IMG/VR virus record: IMGVR_UViG_3300037565_000037
DNA length: 43,891 nucleotides
Reading direction: 5' to 3' (one strand)
Origin: a virus
Made by a program: the position numbers and the translations under genes. Every line of letters begins with the position of its first letter. The stretch's first letter is position 1. Of the stretch, positions 1 through 43,891 are shown in pieces. The notes below the pieces were generated by a model. That model worked only from the letters and a program-made list of their open reading frames with translations. It did not search any database and was not told the DNA's origin.

Positions 1-127
1 TTCGAACAGCGTTCACACCATCAAGCTTTGTGGCCATTGATATAAGTTGCGGGTTCAGACCATGCTGCCGCATTGTTTCGACGCGGGTCTTTCCAGTTCC
101 CCACTCTTTCACCTTTGCGTCGTGAGG
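1..127. repeat. Terminal overlap, identical to 43765..43891
   Basis: Direct base-by-base comparison: ttcgaacagcgttcacacc...cgtcgtgagg present at both ends. Confidence 0.97.
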
Positions 128-1072
128 AACGTAATCAACGCCGCGCTGATATGGTTTTGAGTGGCAAATCTCTGCGTAATGGTCGACACCAGCGCCCGAC
201 GCCGTATAGCAGTCCAGAATGTAGACGCGCCCGCCATACACCTGAAACCACCAGATTGATGTGTCGTCCCTGACACCAATGTCCCAAGCGGTGTGAACAG
301 GTTGGCCAGGGACGGCAACAACCGGCCTGATGCGTCCGTCATTCCTGACTGCCAGCATTTCACGGGCATAGAAAGCACCAAGAATGGCGGCATTGAATGA
401 GCAGAGGTATTCCTGTTCGAATTGGGCCCGCCCAAGGTCTTCGCCGTAAAGCGCCACATATTCGTTCAGGCTGTCTTCTATCTGCTCCGGTGACAGCGCG
501 CCGGTATCATGGATTGATGAAACTTCGGCGAACCAACGCGGATTGTTCCGCGCCATGTTGAACATTGAATACGCGTGATTGCGACCGCGCGGTGTTGTAA
601 TGAACGCCGCCCAGCCGTTGTTCTCTTCCAGCATTGGCCGGTGATAGGCCCACGCCGAAGGATTAGCCAAAGCCCACTCAGAATAGACAATGCCCGCGAC
701 ACCAGCGCCAACAGTTGCATCATATCGATCTGACCCGATGATCTGCCACGTTGACCCGCACTGCATCTCAATGAACATTTCCTGATCATTGGTACGCTTG
801 CGAAGTTCAGGCGGGAATGCCTCGTCTATTCGCTTCTTACCCGTGTGAGCGTTGACAGCAGTCCAAAGCGCCTTTCGTCCTTGGGCATATTCAGGAAGGC
901 AGTGCCAATAAGAGCCAATGCGCTTGTGGGCAAGTTCACACGTTGCCCCGAGGGCAATTTCATCCTTACCCCAGCGTCTATGTGCTATCTCAATCGCACG
1001 AGCGCCAGGCGTGTTGACCAGATACTCATGGAACGCCCGCTGGTACCACCTGATACGACGCTCAAATTCCAT
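1..1072 (-). CDS. terL: Terminase large subunit, N-terminal part (continues across the circular junction into 43487..43891)
   Basis: Not in ORF track because it runs off the edge. Own translation from ATG 1072..1070: MEFERRIRWYQRAFHEYLVNTPGARAIEIAHRRWGKDEIALG...AWDIGVRDDTSIWWFQ...DYVPHDAKVKEWGTGK. It joins in frame to ORF 43487..43876 through the overlap (945+405 nt = 449 aa). TAATG overlap with the upstream ORF. Confidence 0.9.
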   Translation of the reverse strand, partial: MEFERRIRWYQRAFHEYLVNTPGARAIEIAHRRWGKDEIALGATCELAHKRIGSYWHCLPEYAQGRKALWTAVNAHTGKKRIDEAFPPELRKRTNDQEMFIEMQCGSTWQIIGSDRYDATVGAGVAGIVYSEWALANPSAWAYHRPMLEENNGWAAFITTPRGRNHAYSMFNMARNNPRWFAEVSSIHDTGALSPEQIEDSLNEYVALYGEDLGRAQFEQEYLCSFNAAILGAFYAREMLAVRNDGRIRPVVAVPGQPVHTAWDIGVRDDTSIWWFQVYGGRVYILDCYTASGAGVDHYAEICHSKPYQRGVDYVPHDAKVKEWGTGKTRVETMRQHGLNPQLISMATKLDGVNAVR

Positions 1073-1320
1073 TAAGGCTTGTCTTCGTAGACCGTCTTGA
1101 AGGTCATCGTCACATCGCCACTGACGTTTGCGTCCATCGATACAGCTGACAGATCTGGCAATGCTTTGTTCAACAACGCTTTTGCAGCATTAACCTGTGA
1201 TGCGTCCATGATTGGTTTTGGAGATGTCACATGGTCCATGAGGCGCTTAATGATAAGGGTCGTTTGGATTTTCGCCCTTGTCTCTTCGTTGTGCCTGAAA
1301 CCTGCCTTGCGTCCTGCCAT
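1072..1320 (-). CDS. Putative terminase small subunit (82 aa)
   Basis: Immediately upstream of and translationally coupled (TAATG) to terL; basic N-terminus MAGRKAGFRHNEETRAKI; assignment mainly positional. Confidence 0.5.
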   Translation of the reverse strand: MAGRKAGFRHNEETRAKIQTTLIIKRLMDHVTSPKPIMDASQVNAAKALLNKALPDLSAVSMDANVSGDVTMTFKTVYEDKP

Positions 1321-1356
1321 TTTCTTCTCCGGGTTTGAGCCGGTACGTATTCCGGT

Positions 1357-1803
1357 TTATGCGCCTCTGGAATTGTGAAGTCTGAACAGCACGTGACGAA
1401 TGTCGTATACGTTAGCTGTCGTGTGAGTGACCGAGCGCTCTACGCCGTTCCCTTTTGGGAAGGTGACGATACGCCGGTACAGCTCACCGATTTCCCCGCC
1501 AATATCAATCCACGTTTCCAGGTATGTCGTGTTGGCGTTTGTCGGGGTGACTTTAAAATCGAGCGTCCATAGATAGGCATCCCCATCAACGCCCAAGATC
1601 TTTGTGCCGTCATAGAACTGCGCGATATCGCTCGGGAGGTGAGCGTTGCGAATGGTGCCCGCGTTGTTCGGGAGGTTCGTGTCTGTGTTCGCCACCAAGG
1701 CGAGCGGCGAGCCTGACGTATACTGCGTATCGACGTAGTCCGCCCAGCCACTGAACGGAGACTCTATGAGCGAGAAGTCTTCGTATACTGTTTGGATAAC
1801 CAT
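1357..1803 (-). CDS. Hypothetical protein (148 aa)
   Basis: ORF track; TGATG coupling with upstream ORF at 1803. Confidence 0.6.
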   Translation of the reverse strand: MVIQTVYEDFSLIESPFSGWADYVDTQYTSGSPLALVANTDTNLPNNAGTIRNAHLPSDIAQFYDGTKILGVDGDAYLWTLDFKVTPTNANTTYLETWIDIGGEIGELYRRIVTFPKGNGVERSVTHTTANVYDIRHVLFRLHNSRGA

Positions 1804-2087
1804 CAGTGCACCGTCGGCAGGATGACGTTTAGATAAACGTCGCCCTCTCCGTCCTCTTCAAGCTTCAGCTCAAAATCATCTTCGTTGTAGTGGGTGCTGA
1901 GTTCTTCATCCCATTCCAGGACAAAGAAATTGCCAGCTACATGGGAAGGCTGAAGAATGGTCACAGCCTCATCCATGCCGTTTCTGAAAAGCTCTACCTC
2001 TCCGCTTCCTTTGACCATGTAGGCGTCAACGAGAAACATACGCTCTGTTCCGTCTTCGCTTTCGGCGTAGACAAAGAGCTGAGGCAT
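1803..2087 (-). CDS. Hypothetical acidic protein (94 aa)
   Basis: ORF track; AGGAGGG 7 nt upstream of ATG 2087. Confidence 0.65.
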   Translation of the reverse strand: MPQLFVYAESEDGTERMFLVDAYMVKGSGEVELFRNGMDEAVTILQPSHVAGNFFVLEWDEELSTHYNEDDFELKLEEDGEGDVYLNVILPTVH

Positions 2088-2101
2088 GAACTGCCCTCCT
2101 G

Positions 2102-2140
2102 AATGAGAAAACCCGCCCCACCACTAAGGATGAGACGGGT
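2102..2140 (-). terminator. Intrinsic terminator closing the tRNA/ncRNA transcription unit
   Basis: Minus-strand RNA ACCCGUCUC-12 nt loop-GGGGCGGGU (9 bp including 2 G:U) followed by UUUUCUCAUUC. On the plus strand the same positions are C:A mismatches, so the hairpin is minus-strand specific. Confidence 0.75.
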
Positions 2141-2477
2141 CTTGGCGAACTCCATTACGGAGATTAGTCAGCGGCGACCGGGTGAGAAAGGTATCGCCAA
2201 TCCTTCGGGCGGTGTTGCGAGCACCGTTTGCCCCTTATCGACTTACACCGGGATAACCCAGATGCGACCGCTGATCTAAGCGACCCCTCGGTATTGAGCC
2301 TCTACCTCTCTGATCAGGAGAATGGGGCAGAAGCCTGAGGGGTCTATGGGGTCGGGACTCTCTCCAGTTGAGTTACGATTGCTTTCAAGCCGTGCACGGC
2401 CTAACGCTCCACAATCGACGGGGCTCGAACCCGCATCTCCCGATCTCTTTGCGCCTGCTCTAGGGCAATGCGCTGAA
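2141..2477 (-). ncRNA. Unclassified structured noncoding RNA containing a permuted tRNA-like module
   Basis: No credible ORF. Many local helices on the minus strand: GACCCCUC/GAGGGGUC 8 bp, CUGGG-UUAU-CCCGG, CGGUG-CUCGCAA-CACCG, GGCGA-18 nt-UCGCC, CUCC-GUAAU-GGAG. Sits between tRNA-Asn and the terminator. Confidence 0.6.
2343..2446 (-). ncRNA. Circularly permuted tRNA-like module (positions 37-73, 27-nt capped spacer, positions 1-39)
   Basis: T arm GCGGG-TTCGAGC-CCCGT (2434..2418). Acceptor 3' strand CGATTGT (2417..2411). Spacer hairpin GCCG-TGCA-CGGC (2400..2389). Acceptor 5' strand GCAATCG (2382..2376) pairs 7/7. D arm ACTC-AACTGGAGA-GAGT. CCGAC (2355..2351) pairs with ATCGG (2444..2440). 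No CCA encoded. Confidence 0.6.
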
Positions 2478-2553
2478 TGGCTGGACCGGCAGGACTCGAA
2501 CCTGCGACATGGTGGTTAACAGCCACCCGCTCTACCAGCTGAGCTACGGACCA
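2478..2553 (-). tRNA. tRNA-Asn (anticodon GTT), 76 nt, CCA encoded
   Basis: Hand-folded cloverleaf: TGGTCCG-TA-GCTC-AGCTGGTA-GAGC-G-GGTGG-CTGTTAA-CCACC-ATGTC-GCAGG-TTCGAGT-CCTGC-CGGTCCA-G-CCA; one U:U mismatch at 4:69. Confidence 0.85.
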
Positions 2554-2560
2554 TTTTGCC

Positions 2561-2634
2561 TGGTTCCCGCGCTTGGATTCGAACCAAGATTTGCGGAGCC
2601 AAAATCCGCTGTCCTACCGTTAGACGACACAGGA
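2561..2634 (-). tRNA. tRNA-Gln (anticodon TTG), 74 nt, CCA encoded
   Basis: TCCTGTG-TC-GTC-TAACGGTAG-GAC-A-GCGGA-TTTTGGC-TCCGC-AAAT-CTTGG-TTCGAAT-CCAAG-CGCGGGA-A-CCA; two G:U pairs in the acceptor stem. Confidence 0.8.
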
Positions 2635-2653
2635 CAACGTTATTGTCGAAACT

Positions 2654-2728
2654 TGGCAAAGGTGGAGGGATTCGAACCCCCATCTTTGGTTTTGGAGACC
2701 AACGTCATAGCCATTAGACCACACCGAT
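2654..2728 (-). tRNA. tRNA-Trp-like (anticodon CCA), 75 nt, weak acceptor stem
   Basis: ATCGGTG-TG-GTCT-AATGGCTA-TGAC-G-TTGGT-CTCCAAA-ACCAA-AGAT-GGGGG-TTCGAAT-CCCTC-CACCTTT-G-CCA; mismatches at 2:71 and 3:70. Confidence 0.6.
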
Positions 2729-2829
2729 GCATGGTCAACGCCAGAGCTGAATAGGGTCAGGAGAAATGAAGGGCGCAATCTCGCGGCCAAAGCCTGGATC
2801 ATTCTCTTTCATCGCGCTCTCCTGTGAAT

Positions 2830-2902
2830 TGGAGGCCTGCCGGGAATCGAACCCGGAACCCAGAAGCCTGAGCCACCGGCTCTACCATTGAGCTACAAGG
2901 CC
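2830..2902 (-). pseudogene. Degenerate tRNA-like gene (Gly-type backbone, 73 nt)
   Basis: Good D arm (GCTC-AATGGTA-GAGC) and T arm (CCGGG-TTCGATT-CCCGG), T-CCA end. The acceptor has a bulged T, and the anticodon stem GGTGG/TTCTG has no Watson-Crick pairs (loop CTCAGGC). Confidence 0.5.
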
Positions 2903-2934
2903 ATAATTCCTGATCGGTCACAGTTCTCCGATCA

Positions 2935-3519
2935 TCATTTGCCGTCAAATACACGCACGGCTGACATTGTACTCTCAGAGATACCATAATTTGCCAACCT
3001 TGCCAACCGTCTTTTGTACTTTTCTTCCTTATCATGCAAAATTTGTGCACGGACTTGTTCAGGAGTGCATTTTTCGTGCGAGTCCGTCGCGTAGAACAGG
3101 CTTCTTGCCAAATCCCACACTTCCTGCCTGATATCCTCAGTCGGGAAATGCCTGTTCAACTTCAAGCCAGTTTCAATGGTTGCGATGTATGCTTCTTCCA
3201 TTGCCTCTTTTGGGCTAATAGAGAACCACTCACCTGCTGAGTGCAAACCGGCAGCGCAGAGCTTATTGTGCAGATGCTTTTCCATCTGTCGGGCCTGATG
3301 AACTGTCTCAAGCCAAAAGCTGCCATGGATCTTTACCGGCTCCCAGCAACCTGTCTGGATGCCTCCAAGCCTTTTGTAAGCGTTGATCGAAATGCCTATC
3401 TTTGTGACAGACTTCTCTTCAGGGCCAACGAAATAAATATGGCAATGAGGGAGCTTGTATTTTTTGAAGTCGATCAGCCAGGACAGAGCCTCAATATCGC
3501 TCGACCAATCCTGCACCAT
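2935..3519 (-). CDS. T5orf172 / GIY-YIG-superfamily domain protein
   Basis: Motif pattern IYFVG...VTKIGISINAYKRLGGIQTG...HLHNKL...GEWF recalled as the T5orf172 domain. Start chosen at ATG 3519 (1 nt after the upstream stop); the ORF is open to 3627. Confidence 0.6.
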   Translation of the reverse strand: MVQDWSSDIEALSWLIDFKKYKLPHCHIYFVGPEEKSVTKIGISINAYKRLGGIQTGCWEPVKIHGSFWLETVHQARQMEKHLHNKLCAAGLHSAGEWFSISPKEAMEEAYIATIETGLKLNRHFPTEDIRQEVWDLARSLFYATDSHEKCTPEQVRAQILHDKEEKYKRRLARLANYGISESTMSAVRVFDGK

Positions 3520-3520
3520 T

Positions 3521-3955
3521 TCACTTCTTTGGTTCTGCACCTGTTCTGAACGCATTAAACCATGCCTCCTGTACCGCATCTCTGTAACGACGCCGCATCG
3601 TCTCGTCGCTACGACCAACGCGATCACCCATTTGCTTGAAGCTTAAGTCAAAAGAACGCCACCAGATCAAACTCCAAGCTTTCTTTTCGAGTCCTCGCGT
3701 CCAACTCAAAGCAATTATACAGTCTGACACGTCAAAAGGCTTTGGTGTAAACCTGTTATCCACCTCTTCTACACTATTATATGCATCAATTGCATCTTGA
3801 ACATACTCAGGCCATCCGTTGTTATATCTTTGAAACCTGCGCTCTTTGTCTGGCATAGAGCGAAGTGTCTTCATGGCTCGGAGCAAGCGCTCTTCCACCT
3901 CGTTAATGGTTACCCTTGTTTCCGGTGCCGTTGATTTAATCGCCGCATTGTTCAT
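3521..3955 (-). CDS. Putative late-gene transcriptional activator (sigma70 region-4-like HTH)
   Basis: C-terminal LSFKQMGDRVGRSDETMRRRYRDAV resembles a region-4 HTH; last regulatory-looking gene before the RNA array and late operon. Confidence 0.35.
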   Translation of the reverse strand: MNNAAIKSTAPETRVTINEVEERLLRAMKTLRSMPDKERRFQRYNNGWPEYVQDAIDAYNSVEEVDNRFTPKPFDVSDCIIALSWTRGLEKKAWSLIWWRSFDLSFKQMGDRVGRSDETMRRRYRDAVQEAWFNAFRTGAEPKK

Positions 3956-3973
3956 TCTGCTCGCCCTGCTCCG

Positions 3974-4264
3974 TCAGCTCTTGCCGAAAACCTTTGCCGC
4001 CAACTCCTCGGATTCCTGCCGAGCCGTCAGCTTTTTCTTTTTGGCGTTTACGGATGAGGCAGCGGACTTTTCTAACTCACGGCACCGCCTCTCTAATGCG
4101 CCCGCACGTTGGCGCTGTTCGTCCCTTTCAGCTTCCGCCAAGATGCGACGGGACCGCTCGTATCTGGCAATGTCCTCATCGGTCGCACCTGGACTGTATG
4201 CGGCCTGCTGGAACTTCGACAGATAGGCTCGCGCCGTCTCTATCCTGTCTTGGATGTCATCCAT
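3974..4264 (-). CDS. Hypothetical coiled-coil protein (96 aa)
   Basis: ORF track; charged heptad-like sequence. Confidence 0.55.
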   Translation of the reverse strand: MDDIQDRIETARAYLSKFQQAAYSPGATDEDIARYERSRRILAEAERDEQRQRAGALERRCRELEKSAASSVNAKKKKLTARQESEELAAKVFGKS

Positions 4265-4286
4265 GCCTTGCCCCTTGCCATGCCGC

Positions 4287-4607
4287 TTATTCCTTGTCCC
4301 TTAGTTTCCTAAGCTCCCCCGCCGCTTGCTCCATCGCATCTGCAAGGCGGCTGAGATATGAATTCGAAATTCTGGTGTCCATCCAAGGCGGCAAGCCTTC
4401 AGGTGGCCGAGTGCCCTTCGACAAATACGAAAGCTCGTCCACCAGATCGCGCCTGAAGTCTTCAACTATCTGGCTCACGCAACCTCCTGACAGTTCAACC
4501 GTTGCCTCTAGATCAATTCCCGTGTCTTTGCGCCCAGACTGAAACGCCGCCAGTATCTCAACGTCTGAGACAGGAAGAATGATCTCGCTCTCTTCGTTGT
4601 CGTTCAT
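4287..4607 (-). CDS. Hypothetical acidic protein (106 aa)
   Basis: Start moved to the internal ATG 4607 (MNDNEESE...), which forms a TGATG overlap with the upstream ORF. Confidence 0.55.
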   Translation of the reverse strand: MNDNEESEIILPVSDVEILAAFQSGRKDTGIDLEATVELSGGCVSQIVEDFRRDLVDELSYLSKGTRPPEGLPPWMDTRISNSYLSRLADAMEQAAGELRKLRDKE

Positions 4608-4807
4608 CAGAAAAGTTCCTGGAAATCCTTTGTCCGCCTCATTGTCTTCCTGACCAGTGGTTTGACGTGCAGGCGGTAGATGTGGAGAACGCGACCCCGC
4701 CCCCACCTCTGCTGAGTGGCTGCAATGCCTTTGTTGATGTCGCCACATGCCTTGATGTTGCAGATGAGATCGCAGCGGCATTTCCAGTTATTCGAGCCAC
4801 GGATCAT
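4607..4807 (-). CDS. Hypothetical basic Cys-rich protein (66 aa)
   Basis: ORF track; ATGA overlap with the upstream ORF at 4804..4807. Confidence 0.5.
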   Translation of the reverse strand: MIRGSNNWKCRCDLICNIKACGDINKGIAATQQRWGRGRVLHIYRLHVKPLVRKTMRRTKDFQELF

Positions 4808-5154
4808 TGACCTTTTTCTGCGATAAAATAGGTAGAGCCGTTTGGAAACATGTCGGTGTTGTTTCCTGTTCGTCGGTCACAAGCCGTCTCAATGGCATTC
4901 GCGAACCAGCCAAAGACCAAATCAACATCAGACGGGTCTTTGCAGATTTGCACGAACGCCTCTGCCCATTTCTGAGCGTCATCACCGCAGATTTTGTTCA
5001 GCTCTGACCCCACAAGTCTTGTGTAATCAGTTGCGCGAAGCTTGAGCTGACGGCTTTCCTCCCACTCCGCTTCTCCGAGGGTTCTGACCCTGGCAATCAT
5101 CTCTCCGCCAATAAACACCTCGTACTGACCCAGCTCGTTCTGACAGATTGCCAT
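4804..5154 (-). CDS. Hypothetical protein (116 aa)
   Basis: ORF track; coupled to the downstream ORF. Confidence 0.6.
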   Translation of the reverse strand: MAICQNELGQYEVFIGGEMIARVRTLGEAEWEESRQLKLRATDYTRLVGSELNKICGDDAQKWAEAFVQICKDPSDVDLVFGWFANAIETACDRRTGNNTDMFPNGSTYFIAEKGQ

Positions 5155-5184
5155 CGCCGCTTCCTTTGCCTTGAGAGATTTATG

Positions 5185-5367
5185 TCAATCCTCTTCCGTG
5201 CCGTATCTGTGATTAACTACGTCTCCGATATGCACGTCGTTGCCTCGAAATGCAGCTATGATCGCCATGGCAAACACAACCAGCCATTTCAGAACAATGG
5301 CCGCGCCAAGAGTTATCCCGAGCCAAACCCAGAAGCTGGAAACGTAGAATTGAAGGATCTCAAGCAT
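5185..5367 (-). CDS. Small membrane protein (60 aa, 2 predicted TM)
   Basis: Hydrophobic stretches FYVSSFWVWLGITLGAAIVL and LVVFAMAIIAAF. Confidence 0.5.
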   Translation of the reverse strand: MLEILQFYVSSFWVWLGITLGAAIVLKWLVVFAMAIIAAFRGNDVHIGDVVNHRYGTEED

Positions 5368-5376
5368 GTGCGTCTC

Positions 5377-5577
5377 CTATTCGCCAGCCTTTGGCTTGAC
5401 GTTGATGCGGTAAGCGCCTTTGTCATCTGACAGCCTCAGCCATGGCAGCAAAACGTCTGCCGATGCTTTTTCAACGTAATTAAACGGCTGGTGCTTGCCG
5501 CTCTTCGAAATGAAGACGTTGATGAAATACCGCCCAATCCTTTGCCTGTTATCCAAGAAGATTGGCTGAGCAAACAT
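5377..5577 (-). CDS. Hypothetical protein (66 aa)
   Basis: Start moved to ATG 5577 preceded by GGAGGGGG. Confidence 0.5.
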   Translation of the reverse strand: MFAQPIFLDNRQRIGRYFINVFISKSGKHQPFNYVEKASADVLLPWLRLSDDKGAYRINVKPKAGE

Positions 5578-5579
5578 TG

Positions 5580-6083
5580 TCACCCCCTCCACTCACACAT
5601 GAACGGGATCTCGTCATCCATCGGAGCACTTCCCCCACCATATCCGCTTGGTCCATTTGAACCTGTATTCTGGGTCATATGGTCCTGTGCCGGTCGGTAC
5701 GTCTGGGTATAATCGCTCTGGCGTTGTTCTGATGTGCCGTTGCTGTTTCCGTCCAGCATGACGAGCTTGGCGTCAAAGCCTTGCAGAATGCATTCCGTCG
5801 AATAGCGGTCTTGGCCTGGTTGGTCCTGCCACTTTCTGGTCTGCCATTTTCCGGTTACCAGTATTTTCGAACCTTTGCGGAGATACTGTTCCGCGATCTT
5901 GCAAAGGCCCTCGGAGAAAATAACAACGGGTATCCATTCCGTCTTTTCCCGGCGCTCTCCGCTCTGGTCGCGCCATTTTTCGGTAACGGCAATGCGGAGG
6001 TTGGCGATGGGCTTACCTGCCTGAGTTCGTCTAAGCTCAGGGTCAGCGCCCAGATTGCCGATAAAGGTGCATTGGTTGTACAT
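5580..6083 (-). CDS. ssb: Single-stranded DNA-binding protein with extended C-terminus
   Basis: OB-fold N-terminus MYNQCTFIGNLGADPELRRTQAGKPIANLRIAV..., Gly-rich linker, acidic tip DDEIPF followed by 6 extra residues MCEWRG. Confidence 0.85.
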   Translation of the reverse strand: MYNQCTFIGNLGADPELRRTQAGKPIANLRIAVTEKWRDQSGERREKTEWIPVVIFSEGLCKIAEQYLRKGSKILVTGKWQTRKWQDQPGQDRYSTECILQGFDAKLVMLDGNSNGTSEQRQSDYTQTYRPAQDHMTQNTGSNGPSGYGGGSAPMDDEIPFMCEWRG

Positions 6084-6092
6084 GTGGGTTCC

Positions 6093-6308
6093 TTACGATC
6101 CAAGTTTTAACCGGCCAGAGGCGACGGCCTCCATAATCGTCTGAGCACGGTCGGCTGCCGTCCAAAAGCGCCATGGTCCTCCCCGATGCTTCACCGCCAT
6201 TCGCTCCCCGTCTTCAGCCAGGACGATTTTCGCGTACATGCCGATTGAGTGATTGAACCCGAGGCTCTCAACCACCTTCAGTTTCTTGCCATCGACCTCA
6301 ATAGCCAT
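6093..6308 (-). CDS. Hypothetical protein (71 aa)
   Basis: Start moved to ATG 6308 preceded by AGGAG. Confidence 0.5.
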   Translation of the reverse strand: MAIEVDGKKLKVVESLGFNHSIGMYAKIVLAEDGERMAVKHRGGPWRFWTAADRAQTIMEAVASGRLKLGS

Positions 6309-6319
6309 CGTCTCAGCTC

Positions 6320-6883
6320 CTATGCTGCGTCCCAAAGCTGGCCAGTTGACCGGGTGAGGTGATCGCGGGCAGCATCTTCAAGCCTCTGCGCGTTGAGCAA
6401 CGCAGTCGCGTAGTCGAACGGTTCTTCTACGTCTCCCATATCTGCCCGCTTCAACAGCAAGATTGCCCGTATTTTGTGCGCCCTCAGAAGGGCCTTGAGA
6501 TGCTCCCTGCACTCGTACCGGCTCTTTGCCTTGTTATCCTCGACCTCGTAGTTCCGGAGCGGCTTGAACATGTCCAGACCGCGAACGCCGTGGTTCCACC
6601 TGTCGCGCAACGCATTCACGCTCACACCAATCTCCTGAGAAATCATCTGTATAGTGTAAGCTTTCCCGTCGTGATAAACGATTGCTTCGGGCAACTTGAA
6701 AGCAAGTTTCCCCAATATCTTCTTGTTTTTTTTGCGCCACAGAAATATTTCGTACGGCAAACCAGCATCATTACAAAACTCACGTGCCGTTTTTGTCACG
6801 CCATCGACTTTGTAATACTCGTCCAGTGCTTCACGATCTTCTTTTTCGCGCTGTGCTGTTGTTACGTTGTCCATTGCTCTCAT
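6320..6883 (-). CDS. Hypothetical protein (187 aa)
   Basis: ORF track; ATGA coupling at 6880..6883. Confidence 0.6.
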   Translation of the reverse strand: MRAMDNVTTAQREKEDREALDEYYKVDGVTKTAREFCNDAGLPYEIFLWRKKNKKILGKLAFKLPEAIVYHDGKAYTIQMISQEIGVSVNALRDRWNHGVRGLDMFKPLRNYEVEDNKAKSRYECREHLKALLRAHKIRAILLLKRADMGDVEEPFDYATALLNAQRLEDAARDHLTRSTGQLWDAA

Positions 6884-7272
6884 CCTGCTGCTTTGAGTTC
6901 AATCGGCTTCAGAAGCTCGGCTTTCACCTCTTCCCGCTTCTTCAAGATCACGTGGCGCTTTGGATGGTGCTCCGTGCCGCGCTCGATCTTGTCAAAGTCC
7001 ATGACCAAGGCTTCGCACTCCTCGCCGTTCGGGAGCCGGTGCTGGTGCTGGACAAAGTCGATAAGGTTGATGTGCCAGCCATCGCGGCAGGCGTTTTGTG
7101 TCAGTTCCCGGCCATAGCGGCGAAGCCAGTTAACGGTTTCCGGCGTCGTCCATCGGGGCACTTCAACCGTCTCCATGATCGGAGATCCGTCGTTGTGCCT
7201 GCGCAATCCGCCATTGGGGTCTTTCGCCTGACGGGTGGTGTACTTCTGCCAACTCTTGAACATTCCCATCAC
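6880..7272 (-). CDS. Hypothetical protein (130 aa)
   Basis: ORF track; ATGA coupling at 7269..7272. Confidence 0.6.
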   Translation of the reverse strand: MMGMFKSWQKYTTRQAKDPNGGLRRHNDGSPIMETVEVPRWTTPETVNWLRRYGRELTQNACRDGWHINLIDFVQHQHRLPNGEECEALVMDFDKIERGTEHHPKRHVILKKREEVKAELLKPIELKAAG

Positions 7273-8150
7273 GCGGATTCCTTCATCGATTGTCGGAGAT
7301 TGATGGCGACATCAGCCGGGATTTTGATATGCTCCTGCCCTGACCTGACGGCGTACGGCAGGAACTTCTTTGCCCAATGAACGGCTTCATCGAACAGTTC
7401 CGGTTCTTCGTGGCTGCTGATCAGTATTTGCTCGGAAGAGTGCACGAGTTGAGGTTTTGACGGCTGCGTGTACTGCTCCCAACCGGCTTGGTTCAGCCAG
7501 GTTGTTACTTGCTGGGTGTACTGCGCATCCTGCCCAGCCCTTGCTCTGGCGTAACCAATCGCGCCCTGAAGCATCTCCTCAGCAGGTACTCCGCCCTTGA
7601 TGCGGCCTTGCCATTTTTTGAATGCAGGCTCTTTTGGGTTGTTTCCCTTCCGCTTGGGAAAGGCTTCCCAAAACTTTTCAAAATCCTGATGATATTTCCC
7701 CTTGGGGGATTTAGGGGGAGATTCTGGTATTCCTTCTGGTATTTCATCCTTATTTAGTATTGTCCCGGTGCTGTCCCGGTGCTGTCCCGGTGCTGTCCCG
7801 ATAGGTGTCTTTTTACCGTTCGGCGCATTCTGAAACTTCTCATAATTACAGACAGTTATGCGCGTTACTCCTGTCTCTGTGTCTGTCCCGATATTTTTAT
7901 CTTGAGTTAACGCATCAAGAAACCGCTCTACCTTGGTTTTCTTCCAACCCCAGATTTGAGCAAGCCCACGAACGGCAACGGCCAACTGTCCACGCTGCAA
8001 TTCAACAACAGAAGAACCGATGCGCACCGTGCGCTCTTTCCAAGATGCTTCAGAGACGATCCAAAGCCACGCCTCACGCTTCGTGAAAGGCTCATTAGGA
8101 AACTGAGGGTCTGTCCAGATGGACCGGCAAACGCTAAATGTGTTGCTCAT
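7269..8150 (-). CDS. Replication initiator / replisome-organizer-like protein
   Basis: N-terminal winged-helix-like region (CRSIWTDPQF...REAWLWIV...) typical of phage replication-organizer proteins; contains an iteron array inside the gene, as lambda O does. Confidence 0.6.
   Translation of the reverse strand: MSNTFSVCRSIWTDPQFPNEPFTKREAWLWIVSEASWKERTVRIGSSVVELQRGQLAVAVRGLAQIWGWKKTKVERFLDALTQDKNIGTDTETGVTRITVCNYEKFQNAPNGKKTPIGTAPGQHRDSTGTILNKDEIPEGIPESPPKSPKGKYHQDFEKFWEAFPKRKGNNPKEPAFKKWQGRIKGGVPAEEMLQGAIGYARARAGQDAQYTQQVTTWLNQAGWEQYTQPSKPQLVHSSEQILISSHEEPELFDEAVHWAKKFLPYAVRSGQEHIKIPADVAINLRQSMKESA
7761..7800. repeat. Iteron array, 4 copies of TGTCCCG at exact 11-bp spacing (putative ori)
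   Basis: tgtcccggtgc tgtcccggtgc tgtcccggtgc tgtcccg; the fourth copy reads CTGTCCCGATA. Confidence 0.8.
7881..7891. repeat. Fifth iteron copy CTGTCCCGATA followed by an AT-rich stretch
   Basis: Exact repeat of the 11-mer ending the main array, followed by tatttttatcttgagttaa. Confidence 0.6.
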
Positions 8151-8314
8151 TCGCTCACCTCCTCACAAGGGAGAGGAAGACGGTCAGTGCGATAGACGAT
8201 GGTTTCGCCCACTGGCGGCTTGATGACGTAGAGGCGCGTGCCAATACCTACTAGGCCCATACAAACCACCAAGCCAACTAGACCGCTTAGGATGATGACA
8301 AGGGTCAGTTTCAT
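8147..8314 (-). CDS. Small membrane protein (55 aa)
   Basis: Start moved to ATG 8314 (MKLTLVIILSGLVGLVVCMGLVGIG...), just after the upstream stop. Confidence 0.5.
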   Translation of the reverse strand: MKLTLVIILSGLVGLVVCMGLVGIGTRLYVIKPPVGETIVYRTDRLPLPCEEVSE

Positions 8315-8315
8315 C

Positions 8316-8999
8316 TCAGCCAAGCTCCTTCGACAGCTTCTTGATGATGGCCGATGGAACGTCGTCAAACCCGTATGCCGGGAAGACTTGTGACCATGGG
8401 CCGCCGATAACCTGCGTTTGGAAGTAGTGAATGAGGGACTTGTCGTGCTCACCGACCACTGGAAGACCGTTCCAGGTAATCTTCTGCCAAGCCTTGAGGT
8501 GATCGCCGCTGTAGCGCTCTACGATCTCGCGGGGCTTTGTCGGGCTGTCGTCCTGACCGTCTCCAAGGATGTCAACAACGCGGTCGGTCCCCTCAATGCC
8601 ATTGCTTGTGATAAGCTTGCCTGCGAAGTCCATGGCGTAGCTGAGATACGTCTGAGAGCCGACATTACCGAATGGCGCATTCTCAAGAGCGACTGCAAAG
8701 GCTTCAGCGTCTTCGTCAGAGGCAATAACCGTCCAGTCAATGATAACTTGCTGAGACTTTGCCCACTCGACATAGGTAACGAGGATCGCGCCACACGGAC
8801 GCTCAGGGCCTAGGATCTTGTAGAGCACATCACCATTGCGAAATGCAGCCACGTGGCCTTTGCGAACGATCTCTTTTTCTTCCAGGTTCATGGACCCGGA
8901 GACATCGCTCAGGAGCACCAATTCAGTGTCCACGCAAGCGGGCTGCCCCATTGCCGGGGTAGACAGAGCAATAGCAGATGCTGTGAGGAACCATTTCAT
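8316..8999 (-). CDS. Secreted vWA-like protein (DUF1194-like)
   Basis: Signal peptide MKWFLTASAIALSTPAMG, MIDAS-like LLSDVSGSM, overall resemblance to DUF1194; ATGA overlap with the rusA stop. Confidence 0.55.
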   Translation of the reverse strand: MKWFLTASAIALSTPAMGQPACVDTELVLLSDVSGSMNLEEKEIVRKGHVAAFRNGDVLYKILGPERPCGAILVTYVEWAKSQQVIIDWTVIASDEDAEAFAVALENAPFGNVGSQTYLSYAMDFAGKLITSNGIEGTDRVVDILGDGQDDSPTKPREIVERYSGDHLKAWQKITWNGLPVVGEHDKSLIHYFQTQVIGGPWSQVFPAYGFDDVPSAIIKKLSKELG

Positions 9000-9364
9000 G
9001 CCGCTTCCCTCTCTCTGATAACCACCCGGCATTCCGGCGCATCAACGTCGTCAACGCGCTCCATGCTGTGTTTTGCAATGATGAAAAGGTTGTCGTCGGC
9101 TATGACCTTGTGAGCGGTCAGCAAATCCAGGATCGATTTCCAAAGATTGTCGCCATCCCGTTTGCGCCGGTCAGGCGGGCGGACGAAAACCGCAATTTCC
9201 ACCTCACCCTTGAACTTGTGCGGGCGCTGCTGCTTGAGCATCCACCCGGCTTCCTTGCGCCATGACACGTAGCGGTCTGTCATGCGACGGCCACGTGTAG
9301 CGCTGTTGCCTGTAAGGCTGGAAAGCGGGACAGGGAATGGGAGAGAGATTGAGCACTCAGTCAT
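8996..9364 (-). CDS. rusA: RusA-family Holliday junction resolvase
   Basis: RRKRDGDNLWKSILDLLTAHKVIADDNLF matches the RusA D-x-DN...DD pattern. Confidence 0.75.
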   Translation of the reverse strand: MTECSISLPFPVPLSSLTGNSATRGRRMTDRYVSWRKEAGWMLKQQRPHKFKGEVEIAVFVRPPDRRKRDGDNLWKSILDLLTAHKVIADDNLFIIAKHSMERVDDVDAPECRVVIREREAA

Positions 9365-9569
9365 CGAGAAGCTCCCCATTCTTGGAGGCTTCGACAGCTT
9401 GGCGCAGCGCCTGCTCTATGCGGCGCTCTGCCTTGTTTTCAAAGGTGACGTAGACTTCGCTGCCGTAATCCTCATCGTGGACAACTTCAGTCGTCACGAG
9501 GTCATGATTGCGCGTTTCGAAATCAACGATCACGTCTCTTGCGATGTCGGTATAGGAGATCTGGGCCAC
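9357..9569 (-). CDS. Hypothetical acidic protein (70 aa)
   Basis: ORF track; GTG start preceded by GAGGTGA. Confidence 0.5.
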   Translation of the reverse strand: MAQISYTDIARDVIVDFETRNHDLVTTEVVHDEDYGSEVYVTFENKAERRIEQALRQAVEASKNGELLDD

Positions 9570-9572
9570 GGC

Positions 9573-9836
9573 TCACCTCTTCGCAAAGTATTTGCAGGCG
9601 GAGGCGTGAGCGGGAATTGAGATGCCCTTGTCGAGCTTCATTCCCGTCTTGCCAGAAAGCTCAGCAGCCTTGCCGCACTTGTTCTTTTTGAAGAAGAAGC
9701 AATCGCCGCACGTCATGCCCGGAACGGCTCCAGCAAAGTGGGCCATCCCGCGATATGTCTTGCTGATGTCGCCACCACAGCCGATGTCGACTTGAGTAAG
9801 GCCAAGGCCTGTTTGAATATGCTGTGCCTTACCCAT
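9573..9836 (-). CDS. Hypothetical Cys-rich protein (87 aa)
   Basis: ORF track; GGAGCGG upstream of the ATG. Confidence 0.5.
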   Translation of the reverse strand: MGKAQHIQTGLGLTQVDIGCGGDISKTYRGMAHFAGAVPGMTCGDCFFFKKNKCGKAAELSGKTGMKLDKGISIPAHASACKYFAKR

Positions 9837-9868
9837 CGTTCCGCTCCTTAATCCAAGGAGCGATTGCC

Positions 9869-10252
9869 TCAGCGATGTCCGCCAGACGACTGCCGCAGGC
9901 CAGCAATTTGTGCGCGATGGAAGTCCTCGTCCTGAACAGCCAGGGCAGTTTCAAGCCGTGCGATGCGTTGTCTAAGCGCTGCGAGTTCATTTTTTGCTTC
10001 CTTGACGATGGGGATGCCAGCAAGCTCGCGTGCCTTGTCCATATGGCTGGACGGGATTTTTGTCCGTTCTCCATACCAGTAGGCTTTCGCGGTTCTGACG
10101 GATGTACCGAGCTTTCTTGCCGCCCGCTCGATGCGAAAAATGCGTTGTTCATCGGCGAAAAGAGGAGTGCCGATCAGTTTGATTAGCGATTGCATTTCAA
10201 CAGCGTGAGCCATTCTTGCCGCCTCGTTGTTACGCCCGGAATTTTTTTCCAT
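9869..10252 (-). CDS. HTH DNA-binding protein with C-terminal coiled coil (possible early regulator)
   Basis: RKLGTSVRTAKAYWYGERTKIP is Cro/YdaS-like; start placed at the second ATG (10252), which has GGAG 9 nt upstream. Confidence 0.45.
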   Translation of the reverse strand: MEKNSGRNNEAARMAHAVEMQSLIKLIGTPLFADEQRIFRIERAARKLGTSVRTAKAYWYGERTKIPSSHMDKARELAGIPIVKEAKNELAALRQRIARLETALAVQDEDFHRAQIAGLRQSSGGHR

Positions 10253-10416
10253 TTCTGCGAACTCCATCTGGATGAGATTGAACTCATCGAGACGGCGGGT
10301 CGCTTCCGGGCTACTCGTTACTCACCAAGGCAACGGCTTCTCGCGCCAACGTTCAGCCAATGCCTAAGAATTCTGTTTCGCGGCTGCCTCGTATTGCCCC
10401 CTGGCCGCGAATAAGT

Positions 10417-10454
10417 GAGGAACCCGGCTTTTGCCGCATCTCGCCGGGTTCCTC
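10417..10454 (-). promoter_or_regulatory. Perfect 12-bp stem hairpin GAGGAACCCGGC-14 nt-GCCGGGTTCCTC
   Basis: Read directly; lies in a 225-nt noncoding gap of the leftward early operon. Confidence 0.6.
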
Positions 10455-10459
10455 ATTCC

Positions 10460-10488
10460 CCCTGTCCCGTGGGAGGAGACGGACAGGG
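10460..10488 (-). promoter_or_regulatory. 8-bp stem hairpin CCCTGTCC-13 nt-GGACAGGG
   Basis: Read directly; immediately downstream of the stop of ORF 10492..10647. Confidence 0.55.
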
Positions 10489-10491
10489 AAA

Positions 10492-10647
10492 TTAAACGAT
10501 GTCTGCTATTGCGAGGCCGGTCATAAAGCTCGTGAATGCCAAGCAAATAAGCGGAAGAACTGTGTCACCGCCTCGAATGGCCGCTCTCAAAAATGCGCAG
10601 AAGCAAACGAGCGCAGCCGTCCCACGGATGAGAATGTGGATGTCCAT
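10492..10647 (-). CDS. Small membrane protein (51 aa), not in ORF track
   Basis: Own translation MDIHILIRGTAALVCFCAFLRAAIRGGDTVLPLICLAFTSFMTGLAIADIV; the ATG directly follows the TAG of the upstream ORF. Confidence 0.45.
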   Translation of the reverse strand: MDIHILIRGTAALVCFCAFLRAAIRGGDTVLPLICLAFTSFMTGLAIADIV

Positions 10648-10887
10648 CTAAGCCACCTCGTCGTTCAGATTGTTAGAGGGCCACTCGTCACCAAGAATGG
10701 AGCAGATAATGACTGCTCCGGGCGTCAGCCTCGGCGGGTTGAAACGGTCCCACTTGTTGCAAGAAGCGCATGGCGTCCCCGCGCCACATTCACAGGCAAG
10801 AGGATGACTAGAAGAACCGCCCCATGGCTTATCTCTATGGTTTTCACAAACCCATCCTTCGCCGTGGCAGACTTGGCACTCCATCAC
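10648..10887 (-). CDS. Cys-rich zinc-finger-like protein (79 aa)
   Basis: CQVCHGEGWVC...CECGAGTPCASC pattern; ATGA coupling with the upstream ORF. Confidence 0.55.
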   Translation of the reverse strand: MMECQVCHGEGWVCENHRDKPWGGSSSHPLACECGAGTPCASCNKWDRFNPPRLTPGAVIICSILGDEWPSNNLNDEVA

Positions 10888-11081
10888 GCCACCTCTTTCA
10901 TTTGAGACTTGATGAACCCGACAACCTTGCGATGCGTGCTCATCCTGACATCGACGCCAGCGCGCAGCCGCTTAACAAGGTTCTTGTCATCGGCGCATTC
11001 CCTGCCAAAACGAGACGGGGCCATGCCGGTCGCTTTGAGGAAGCGCTCTACAATCTGAAGGGTATCGATCTCTTGGGTCAT
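10884..11081 (-). CDS. Cro-like first gene of the leftward early operon (65 aa)
   Basis: Position at a divergent promoter; putative HTH GMAPSRFGRECADDKNLVKRLRAG; the ATG lies 6 nt after the -10 element (leaderless). Confidence 0.5.
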   Translation of the reverse strand: MTQEIDTLQIVERFLKATGMAPSRFGRECADDKNLVKRLRAGVDVRMSTHRKVVGFIKSQMKEVA

Positions 11082-11087
11082 GGGGCG

Positions 11088-11116
11088 ATTTTAGGTATCA
11101 TTATACCCAATGTCAA
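11088..11116 (-). promoter_or_regulatory. Leftward early promoter with operator in the spacer
   Basis: Minus strand: TTGACA-17 nt-TAAAAT; the spacer contains the palindrome GGTAT-N4-ATACC (11094..11107). Confidence 0.7.
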
Positions 11117-11166
11117 GGAATAAAGTTACCCGTGCGTTTCGGGTATAAATATGCGTATTTGCGCTT

Positions 11167-11487
11167 ATGGAAGATTGGAAAGCTCGACTCGAAGATAAGC
11201 GGAAAGAGCGCGGTTTCTCGATGCGGAAACTGTCGCAACTTATCGGTCACAGTCCCGATTATATAAAGATTACGCTCCGGCAAAAGAGCGAGCCGCCAAT
11301 CGCTACCTTTATCAAAATAGCAGATGCTTTGGGCGTAAGCGTTTTTTGGCTTTGGTACGGATATCCGGTTGATAGAGAAGATGAGAAGCTAATCCGGGAC
11401 TTTGCCAGGCTGTCCGAAAAGAATAAGGACATCATCAAGGCTTCGCTTGCGACCGCCCTTGAGGGCCAAGACCAAGAGCCTGAATAG
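11167..11487 (+). CDS. XRE/CI-type HTH repressor (106 aa)
   Basis: RGFSMRKLSQLIGHSPDYIKITLRQKSEPPIATFIKIADALGVSV is a classic XRE HTH; located between two operator regions. Confidence 0.75.
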   Translation: MEDWKARLEDKRKERGFSMRKLSQLIGHSPDYIKITLRQKSEPPIATFIKIADALGVSVFWLWYGYPVDREDEKLIRDFARLSEKNKDIIKASLATALEGQDQEPE

Positions 11488-11640
11488 CGCCCGCTGACGC
11501 TCAGTGCCATTGATATAAAAGTCGAAGCACTCTTTATCTGTCATGGCACAAATCCCCCCAAATTTGTCACTTTAACGTCATACTTAAGAACAACACAACC
11601 TTAACGGGGCTGGTTGGTTAATTTTTCGTGCATCTGTATT

Positions 11641-11694
11641 GGGTATAAAAATTCCCATTTTCTTCTTGACGTGGGTATTATCATACCCTAATGT
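11641..11694 (+). promoter_or_regulatory. Rightward early promoter with two operators
   Basis: TTGACG (11666)-17 nt-TAATGT (11689). The spacer holds the perfect palindrome GGGTAT-TATC-ATACCC (11673..11688). An upstream imperfect copy GGGTATAAAAATTCCC lies at 11641..11656. Confidence 0.7.
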
Positions 11695-11721
11695 AGTCCT
11701 CACAAACACGGCGAGGACACC

Positions 11722-11910
11722 ATGACCAAGACCCACGCAATTCAGTTTTTCGATGCAGACGGCTCCGTCATGGAAACGGCCTTCTACGTTTGCAGCCTGG
11801 ACGCTGCTTTGTCCGCCGCTTCTGAACGTGCCGATGAGATCGGCGCAGAGGATTACGACTTCGCACCGCGTGTCGGTGATGAGGACGTTGCAAAGCAGGA
11901 GGCCGCATAA
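11722..11910 (+). CDS. Hypothetical protein (62 aa)
   Basis: ORF track; GAGGA RBS; first gene after the rightward promoter. Confidence 0.55.
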   Translation: MTKTHAIQFFDADGSVMETAFYVCSLDAALSAASERADEIGAEDYDFAPRVGDEDVAKQEAA

Positions 11911-12204
11911 ATGGCTTGGTATGACCACCTTGAGTATGGCGATCCGGTTGTCTGCGTGAAGAGCTGGCAGTGCAAAATCACCGGGAAGAAGGTCGCGAAA
12001 GGCAGCGTCTATCTTACGTCCCACGTAGTGATTGCTGGAGACGGCACAACTTACGCAGGCGAAGTTGCCATCGTCCTGACTGACCCTTCCGCTGACGATG
12101 GATACGGATGGCTTATCCGGATTTTCCGCCCCGCCACCTCTACAGACCTACCAGCCTCCATCAGGGAAGCGCTGAAGACACCGGCTCCGAAGGAGAAGGT
12201 CTGA
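11911..12204 (+). CDS. Hypothetical protein (97 aa)
   Basis: ORF track; the ATG abuts the upstream TAA. Confidence 0.6.
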   Translation: MAWYDHLEYGDPVVCVKSWQCKITGKKVAKGSVYLTSHVVIAGDGTTYAGEVAIVLTDPSADDGYGWLIRIFRPATSTDLPASIREALKTPAPKEKV

Positions 12205-12338
12205 TGGATGACTTCACCATTTTCACAGGCATCACATTCGTCTTTGGCCTGCTTCTTGGCGGGATAATCGGGGCAGTCCTCTGGAACTGCTACCTCCATG
12301 CAAAAGCGAACGCTCATGAAGGAGCTTGGTATGAGTGA
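12204..12338 (+). CDS. Small membrane protein (44 aa)
   Basis: Internal ATG 12204 in a TGATG overlap, AAGGAGAAGG upstream; MDDFTIFTGITFVFGLLLGGIIGAVLW. Confidence 0.5.
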   Translation: MDDFTIFTGITFVFGLLLGGIIGAVLWNCYLHAKANAHEGAWYE

Positions 12339-12552
12339 ACTTCCTCCCATCGAAGAGGCTTTGTGTGTCGCAAAGTGCAGAGCAAGCGAAGTGGCTGAAA
12401 AGGCTTCAGCTGCCTACTGGATGCGCGGGGCAGACACCTACACCGCAAACTATCTGATCAATCAGGTACTCGAAGACTTCGACAAACTGAGCGAACAAAT
12501 TGACGTAATCCGCGCCGCAATGGCCGGTGACAAGTCGGAGGAAGCAGCATGA
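12331..12552 (+). CDS. Hypothetical protein (73 aa)
   Basis: Start moved to ATG 12331 overlapping the upstream stop. Confidence 0.5.
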   Translation: MSELPPIEEALCVAKCRASEVAEKASAAYWMRGADTYTANYLINQVLEDFDKLSEQIDVIRAAMAGDKSEEAA

Positions 12553-12692
12553 ACCGCCCCATATACATCGGCTGCTACCCAACAGAACAGCAGGAAGCCC
12601 GTGAGAGACTTCGGAACCTGGTTTGCGGAGCTGTGATCTTCACTGCCCTTGGCTCGATCCTGACAACGGCTGTCAGTGTGTTTCTCGCTTAA
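12549..12692 (+). CDS. Small protein with C-terminal TM (47 aa), not in ORF track
   Basis: ATGA overlap with the upstream stop; own translation MNRPIYIGCYPTEQQEARERLRNLVCGAVIFTALGSILTTAVSVFLA. Confidence 0.4.
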   Translation: MNRPIYIGCYPTEQQEARERLRNLVCGAVIFTALGSILTTAVSVFLA

Positions 12693-12781
12693 CGCTGCCG
12701 CTATCGCCCACCAACCAGCGGCAGCACGCCCCGGAGGCTAATCCCTCGCAGTCTCCGGGGCAATTCAAGGAAGGAAAGAGG

Positions 12782-13000
12782 ATGACACGCGAAGAACATC
12801 TGCAATGGGCAAAAGACCGCGCCAATGAGTACGTCGATGCTGGAGACCTTCAGGGCGCATATGCGTCTATGACTTCTGACCTCAACAAACACCCAGAGAC
12901 CGAAGGCCATCAAGCAATCATGCTCGGGCTGATGCTCATGGCTGGCGGCCACCTGTCGTCCAAGCGCGAAATGAAGAATTTCATCGATGGTTTCAACTAA
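12782..13000 (+). CDS. Hypothetical protein (72 aa)
   Basis: Start moved to ATG 12782 preceded by GGAAAGAGG. Confidence 0.5.
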   Translation: MTREEHLQWAKDRANEYVDAGDLQGAYASMTSDLNKHPETEGHQAIMLGLMLMAGGHLSSKREMKNFIDGFN

Positions 13001-13100
13001 TCCTCCCCAGCGGTCAACCTCCCGACCGCCAACTGCCTCTACGGAGGCCTTTTCAGAGAGCTTAACGAGCTTTCCGACAAGATAGGAAAGGGACAATACG

Positions 13101-13274
13101 ATGACGGCTACAGAGATTGAGCAAGACGCCTTCAAGCGTATCCGCAAGATCGTACGCGACAATAGTCAGCGCGATATCACCGCAAGCGATACCAAGCGTA
13201 TTGCGTCGGCTCTGCGAGATATTGCCTTCCAGGCTGAAGTTGCAGCTCAGGAAATCGAAGGGATGACGAAATGA
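13101..13274 (+). CDS. Hypothetical protein (57 aa), not in ORF track
   Basis: Own translation MTATEIEQDAFKRIRKIVRDNSQRDITASDTKRIASALRDIAFQAEVAAQEIEGMTK; GGAAAGGGA RBS; overlaps the next start. Confidence 0.45.
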   Translation: MTATEIEQDAFKRIRKIVRDNSQRDITASDTKRIASALRDIAFQAEVAAQEIEGMTK

Positions 13275-13990
13275 ACAAGGTTGCAAAGATCGGCCACAAT
13301 TTCCCGCCGACACCGTTTGATGAAGCTCAGGACGCAATCACCTCTCTGAAAGAGGAAGCTGGTCACTGGCTGGATGGCGCTGAAGTCACCTCACAGAATG
13401 AGGCTGACGCAATCGCGAAGCTTCTTGACATGGCTCGGAAGGCAAAGAAACAGGCTGACGATGCCCGCAAGGAAGAAGCGAAGCCATTTGATGACGGTAA
13501 GAAGGCTGTACAGGCCAAGTTTAAGCCGTTGATTGAAGAGTGCGACCGCATTGCTGATGTCTGTAAAGCCGCCAACCTTCCTTGGCTGAAGAAGCTGGAC
13601 GAACAGCGCCGCAAGGAAGAAGAAGCAGCGAAGGCCAAGGCGGCTGAAGAGTTCCGCAAAGCTCAAGAGGCGCTGTCGGCGGCACGCGCTACAGACCTCA
13701 AATCCCGTGAAGAAGCAGAGCAGCAAATGAAGGTTGCTCAGGACGCGGAACGGGAAGCCAAGAAAGCCGCGCAGCAGAAAGCATCTGCCAAAGGTGGCGC
13801 AAGAGCTATGAGCCTGCGGACTGTTTACCGGCATGAAATCGTGAATCCGACAGAGTTTGCACGGTGGTGCTGGTCGAATGAGCGTGAGGCCCTCTTGGAT
13901 TGCCTTAACAGCATAGCCAAACGCAGGACTGACATGAAGTTCCGCGACATGCCCGGCGTCGTCATCCACGAAGACAAGGTGCCAGTATGA
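13271..13990 (+). CDS. Hypothetical coiled-coil protein preceding the annealing protein (239 aa)
   Basis: ORF track; Lys/Glu/Ala-rich centre; ATGA coupling to the next gene. Confidence 0.65.
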   Translation: MNKVAKIGHNFPPTPFDEAQDAITSLKEEAGHWLDGAEVTSQNEADAIAKLLDMARKAKKQADDARKEEAKPFDDGKKAVQAKFKPLIEECDRIADVCKAANLPWLKKLDEQRRKEEEAAKAKAAEEFRKAQEALSAARATDLKSREEAEQQMKVAQDAEREAKKAAQQKASAKGGARAMSLRTVYRHEIVNPTEFARWCWSNEREALLDCLNSIAKRRTDMKFRDMPGVVIHEDKVPV

Positions 13991-14748
13991 CCGATCTTAA
14001 AGCGCTCTCGGCACCATTCCCGCCTGAAGAAATCAAGTGGCGTATTGGCAGCACCAACCAAGACAAGACAAAGGGCTTGGCTCTGGCCTACCTCACGTCT
14101 CGTCACATCATGGACCGCCTTGATACTGTCGTCGGCCCTGAGAATTGGCAAGACCGATACGAAGTCCACGGACCTCGCGTCATTGGCTATCTGTCTGTTC
14201 GCATCAATGACGAATGGATTACCAAAGCGGATGGCGCAGGCGATACCCAGGTTGAAGCGGAAAAGGGCGGTCTTAGCGATGCTCTGAAAAGGTCTGCCGT
14301 AAAATGGGGCATTGGCCGATACCTCTACGACCTTGGCAATGTCTGGGTCGAATGCGAGCAGCGAGGCCGATCTACCATCATTAAACCGGGCCAAGAGAAA
14401 AAGCTGATTGCGGCTCTCAATGCGCTTCATTCTGCGCAGCCAGCAGCAGACCGCGCAAAGCCTGACTCTGTACAAGATACCGGCGATGCCATGCGCAAGG
14501 CTACAGAAGCAAAATGGCTTGCAGAGCGTAAGCGGTCTGTACCTATGGCGGACGGCGACAGCGAACGCATCAAACGCACGCTTCAGGAGGGTATGGACCT
14601 TGCCGAAACCCTTGATGACTGGAACGGCTTCATTGCCGACAATCAGGATAACATCTCTTTCCTGATCGACAGCCATTACCTCGAATTCAAGTGGACGGCC
14701 ACGAACAAGCGGAACGCCCTCAACAACAAGGCACGTGCTCATGGCTAA
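13987..14748 (+). CDS. Rad52/Sak-type single-strand annealing protein
   Basis: EKGGLSDALKRSAVKWGIGRYLYDL matches the Rad52-family signature. Confidence 0.75.
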   Translation: MTDLKALSAPFPPEEIKWRIGSTNQDKTKGLALAYLTSRHIMDRLDTVVGPENWQDRYEVHGPRVIGYLSVRINDEWITKADGAGDTQVEAEKGGLSDALKRSAVKWGIGRYLYDLGNVWVECEQRGRSTIIKPGQEKKLIAALNALHSAQPAADRAKPDSVQDTGDAMRKATEAKWLAERKRSVPMADGDSERIKRTLQEGMDLAETLDDWNGFIADNQDNISFLIDSHYLEFKWTATNKRNALNNKARAHG

Positions 14749-15163
14749 GGATAACCCTGTCGTCATGGTCGAGAAGAAAGGCGGCAGTCTATCGCCGCTC
14801 TCTCCCATTGATGCCGAGATTCTGGACAGTTTCGAACAGGGCGCAATGTTCCGTCTTGAGTATGCGTCCCGCAGGTCGAACCCGCAAAACTCGCTCTATT
14901 GGGTGATGCTGCAACGGATCGTTGACGCGACAGGCAGATGGCCATCCAGCGAAGCACTGCATAAGCAGCTTCTCATTGAATGCGGCCACTATACGCCAGT
15001 CCTTTCTCTGGATGGAAAGCGTGCGCGACTTGAGGCTGATAGCGCCTCTTTCAAAGCCATGCGCCCGAAAGAGTTCAAAGCCTACATGGATATGGCAATC
15101 GACAAGCTTGCGGAGCACACGGGCATTGATCCGCTGGAGTTTTACAGGGAGCTAGCCGCTTGA
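14735..15163 (+). CDS. NinB/DUF1367-like recombination-associated protein
   Basis: RRSNPQNSLYWVMLQRIV pattern and size (~140 aa), next to the annealing protein. Confidence 0.45.
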   Translation: MLMAKDNPVVMVEKKGGSLSPLSPIDAEILDSFEQGAMFRLEYASRRSNPQNSLYWVMLQRIVDATGRWPSSEALHKQLLIECGHYTPVLSLDGKRARLEADSASFKAMRPKEFKAYMDMAIDKLAEHTGIDPLEFYRELAA

Positions 15164-15579
15164 TGCGCCCCCCGGCACCAGCACCGCCAAAAGGATACAG
15201 GCCCCACGTCCCTCTCAAGGTGAAGCTAGAGGCAATCCTTATTCATGGCCCGGTGTTGGATGAAGACGGGAACAGGATCTGCAAGGTTGAGGAACTAGAC
15301 TTCGATCACCAGCCGCCCCTCATGCTCAGGGTCTGGAACCCAGATGCAAACGATACAGAACCCCCCGCGAATGACCCTCAGTATCTAGTGCCAATGGCAA
15401 GGGTAGCGCATCGGAAGAAGACGGCAAAGAAGGACGTGCCAGAGATAGCCAAGACGAAACGTTTGGCTGCTGACCACGAAGATTTCCGCCGCAAGATCCT
15501 GTCCAGGGAATGCGGGGAGAAGCGCAAGCCGAGCGGGCGAATAAAAAGCCGTGGTTTTACCAAGAGAAAATCAGTCTAA
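15160..15579 (+). CDS. Putative HNH/His-Me finger nuclease
   Basis: LDFDHQPPL...N...VAHRKKT pattern; basic C-terminal tail. Confidence 0.4.
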   Translation: MMRPPAPAPPKGYRPHVPLKVKLEAILIHGPVLDEDGNRICKVEELDFDHQPPLMLRVWNPDANDTEPPANDPQYLVPMARVAHRKKTAKKDVPEIAKTKRLAADHEDFRRKILSRECGEKRKPSGRIKSRGFTKRKSV

Positions 15580-15633
15580 ATCACTGATTTAGTTCAAATA
15601 ATACCAGTTTTGTGGTAGAATGGAAATCATTAA

Positions 15634-15954
15634 ATGGAGCGGGAAATGACCGGGTCTTACGCCCTATGCATACGACCGACAGTCGAGAGTGTTCTAGCCA
15701 GATGGCGCTGCCAATATGCAGACGCTGTCTGGGATGGAACAAGCAAGCGAGAAACTGAAGGGAGGCTCATGCGGCTTCCCGCAGATGCTGGCCGCGAGTT
15801 AATTGACGCAGCCATTGGCAACACCTCTTGGACGGAACTGCGTTGCGACGTTTGCGAGGAAGACCATGGAGAACTTGTCGAGTTCGAGAGTGGTGAACGC
15901 TGCGTTGGCATTTGCAAGAATTGCGCCGGTAAAGCTCTGGCGCTCTTCAGCTAA
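15634..15954 (+). CDS. Hypothetical CxxC protein (106 aa; alternative start 15646)
   Basis: ORF track; CDVCEE...CKNC. Confidence 0.5.
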   Translation: MEREMTGSYALCIRPTVESVLARWRCQYADAVWDGTSKRETEGRLMRLPADAGRELIDAAIGNTSWTELRCDVCEEDHGELVEFESGERCVGICKNCAGKALALFS

Positions 15955-15988
15955 GACACAAGTCAACTAAGGCACTCGTGAAGAGAAT

Positions 15989-16183
15989 ATGAGGGAAGCG
16001 GATATGCTTTGCAGCGAGCTTGAAAAACGTTTGAAGGATTTGCGCGAGGAATGGGGCGACCTTCCTGTGTCGGCAGATGTCCTTTCCGAGGAAGTTCTAA
16101 CCGTCACGGCCCTGGATCAAGACGGGTGCGCAATGGGATTCCGCAGCGATCCGAAGACAGTCAAAGAATTCTTTATCGAGTAG
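15989..16183 (+). CDS. Hypothetical protein (64 aa)
   Basis: ORF track. Confidence 0.45.
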   Translation: MREADMLCSELEKRLKDLREEWGDLPVSADVLSEEVLTVTALDQDGCAMGFRSDPKTVKEFFIE

Positions 16184-16205
16184 CCCCTACCCCACAAGAA
16201 CAAGG

Positions 16206-16502
16206 ATGTCGAGTATGAAACTTGATCCGAAGGCCCTAGAGGCTGCTGCAAAGGCGATATGCGCATCCTCCTGCCAGTCGTGGAGAGAGCCGCCATACAA
16301 CTCTCTGCACACGGACAGTCTGAACAATATCTGGAGAAGTAACGCCAAAGCCGCAATATCCGCCTACTGCGAGAAGGCAGGCGTTGTCATGGTTCCTGTC
16401 TCCTTGCTCGATGAAATGACCGCAGACAAGCAGTGGAATATCCGGCCAGAAATGCACCGTGAGATCCGCGAAATGATCCGCGCCAGTCAGGAGGAAGAGT
16501 GA
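16206..16502 (+). CDS. Hypothetical protein (98 aa)
   Basis: ORF track. Confidence 0.55.
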   Translation: MSSMKLDPKALEAAAKAICASSCQSWREPPYNSLHTDSLNNIWRSNAKAAISAYCEKAGVVMVPVSLLDEMTADKQWNIRPEMHREIREMIRASQEEE

Positions 16503-16503
16503 G

Positions 16504-16935
16504 ATGGAAGACCTAATTCAGAAATTGGAAACATATGACTTCCAATGCGAAGCTGGTCCGCTCGAGAAATGTCAGGACTGGATCAATCTCAAGGAACTCC
16601 TGCTCAAAACAAAAGAAGTGTACGCCGTAATATCTAATACGGATCTAACGGAGGGCCGAGGACAACAACATATTGTTGCCTTTTGCGAGAAGAAAGCGAC
16701 GGCTATTCGCCTTGGTAAGGGCGGATACGTCCAAGGATGTGACTGCCCTGTTGAGCAAATCACTCTTTTCTGGCGTGCCAATAAGTGGTTTGGACCTGTC
16801 GTAGTTGTTCGACCAACAGCCGAAGACGAAAAGAAGCAACGCAACATAGACGCTAGAAGCGAGGCGTTGAATAAAGCCCGCGCCATGGGGCTTTCGGAGA
16901 ATGAAATCAACCTCATTAGCGGTGTTCCATCATGA
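16504..16935 (+). CDS. Hypothetical protein (143 aa)
   Basis: ORF track; starts 1 nt after the upstream stop. Confidence 0.6.
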   Translation: MEDLIQKLETYDFQCEAGPLEKCQDWINLKELLLKTKEVYAVISNTDLTEGRGQQHIVAFCEKKATAIRLGKGGYVQGCDCPVEQITLFWRANKWFGPVVVVRPTAEDEKKQRNIDARSEALNKARAMGLSENEINLISGVPS

Positions 16936-17168
16936 CCGCAGTCAAGACATCTTTCAAAACAGACGCTCAAGTATTCCACCTTGCAGATAACGGCTTGCCA
17001 GTAACCTCTGCTGATGTACGGCGGCTTATGGCTGAGAAGACCCGACTGCGGGCTGCTCTGGAAGACGTGATCCGCGCCAATGACGAGTACATGTCGGATT
17101 GCCCGATGAACGAACCGGACCCGGTAACTGAAGCTTGCCGACGCGCCCGTGCTGTACTCGGAGATTAG
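16932..17168 (+). CDS. Hypothetical protein (78 aa)
   Basis: ORF track; ATGA coupling. Confidence 0.55.
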   Translation: MTAVKTSFKTDAQVFHLADNGLPVTSADVRRLMAEKTRLRAALEDVIRANDEYMSDCPMNEPDPVTEACRRARAVLGD

Positions 17169-17171
17169 CAT

Positions 17172-17453
17172 ATGTGGCAATTACTTCTGAACCTATTTCA
17201 AAACCCGCTGAGAATACATCGCGGTGTTGCCATAGAGCCGAACCCGAGATGGAGGCTGAAGCCAGACGAGCGCGGAACATACTCCCTGGAAGAATACTCG
17301 CCGGTGACAGGAATCTATTGGTGCAGGAGCGTGAATGTGCGTGACGAAGCCCATGCCGATGAGCTTATCGCCAACCTAGAACGGCAAACAGTCTACCGGG
17401 GCGACACGATCCCCGCCGCCCTCCGCTCTGAACAAGGAGAGAGTGATGAGTGA
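17172..17453 (+). CDS. Hypothetical protein (93 aa)
   Basis: ORF track. Confidence 0.55.
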   Translation: MWQLLLNLFQNPLRIHRGVAIEPNPRWRLKPDERGTYSLEEYSPVTGIYWCRSVNVRDEAHADELIANLERQTVYRGDTIPAALRSEQGESDE

Positions 17454-17775
17454 ACCGAAATTCACGCCGGGTCCTTGGATCGTTGAGGGTTTCGATGAAC
17501 ATCTTGGCTACGATTGCATGACCGCTGGAGTCCGTATCGGTCCAGTTGTGCTTGATGGTGAAGATTATGGGCAGGTTCGCTGTAAAGAAATGAGTGCTGA
17601 AGCCAAGGAGAGAATGATGGCAGATGCGCACATGATCTCTGCGGTTACAGAAATGTATGCGGCTCTGAATGAACTGGTATCGACAATCATCATCGATGAT
17701 GAAGAGGGTCTGGCTACGTTCCTTGATCCTATACAGAGAGCGCAGGCAGCTTTGGCAAAGGCGCGGGGTGAATAG
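17443..17775 (+). CDS. Hypothetical protein (110 aa)
   Basis: ORF track. Confidence 0.55.
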   Translation: MMSEPKFTPGPWIVEGFDEHLGYDCMTAGVRIGPVVLDGEDYGQVRCKEMSAEAKERMMADAHMISAVTEMYAALNELVSTIIIDDEEGLATFLDPIQRAQAALAKARGE

Positions 17776-17777
17776 AG

Positions 17778-18209
17778 ATGAGTGAGTACGACGATCTTAT
17801 TGAACGTCTTGGCGATACTGTTCCAGCGACCGTCGAACAACACATGGAAAGTCCATGGGCGGAAATTCTTGAAGCAGCCGACGCCATCCAAGCTATGCAG
17901 GCGCGAATAGAATTTCTGGAAGATGAGCGCAATGCGGCCATTGGGTATCTGGTTAGGAATGTCCTTGAGCCGAACAACGCTTCACCTCTGGACTCCATAA
18001 ATAGCATATGCACACAGGTTGATCACATTTGCCACACAGCCAGGAACTCAGCTTTAGAGGAAGCTGCCAAGAGGATGGATAACAACGCCTCTATGCTCAA
18101 TGACGCCGCAGATAAATTGCTCGATCCCGAAGCAGCAACCAGCCTTAACGCCAGAGCAAATTATTACAAAGACGCTGCTCTTGTCATCCGTTCTCTGAAA
18201 GGAGAGTAA
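17778..18209 (+). CDS. Hypothetical protein (143 aa)
   Basis: ORF track. Confidence 0.55.
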   Translation: MSEYDDLIERLGDTVPATVEQHMESPWAEILEAADAIQAMQARIEFLEDERNAAIGYLVRNVLEPNNASPLDSINSICTQVDHICHTARNSALEEAAKRMDNNASMLNDAADKLLDPEAATSLNARANYYKDAALVIRSLKGE

Positions 18210-18210
18210 C

Positions 18211-18456
18211 GTGAACTACACTCCTGATCAGCTCGCCGCCAGATGGGGCGTAACTTCAAACGCCATCAGATCTATGTGCAACCGCAATGAGCTTGACCAC
18301 TTCCGTGTTGGTCGCTTGTATCGTATCCCTGCTTCAGCAGTGGAGGCGAAAGAGTGCGGTACAGGCTTGTCAAATACCGAGGTAACTACGCCGTCGCCTG
18401 GACGGAGGGCGGGGCAACAGTTCGACGATCACTTAGAACAGATAACCGGGATGTAG
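18211..18456 (+). CDS. xis: Excisionase-like HTH protein
   Basis: QLAARWGVTSNAIRSMCNRNELDHFRVGRLYRIPASAV matches the excisionase/MerR-type HTH; directly upstream of int; the 3' end overlaps the int start by 103 nt. Confidence 0.6.
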   Translation: MNYTPDQLAARWGVTSNAIRSMCNRNELDHFRVGRLYRIPASAVEAKECGTGLSNTEVTTPSPGRRAGQQFDDHLEQITGM

Positions 18457-19328
18457 CAGAACTCCGCTATAAACGCGCGTTGGCGGAGATGAATAAGCCG
18501 CCGTCAAAACTTGTGGCCGACATATGGGTCGCATGCGAAAAAGACAAGAAGGCTCAGGGAAAGACAATCGGCCAGAACATGCATTTCCATTGGAAGGCGA
18601 TAGGGCCTTTCTTCGGAAGGATGGAAGCCGAGGCAATCACCAAAGAGGATTGCCGAAAATACGCGGAGAAGCGCAGAGCCGAGGGCCGCGCGGAAAGCAC
18701 CATAGCCACCGAACTCAAACACCTTCGGCTCGCTCTCAACTGGGCCGCAAAGGGACAAGATCCGATCAAAGCGCCTTTCATTGAGGTGCCAGCGGATTCA
18801 GACCCGCGCAATCGCTATCTAACCAAAGCGGAGATGCGCAAGCTCATTGACAACGTGAAAAGCCCCCACATAGGCGTAGCAATGGAGTTGCTGCTGGCAA
18901 CCGCTGGCCGTGTCGGGGCTGTTTTGGAATTGACGTGGGACCGCGTGGATTTTGAGCGCGGTAAGATCCAGCTCAAGAAATCAGAAAAAGGCAAAGGCCG
19001 CGCCGTGGTGGCAATGTCAGACCGGATAAGATCCGTTCTGGAAAAAGCCCACCATGACCGCACATGCGAATATGTCGTTGAGTATGCCAGCGGTCCCGTC
19101 AAATCCATTCGCAAAGGTATAGCCAATGCAGCTGCACGGGCTGGTGTCGAGGACGTATCGCCTCATGTGTTTCGGCACACTGCCGCCGTCTGGATGGCGG
19201 AAGACGATCAAAGCATGGAAGAGATCGCACAGTTTCTAGGGCATCGTGACGTATCTGTGACCCGTCGAGTGTACGCCAGGTACAGCCCGGAGCACCTGAA
19301 GCGAGCGGCGAAGTCTCTAGAGTTCTGA
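18354..19328 (+). CDS. int: Tyrosine integrase
   Basis: C-terminal catalytic pattern ATAGRVGAVLELTW...HVFRHTAAVWM...LGHRDVSVTRRVYARY (R, H-x-x-R, H, Y); GTG start with GGAGG RBS. Confidence 0.9.
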   Translation: MRYRLVKYRGNYAVAWTEGGATVRRSLRTDNRDVAELRYKRALAEMNKPPSKLVADIWVACEKDKKAQGKTIGQNMHFHWKAIGPFFGRMEAEAITKEDCRKYAEKRRAEGRAESTIATELKHLRLALNWAAKGQDPIKAPFIEVPADSDPRNRYLTKAEMRKLIDNVKSPHIGVAMELLLATAGRVGAVLELTWDRVDFERGKIQLKKSEKGKGRAVVAMSDRIRSVLEKAHHDRTCEYVVEYASGPVKSIRKGIANAAARAGVEDVSPHVFRHTAAVWMAEDDQSMEEIAQFLGHRDVSVTRRVYARYSPEHLKRAAKSLEF

Positions 19329-19332
19329 ATCA

Positions 19333-19557
19333 AGTTAAGTGCGCCTTGGTGCGATTGAACCATGGCCTGTGGAAAAGAATATGTAAAACACGTAAAATAG
19401 TCGCCAGTTAAGTGCTCTCATGTGAAGGAATCAGTAACTTGAGGGCGGAACACATAACTGGGGGTGAAGGGGTCGTCGGTTCAAATCCGGCCTGCCCGAC
19501 CAACAATTTCAAAGACTTAGCTTCTTAAAATGAAGTGTTCCATGGTTCAAGTGAACC
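19333..19557 (+). other. attP region
   Basis: Direct repeats AGTTAAGTGC at 19333 and 19406. An 11-bp inverted repeat TTGAACCATGG (19355) / CCATGGTTCAA (19540) flanks a tRNA 3' fragment. Adjacent to int. Confidence 0.75.
19455..19502 (+). other. 3' portion of a tRNA gene (attP core homology), no 5' half present
   Basis: T arm GTCGG-TTCAAAT-CCGGC, acceptor 3' strand CTGCCCG, discriminator A, CCA; the complementary 5' strand CGGGCAG is absent upstream. Confidence 0.75.
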
Positions 19558-19641
19558 AAACACCCATAACCCCACCCCTACCAGAACAGCAAAAGCGAAG
19601 TACCATAGGGTCCAGTTGTAGCGGTTCACGGGGTGGCTCCC

Positions 19642-19899
19642 TTATTCCACGTCGATTAATTCAAGAGTTTCGATCTCGCCGAACGTCCCATCCTCAAGCG
19701 CGGGGATGGTTGCGGTTGAAACCCAATTGATCGGCGCAATCCAGTTGTCGCCGTTGTAACCGCACCCGATAGCAGCGAGAGACTGGCCACCAGACTTCCA
19801 GTGAACACGGTATAGACCTGGTTTCACGCGCTCGCGGATCTGCCTGCGTCCCTTGCATTGAATTGTCCATTCAGCTGCGTGCAGTTCAAGCTGTCCCAC
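19642..19899 (-). CDS. Hypothetical protein (85 aa)
   Basis: ORF track. Confidence 0.5.
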   Translation of the reverse strand: MGQLELHAAEWTIQCKGRRQIRERVKPGLYRVHWKSGGQSLAAIGCGYNGDNWIAPINWVSTATIPALEDGTFGEIETLELIDVE

Positions 19900-19918
19900 G
19901 GCTTCGGCTCCCTTCGAG

Positions 19919-20149
19919 TCACACTTCTTCGAGCGCGCGGAAGATCTCCACGGTCGGCTTGTCGAAATATTCCCGGCGCTTGTATCGGGTCACCGGATCT
20001 CCAGGACAATGCCAGTCGATGTCATTCGCGGGCATCGGCGAAAGGATGTCGCCGGACAGGTCAGCGATCACGATTTCATCAGGCTCCAGACCCGCAGGTC
20101 GGCCCTGATCGTTGTGCGCGATCCAGTCTGTCCATTTCCACTCGGTCAC
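19919..20149 (-). CDS. Hypothetical protein (76 aa)
   Basis: ORF track. Confidence 0.5.
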   Translation of the reverse strand: MTEWKWTDWIAHNDQGRPAGLEPDEIVIADLSGDILSPMPANDIDWHCPGDPVTRYKRREYFDKPTVEIFRALEEV

Positions 20150-20161
20150 GGCATCCGCTCC

Positions 20162-20341
20162 TCAGTTCTTCGGCATCTTTTCCGAAATGATTTCACCAGC
20201 ATCAGCCCGCGCTTGCGCTACCTGGAACTCCTCCCAGGCATCGTTCACACCCCAATCGGGCTTCTGATCAGGCTTGCTCTGCGCGGCAAAGAAACCGGAC
20301 TTGAACGCTACTTCTTCCGCGAGCTTCATGCTGTTTTTCAT
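20162..20341 (-). CDS. Hypothetical protein (59 aa)
   Basis: Start moved to ATG 20341 (AGGAG RBS), which removes the overlap with the recombinase gene. Confidence 0.45.
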   Translation of the reverse strand: MKNSMKLAEEVAFKSGFFAAQSKPDQKPDWGVNDAWEEFQVAQARADAGEIISEKMPKN

Positions 20342-20352
20342 CGTCTCGGCTC

Positions 20353-21030
20353 CTACTCTTTCTCGTCTTTTGCGGCCAATTTCAGAAGAGCCGCCTTGCG
20401 TTCCGGTTCGAAATGCCTGCGCAGTGTTGCGACGGCATAACCGTATTTGTCCTTCAGCTTTCGCCATGACATCGCCGGGTCGCAGACATCCTTGCGCAGG
20501 GCCTTGAGCTGTGCCGGGTCTTCCTTTTCCAGTCGCTCGATCAGCGTGTCAGGCCCTGGGGACCAACCACGTTTCCGGGCCGCGTCCATTCCGGCCTTGG
20601 TGCGCTCTGAAGTCAGATCCCGTTCAAGCTGCGCCAATGACGCCAGCAGGTGAAACATGAAGTTTCCCATAGCGCTGCGCGTGTCGATCTGGTCACGCAG
20701 GCTGACGAAATTCACCTTTTCCCGCTTCAGCATATCCATGAAGCTGATCAGCTCGCCGACATCCCGGCCCAGGCGGTCCAGCTTCCAGACCACCAGCGTG
20801 TCACCTGGCGAAAGATGCTTCTTCAGGATTTCAAGCTGCTTGCGTTTAACCCCGTAGGCTGACCGTTTTTCACTGAAGATGTACTCGCAGCCGTGTTCCT
20901 TAAGAGCACGCATCTGCATGTCTAGGTTCTGGTCTTCAGTGCTGACGCGGGCATAGCCGTACACGCGGGTTTCAGTCTCCGTTTTGTCGTTGTTCTCAAT
21001 CACAGCGGCCCGTCTTTTTCGAATTTTCAA
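20353..21030 (-). CDS. Serine recombinase (resolvase/invertase family)
   Basis: YGYARVSTEDQNLDMQ...LVVWKLDRLGRD...SLAQLERDLTSERTKAG is the canonical resolvase N-terminal catalytic domain; the true start may be the internal GTG at 20964. Confidence 0.9.
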   Translation of the reverse strand: MKIRKRRAAVIENNDKTETETRVYGYARVSTEDQNLDMQMRALKEHGCEYIFSEKRSAYGVKRKQLEILKKHLSPGDTLVVWKLDRLGRDVGELISFMDMLKREKVNFVSLRDQIDTRSAMGNFMFHLLASLAQLERDLTSERTKAGMDAARKRGWSPGPDTLIERLEKEDPAQLKALRKDVCDPAMSWRKLKDKYGYAVATLRRHFEPERKAALLKLAAKDEKE

Positions 21031-21063
21031 AGAGTTTTTTCTTCTTAAATTGAATCACGAACC

Positions 21064-21093
21064 TTGTCTACTTTCTTAACATGTGGTAAACAA
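21064..21093. promoter_or_regulatory. res-like palindromic site upstream of the serine recombinase
   Basis: TTGTCTAC-14 bp-GTAAACAA (arms match 7/8) spanning 30 bp; flanked by 12-bp direct repeats AAATTGAATCAC (21047) and AAATTGAGTCAC (21106). Confidence 0.4.
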
Positions 21094-21305
21094 CAACTCA
21101 AGCACAAATTGAGTCACAAAAATCCCGTGCGAAACTGAGATGTTGAGAGCCTGGGCATAGAGAAACAGTCTGGGAAAGAGTTTCAGGAGTAGGCCATCTG
21201 AAGGGCGGTCTTCAGGCCCTAGGCGCGAGGGGAAATCGCGTCAGAGGCCACCCCGCCGCAGCCGGTGAAATCCCGGCACCTAATTCAAGAAGAAAGGCCC
21301 GGACG

Positions 21306-21530
21306 ATGGACTGGAAACCAATTGAAACAGCGCCGAAGGATCAGCGCATATGGGCTTGGGGCGACAATTGGCACTGGCGGAAAGGCCAAGTTGCCTACGC
21401 GCACAGCGATTATAACGGGCATAAGAATGTCATTTGCCGGAATGGTCTGGCTGGCCCCTCGTTCCGCATAGGTGATAAAGACGCGCCAACGCACTGGATG
21501 CCGCTTCCTGAACCACCTTCAAAACCGTAA
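21306..21530 (+). CDS. DUF551-like phage protein
   Basis: MDWKPIETAPKD...PTHWMPLPEPP matches the DUF551 pattern. Confidence 0.65.
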   Translation: MDWKPIETAPKDQRIWAWGDNWHWRKGQVAYAHSDYNGHKNVICRNGLAGPSFRIGDKDAPTHWMPLPEPPSKP

Positions 21531-21536
21531 CAAGAA

Positions 21537-21752
21537 ATGCTCGTTATGTCTGACCTGCACATAGGAAACCAGCACGGCGAAGCGCTTGCCGAAGGCAGAT
21601 TGGCAGATAGCAATCGGCTCGCTTGGGTGGGTTATAGCAAACTGCGTGGTTGGGTTGTCGCGACACGCGCTAACGAATGGTCACCTGGTCGGGCGGCCCA
21701 ACTGCGCGATGAAATCCAAGAATGTTTAAACGCTATCGAAAACCAGAAATAG
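21537..21752 (+). CDS. Hypothetical protein (71 aa)
   Basis: ORF track. Confidence 0.5.
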   Translation: MLVMSDLHIGNQHGEALAEGRLADSNRLAWVGYSKLRGWVVATRANEWSPGRAAQLRDEIQECLNAIENQK

Positions 21753-21765
21753 AGGCCCCAGAGCT

Positions 21766-22011
21766 ATGACCTGCCCGAACTGCGGAAGTCAGGAAGCCAT
21801 CAGCAAAGCCGAGGCATGGGACGCGGCATGCGCCATCCCGCCCAAGACTAAGGCTGAACTTGAGAGGCTTCGCTTAATCGCTGGGGCTGCCCGCGACCTT
21901 GTCAAGAACAGCCCTCATCCAGGGAACGAACAGGTTGTAGTTGTGACAGTGCCTGTAGATCTGCTTTCAGCGCTCCAACGCGCATGGGAAGCCGAACCAG
22001 CTAACTCGTGA
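21766..22011 (+). CDS. Hypothetical protein (81 aa)
   Basis: ORF track. Confidence 0.5.
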   Translation: MTCPNCGSQEAISKAEAWDAACAIPPKTKAELERLRLIAGAARDLVKNSPHPGNEQVVVVTVPVDLLSALQRAWEAEPANS

Positions 22012-22026
22012 CTCGAAAGGCCCGTC

Positions 22027-22200
22027 ATGTCCGATATCGACCTTGAAGAAGCGCCGACCACAACGCGGCGAGAGCTGCTTGACCAAGCCTACAAAGAGCT
22101 TGGTGCGGTGGTCTGGTACGGCCTGGATGGCATCAAAGACAACATCGACCGTGAGCATCTGAAGAAGGCGCATGACCTTCTGGCGCTCGCACTCAAATAG
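22027..22200 (+). CDS. Hypothetical protein (57 aa), not in ORF track
   Basis: Own translation MSDIDLEEAPTTTRRELLDQAYKELGAVVWYGLDGIKDNIDREHLKKAHDLLALALK; fills the gap between flanking ORFs. Confidence 0.45.
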   Translation: MSDIDLEEAPTTTRRELLDQAYKELGAVVWYGLDGIKDNIDREHLKKAHDLLALALK

Positions 22201-22209
22201 GAGACAGAA

Positions 22210-22410
22210 ATGAAATCTTGTAGTGGAACAGACCGAGCGAACAGCGCCGCAGACCCGGATTGGTGGGCACAGCTTGAGATCCAATTGCAGGCGGCATCCG
22301 ACACCATCGGCGAGATAAACGACCCGGATCTTCAAGAGGCTTTTGAAGCCTTTGACAGGCTGGTCGGGGACCGGCGCCGCGCGCAAAAAGCACTTGATGA
22401 AATCGACTGA
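22210..22410 (+). CDS. Hypothetical protein (66 aa)
   Basis: ORF track; GGAGACAGAA RBS. Confidence 0.5.
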   Translation: MKSCSGTDRANSAADPDWWAQLEIQLQAASDTIGEINDPDLQEAFEAFDRLVGDRRRAQKALDEID

Positions 22411-22428
22411 TCAGAAAGGCCCGGCAGC

Positions 22429-22746
22429 ATGGAAAAACTCAGAATTCAAGACATCGAGGGCGCGGCGCGGGCAGTCCGGCGCATCCAATCGATTGACGAA
22501 ACTATTGAACGGCTAGGCCGGAAAATCGAAGTCGACGCCCAACATCATGGTGAGGCGATCCGGAAGACTTTCGGACCGAATATCCTTACCCAGATCAAAG
22601 ATGAAGACCTCGGCAAGGTCACTTTCTGCGCCATCATCAACGCGCTTCTTTTGCTGCGTGAAGATGAAAAAGAAAACTACGGCGAGCTTGTCGAATTTCC
22701 CCCGCCTCCCTGCCCTAAGCAGGTTTGGCCCAACCCTGACTCTTGA
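22429..22746 (+). CDS. Hypothetical protein (105 aa)
   Basis: ORF track. Confidence 0.55.
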   Translation: MEKLRIQDIEGAARAVRRIQSIDETIERLGRKIEVDAQHHGEAIRKTFGPNILTQIKDEDLGKVTFCAIINALLLLREDEKENYGELVEFPPPPCPKQVWPNPDS

Positions 22747-22926
22747 GGCCCGGTCACTTCCGCCGGGCATGATCATTAAAATCAGCGCCCCACACTGCAA
22801 GAAACAAGTCTTTCAGTAGTGTGAGGGCTTCCCACCTTGTCAGGGTGTCTCGGAATGATCCGATTGTGATCTTGGTTTCTACGGTGCCTGATATACGTAC
22901 AGCGCGGACGATGCGTGAGGTCTTAG

Positions 22927-24192
22927 TCATGCTGCATCCAACTTTGTTGCGCTACGGCGAATCGGCTTCAGGTTCACAGACGCGCGCGACTGCTCACCCT
23001 CTTCCTTGTCCAGCGTGATTGAAATAAGTGACCGTGGAGAGCCGTACTTGCCAGCATGGTGAGCATCAGGTGGGGTAAGCGTCCGCATGCACTCAACGTG
23101 CACACCAAGCACGTCCTTGGCTCGGAAATGGTGAAGGTGCCCATGGAGGAACAAGCGGTAGAGTGTCTGCCCCCAATCCTCTGCACATTCCGTCGCCATA
23201 GACCCGGCCATTTCTTCCGGCTTCATACGGTGGCCGTGGTGCAAGCCGATCAACGTCACGCCCCAACGAGAGAACCAATAATCAGCCTCTGATGTGTCGA
23301 CCGATACTCGCGGCTCATTACGGAAGTGCTCTTGCAATGCAAGCACAAGACCGATCCAAGAATGGAGATCGTGGTTGCCGCGAACGACCTTGATTTTCAC
23401 CTTGTTATGGTGGGAAAGACAGCGATAGGTATGGAGGATTGCAAGCTGCAAACCTGCTTCAGCTGCGCGGTAAAGAGAGCTTGAGACTTGCAAGATATGG
23501 CCGGAACGCGGGGTCATGTTCTTGTCGTCGTCCTGGTGCGTCCAGTCGCCGAGGTAGGCAACCAACGCTGTCCCGCCAGGAGGGGATTTCTGGATTATCT
23601 GGCCCGACTTCTCCGTGAACAGTGCCTGCGCCCGCTCAAGATCGTACTCTTCTCCTGCCTCGTCTGCTGTGGCTCGCATAGACAGGTGCAGATCGGCAAG
23701 CGGATAGATCGTGAGCAGGTTCTCATTGCACGTTTCTGGCGGCTCTGTAGCCTTTAGCCTTGTCCAAGGAAGCGTTTTGACAAAGTCGTTGACCAGCTGA
23801 GTGATCTGGAACGGGGAAAGCTCATCCCAATTGTGCCTAATCCATTCTTTTTCGATTTCGCCACCAGGGCCAACTTGCGTTGTAACCTTCCCGATGACCC
23901 GGCCAGCTGGCAGCTGAAACTCTCCGCCAACTTCATGGGTGTATTTGACCGAACGAGATTTGAGATTACCATTTTTGTCGGTCTGCTCTGAAACCTGCTT
24001 AACCTCAAACCCGTCAGGCGCTTTCGGTGCACGGCCAGTCAGACCGCGCTTCTCAGCCCTTTTGTATTGGTCCCTGATCGTTCTATCGCTCTTGCCAAGC
24101 TCACGGGCGGCAGCGGCACAGCTTCCAAGGGTCTGAACAGCATGAACGATCTTTGTGAGGTATTCGTCTGTAAGTCGGTGTGTGGGTTCCAT
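22927..24192 (-). CDS. N-terminal HTH fused to a calcineurin-like metallophosphoesterase (421 aa)
   Basis: HTH-like CAAAARELGKSDRTIRDQYKRAEK. MPE motifs in order: LADLH, LGDWTHQDDD, RGNHDLH, GLHHGH, LHGHLHH. Confidence 0.7.
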   Translation of the reverse strand: MEPTHRLTDEYLTKIVHAVQTLGSCAAAARELGKSDRTIRDQYKRAEKRGLTGRAPKAPDGFEVKQVSEQTDKNGNLKSRSVKYTHEVGGEFQLPAGRVIGKVTTQVGPGGEIEKEWIRHNWDELSPFQITQLVNDFVKTLPWTRLKATEPPETCNENLLTIYPLADLHLSMRATADEAGEEYDLERAQALFTEKSGQIIQKSPPGGTALVAYLGDWTHQDDDKNMTPRSGHILQVSSSLYRAAEAGLQLAILHTYRCLSHHNKVKIKVVRGNHDLHSWIGLVLALQEHFRNEPRVSVDTSEADYWFSRWGVTLIGLHHGHRMKPEEMAGSMATECAEDWGQTLYRLFLHGHLHHFRAKDVLGVHVECMRTLTPPDAHHAGKYGSPRSLISITLDKEEGEQSRASVNLKPIRRSATKLDAA

Positions 24193-24491
24193 CAGGCGTC
24201 TCCCTGCTTGGTCAGGAGCTTGTTAACCTGAAGCGGGTGAAGCTGCCGGATGACCAGGCAGCCTTTTTCGTTGTGCGTGATGAGGACGCCTTGGCCCTTC
24301 TTGCTCTTGGCGATTATTTCGTGGGGAGATGCGAGGTAGGAGAGAGTGTTGGGGTCTTTGGCAATGCGTTCGTGCCAGAGTTTGGAATCCCAATACTGGA
24401 CGCAGGGCTTTTCTTGAGGAATGGGGAACCCGAGGGCGAAAGCAGCGTGTGTCAGATAGACGTACACGAGTGCAGACAGAATGAGGCGCAT
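24192..24491 (-). CDS. Small secreted protein (99 aa)
   Basis: Signal-peptide-like MRLILSALVYVYLTHAAFA; TGATG coupling to the downstream MPE gene; GGAGG RBS. Confidence 0.6.
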   Translation of the reverse strand: MRLILSALVYVYLTHAAFALGFPIPQEKPCVQYWDSKLWHERIAKDPNTLSYLASPHEIIAKSKKGQGVLITHNEKGCLVIRQLHPLQVNKLLTKQGDA

Positions 24492-24500
24492 GGGGGCCTC

Positions 24501-24743
24501 CTATTTCGGAAGGTTGCCGAGAATTGGGGCGAGTTTGACGAGCGCGCCACCCACCACACTTGAAAGGCCAGCGACGGCAATTAGCGTTCGCCACCCACCT
24601 TTTGCCGATGCCAGGGTTTCGCGGATCTCTCGCAAGTCCGTCATGATCTGGACGTTCTGGGCCTCCTGCTTGGCCATCTGCTTTTGCAGGGATTCTATTT
24701 CCGCCTCTAAACGGCCTATCGTTCTTTGCTCATCTGCTGTCAT
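24501..24743 (-). CDS. Coiled-coil protein with C-terminal TM anchor (80 aa)
   Basis: N-terminal heptads RLEAEIESLQKQMAKQEAQ, C-terminal WRTLIAVAGLSSVVGGALVKLAPIL. Confidence 0.6.
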   Translation of the reverse strand: MTADEQRTIGRLEAEIESLQKQMAKQEAQNVQIMTDLREIRETLASAKGGWRTLIAVAGLSSVVGGALVKLAPILGNLPK

Positions 24744-24978
24744 ACTGGTCTAAGCCTTTCCGTCTCTAGCGGGCGGTTGGGTTAGGGTGGGGTTTCATGT
24801 GCAAGATGAGCCTCACCCGATGGTTTTTATTGAGATTCCTGCGGGATTCTGGTATTAATTTGGTTCAGGCGGCGGCGCTGAAGGAAGCGCAGCGACCAGC
24901 ATGAAAGCATCACCGGGCGGACATATGAACCGTGGTGGCTACTGGCGATAACGCGACCCATAGGAAATAGATGGGAGC

Positions 24979-25007
24979 AGGTATCAAGCCCTGCCCGCCT
25001 GATACCT
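24979..25007 (+). promoter_or_regulatory. Inverted repeat AGGTATCA-13 nt-TGATACCT abutting an RBS
   Basis: Read directly; the arms contain the same GGTAT/ATACC half-site as the immunity operators. Confidence 0.45.
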
Positions 25008-25021
25008 AAGGAGACGAGATT

Positions 25022-25111
25022 GTGCCCCCTGGTGATGCATCTTGGTTTAAGTACGCCTTTATTTTGGCAATCGTGGCGGTGACCATATCAGAGATTTGGA
25101 AGGCCTTCTAA
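25022..25111 (+). CDS. Candidate small membrane peptide (29 aa, GTG start), not in ORF track
   Basis: Own translation (M)PPGDASWFKYAFILAIVAVTISEIWKAF. Preceded by CTAAGGAGACGAGAT, the same 15-mer that precedes the next ORF. Its TAA lies inside that second RBS. Confidence 0.35.
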   Translation: MPPGDASWFKYAFILAIVAVTISEIWKAF

Positions 25112-25120
25112 GGAGACGAG

Positions 25121-25537
25121 ATGAGCGACAAAACCGCGACAAGCATTCTTAATAGAAACTTCGACCTGACGAACCTGCGCCGTTATCGAGCGGATAGCTT
25201 CGCTGCCGCCCTGATGATGGAACTGGACGACGTTTTACCTCACGATGTTGATCGCGGCAGGATTATGGACCGACTTGTTTTTATCTTGAACAAGAACGGC
25301 GCATACTGGACAACAGACGAAGAGCGCTCGAAACTCGGATTTGAACCAAGGGATGATCTGGGCTGGACACCGTCTGAACACATCGCACAACAGAAAAAAC
25401 TTGCAGAAGCTATGCAAATTGCAACCGCTATCTCTGTTGATCCCAACATCCAACGCTACTTCACCGGCAGCCTTTGTCCTTCCCACACTGGCGATTATGA
25501 CCTGCCACCTGCTTTGCAAAAGGAAGATCGTTCTTGA
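25121..25537 (+). CDS. Hypothetical protein (138 aa), moron-like
   Basis: ORF track; strong AAGGAGA RBS; opposite orientation to the flanking operons. Confidence 0.6.
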   Translation: MSDKTATSILNRNFDLTNLRRYRADSFAAALMMELDDVLPHDVDRGRIMDRLVFILNKNGAYWTTDEERSKLGFEPRDDLGWTPSEHIAQQKKLAEAMQIATAISVDPNIQRYFTGSLCPSHTGDYDLPPALQKEDRS

Positions 25538-25673
25538 GGATGTGCTTTCGGGTGGATGAATTCGGCGTCAGCATTGAGTAGCCTGTGCCGTCACTCACAT
25601 TCCCCGTCGTCTGACATGCTGCCGCCAAGGAGCACGCACAAATCAGAAACGTCCATGTCACGAATTTCCGCAT
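25461..25673 (-). CDS. o-spanin candidate (lipoprotein, overlapped type)
   Basis: Lipobox LAAAC after a signal sequence MRKFVTWTFLICACS; starts inside the i-spanin gene in another frame. Confidence 0.55.
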   Translation of the reverse strand: MRKFVTWTFLICACSLAAACQTTGNVSDGTGYSMLTPNSSTRKHILKNDLPFAKQVAGHNRQCGKDKGCR

Positions 25674-25839
25674 CGGTTTCAGCCCTCTCTTTGAGCTGGT
25701 TGATTGTTGCCTGTAGGGATTTGTAGCGCTCGGAAGAAATGCCGTCAGATCGGCCCCTCCAGTAGATACCTCCAGCTATCATGGATAGGACCACAACGGC
25801 GATTGCCATGGTCTGGAGCTTCCCGAGGCCGAACATCAC
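25591..25839 (-). CDS. i-spanin candidate
   Basis: N-terminal TM MAIAVVVLSMIAGGIYW then a coiled-coil; follows the holin with an ATGA overlap. Confidence 0.6.
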   Translation of the reverse strand: MMFGLGKLQTMAIAVVVLSMIAGGIYWRGRSDGISSERYKSLQATINQLKERAETDAEIRDMDVSDLCVLLGGSMSDDGECE

Positions 25840-26033
25840 GAAGCCCTCAGCTTGCGGTATATCTCGACACCAGCCATTACAAAGCCTGTGATAAGACCTG
25901 CAATCTCAGGGTCATCACCAATTAGGCGAATGACGGAATTAACGGCCTCCATATCCAGACCGCCTTTAACCAGCAGAATGCCGAAGACAGTCCCGGCCAG
26001 ATAGCGAAGGACGTTGCGAAGCAGCATGCCCAT
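25836..26033 (-). CDS. Holin candidate (65 aa, 2 TM)
   Basis: Two hydrophobic segments and a charged C-terminus; TAATG overlap with the endolysin stop. Confidence 0.6.
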   Translation of the reverse strand: MGMLLRNVLRYLAGTVFGILLVKGGLDMEAVNSVIRLIGDDPEIAGLITGFVMAGVEIYRKLRAS

Positions 26034-26800
26034 TAGTCGTCATCCCTCTGAATGCGTTTGATGATGTAGTAGGAGCCGAGGCCAATAGCGACGACAACGC
26101 CAAAGGCAAGCGCCCATTGAAGCGGTCCAGGCTCTGTGAACATGCTCAGAATGCCGCCACCGCCGCCGATATACGGGAGCCACGTTTCAGGCTTCTTCAA
26201 GGAGTCGGTGACACCTTTGTCTTCTGGACGGGCCTTTGGAGTAGGAACATCGGACACTGGCATGTCTGTGATAGGAGCATCTGCCGCAAAGCTCTTTGCC
26301 TTGAGGCGAACGTCTGCCACCCGGCGCGACCAGCCCCTACCGAACGTGCTCCAGTGTTTGAGCCGTTTCATGAAGGCAAGGCGGCGGTTGCAAATCTCAT
26401 CAATGATCTGGGAGGAGCTTTTGCCGCAGTCCTGAACGCGCCTCAGTGTCTCGGCACCAACAACGCCATCGACGCCAGCGCCGACAACGCGCTGAAGCTC
26501 TTTAGCCGCACGAGCAGGCCCCGAGTTCACCGAGTAGTCATAGACGCAATAGTCGACACCAGACGGGAGCGCATCCCCCTTCACAGTGTCCCAATACTGA
26601 GTTTTGTAGATCGCCGCAGCTTCATCACGTGACATGGCTTTAACGTCGGCCTTTGTCACCTTCCCACCACGCCATGCAGCGAGCGTGCCAATGGTAATGC
26701 CCCAATTGGTCGCGCCGCCTGGGTCGTTTGGATGATCTACATATCCGCCCTCATGAGCGAACAGCAAAGGCTTCACCCGCTCGAATGTAGCAAGTGCCAT
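26033..26800 (-). CDS. GH108-type endolysin with PG_binding_3-like domain and C-terminal TM segment
   Basis: LLFAHEGGYVDHPNDPGGATNWGIT is the GH108 signature; C-terminal PLQWALAFGVVVAIGLGSYYIIKRIQRDDD is a TM anchor. Confidence 0.8.
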   Translation of the reverse strand: MALATFERVKPLLFAHEGGYVDHPNDPGGATNWGITIGTLAAWRGGKVTKADVKAMSRDEAAAIYKTQYWDTVKGDALPSGVDYCVYDYSVNSGPARAAKELQRVVGAGVDGVVGAETLRRVQDCGKSSSQIIDEICNRRLAFMKRLKHWSTFGRGWSRRVADVRLKAKSFAADAPITDMPVSDVPTPKARPEDKGVTDSLKKPETWLPYIGGGGGILSMFTEPGPLQWALAFGVVVAIGLGSYYIIKRIQRDDD

Positions 26801-26817
26801 AAGTCACCTATTTTGGA

Positions 26818-28305
26818 TTAGAGTTCGACTACAACTGAGCCGTCAGTTTCAGAAGTCGGAGCGCCGTTCTTTGCTCTTACCCGAGATCCTGTCCCGGTAT
26901 TATCCACCCAGAAATGAGTGTTCCCGAGGATCAGCGGATTGAAGGTCCAGCCCGATTGCTGGATGTACAGCTGACGGGCGAGCATCAGTCGGCCATCGGT
27001 CGTCAGGTGTGACCTATCCAGGCCATCCGACAGGCGAATGTTGCGGAAGGCATAAGAGTCCGCCCCATCCCTTCCGTGGTAACTGTCGTGCATGCTGGAG
27101 AAGCCGGAGCCTGTCTGCGTGTGCACCGTCATAGAGATGGCAGGTCCGGGCATGATATAGCCGCCTGACGTGTAGGCATCGCACTGTGTGGTGTCCACGT
27201 CGTTTCCAAGCTCATCGCGAAGCTTGAACGTGTTCGTGGTAGCGTCTGCGACTTGATAGGCTTTCCCATTCAGCTCGGACATCCCAGACACTTGCATCAT
27301 AACGAAATGGTCGCCACTGGACAGCCCGTGGGAGTTGGCCGTTACAACGCCTGGATTTGCCTGTGTGATGTTGCTGATCGGAATAGCAGAACCGGGCTTG
27401 GTCGCCTTGGTGCCGGTATAGACACGGCTTTGAGCGATAACGCTGTTGTTTCCGGTTTCCCTGTGATCGCCATAGCGAGAAAACCATGTGTTGCGCTGGT
27501 TCTTGGAATAATCTTCGACCTTGGCGTTATATTCGCCGCCGTAAACCGTGTTGTAGTCCGTCTGGGTTCTGAAAACGATATCCCTACCCGGGCCTTCCAT
27601 CCGACAGGCGAGGAACATGTTGAAATCACCCTGCATGACTTCAATCTTGATTTCAGCGTTGCCTTCCATGCTCATGCCGATAAACCGGTTATTGTTCGGA
27701 ACGTTGGTCCCGCCAGCATCGATAAACATGTTGCGGACAGTTCCGGCGGCCACGAATGCGCGGCCACCCTGAAAAACGTTTTCGTTTACATATCCTGTGC
27801 CGGTCGGTTTGATGTGGAAGTTGTGAAACCCCGCGATGGCCTGAGGGTTGATATATGTGTTGTATGCGCTCCCGCCTGCTGATGGCGTCCATGCGAAGTT
27901 GTATTTGCTGAACCGGCTTTCCGGGGCGATGACCGTCCCCTGATTGAATGCAAGAAACCTGATGCCGACGTTTTCATTGGCTGTACTCAGAGTTCCCCTG
28001 TCCACCTTTGCCCGTTCAATGTGCATCCGGGTTGGCGAACTTGTGTTGCTGCCGATTGTCAGAGGATTGAGAACATCAGTATCTGGGACAAGCCGGGCAT
28101 TTCCCATAAAGCGAACGGAAAGGTAATCGTCATCAAACGTGATGCCCTCCCCGATCTTGTAAGCGCCGTGAGGGAAAACCAGCTCCTTGCCGAGTTCAAC
28201 AGCAGCAGCCTTTGCCCGGTTGATGGCGTCGTGATCGTATGACTTGCCGTCTTTTACCGCTCCAAAATCGAGCGGCGTGATGAACGGGAGATCGTAGAAC
28301 CGCAT
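26818..28305 (-). CDS. Tailspike / beta-helix depolymerase-like protein
   Basis: N-terminus ITPLDFGAVKDGKSYDHDAINRAKAAA...FPHGAYKIG is pectate-lyase-3-like. C-terminal ITQANPGVVTANSHGLSSGDHFVMMQVSGMSELNGKAY is an SH3-like module seen in tail proteins. Confidence 0.65.
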   Translation of the reverse strand: MRFYDLPFITPLDFGAVKDGKSYDHDAINRAKAAAVELGKELVFPHGAYKIGEGITFDDDYLSVRFMGNARLVPDTDVLNPLTIGSNTSSPTRMHIERAKVDRGTLSTANENVGIRFLAFNQGTVIAPESRFSKYNFAWTPSAGGSAYNTYINPQAIAGFHNFHIKPTGTGYVNENVFQGGRAFVAAGTVRNMFIDAGGTNVPNNNRFIGMSMEGNAEIKIEVMQGDFNMFLACRMEGPGRDIVFRTQTDYNTVYGGEYNAKVEDYSKNQRNTWFSRYGDHRETGNNSVIAQSRVYTGTKATKPGSAIPISNITQANPGVVTANSHGLSSGDHFVMMQVSGMSELNGKAYQVADATTNTFKLRDELGNDVDTTQCDAYTSGGYIMPGPAISMTVHTQTGSGFSSMHDSYHGRDGADSYAFRNIRLSDGLDRSHLTTDGRLMLARQLYIQQSGWTFNPLILGNTHFWVDNTGTGSRVRAKNGAPTSETDGSVVVEL

Positions 28306-28306
28306 A

Positions 28307-29386
28307 TCAGCAGGCCATCACTACGCAAGGGTAGACAAGGATTCCATCCGGGTCTGTTCTTGTCGGGATTGCTGAAGTGATCTTGGCTACGGTCTTATCC
28401 TGCCGGATGCGCTTTAGTTCGCCAGTCTGCGGCCTCGCCGTGCCGTCTCCTGCGCTCTCCATTAGATCGTTGCGGGAGATAGAGACACCGGGACGCACGC
28501 GGATAACAAAATCGCCTGTCATCGCTAGCAGATAGTCTTTGTCGCCATCAGGGCGAACATAAAGACCGGCAACGCCGGGATCTCCTGCCACGTCCGAGAC
28601 AACGAGTTTATTCAGCTGCTCGTTATCTTCTCCTGACCATGAGCACATAGCGTCACGGTTTGACATCACGGTGCCTTTGTAGATCACGCCAAGCTCTGCA
28701 CCATCGAACTGGAACCAACGGGCCAAGTGGCCACCGTTATAAGAGACGGTTGTGCCAGAAACCGAGATTGTCCCTTCAGTCGTCCCCGCGCCGTTAATAG
28801 CGACAACGTTACCGTCGTTGTTTCGGTTGAAGACGGCAGCAATATTGTCTTCACGAGAAACGAAGATGTCACCGAGGGCTCGCGCGCCAAACCCAACTGT
28901 CGTGTTACCAAAGCCTGGAATATCCGTGCCAGACGCAGCGACGAAGAACCCGGTGCTTGTCGTTCTCCACAAATGCGACCCGCCGATAGCGCAACCAATG
29001 GCATTCGTTCCGAACTTGTAGAAGCCGTTATCGGTGTCTGTGGCAAGTCGAAGAGACGGGGCCGATGCAGAGCCATCACCAAAACCAATTGTCGTAAACA
29101 GGCCGGTTGATGCGGATGTCGCACCGATTGTCGTCCCGTCAATTGCGCCGCCATCGATATCGACGCTGCTTGCCGATTGCGTGGAGATAGAACCTAAGCC
29201 GAGATTCGTTCGCGCATCTGCTGCTGTGCTCGCGCCCGTTCCACCGGCAACGATTGGCCTGTCTGTATTCAGATCATCGACAATGTCGTCAATTGTCTGA
29301 TTGTATTTGGCACTCTCGATGGTGGTGTTTGCAACAGCCGTTGTCCCGGCTGGCTTCGAATATACGCCGCTTCCGTTCCTGGGCAT
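28307..29386 (-). CDS. Tail fiber protein
   Basis: N-terminus NGSGVYSKPAGT...DRPIVAGGTGASTAADARTNLGLGS is a recurrent phage tail-fiber motif. Confidence 0.65.
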   Translation of the reverse strand: MPRNGSGVYSKPAGTTAVANTTIESAKYNQTIDDIVDDLNTDRPIVAGGTGASTAADARTNLGLGSISTQSASSVDIDGGAIDGTTIGATSASTGLFTTIGFGDGSASAPSLRLATDTDNGFYKFGTNAIGCAIGGSHLWRTTSTGFFVAASGTDIPGFGNTTVGFGARALGDIFVSREDNIAAVFNRNNDGNVVAINGAGTTEGTISVSGTTVSYNGGHLARWFQFDGAELGVIYKGTVMSNRDAMCSWSGEDNEQLNKLVVSDVAGDPGVAGLYVRPDGDKDYLLAMTGDFVIRVRPGVSISRNDLMESAGDGTARPQTGELKRIRQDKTVAKITSAIPTRTDPDGILVYPCVVMAC

Positions 29387-29462
29387 CGCTTGAGTTCCTG
29401 TAATGCAAGCACAAAAAACGCCCGCATTTCTGCGAGCGCCAAAGGCTTTGAATTTTGGTTGA

Positions 29463-30821
29463 TTAACGGAGCATCAAGTCCGCGTCGGATGGTGCTGAGT
29501 ATTGGCCTTCGCGCATCATCTGAGCGAGAAGGGCCTTTACTATTGCCTGGCGTGTATCCAGCGCCATGGTTTTGGTTGGAGCAGCGGCCAACAGCTCCTC
29601 ATAAAGAGCGGATCTCATACGGGTTGATTTGTCGACCTGTGAAAGTGCGCGTTTTGTAAGCGCGTTGGATACTGCCTTACTGCCTCTGCCGACCAATGCC
29701 GGAATAGCTGCTCCAACAGCTGCGCCCATTGGTGTTCCAGTCGTCGCCGCGCCTACGCCGCCGCCCATCCCAGACGCAATTAAGCCGCCCAGTCCGCCAC
29801 CGCCGCCAAGCGTATTGCCAAGATCGCGGGTGGCGTTGGCCGCTACTGTTCCTTCGACAACGTTTTTTTCGAGGGCGTTAAGCTCGGCTCTTGTAAATCC
29901 AGATCGATCCTTAGCGGAGCCCTTGTTGATGAGTAGTCCGGCAATTCTTTGGCGAGTTGTATTGCCAAGGTTTTTTCCAGAGTTTGCGGCAGCTGCCTGA
30001 AGCTCTGCGTTTCCACGCAGTCCTGTGAGGGTCTCGGAGCGCTTTGCCGCTGCGTAGTTCCTATTCGCCGCCTTGAGAAGGTCCGTGGGAATAGATGGTC
30101 CAGCCACAACGCCATTATCAGCGCCTCCTTCAAACCAATCCATAATGCGGCGGGCAGCATAAGAAGCAGCCCCGGGATCGCTAGAATTGACGAGATCAGG
30201 CTTGGCCCCTTGTTGACCGAGCTGTTTTCTGGCTGCGTTGATGCCTGTGGCAAAAGGGACGGTAGCCCCTTCTTGTGCGTTTTGGAGCCTGCTGAGCTTT
30301 CTGAACGTTTTGGGAGCATCTTCAGGGCCGACAAACCTTTTCTGGATCAGTTCATTCTGAATAGCCGTGGACAGATCGTCAACGGACTTTGCAGAGAACT
30401 CAGTACCTGCCCTGTTAAGTTGTTCATATACTGGTTTTGCGGCTGCTTTCAACTCCTCGGCAGTCGGAACCTTTGGCTTGGCCTTATATTTATTGGAGAA
30501 AATACCGGCACCAGAGGCGGTATTGCGCATTGAAGGCGTCATCGGGGAAACGACCGCGCCCATTTCAAAAGCGCGCGCAATACCCTCGTCTGAGGTCGGG
30601 TTGACCTCGCCCCGCATTACCTCTCCAGGCAGCGTTACAGCCCGTTTAACGGCTCCGGTGATGCCGGAGTCGATGTCAAAGCGCACACTGCCGTCGTCGT
30701 ATCTGGTCAGAGGGAAGATGCCGCTTCGATACTCAACTTGCGACCCCTGCCCTGCCTGTTTGGCGGCTGTGAACGGATTTCCGCCGCCACCCGCTTTTTT
30801 TGCTTCTGTGAACGGGTTCAT
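29463..30821 (-). CDS. Internal virion / ejection protein with Gly-rich hydrophobic segment
   Basis: Position between the lytic ejection protein and the fibers; GGGGLGGLIASGMGGGVGAATTGTPMGAAVGAAIP. Confidence 0.5.
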   Translation of the reverse strand: MNPFTEAKKAGGGGNPFTAAKQAGQGSQVEYRSGIFPLTRYDDGSVRFDIDSGITGAVKRAVTLPGEVMRGEVNPTSDEGIARAFEMGAVVSPMTPSMRNTASGAGIFSNKYKAKPKVPTAEELKAAAKPVYEQLNRAGTEFSAKSVDDLSTAIQNELIQKRFVGPEDAPKTFRKLSRLQNAQEGATVPFATGINAARKQLGQQGAKPDLVNSSDPGAASYAARRIMDWFEGGADNGVVAGPSIPTDLLKAANRNYAAAKRSETLTGLRGNAELQAAAANSGKNLGNTTRQRIAGLLINKGSAKDRSGFTRAELNALEKNVVEGTVAANATRDLGNTLGGGGGLGGLIASGMGGGVGAATTGTPMGAAVGAAIPALVGRGSKAVSNALTKRALSQVDKSTRMRSALYEELLAAAPTKTMALDTRQAIVKALLAQMMREGQYSAPSDADLMLR

Positions 30822-32710
30822 CTCTGCCTCATAAGCTCATTCCAGCGGGACTCTGCTGCGTTAAGCTCCTCATGTGACATTTTCGACGTGTCCAGCTTCC
30901 CGAGCTGCTCTATTGTCATAGAGCTGATGTCAGATTTCTGACCGCCTTGAATTGTCTCGCGGAAGGCAGAAATCGGGTTCTCAAGTTCGCGGATCTGCTT
31001 GCGCCCCTCAGAGGGCTTGATAGTGCGATCAGCAACCATGTCCGCAATTTCACCCATCTGCGCTTCGTACTGCGCAATACCGCGCATGGTTTGCAGAATT
31101 AGTTCATTACCGCCAGGCTGGTTGATCAGACGCGGCAGCGAGTTGCGGAACATCTTCACGTCGGCGTCAGACATAGGGCCAGAACCAACAGGGCGTTGCT
31201 GCGGGACCATAGCCTCAAGAAGTGCTCGCGTGCTCTGAATATTGTCTAGACCTTCTGTCGGAATACCGAAGTCACCAAGCATCTGTTTAACGCCTGCCTC
31301 CATGCCAGATGGAGACTCAGACAGAAGGCTTTCAAGACGGTCAATCTGGTTGAGCTTACCGCGAGCCGTCACGCCGCCCTCTGACAGCATTGCGAAGGTT
31401 TCGGCGTTTTTCTTGTCCAAGTTCTCATAGAACTTGTCGCCCTCGCCAATATTGTTGTTGACCGTTACGCCCTTCGTTCCGCCTGTTGTGATAAACTCCG
31501 CATACTCAGGTGTTCCACGTTGCAGTCCTGCAAGCCGTGCGCGTTCTTCCAGTGCCCGAACACTGTCGGGTGCCTTCGGATTTCGCATCTGCTCAAGCTC
31601 AAGACGGCCTTTCTCCAACTGCATCTGACGCAGCGGATCACTTGCCTGCATACGCTGATCAAGCATTGCACCGAGAACGGCCTTCTGGCCTGCCGACATG
31701 TACGGGTTGCTCATGGCGTCAATGAGCTGAAGGGTCTGCTGATCCATCCCGCCCTGTTGAGGCATTGCCTGTGCTACACGCTGAACACCAGTCTGCGGCG
31801 CGGCCTGAGCAACTTCAGGATACGGATTAGCAGAAACGTTCTGACCCTGCATTTTGGTCAACCGCTGAGCAAGAAGCGTCTTCGGGTCCATTGCAGGCTG
31901 TTCAGGCGCAATTGAGGGGTTGAGAGACGCATACTGCCCGCTTGGCTGTCGAGGGCCTTTGTAACCCTCCCATGCTCCAGTGCCTTGCGTGCGGTAAATA
32001 TGCTGCCCGATTTGCTCTTGAAGCTCAGGCGTCATCTTTTCGTCGCCACGTAGACCAAGACCCTCCTTGGCACTGCGCAATGTTGAGCCAACCACCTGGT
32101 AACCGCCCATCGGAGTAGCAACACGGCCAACCTGCCCCTTGACCCATTGCCCATACGGGCCTGACGGATCAGAGAACGCCAGAGCCTCGTCAACGGTCAT
32201 GTCCGTGAGCTTGGTACCTGCGAATTTCCCACCCGGACGGTTTGAGAACCCGAACAGTGCGTCATAATCGCCGCCACTTTCGCCCGCAAAGATACCTTCA
32301 CGAATCTGCGCCCAGTTCTCCGGAGCATTCGTATCACCAAAAGCCGCAAAGCCTTGATTGACACGACGGTTAACCGGGTCTGTTTCCAGATCGGCAGCAG
32401 GAATGTTTCCAGAGTAGGAAACACCAGTTCCACCGCCAGACGGCGCTGAAGAGCCGCCTGAGCCAGAAAGAGCCGACATGATGGACGAGAAGGCATTCCC
32501 CGCGCTTTCCCTGCCGGATTTTTCGGCACGATTGGCTTGGAGTGTGATCAGACCCGAGGCGATGCCGTCACCAAGGGCCGCAATACCCTCGCCGACAGTC
32601 TGCGGAGTGCGGCGTTTGCGCATGGCATCGGCCACAGCACGCATTTTCGCCAGTTCCTGCGGTGTTTTCGCAAGTCCTTCAGTGCCGAAGATAAAAGACG
32701 GAATTGCCAT
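30818..32710 (-). CDS. Internal virion protein with lysozyme-like / lytic transglycosylase domain
   Basis: IFAGESGGDYDALFG...GGYQVVGSTL pattern; size and position analogous to podovirus ejection proteins. Confidence 0.6.
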   Translation of the reverse strand: MAIPSFIFGTEGLAKTPQELAKMRAVADAMRKRRTPQTVGEGIAALGDGIASGLITLQANRAEKSGRESAGNAFSSIMSALSGSGGSSAPSGGGTGVSYSGNIPAADLETDPVNRRVNQGFAAFGDTNAPENWAQIREGIFAGESGGDYDALFGFSNRPGGKFAGTKLTDMTVDEALAFSDPSGPYGQWVKGQVGRVATPMGGYQVVGSTLRSAKEGLGLRGDEKMTPELQEQIGQHIYRTQGTGAWEGYKGPRQPSGQYASLNPSIAPEQPAMDPKTLLAQRLTKMQGQNVSANPYPEVAQAAPQTGVQRVAQAMPQQGGMDQQTLQLIDAMSNPYMSAGQKAVLGAMLDQRMQASDPLRQMQLEKGRLELEQMRNPKAPDSVRALEERARLAGLQRGTPEYAEFITTGGTKGVTVNNNIGEGDKFYENLDKKNAETFAMLSEGGVTARGKLNQIDRLESLLSESPSGMEAGVKQMLGDFGIPTEGLDNIQSTRALLEAMVPQQRPVGSGPMSDADVKMFRNSLPRLINQPGGNELILQTMRGIAQYEAQMGEIADMVADRTIKPSEGRKQIRELENPISAFRETIQGGQKSDISSMTIEQLGKLDTSKMSHEELNAAESRWNELMRQR

Positions 32711-33747
32711 TATGCCGCCCCTCTCATACCAAACAGCTGGCCGTATTTGACCCTGCGCAGACCATCAGAACCGACGACAACAGCATCAGGGCGCTTCTTC
32801 TCGACTTCCTGAGCCATGACGCCAATGTGCTTCTCGCCATCACCGCCAAACTCGGACTTGTATTCGTACTCATAGAGCTTGTGGCCCTTGAGCGTGCCGA
32901 CAGGCTTGATATCTTCCTTGGTGCGCTCGTCCGAAAGCATGGGTATGCCCGCTGAAAGGATAGATCCACCAAATCCGAGAATGCCGCCCAACATGTTATT
33001 GCGCTGCTGAACCTGCGAGTTATACGCGTTCATGCGCTGATTATAGTTGTCGCTCACAATGCCCGCATAATCAGTTGTCGGCATTGCGCCGATATTCGGG
33101 TTCATGAACTGCGGCATTGATACCTGACCAGTGCCTAAGAGCGCACCGATCTCGTTGATGGGCTGATTGCGCTCCGCCAACGCCTCCTGGTAAGCCTGTT
33201 GGCGACCACTCAGAAGAAGGCTATTATAGGCGTCGTTGCTCGACTGGCTGAGATTGCGCATCTCACGGTCGTAGCCTTCGGTGCCAACCTTAAGCCCCTG
33301 GTTGGCAAGACGCGTTCTTGTCTGGTCTTCTCGTTCTGCAAGGATCGGATCAAGGCGCTTGCGGCCAAGCTCCATCAAACGGGCTTCAGTTGCCTCATTC
33401 GACCCGTCAAACGGCTTGTTCAAGTATCCTTTAAGGAAGCCTGACTGATCGTTCGCAATCGTCGCCAGGTTCAGTGATGCGGCATCAGACTGATTTTTGA
33501 TCCGCTGTTGCTGACCAGAAAGCGTTTGTGTTTGAGTAATGATCGGGATTTCATATGTTTTCCCGGTCGCCCCATCCACAAACTTGCGCGTACCAGTTTG
33601 AGACTGTGTAAACGACCCGTCAGGCGTTACCTGATTGGGGTTTTGAAGCCATGCATTTGCCACCGCCGTCGAAACGTTCGTGCCGGTTTGAGCGGCAGCG
33701 GTTTCTTGGGGATCGGGCGGCTTAGGGGGTTTCGGTGATGAGATCAC
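32710..33747 (-). CDS. Virion protein with C-terminal peptidase-S74 intramolecular chaperone domain
   Basis: C-terminal SDERTKEDIKPVG...GVMAQEVEKKRPDAV matches the S74 autoproteolytic chaperone motif; GTG start with GGAGAGGGA RBS. Confidence 0.6.
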   Translation of the reverse strand: MISSPKPPKPPDPQETAAAQTGTNVSTAVANAWLQNPNQVTPDGSFTQSQTGTRKFVDGATGKTYEIPIITQTQTLSGQQQRIKNQSDAASLNLATIANDQSGFLKGYLNKPFDGSNEATEARLMELGRKRLDPILAEREDQTRTRLANQGLKVGTEGYDREMRNLSQSSNDAYNSLLLSGRQQAYQEALAERNQPINEIGALLGTGQVSMPQFMNPNIGAMPTTDYAGIVSDNYNQRMNAYNSQVQQRNNMLGGILGFGGSILSAGIPMLSDERTKEDIKPVGTLKGHKLYEYEYKSEFGGDGEKHIGVMAQEVEKKRPDAVVVGSDGLRRVKYGQLFGMRGAA

Positions 33748-34201
33748 GTTTCCCTCTCCTTCCGATCTTCGAATTTTCTGCTTGTTCTTTGGTCAAGGTG
33801 AAAATCAGCCCGCCTTCGTTCTCTCCGAACAGTCGCGGGATCAGATATTCAGAAAAGCCATAGCTCTTGAGCATCCGGCTAATGTGCTTGTTGCGCTCTT
33901 TCGTCTTAGTAATGAGAAGCTGCAAGCCGAGGTCATCAAACACATACCTGCGCATTTCCTCCAGAAGACGGAAGTTAACCCACCGCCTGGAAGTCGCGGC
34001 CATCGTGAACTCGATAGTCTTGGCACTGATATCGTAGTTGTTGAAGATCACACAGCCGATCAGCTTGCCATCCTCAAACGCGCCCAAGCAAACACAGTTC
34101 TCATAGTCTTGAGGCAAATCCGGGTCGATCTGCCCATAACCCCAAGCGGCCATGGCATCCCTGACATCAGGATTAGCCGAGCAGCCCCATCCAATGTCCA
34201 T
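33722..34201 (-). CDS. GNAT-family acetyltransferase-like protein inside the tail module
   Basis: Size and pattern (LGAFEDGKLIGCVIF...RRWVNFRLLEEMRRYVFDDLGLQLLITKT...NKHISRMLKSYGF) fit the GNAT fold; TGATG coupled to the upstream gene. Confidence 0.5.
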   Translation of the reverse strand: MDIGWGCSANPDVRDAMAAWGYGQIDPDLPQDYENCVCLGAFEDGKLIGCVIFNNYDISAKTIEFTMAATSRRWVNFRLLEEMRRYVFDDLGLQLLITKTKERNKHISRMLKSYGFSEYLIPRLFGENEGGLIFTLTKEQAENSKIGRRGKRDLITETP

Positions 34202-36015
34202 CAGACGACAATTGCCCCTTGCGTGTATGTCAAGGTGAAGGAGTTCAACTCAACGCCGGGCTCAGTCGTATCGCCCAAGGTAATTTGGATTTGCGGAGCA
34301 TGAGCAAATCCTGTTTTGCCGATTGATGCCCACTTGGTATTCAGCACACCTTCAGTCGGGCCGCCCCACAAGGCCTCATCCCACTTGCCGTCATCCCAAC
34401 CGCCTTCGACCAGAACAGACACGTTAGACGGCGCTGTCGGAAGGTTGATGTCGTAGTCAACAGATGCAGAAATCTTGTAGTTGAAGTTCGTCGTCGTGAT
34501 GAAGTGAGCACGCGCTTGCTGTGCAGTCTTGGTAACTTCAGGAGCACCTAGCTGGTCGAACTGGCCAACGTACGTGCAAACATATGTGGCCTCATTGTCA
34601 GCCCCTGTGCGCTCCATCTCGTAGACAATGCCGTCATTCGCACCAAAAAACGCCCGACCGTCATAAATTGAGGTGCAGCGCGGGTCGATGCCGGTAAACC
34701 TGCACCATGCACCAGTCTCAAGATTGGCAACAAAGCATTCAGCGTCCAGCGTTTCGTCAATGCGCGGCTGGGTGACGATCATCATGGACTTCTGCGTCCA
34801 CTTCAGGATCTCCCAATTATAATCTCCGCGATTGTTGAATCCCGTCTTCCATGCTGGTTCGATTGGCCTTGAGGCGCTAGTCAGGGATAGAGCTGCGATA
34901 TCCTTCTGAATGGCTGCTGTGAGCGGAACAAGACCCACGTCAGTGGCAATCAACAAGTCGCCACCAGCGCGCATATGAGCCTTTAGGCCAAGTGGAGTGC
35001 CGATCTGGTACACTCCAACCTTCGACCAGCTGGCAGGGTCGATGCCTTCGTAGACGGCTACCTCGCCTTCAGTCGAAACAAAAACACACTTGTCGTCCAG
35101 GCCATCGCCAGCATCGAGCGACCACGTAGCCCCAAAGAGGAGTGAACCGCCTTGCTTAAACACGCCAGCCAGGGAAAAGCTCGTGGCGGCCCCGCCGATA
35201 CTGTCAGCTGGCAGATACCAAGCCTTTTTGGTGTCCTTCTCAACGAAGAACAATCTCTCGGCATATGACCATACTTGAGACAACGACGACGTCGTGACAC
35301 CAGTAATTGTGACGGTCGACAGAGAGGACTCTGCACCGTTCGCGACAGCCGCGCCGCTCACTGAGCCGGTCAGAACTTCATCATCAACAAATGGCGAACT
35401 CGTTACCGGACCAATGTAGAGCGTGCCGCTTGTAGCATCCCCAAGAACCGCAAGAACCGTTGCGCTAGCCCCGCCTGCCCCTGTGACTGTTTCTCCCCGC
35501 GCAAATGCAACACTGCCGCCATCATAGTTGAGCGTGTTTACCGCAGCCGTGTTGACTGGATACCAGTTCGATCCATCCCATTGCCACATGACGTCAGTAC
35601 CATTGACACAGACGACAAAGTCACCGCCCGCCGTGCTGAACTGCTGTGTTGAATAGTAGCCAGTCGTCTGACCTTGCACGACCGGATCAGGGATCGTGTC
35701 TGCGTCTGAAACTGTGGTGATGTCGAAAATGTTGGTTTCATCAGCCGCGAACAGGTTCTCAGTTGTCCCGCTCTTGTAGTTCCACGCCGATTCCACCGCC
35801 CCAGCAGAGATTTTCTGCCACTTATACGTGCCTTTGCGCGCTCGTGCTCCAGTTGGCGTTGGAAACCAGTTATCCAGTCGACGGGCAGACGCTGGAGAGG
35901 CAAGCGCAAGGTTTTCGTTGAGTATCCAGCCGCGAGAAGGTGCAGGGAATGTCTTTGCCTTGAGCTTGTGCCGCTGCGCAGTCGCAACGGGCGCTCTGCG
36001 GATAGCCTTCCTCAT
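34201..36015 (-). CDS. Tail tubular B / nozzle-like virion protein (604 aa)
   Basis: Size and position after the adaptor-like gene; coupled starts and stops. Confidence 0.45.
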   Translation of the reverse strand: MRKAIRRAPVATAQRHKLKAKTFPAPSRGWILNENLALASPASARRLDNWFPTPTGARARKGTYKWQKISAGAVESAWNYKSGTTENLFAADETNIFDITTVSDADTIPDPVVQGQTTGYYSTQQFSTAGGDFVVCVNGTDVMWQWDGSNWYPVNTAAVNTLNYDGGSVAFARGETVTGAGGASATVLAVLGDATSGTLYIGPVTSSPFVDDEVLTGSVSGAAVANGAESSLSTVTITGVTTSSLSQVWSYAERLFFVEKDTKKAWYLPADSIGGAATSFSLAGVFKQGGSLLFGATWSLDAGDGLDDKCVFVSTEGEVAVYEGIDPASWSKVGVYQIGTPLGLKAHMRAGGDLLIATDVGLVPLTAAIQKDIAALSLTSASRPIEPAWKTGFNNRGDYNWEILKWTQKSMMIVTQPRIDETLDAECFVANLETGAWCRFTGIDPRCTSIYDGRAFFGANDGIVYEMERTGADNEATYVCTYVGQFDQLGAPEVTKTAQQARAHFITTTNFNYKISASVDYDINLPTAPSNVSVLVEGGWDDGKWDEALWGGPTEGVLNTKWASIGKTGFAHAPQIQITLGDTTEPGVELNSFTLTYTQGAIVV

Positions 36016-36707
36016 GCCGTGATGCTCACCGGATAAGCGATCTTGACGTCACTCGGCAGGCGCGGACGGCCAACGCGAATACCTTTCGAACCCTTGTCAG
36101 CGATAATCAGACGCTCTTTCAGCTCCTCATAATCCTGCATTGCCTCGGCATAGTCCTGACCCTTGTATTCCTTCCAGCGCCAGATAATGCCGAGCTTAAG
36201 CAGGTCCTCACTCAGGCCATATGTGTCATCATCAGCCGTGAAAGATGTCTTGAGAGAACCGCCGTTTGCCGTAACAACCGTGTTGCGAACGTAGAAGTAT
36301 TTCGCGGTGACGGCGCTTGCCAGAGCGGGTTTCACATGGATCTCACCTCCATAGATCGTCCATGCGTTGATGATAAAGTCGAACGACTGAACATCAAGCT
36401 CAAGCCACCTGTCCAGGTCCTTGATATGAGAGAGGGCTGTTTCAAGCGACGAGGACCAAAGGTGGGTCTTCTTCATCTGCCTGAGGTAATCGGACGGCAG
36501 GCTCCAGTCTTCCGTGGCCCCGTCGCCCGTAATCGTGGCGATCTTGCACAGCGCCTGCCAGTCGTAGACGTCTGCTATACGCCTTGCCATTTCGTTGGCG
36601 ACCGAACGCAGTTCCTCGATTTCACGAGTGGTCGAGGAAAAGACAACGTCCGGCTCTTCGAGGCCGACAACCTTGGCGACCTCTTGGCAGACTGACAGGA
36701 TAGTCAT
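36012..36707 (-). CDS. Tail tubular A / adaptor-like virion protein (231 aa)
   Basis: Position and size; ATGA coupling. Confidence 0.4.
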   Translation of the reverse strand: MTILSVCQEVAKVVGLEEPDVVFSSTTREIEELRSVANEMARRIADVYDWQALCKIATITGDGATEDWSLPSDYLRQMKKTHLWSSSLETALSHIKDLDRWLELDVQSFDFIINAWTIYGGEIHVKPALASAVTAKYFYVRNTVVTANGGSLKTSFTADDDTYGLSEDLLKLGIIWRWKEYKGQDYAEAMQDYEELKERLIIADKGSKGIRVGRPRLPSDVKIAYPVSITA

Positions 36708-37444
36708 TAAGCGGCCTCACTTGCCTTTGCGAGCTGAGCATTCAGTTCATCAGCCGTCTGGACGAGCTTGTCGTGACCGGCCTTGTGATGAGCTTTGCCG
36801 CCCTGCTCTTCGATCCAGAGGCGGATTGTGTCGTCATCCCAATCTTCAAAGGGAGACGGCGCAGTGGGGATGTCAGCGTCTGCGACTTCGGTTTGATGAA
36901 CGGTAACGCCCGTATTCATCATTGCCTCAAGCTGAGTGATGCGATCAGAAAGGGCCGCGTTTTCAGCTGCCAGCTTTGTGGCATCAGCAGTGCCTGCTGC
37001 CTTGTCCAGCCATGCCTGCGCTTGGTTCTTCAGTTCGCGAGCGCCCATACCGAGACGTTGCAGAGGAGTTCCATCCAGGCCGGCCAATGCCTCTGCCGTG
37101 TAGACGTTGGCTGCTTCAAGCTCTTTCCGGCGCGCTTCAGTCAAGAACGGGAGTTCCTTGAGAGGAGTGCCGCTTCCGATGAACTTCTGGCCCTTCTTGA
37201 ACGCCTCATAGGGGCCTTCGTGAAGCTCTGCATAAGTCAAGCGCTGGTTTGTGTCGGGATGGCGAACACTTGACGGACCATTGGCCGGAGCGACGAGCGT
37301 GCTTTTCGGATCGCCTGCCGTGCGGATCTCGACCATTTCGATGTCGTCGTAGATGGCGCGGCCTTGTTCGGCTGTCTTGCGCTTGTTCAGCTTGCTGTCG
37401 TTGAAAAACCTGACGGCGAGGTGCTTGAAATCAAATTCAGGCAT
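36707..37444 (-). CDS. Virion-module hypothetical protein (245 aa)
   Basis: Start moved to ATG 37444 (MPEFDFKHL, GAAGGA RBS), 4 nt after the upstream stop. Confidence 0.55.
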   Translation of the reverse strand: MPEFDFKHLAVRFFNDSKLNKRKTAEQGRAIYDDIEMVEIRTAGDPKSTLVAPANGPSSVRHPDTNQRLTYAELHEGPYEAFKKGQKFIGSGTPLKELPFLTEARRKELEAANVYTAEALAGLDGTPLQRLGMGARELKNQAQAWLDKAAGTADATKLAAENAALSDRITQLEAMMNTGVTVHQTEVADADIPTAPSPFEDWDDDTIRLWIEEQGGKAHHKAGHDKLVQTADELNAQLAKASEAA

Positions 37445-37448
37445 CGTT

Positions 37449-38294
37449 TTATTGTCCTTCTGAGGGAGTGCGGGTTTTGAGGGGGTTTCTGTACATGGAG
37501 GGCAACAAGCCTTCCCCATGCACGTGGAGTTCACAGCCAAGCTCTTTGAGGTCGTTTGCGATGATCTGGAAGCGCTCCGCCGCCGCCTTCATGGCGACAG
37601 TTGAGAGAAACGTCTCATCGCCCCACTGCGTCAGCACGCAAGGGATGTCATCATTCATTGGCTGTGAATAGGAATGGCTCTTGCCCTCTCGATGGGAGCA
37701 ATCGAAGCCAAAGCAGTGAATTGTTCTGTAGCCCATGACATAGGCCGCACAGCAGGCACTATTACCAACGCCAAAGCCGCCGCCAACAAGCGCATAAGAC
37801 GTCTTTTCCCGGCGCTCAGGAGGTAAATTGTCCTCGCTCCCTTCAGATGAGAGATGCATCAGGACAGGATTTGAAATGGCATCCACTGTTGCCGGGTCAA
37901 TCTGTGACGCGAACAGGTGGTTTGGTATTGTCTCGTCAACGAGCGACAAGGTTTCCGGCTTGGCGTCAATCATGACCTGCCAATCCGACCTTATGCCGTG
38001 CTGACTAAGCCAACGAGACGCGCCATTCAGCGAGAAGACCGTTGCGCCCATCCGCTGACGATGTCGTATTACGCTCAGATCATCCTTGGCAGATGGTCCG
38101 CCGCCGACAATGATAGCCACGCCGTCGTGCGGGTCTTCAAACTTCAGCCAGGAAAGATGTTCATGCGCACTGTTTATGCGTATGTTGTCAGCGATCTTGT
38201 TGTCGCTTGTGTTGCACGTGAGTACAAACCGAAGCTCAAGCGGAACCTTTGAGCCTGGGTTTTGGTAGGTGGAAAGGTGGATTTCGCTATCCAT
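37449..38294 (-). CDS. MptE/Maf-like (DUF115) putative glycosyltransferase
   Basis: VAIIVGGGPS...SLNGASRWL...SDWQVMIDAKPE...GGGFGVGNSACCAAYVMGYRTIHCFGFDCS follows the DUF115 pattern as recalled. Confidence 0.5.
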   Translation of the reverse strand: MDSEIHLSTYQNPGSKVPLELRFVLTCNTSDNKIADNIRINSAHEHLSWLKFEDPHDGVAIIVGGGPSAKDDLSVIRHRQRMGATVFSLNGASRWLSQHGIRSDWQVMIDAKPETLSLVDETIPNHLFASQIDPATVDAISNPVLMHLSSEGSEDNLPPERREKTSYALVGGGFGVGNSACCAAYVMGYRTIHCFGFDCSHREGKSHSYSQPMNDDIPCVLTQWGDETFLSTVAMKAAAERFQIIANDLKELGCELHVHGEGLLPSMYRNPLKTRTPSEGQ

Positions 38295-38332
38295 GGTGAA
38301 GTGGGGCGAGCCGAAACCCGCCCCTGCTCCTG

Positions 38333-38827
38333 TTAGTCCGAAGACGGGCCAGCCGGGCGGTTGAGCGCCACGTTGACCGACGTAACGGCAGACGCACCGG
38401 AAGCAGCCGCCTGTACCACAGCATTCGCAAGGCGAAGAGTGGTAACAGCCGCGACAGCCAGGCCAGAGGTGGCACCGAGCGGAGCAGCCGCAGCGAAGGA
38501 CGTAGCCGAAGCCTTGTCCACGACTGCAACGCCGCCGATCTGATACCAGCCATACTGGCTACCGACGTTCGCCGACATGGCAACAGCCAAGGCACGGGGA
38601 ACGCCGACAGCAATGCTGGCAAGTGCGCTCTGGAAGGTCGCCGCATCAAAGGACACGACTTTCCCGGCGTCGGTGCCGGTCACGCCAACGAGATAGATGA
38701 ACTCGCCAACACCGTAGGTGTCGTGCTTGCAAGTGACAATCGTCCCGAGTGCGTGCTTCTGGGTGGTCGAGGTTTCGTCAATGTTCTGACCCAGCAGAAA
38801 ATTGCCCGAGGGAGTCCAATCAGCCAT
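38333..38827 (-). CDS. Capsid-associated (decoration-like) protein, Ala/Ser/Thr-rich C-terminus
   Basis: Immediately downstream of the major capsid gene (13-nt gap, AAGGAGGG RBS). Confidence 0.45.
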   Translation of the reverse strand: MADWTPSGNFLLGQNIDETSTTQKHALGTIVTCKHDTYGVGEFIYLVGVTGTDAGKVVSFDAATFQSALASIAVGVPRALAVAMSANVGSQYGWYQIGGVAVVDKASATSFAAAAPLGATSGLAVAAVTTLRLANAVVQAAASGASAVTSVNVALNRPAGPSSD

Positions 38828-38840
38828 AATTCAGCCCTCC

Positions 38841-39845
38841 TTAGGTAGCTGTGTCGCTGTCGTACAGCTTGGCCATGTGGAGCGGATTGTTCATGGTCAG
38901 GTTTCCGAAGAAACCGATGTGCTGAACCATCGCGTCCTGGTTGATGGGCATCTGTTTGCCGCCAAACTTCACGAAGTTGCGATCCGGGTGATACCGGAAG
39001 CGAAGGGCCTTCGTGTCGATGAAGTAGGTCACGTCATCCGGCATTGCCGAACCGATCCCGCCTTCCAGAACGACATCAACAGACTTGCCAGCGCCGTAGT
39101 ACTTCAGGTTGGTGAAGCCGAGCGCACCGAGCTCGTTCTCGTCCTGAATGCGCTGGATTGCGGTGGTGGCTGCGGTGTATGCGATGTAGTGCTGCTGAGA
39201 GCACACGATCACGTCCGGGCCTTTGGTGCCACGGCTACGCTCGATCATGATGTTATCGAAGATCGTCTTAACCGTGGATGACGTCACCTGCGTGATGCCG
39301 GTGAAATCGGTGTCGGCATCGTAGGTCGACGTCTGCCAGATCGCATTGGAGCGGGCAATGCCGCCATATGAACCACTGGAAACAGTGGTCGGCAGGACGA
39401 GCTGAAGGCCGCCGATCTGGTTAGATGCAGTGCCATCCGAGTGAAGATCTTCAACAAAGCGGTCAACCAGTTCGGTTTCAGCCGCCATGATGTGCTCTTC
39501 CATGATGTCCTTCAGCTGGTTGGAGCCAGAGTTCTTCAGGATATCTTCGCCAGAAAGCGTGACAGAGACTGCTGCGAGCTTCGGAGTGAACTCAGCGTCG
39601 TTGAACAGTTCTGCCGGGGTCGGGTTCAGATACTGATAGCCCGAATAACGGGTGTAGGTACCGGACTCGTTATAGAGCAGACGCTCACGGATCGTCGGAC
39701 CCGAGAAGGTCTTGAACTGCCCCTTCTTCTTCATCAGATAGAGAATGGCGTTCGAGTTCGACACAAGGTCAGCATAACCTTTGGAGCGATCCTCAAGCGC
39801 CAACGAGAACGCCTCTTGCAGGCGCTCATTGGTATTAAGAGCCAT
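38841..39845 (-). CDS. Major capsid protein
   Basis: 334 aa, position after the scaffold, HK97-fold-like podovirus capsid sequence flavour (MALNTNERLQEAF...FFGNLTMNNPLHMAKL). Confidence 0.8.
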   Translation of the reverse strand: MALNTNERLQEAFSLALEDRSKGYADLVSNSNAILYLMKKKGQFKTFSGPTIRERLLYNESGTYTRYSGYQYLNPTPAELFNDAEFTPKLAAVSVTLSGEDILKNSGSNQLKDIMEEHIMAAETELVDRFVEDLHSDGTASNQIGGLQLVLPTTVSSGSYGGIARSNAIWQTSTYDADTDFTGITQVTSSTVKTIFDNIMIERSRGTKGPDVIVCSQQHYIAYTAATTAIQRIQDENELGALGFTNLKYYGAGKSVDVVLEGGIGSAMPDDVTYFIDTKALRFRYHPDRNFVKFGGKQMPINQDAMVQHIGFFGNLTMNNPLHMAKLYDSDTAT

Positions 39846-39876
39846 TACGGCCTCCTATTGAGCTTGATGCAGCCCG

Positions 39877-41013
39877 TCAGAGCCCGACCGATGCAAATGC
39901 ATTGTCGAGAGATTCACGGGCAGAGGATGCAGGCTTTCGGTTCGCCGGGTTTGAGCCGGTACTCGGTGCGCCTGTGATTGAGAGATTGCCTTTCCGGGGT
40001 TGAGCCGGTGCGGCTGGTTGCGCTGCCTGCGGGGCAGCAGGTTGAGCAGGTGCCGGGGCCTGAGGTGCGGGGTTGAGCCGCTCTGCAAGGTCGTAGGCTT
40101 CCTGCAAATTGTTCGCTCTTCCGTTCTGGAGGAAAAGCGCGATGTCTGGTGACAGTTCTTCAAAGCGGCCATGTTCAGGCTGAGACGCAAACGCCTCGAT
40201 TTCCTTCATGGTTGCCTGTTCGGACTGCGATTTGATGCTGGTAGTCACACCGCCAAGCTCTTGCTTGAGAGTGTGGATCTCATTACGCAGATCGCGGATC
40301 GTCTGATCCTGCATGACCTGGCGCTGATCCGGCTCCTGACCGGACATGACAGAAACAAGCTCGTTGAGCGTGCCAACCTTGAGCAAACCAGCCTGATGCA
40401 TGTTGCCAATGACGATGTCGAGGCCCTGCACCGGGTTCTGAAAGATCTGGTTTTCCAGGTTGACGAACGAGTTCAGCGCTTCGCCGGGGTTTCCGCCCTG
40501 ATCGCTCACACGCTGCGCAAAATCCTTGAACGGCTCGTAAGCCTCACGATATTGGTTGATACCGTTCTCAAGCTCACTGATGGCGCGGGTGATTTCAGCC
40601 CTGACAGGCTCTGGCGCGCTCTTCCAGGCTTCCTTGGCGTCGTTTGAGAACCGCTTGGGAGCCTCTGCGAAGCTGGTCAGCTCTTCAATCTTCGCTTCAT
40701 CTGCTTCCGGCTTCTCCGCAACAGTTTCGGCCTTATCCTTAGATGCCTGCTCCGCTTCGGTGCGGGGCGCAAACTTGCCGTCTGGTGTCCGTGGCTGTCC
40801 TTCCTCTTGCTCCTGCTCTAACTGGATCGGATCTGGCTTCGTTTCTACCGGGGTATCGTTTCCGACCTTGTCGACCTCGGCAAAAGCGCGCTCGATTGCA
40901 TCGCGTGCTGTCGGCTCTGAGGCGCGGTCAATCTCAACCGCGGGGGCTTCAGTTTGCACGGCTTCAGGCGCAGCAGCGGGCTCCGCCGCCACGTTCATGG
41001 CTTCGTCTGTCAT
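39877..41013 (-). CDS. Scaffolding protein
   Basis: Acidic, helical, Ala/Pro/Gln-rich; located between portal and capsid genes. Confidence 0.6.
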   Translation of the reverse strand: MTDEAMNVAAEPAAAPEAVQTEAPAVEIDRASEPTARDAIERAFAEVDKVGNDTPVETKPDPIQLEQEQEEGQPRTPDGKFAPRTEAEQASKDKAETVAEKPEADEAKIEELTSFAEAPKRFSNDAKEAWKSAPEPVRAEITRAISELENGINQYREAYEPFKDFAQRVSDQGGNPGEALNSFVNLENQIFQNPVQGLDIVIGNMHQAGLLKVGTLNELVSVMSGQEPDQRQVMQDQTIRDLRNEIHTLKQELGGVTTSIKSQSEQATMKEIEAFASQPEHGRFEELSPDIALFLQNGRANNLQEAYDLAERLNPAPQAPAPAQPAAPQAAQPAAPAQPRKGNLSITGAPSTGSNPANRKPASSARESLDNAFASVGL

Positions 41014-41039
41014 TGTTGAACCTTCTGAGGGTTATGCGT

Positions 41040-41372
41040 TTATGCGCCTAGTCCAGCGCGGGAGAATGCCTTGCCGACAGCCGCCTTGACCTCTTCACGC
41101 TTCGGCTTTGGTCTTTTGAACGGCTTGGGATCTGTCACAGAGCTGTCGTTGCCCACTTCAACCATACCAGCCTGCTTGTAGGTGGCGCGAAGCTTTGCCT
41201 TGCTATCGTACATTTGCCCGTCAAGCTGGCTCTGCACCGGCTCCATCGTGTCGCAGATCAGCATCGGGGCCGATAGGTCGGAGCGGTTCCAGTTGAACGA
41301 CATGCAGTTGTGCGGCCATGCGTCAGGATCGTGCCAGCCTTCACACACACGGCAGAAACGTTGACGGCTCAT
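41040..41372 (-). CDS. Hypothetical protein between portal and scaffold (110 aa)
   Basis: ORF track; ATGA overlap with the portal stop. Confidence 0.55.
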   Translation of the reverse strand: MSRQRFCRVCEGWHDPDAWPHNCMSFNWNRSDLSAPMLICDTMEPVQSQLDGQMYDSKAKLRATYKQAGMVEVGNDSSVTDPKPFKRPKPKREEVKAAVGKAFSRAGLGA

Positions 41373-43486
41373 TCTGCTGCCTCTCTTGGCTCCCGTTCAG
41401 CGGCTTCTGTCTGTGCGCCGATCTGTTCAATTTTCGCAAAGATCTCTTCGATTTTCGCGTTCGTCAGTTCCAAGTCGGCCTGAGCCTGCTGGACAGCGGT
41501 TTGCGTCTTGGCTTGGCTTTCTGCCAGTTTGGCCTGGCTGTCTGTCTGCTTGATCTGAAGCTCAGCCATCTTGATCTGCATTTCTGCGTTCAGCTTCTTG
41601 TCTTCCGGGCTTTCCTGCGGCTCAGCCGCAACCTGTTTCATCTGGTCAACAAAGCTGTCGACAGACTGTTCAAGCGACCGGCCAGCGCGGAATGGGTTGA
41701 GGGCGAACTTCAGAACCTCGCCCGCGAACTCGGCACTCTGCGGTTGCTGCTGAACCATCGGCGCAAGTTGAGAAAGGGTTGTCGCCAATGCCCCCAGGAA
41801 TTCCGTTGCTCTCTGCTTTTGAGCGTCTTCATCCGGCTGAATGGTGCTGTCTGTTTCAATCTCAAGCGTGAACGGTCTTGTTCTTTCACTTGCGATAAAC
41901 TCCAATACCTGCTCGAACGTGACTTGGCTCTGAATCTCCTGCGCCTGCTGCATGAGCTGCTGTTTCTGCTGCTCAACCTGAGCAATTGCTTGCTGTGCAA
42001 TCTCAGGGTTTGCCTGCGCCTCCGCAACCTTCTGAGGATCATTTGCAGCCTGCATCAGAGACATCTGCCCCTGCATCATCTGCTGCTGAATGCCCATGAG
42101 CTGCTCTTGCACTTGGGCCTGTGTTGGCACCTCATCATATTGGCTGTACTGCATGACCGTTCCCGGACGGAAATTCTCAGCCATGATTTCAGCAGCAATG
42201 CGCGTCATGTCGCGGGCGATACGAATTAGCTCCTGCTGGCGATCACGCACACGTATCGAGCCGTACTGGCTCTTGAGCTGCTGTGCGCCTAGCGTCTCGT
42301 TGGCATCGGTCGAGCCTCGCATGATGTCCGAAATACCAGTGATCTGGTACACGTCATCGATAAGCTGCTTGCGAAGCTCCACAAGGCTGGCAATAACCGT
42401 AGCAACCTCTGCCACCGGCAACCAGATAATGGCGTCCTTAAGGCTTGGCCCGCCCATAGCAGCGAAGTTGGTCACAGGGACAAGGATTGCCCTGTTGTCC
42501 TGGTCACGCATAACGCGCTCGATGCTTTCGCCTACATCTTCATCGCCCCCAGCATAGAATCCCTTGAGGCGCAGGCTTTCCGCCAGAGAAGAAATGCGTG
42601 CCGTTAGCTCGTTGATCTCTTCAATCTGGTCTTTGTAGTAGACGAAATCAGGGACAGGACGCAGTGTGCCGCGCTCTACCGTGCCATATGCTGGACGAGG
42701 GCAAGGGAAGAAGCCATGCAGCTGGAGAAATGGCGGCTGGATGTCGAGAACCGTGTCAACGCCAGGAGTAATCCAGACTACGACACCCTTCTCCTTGTGC
42801 CACATCTCATAGACTTTAGCCTTTTTCTCGGCTGTATAGTCCTCACCGTCCTTCTTGCACTCTTCGTAGGTTGCCTCCAGCCATGCTTTGCCGCTGGCCT
42901 CTTCAAAGCGTGCCTGCATCTTCTCACGGTTGAGATAAACACACCGAGCGACCCACGGGACCTCTTTCCATTTGCGGGCAACACCGTGCAGGAAGTCCTT
43001 TCTGTCCAGATGATCATAGCAGACCTTCTGAGAACCCTCCTCGTCGTCCTCAAGGCGCAGCCACGGCACACCACGAGCAGAGATAGCCAGATCATCGCGA
43101 ATGGCCATCATTGTCTCGTTGATATCCTCCTGATCGAAGGACGAGATAAGCGAGCGCTCCAAAACCTCGGAGGCATGACGCAGGATTGGCTTGCGGTCCT
43201 TGAACTTGGCAACAACGACAGGAACAGGCGGGCGGCTATAGATCGCGGGCTTGAGCACTTCCAGGTTGGCCCAGAAGATTTGCATCTGCCGATCAACACT
43301 GGCCTCGGACATTGTCTTCAGGTCAGCGTACAGCTTATCGATGTTGTCGCACTTGTCCTGATACGTCTGGAAGAACTTCTCGCTCTCTTTGATTGCCTCA
43401 AGCCAAGGCTTGGAATTGCGCATATTGGCGTACGGATCGGTGTTCTGATCCTCTCCGCCTGTCGCAATGTCCTTATCGTCTTGCAT
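41369..43486 (-). CDS. Portal protein (705 aa)
   Basis: Size, position directly after terL (its ATG abuts the terL stop), podovirus head-tail-connector-like sequence. Confidence 0.8.
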   Translation of the reverse strand: MQDDKDIATGGEDQNTDPYANMRNSKPWLEAIKESEKFFQTYQDKCDNIDKLYADLKTMSEASVDRQMQIFWANLEVLKPAIYSRPPVPVVVAKFKDRKPILRHASEVLERSLISSFDQEDINETMMAIRDDLAISARGVPWLRLEDDEEGSQKVCYDHLDRKDFLHGVARKWKEVPWVARCVYLNREKMQARFEEASGKAWLEATYEECKKDGEDYTAEKKAKVYEMWHKEKGVVVWITPGVDTVLDIQPPFLQLHGFFPCPRPAYGTVERGTLRPVPDFVYYKDQIEEINELTARISSLAESLRLKGFYAGGDEDVGESIERVMRDQDNRAILVPVTNFAAMGGPSLKDAIIWLPVAEVATVIASLVELRKQLIDDVYQITGISDIMRGSTDANETLGAQQLKSQYGSIRVRDRQQELIRIARDMTRIAAEIMAENFRPGTVMQYSQYDEVPTQAQVQEQLMGIQQQMMQGQMSLMQAANDPQKVAEAQANPEIAQQAIAQVEQQKQQLMQQAQEIQSQVTFEQVLEFIASERTRPFTLEIETDSTIQPDEDAQKQRATEFLGALATTLSQLAPMVQQQPQSAEFAGEVLKFALNPFRAGRSLEQSVDSFVDQMKQVAAEPQESPEDKKLNAEMQIKMAELQIKQTDSQAKLAESQAKTQTAVQQAQADLELTNAKIEEIFAKIEQIGAQTEAAEREPREAAE

Positions 43487-43891
43487 TTAGACTGATATCC
43501 TTGTCTTAAGCTGCGGCTTTGGAGCGCCCGGAAGCATGACCGAGCCGGGTGGAGGCGCGGGCTTTTCGGTCACTTCAACCTTTGGAGCATGCTTCCAGGC
43601 CATCGCGAGATAGCGGAAAGCGTCTGCAAGGTGAGACGTCCAGTCATGCACCTCAGTCGCCTTGAAACACTTCTTGTCGTCGTCCCACTCACGCCGGTAT
43701 TGTTCCAGCGCCGAGATACCGACGTCTTCACACTTTGGATCGAACACACACAGCGGGAGGAGCTTTCGAACAGCGTTCACACCATCAAGCTTTGTGGCCA
43801 TTGATATAAGTTGCGGGTTCAGACCATGCTGCCGCATTGTTTCGACGCGGGTCTTTCCAGTTCCCCACTCTTTCACCTTTGCGTCGTGAGG
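43487..43891 (-). CDS. terL: Terminase large subunit, C-terminal part (continues from 1..1072 across the junction)
   Basis: ORF 43487..43876 begins at an internal GTG; the frame is open to the window end and identical to the frame at 1..127. Confidence 0.9.
   Translation of the reverse strand, partial: PHDAKVKEWGTGKTRVETMRQHGLNPQLISMATKLDGVNAVRKLLPLCVFDPKCEDVGISALEQYRREWDDDKKCFKATEVHDWTSHLADAFRYLAMAWKHAPKVEVTEKPAPPPGSVMLPGAPKPQLKTRISV
43765..43891. repeat. Terminal overlap, identical to 1..127
   Basis: Same 127-nt string as window start. Confidence 0.97.

What the first reader, a model, noticed from the sequence alone, without database searches (positions are those of the whole stretch)
2102..2477. 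Circularly permuted tRNA-like gene fused to a ~240-nt structured RNA
On the minus strand, 4 nt after tRNA-Asn, the order of elements is as follows. First a leader hairpin (2473..2451). Then AG-ATCGG (tRNA positions 37-43), GAGAT (variable loop) and the T arm GCGGG-TTCGAGC-CCCGT. Then the acceptor 3' strand CGATTGT plus G. Then a 27-nt spacer holding the perfect hairpin GCCG-TGCA-CGGC. Then the acceptor 5' strand GCAATCG, which pairs 7/7 with CGATTGT (G1:U72). Then T-A and the D arm ACTC-AACTGGAGA-GAGT with G18G19. Then C-CCGAC (27-31), which pairs with ATCGG, and finally CCCAT-AGA. Joined at the shared AGA, the two parts rebuild a 74-nt cloverleaf with CAT at positions 34-36. The DNA order, however, is 37-73 followed by 1-39, so the acceptor stem is capped and the anticodon stem is open. 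No CCA is encoded, although all four neighbouring tRNAs encode it. The 3' flank (2342..2141) is densely helical and ends in a terminator whose G:U pairs form only on this strand. Both halves break at exactly the same anticodon-loop position, which argues against two independent truncations. The topology matches permuted two-piece tmRNA genes of alphaproteobacteria, the tRNA-mimic domain of YrlA-type Y RNAs, and permuted tRNA genes of Cyanidioschyzon. None of these fits. There is no G3:U70, no plausible tag ORF, no rsr gene here, and bacteria lack the splicing endonuclease used for permuted tRNAs.
Basis: partly seen in the sequence, partly recalled or inferred. Interest (0 to 1): 0.8.

Follow-up and report, generated by a model that had tools for sequence, protein, structure and literature searches.

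The report
tRNA-shaped plug-in in phage leader RNA
A temperate phage carries a perfectly tRNA-shaped RNA domain, with a closed acceptor end and no anticodon arm of its own, plugged into a conserved "socket" of a non-coding leader RNA in front of its packaging genes; sister phages hold unrelated RNA domains in the same socket, so it is a lineage-specific tRNA mimic or captured module, not a broken or permuted tRNA gene.

Summary
On the minus strand, 2446-2343 reads T arm, then a 7-bp acceptor stem capped by a 27-nt hairpin, then a D arm, all closed by a short helix. Re-joining the two halves gives a sequence that ARAGORN calls tRNA-Met(CAT). No Rfam family reaches threshold; the best match is YrlA at 26 bits (gathering score 69). 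There is no tmRNA and no intron.

The interpretation needs correcting. Four related phages (L012, L013, L107, L014) share the flanks but not the tRNA body.
- The 5' hairpin, AAAGAG and the closing helix ("stem P", UCGG/CCGA) recur, each time around a different insert. The helix covaries.
- L107 is 99% identical through the tRNA array up to ATCGG, then carries an unrelated 207 nt.
- L012 keeps CCGAC-CCCATAG-hairpin H2 without any tRNA-like part.

So the "anticodon stem and CAU" belong to a conserved scaffold. The element sits in a hypervariable, terminator-ended leader between a DUF6362/T5orf172 gene pair and the packaging genes.

Best reading, at moderate confidence: a lineage-specific tRNA mimic shaped like the YrlA RNA of M. 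smegmatis and probably cut by RNase P. The rival reading is a neutral captured cassette. The module is seen in this one phage lineage only, so its function is unproven.

The parts
2831..2902 (-). First tRNA of the array. It has an aberrant anticodon loop: ARAGORN reports 'tRNA-???' with anticodon (ca).
   Evidence: Rfam tRNA, 38.3 bits. L107 has a normal tRNA-Thr(CGT) at this position.
2735..2812 (-). 25-codon ORF with an AGGAG ribosome-binding site, lying between tRNAs (MKENDPGFGREIAPFISPDPIQLWR).
   Evidence: Read. A 39-aa homologue with the ISPDPIQL motif lies directly before the leader hairpin in L013.
2478..2728 (-). tRNA-Trp (2728-2654), tRNA-Gln (2634-2561) and tRNA-Asn (2553-2478). All three encode CCA.
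   Evidence: 99% identical in L107.
2451..2473 (-). Conserved 5' hairpin of the socket (GCGC-A-UUGC-CCUAGA-GCAG-GCGC).
   Evidence: Present in the window, L012, L013 and L107. Substitutions: U-A to U.G in L012, and the bulged A2469 to C in L107.
2439..2450 (-). AAAGAG linker plus the 5' strand of the closing helix, stem P (A-UCGG-G).
   Evidence: AAAGAGATCGG is identical in the window, L012, L013 (twice) and L107. Identity to L107 stops exactly at 2440.
2418..2438 (-). Variable-loop-like AGAU (2438-2435; its first base, G2439, is listed with stem P), then the T arm GCGGG-UUCGAGC-CCCGU (2434-2418).
   Evidence: Rfam YrlA local alignment.
2376..2417 (-). 7-bp acceptor stem (CGAUUGU 2417-2411 with GCAAUCG 2382-2376; G1.U72, A3-U70). 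It is capped by G2410 plus a 27-nt loop with an 8-bp hairpin (core GCCG-UGCA-CGGC, 2400-2389). No CCA is encoded. The predicted RNase P site is between A2383 and G2382.
   Evidence: The cleavage site is inferred by analogy with M. smegmatis YrlA (PMC4201824).
2357..2375 (-). U8-A9 and the D arm ACUC-AACUGGAGA-GAGU, with G18G19 and A15 (pairing with U48).
2344..2356 (-). 3' strand of stem P (C-CCGA-C), then the single-stranded CCCAUAG.
   Evidence: Identical in L012, which has no tRNA-like insert. Stem P covariation.
2282..2344 (-). Hairpin H2 (GACCCCUC ... GAGGGGUC, with an inner 10-bp and 4-bp stem).
   Evidence: Predicted folds. Shared with L012, with a G.U to G-C change. Absent from L107 and L013.
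2164..2279 (-). Variable domain 2: a long irregular stem closed by UUAG.AUCAGCGG / CCGCUGA.CUAA.
   Evidence: Replaced by unrelated sequence in L012 and L014. A short version with the same closing stem is in L100.
2150..2162 (-). Small hairpin H3 (CUCC-GUAAU-GGAG).
   Evidence: Identical in the window, L012, L014 and L006.
2104..2143 (-). Intrinsic terminator. The stem is rich in G.U pairs, so it forms on the minus strand only. It ends in UUUUCUC, directly before the ribosome-binding site and ATG (2087) of the 94-aa first late gene.
   Evidence: Compensatory G-C to U-A change in L012 and L014. A homologous terminator precedes the same gene in L011, L013 and L107.

Best explanation
Window 2477-2104 (minus strand) is the distal part of a non-coding, terminator-ended leader transcript of a temperate phage of alphaproteobacterial type. 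It follows a four-tRNA array and lies immediately upstream of the packaging (late) operon.

The RNA is modular. A conserved 'socket' consists of the 5' hairpin, AAAGAG and a closing helix (stem P, UCGG/CCGA). In different phages this socket holds different stem-closed RNA domains.

In this phage the plugged-in domain (2439-2356) is a complete tRNA body without an anticodon arm of its own. It has a 5-nt variable loop, a T arm, a 7-bp acceptor stem whose ends are joined by a 27-nt hairpin loop, U8-A9, a D arm and nucleotide 26. Stem P stands where the anticodon stem would be. That arrangement is why the DNA reads like a circularly permuted tRNA.

I take it to be an expressed tRNA mimic with the same topology as YrlA-type Y RNAs. 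It most resembles M. smegmatis YrlA, which has a 7-bp acceptor stem.

Inferred mechanism:
1. The L-shaped fold is recognised by tRNA enzymes.
2. RNase P cuts between A2383 and G2382.
3. The 3' trailer is trimmed and CCA may be added.
4. The leader becomes a two-piece RNA held together by the acceptor helix and stem P.

The result would be either a processing or stability handle for the tRNA-array transcript, or a decoy for a host factor that binds tRNA.

Shown here: the fold, the strand, the scaffold and its covariation, the genomic context, and the absence of the module from relatives.

Inferred only: transcription, cleavage and biological role.
For: tRNA-likeness:
- ARAGORN calls the re-joined halves tRNA-Met at its default threshold.
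- The Rfam YrlA model aligns T arm, capped stem and D arm at 26.2 bits, E = 0.0025 in 701 nt.
- All helices are free of mismatches and the elbow nucleotides are intact.
- Connector lengths are exactly those of a tRNA: 0 nt between T stem and acceptor, 2 nt at positions 8-9, 1 nt at position 26, and 5 nt in the variable loop.

It is an RNA read from the minus strand:
- G.U pairs occur in the T stem, acceptor stem, H2 and terminator.
- Between the window and L012 there are 5 substitutions in 185 scaffold nt. Four lie in helices and all four keep pairing: U-A to U.G, G.U to G-C, and a compensatory G-C to U-A.

The socket is real:
- AAAGAGAUCGG is followed by five different inserts (window, L012, L013 twice, L107).
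- Each insert is closed by its own complementary strand: 88.9% of cells pair, against 27-42% when the partner is slid. The covariation score is 0.489 against 0.02-0.11.
- Independent minimum-energy folds all predict the helix.

Other points:
- The module is not a copy of any neighbouring or related tRNA. Identity to every tRNA in the loci is at most about 58% (44 of 76 aligned columns). INPHARED matches have E of 0.2 or worse.
- Precedent: M. smegmatis YrlA is cut by RNase P and receives CCA (PMC4201824).
- Context: the gene pair, then a promoter-like site, a leader with terminator and the late genes recur in L011, L015, L100-L103 and L106. tRNAs are often present in the leader.
Against: - The tRNA-like module occurs in a single phage lineage. 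All available copies are 100% identical, so there is no covariation or conservation evidence for the module itself.
- The closest relative, L107, does without it.
- The region is a recombination mosaic. It also contains tRNA debris elsewhere (L016:220-292).
- The YrlA score is far below the gathering score. A plain tRNA-tRNA junction in the same window scores nearly as high (23.6 bits).
- There are no expression data, and no promoter could be placed confidently in the window.
- The stem P alignment was hand-anchored on CCGA, which favours pairing.
Confidence: 0.45

Rival explanations
1. Neutral recombination product. The late-leader slot is a hypervariable mosaic. A piece of a tandem tRNA dimer (3' half, spacer, 5' half) was captured between the inverted 4-nt microhomologies TCGG and CCGA of stem P. 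It has not yet decayed and has no function of its own.
For: - Block-wise mosaicism with borders at near-100% identity.
- L107 has the same tRNA array and terminator but a different cassette.
- Other leaders hold tRNAs and a degenerate pseudo-tRNA (L016).
- The module is found in one lineage only.
- Acceptor complementarity would be inherited automatically from a dimer of one tRNA.
Against: - No candidate donor tRNA was found in the phage, in 80 related loci or in INPHARED.
- The neighbouring tRNAs all encode CCA, but the module does not.
- The junctions reproduce tRNA connector lengths exactly, and there is not a single mismatch or decayed tertiary nucleotide.
- The other inserts in this socket are also stem-closed, structured and non-coding. 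That suggests the slot is selected to display RNA domains.
Confidence: 0.3
2. Cis-acting part of a late-gene leader. The whole structured RNA, module included, serves transcription control (antitermination or attenuation at terminator 2143-2108) of the packaging operon. The tRNA-like fold would matter only as a stable, protein- or RNAP-binding structure.
For: - The position matches simpler relatives: DUF6362/T5orf172 pair, TTGACA-type promoter, short leader with terminator, then terminase genes (L011, L015, L106).
- The terminator and ribosome-binding-site block is the most conserved part.
- The terminator shows a compensatory change.
Against: - Relatives manage with leaders of 100-200 nt that lack these domains.
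- The variable domains differ completely between phages that share the same terminator and first late gene.
- No alternative antiterminator pairing that involves the module was found.
Confidence: 0.1
3. A true Y RNA of the YrlA family that recruits the host's Ro60/Rsr protein.
For: - The order and shape match the YrlA effector domain.
- YrlA RNAs occur in phages and in Rhizobium etli (PMC4201824).
Against: - 26.2 bits against a gathering score of 69, and only model positions 23-86 align.
- There is no GNCGAAN0-1G motif.
- No TROVE protein was found among the ORFs of 277 aa or more that were scanned against Pfam. The portal and major head protein were checked against PHROGs only, and the large terminase not at all.
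- The published criterion of lying within 4 kb of rsr fails.
Confidence: 0.06
4. A two-piece (permuted) tmRNA-like molecule, as in the ssrA genes of alphaproteobacteria.
For: - The gene order is acceptor piece, intervening loop, then a roughly 240-nt 'coding' piece.
- The host range is probably alphaproteobacterial.
Against: - A3-U70 instead of G3.U70, a full D arm, and no CCA.
- No tmRNA call by ARAGORN, and no Rfam tmRNA-family hit at E of 10 or below.
- Only sub-threshold pseudo-tags appear (for example AQYRGVA*), and they lie inside the H2 stem.
- The 3' part is a swappable mosaic.
Confidence: 0.03
5. A genuine permuted tRNA-Met/Ile2 gene, matured through a circular intermediate or ligation into a working tRNA.
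For: The re-joined halves score as tRNA-Met(CAT).
Against: - C33 and a C31.A39 mismatch.
- No bulge-helix-bulge pairing between the leader and the trailer.
- The 'anticodon' halves are scaffold sequence, present without a tRNA body in L012, L013 and L107.
- From general knowledge, bacteria have no splicing endonuclease.
Confidence: 0.03

Closest known systems
YrlA-type bacterial Y RNAs (Rfam RF02553), especially M. smegmatis YrlA
   Same: Same 5'-to-3' order: closing stem, variable loop, T arm, capped acceptor-like stem, D arm, closing stem. The acceptor stem is 7 bp as in M. smegmatis YrlA, which RNase P cuts and which then receives CCA. No CCA is encoded. Members are known from phages.
   Different: No Ro60/rsr gene, no GNCGAAN0-1G motif, and a score of 26 bits against a gathering score of 69. 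It is embedded in a roughly 370-nt leader RNA behind a tRNA array. The closing helix is a socket shared with non-tRNA inserts.
Two-piece (circularly permuted) tmRNA of alphaproteobacteria (RF01849)
   Same: Gene order of acceptor 3' side, intervening loop, then acceptor 5' side plus a long 3' domain. The host clade is probably the same.
   Different: No G3.U70, no CCA, a complete D arm, no tag reading frame, and no model hit.
GOLLD and ROOL phage RNAs
   Same: Large structured non-coding RNAs of phages near tRNA islands. GOLLD has a conserved part and a variable part that sometimes holds tRNAs (PMC12286853).
   Different: Much smaller, with no Rfam match. The embedded tRNA-like body is attached through its anticodon-stem side with the acceptor end closed, not as a colinear tRNA.
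Permuted tRNA genes of Cyanidioschyzon merolae
   Same: The 3' half precedes the 5' half and the two together form a cloverleaf.
   Different: No bulge-helix-bulge motif, no splicing endonuclease in bacteria, no conservation in relatives, and a non-canonical anticodon loop.
Lambdoid late leaders (pR'-6S RNA-tR'; tRNA genes downstream of Q in Stx phages) and the stable RNAs of the T4 tRNA cluster. This comparison rests on general knowledge and was not tested here.
   Same: A short terminated transcript between a regulator gene and the late operon. tRNA genes and extra small stable RNAs are co-transcribed in that slot.
   Different: No sequence relation. The regulator here would be a DUF6362/T5orf172 pair, which is uncharacterised.

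Membership tests
YrlA / bacterial Y RNA (RF02553) | Infernal score at or above the Rfam gathering score (69 bits) over the full model | tested here: not met
   26.2 bits, model positions 23-86 of 114 only. The tRNA-Gln/Asn junction scores 23.6 bits as a control.
YrlA / bacterial Y RNA (RF02553) | tRNA-like domain: T arm, capped acceptor-like stem and D arm, enclosed by a stem | tested here: met
YrlA / bacterial Y RNA (RF02553) | GNCGAAN0-1G motif near the 5' end (the putative Ro60 contact; PMC4201824) | tested here: not met
   A regex search over 2480-2100 finds none.
YrlA / bacterial Y RNA (RF02553) | Encoded within about 4 kb of a Ro60/Rsr (TROVE) gene on the same strand | tested here: not met
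   No TROVE hit in the Pfam scans of the flanking ORFs or of the ORFs of 277 aa or more that were scanned. The portal and major head protein were checked against PHROGs only, and the large terminase not at all.
YrlA / bacterial Y RNA (RF02553) | Bound by Ro60/Rsr | not testable with these tools
   Needs co-immunoprecipitation in the unknown host.
Two-piece tmRNA (RF01849 and relatives) | Detected by ARAGORN (including permuted tmRNA) or by the Rfam tmRNA models | tested here: not met
   Only sub-threshold ARAGORN artefacts appear at -ps70.
Two-piece tmRNA (RF01849 and relatives) | G3.U70 alanine identity pair and an encoded 3' CCA | tested here: not met
   A3-U70 and G1.U72. The sequence after G73 is GAG.
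Two-piece tmRNA (RF01849 and relatives) | Tag reading frame with a resume codon and a hydrophobic C-terminus | tested here: not met
   Three-frame translation. No credible tag. The candidate AQYRGVA* lies in the H2 helix.
Permuted tRNA gene (Cyanidioschyzon type) | The 3' half lies upstream of the 5' half, and the two together form a canonical cloverleaf | tested here: inconclusive
   ARAGORN accepts the joined sequence. However, position 33 is C and 31:39 is a mismatch.
Permuted tRNA gene (Cyanidioschyzon type) | Leader and trailer form a bulge-helix-bulge at the junction | tested here: not met
   The whole-element fold pairs neither flank: AAAGAG (2450-2445) and CCCAUAG (2350-2344) stay single-stranded. 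A leader-against-tail duplex search gave only a gapped pairing far downstream.
Permuted tRNA gene (Cyanidioschyzon type) | The permuted arrangement is conserved at the orthologous locus | tested here: not met
   L107, L012 and L013 carry unrelated inserts. There are none in 80 loci related through the large terminase.
Canonical tRNA (RF00005) | Colinear cloverleaf in the genomic order | tested here: not met
GOLLD / ROOL / group I intron / other Rfam families | Covariance-model match | tested here: not met
   No hit at E of 10 or below in 1950-2650, and none in relatives at E of 1 or below.
Intrinsic terminator | GC-rich hairpin plus a U-tract, with pairing conserved | tested here: met
   (compensatory G-C to U-A). 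The simple scanner missed it.

The most novel reading that the evidence does not exclude
The conserved hairpin, AAAGAG and stem P form a previously undescribed RNA 'socket' in the late leaders of a group of temperate alphaproteobacterial phages. The socket displays interchangeable structured RNA cargos, making it an RNA-level counterpart of protein-coding accessory or anti-defence hotspots. In this reading the cargo here is an acceptor-capped tRNA mimic that RNase P turns into a two-piece RNA. It would act as a decoy or sponge for a tRNA-directed host factor, such as an anticodon nuclease or a modification or repair enzyme, working alongside the neighbouring phage tRNAs.
Probability: 0.2. Interest if true: 0.75.

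Novelty: new variant of a known kind. Interest (0 to 1): 0.5.

Why it matters
If it is functional, this would be a tRNA mimic with YrlA topology outside any Ro60 context, built into a phage leader RNA next to a tRNA array. It would also show that phages exchange structured RNA domains at a defined helix, in the way they exchange protein-coding accessory genes. That would give a concrete and testable entry point (RNase P cleavage, decoy activity) into why phages carry tRNA arrays and tRNA-like RNAs. If it is only a captured fragment, it is still a clean example of how permuted tRNA-like topologies such as tmRNA and Y RNAs could arise by recombination at a short inverted repeat.

Tried and rejected
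Searches that found nothing:
- DNA similarity to INPHARED phages, for both the element and 25 kb of the window: no match.
- Plasmids: only tRNA-Asn matches.
- Exact or IUPAC pattern scans for the T arm plus acceptor, for hairpin H3 with the sequence that follows it, for the start of H2 and for the leader hairpin, in viral contigs, metagenome contigs and genome contigs: all zero. The public JGI sample that holds the phage is evidently not in those collections. The genome and metagenome leader patterns would also have missed the L107 variant (GCCTTGCC).
- IMG/VR relatives of the 148-aa protein (L002, L003) and 80 loci related through the large terminase carry no copy of the module or the scaffold.

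Ideas rejected:
- Group I intron or permuted intron-exon arrangement: no Rfam hit and no internal guide sequence near the 'splice site' (and direct reading).
- attP remnant: the integrase is 16 kb away.
- Coding potential: only short ORFs without support.
- Derivation from a neighbouring tRNA: identity of about 58% at most.
- Pairing between the leader and the 3' domain: only a weak, gapped duplex.

Not pursued to a conclusion:
- A distant homology of the scaffold in L103 (CCUAGAG hairpin, CCCAUAG, a 12-mer AGATCGGGAGAT shared with the window; p about 0.03) was left open as unconvincing.
- RNAalifold on the odd roughly 104-nt tRNA-like RNA of L013 and L102 gave no sensible fold.
Full report
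**1. What is in the sequence.**
The window is a complete, circularly assembled phage genome of about 43.8 kb. Positions 1-127 repeat 43765-43891. It encodes a portal, a major head protein, SSB, a DnaD-like replication protein, a Rad52-like protein, a tyrosine integrase and a serine resolvase. The nearest deposited relatives are Rhizobium phage RHph_I3_18 (51% portal identity) and Brucella phages. The host is therefore probably an alphaproteobacterium.

On the minus strand there are four tRNA genes at 2902-2478. Every one of them is present at the stated coordinates.

- Re-joining the 5' part (2382-2346) to the 3' part (2446-2410) gives a 74-nt sequence that ARAGORN calls tRNA-Met(CAT) at its default threshold. 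The native order gives nothing.
- The T loop (UUCGAGC), G18G19, U8, A14, A21, the A15:U48 pair and G53 are all canonical.
- All four helices are free of mismatches. The connectors have tRNA lengths.
- Two things are not canonical: position 33 is C, and 31:39 is a C.A mismatch.

The 381-nt stretch folds far better than shuffled sequence (z = -3.76). Its minimum-energy structure contains the closing helix, the acceptor stem, the cap hairpin, a long hairpin H2 (2344-2282), a long irregular stem VD2 (2279-2164), a small hairpin H3 (2162-2150) and a terminator (2143-2108).

The region is identical in five independent metagenome assemblies (over the full 874 nt in three of them), so it is not an assembly artefact.

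**2. Known families.**
- Rfam at gathering thresholds finds only the four tRNAs.
- With permissive thresholds on 701 nt, the only relevant hit is YrlA (Y RNA-like) at 26.2 bits against a gathering score of 69. It covers just the tRNA-like core of the model.
- The ordinary tRNA-Gln/tRNA-Asn junction scores 23.6 bits to the same model. This is the 'dimeric tRNA' false positive that the YrlA authors warned about (PMC4201824). What sets the element apart from such a junction is that its two acceptor strands pair 7 of 7.
- No tmRNA model, intron model or large-ncRNA model matches. ARAGORN finds no tmRNA. The acceptor stem has A3-U70, and no tag frame is credible.
- There is no GNCGAAN0-1G motif. 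No TROVE/Ro60 ORF was found among the ORFs scanned against Pfam.

**3. Relatives change the picture.**
DNA searches of the public collections found nothing. Exact-protein look-ups of variants of the flanking genes did recover diverged phages.

- L107 has the same Trp-Gln-Asn array and leader hairpin. There are 3 differences in 311 nt, one of them the bulged A2469. Identity stops exactly after ATCGG (window 2440). It resumes, at 100%, at 2145, which is the terminator block.
- In between, the window's 294 nt (tRNA-like module, CCCATAG, H2, VD2, H3) are replaced in L107 by an unrelated 207 nt.
- L012 keeps the leader, then has an unrelated 63-nt insert. It then has CCGAC-CCCATAG-H2 almost identical to the window, a different VD2, and then H3 and the terminator.
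- L013 has AAAGAGATCGG twice, each time followed by a different insert.
- L014 and L006 share only the 3' end.
- A covariance model of the module finds no second copy in these loci or in 80 IMG/VR loci related through the large terminase.

So the 'anticodon-stem halves' and the 'CAU' belong to a scaffold that exists without any tRNA body. The 'common break point' is the border of a swappable insert.

**4. The scaffold behaves like RNA.**
- In all five instances the conserved UCGG is matched by a downstream CCGA. The helix continues with different, complementary bases: G-C, U-A, U-A, U.G and C-G at the fifth pair.
- 88.9% of cells pair, against 27-42% when the partner is slid. The covariation score is 0.489 against 0.02-0.11. 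One caveat: I anchored the 3' strands by hand.
- Independent folds of each relative predict this helix.
- Between the window and L012 the scaffold differs at 5 of 185 positions. Four lie in helices and all four keep pairing. Two of these (U-A to U.G and G.U to G-C) are neutral only on the minus strand, and one pair is a compensatory G-C to U-A change in the terminator.

**5. Context.**
In L100-L106 a DUF6362 gene overlapped by a T5orf172 gene is followed by a leader ending in an intrinsic terminator and then the small-terminase or late genes; a TTGACA-type promoter-like sequence is readable after the pair in L106. L011 and L015 have a different upstream gene but the same promoter-like sequence, terminated leader and late genes. 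Simple relatives have leaders of 100-200 nt. Others hold tRNAs (L016 Phe, L103 Met, L107 Thr/Trp/Gln/Asn) and a degenerate pseudo-tRNA (L016:220-292).

The element therefore sits in a hypervariable 'late-leader' slot. From general knowledge, this resembles the pR'-6S-tR' region of lambdoid phages, where Stx phages also keep tRNA genes. I could not place a convincing promoter in the window itself.

**6. Interpretation.**
The best-supported description is a modular non-coding leader RNA whose conserved socket displays, in this phage, a tRNA body attached through the anticodon-stem position with its acceptor end closed. That is the topology of YrlA RNAs. The 7-bp acceptor stem, with single-stranded nucleotides on both sides of the cap hairpin, matches the M. 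smegmatis YrlA that RNase P cleaves and that receives CCA in vivo (PMC4201824).

I therefore commit, at about 0.45, to an expressed tRNA mimic that RNase P cuts at A2383/G2382 to give a two-piece RNA. It would serve as a processing or stability handle or as a decoy.

The main rival, at about 0.3, is a neutral, recent capture of part of a tRNA dimer at the TCGG/CCGA microhomology.
- Against that rival: there is no donor tRNA, CCA is absent although all neighbouring tRNAs encode it, the geometry is flawless, and every other insert in this socket is also a stem-closed, non-coding, structured domain.
- Against my own reading: the module is seen in one lineage with zero sequence variation, and its closest relative lacks it.

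Membership of the YrlA, tmRNA and permuted-tRNA families was tested and failed on defining features.

**7. Verdict.**
The 'permuted tRNA(CAU) gene' reading is not supported. The element is best filed as a new variant of the tRNA-mimic kind, embedded in an undescribed modular phage leader RNA. Interest is moderate (0.5): the thing is real and unusual, but it is seen in one lineage only and nothing is known about its expression.

Noticed in passing
window 2831-2902 (-); L107:5148-5223; L013:~1690-1795; L102:~4945-5050: The first tRNA of the array has an aberrant anticodon loop (ARAGORN reports 'tRNA-???', anticodon 'ca') and an irregular acceptor stem. At the same position L107 has a normal tRNA-Thr(CGT). 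L013 and L102 instead have a conserved RNA of about 104 nt with a T arm, an acceptor stem (one covarying pair, G-C to A-U) and CCA. Neither ARAGORN nor Rfam recognises it.
   Followed up: partly
window 2735-2812 (-); L013:1807-1926: A 25-codon ORF with a strong AGGAG ribosome-binding site sits between tRNAs. A 39-aa homologue sharing the ISPDPIQL motif lies directly before the leader hairpin in L013.
   Followed up: partly
window 2935-3955 (-); L100-L106: A DUF6362 gene overlapped by a T5orf172/MUG113 gene is conserved immediately upstream of the late leader in many related phages. The DUF6362 C-terminus looks like a sigma-70 region 4 helix-turn-helix. The pair is a candidate late-gene regulator.
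   Followed up: partly
L013:1926-2260: AAAGAGATCGG occurs twice, flanking a roughly 290-nt segment that contains a 61-aa ORF. This looks like a tandem duplication of the socket or an insertion at it.
   Followed up: partly
window 2920-2950 (-) and L013:1645-1678: A conserved hairpin GAUCGG-AGAACUGUGA-CCGAUC lies at the start of the leader. GATCGG also recurs in stem P, so it may be a shared protein- or RNAP-binding motif.
   Followed up: no
L016:220-292: A degenerate tRNA-like sequence follows tRNA-Phe in another late leader. It has two T-arm-like hairpins, a UUC anticodon arm and CCA, but its acceptor stem is mismatched (tRNA-Sec model 24.5 bits, E = 0.72).
   Followed up: partly
L006:66-132: A sub-threshold match to the DUF3800-VIII RNA motif (30.3 bits against a gathering score of 40.2) lies just downstream of the homologue of the window's terminator.
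   Followed up: no
window 7761-7800: An 11-nt unit TGTCCCGGTGC is repeated about 3.6 times in tandem inside the DnaD-like replication gene (7269-8150). These may be origin iterons.
   Followed up: no
window 6320-6883 (-): A 187-aa ORF has a borderline Csx1-type HEPN domain hit (23.4 bits against a cut-off of 23). A phage HEPN RNase encoded near a tRNA array could be relevant to tRNA cleavage or defence.
   Followed up: no
window 1-127 and 43765-43891; 18354-19328 (+); 20353-21030 (-): A 127-nt terminal duplication shows that the contig is a circular complete genome. The large-terminase gene spans the ends. The phage carries both a tyrosine integrase and a serine resolvase.
   Followed up: partly
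L102:5121-5197, L103:2258-2335, L107:5619-5689: Another conserved structured block (GAGATGCGAACCACTTGCATTGACCG...GGGTCGCGAACCGAAAGAGCG) is shared at 85-96% identity by three otherwise different leaders. It is a second candidate RNA module of this slot.
   Followed up: no
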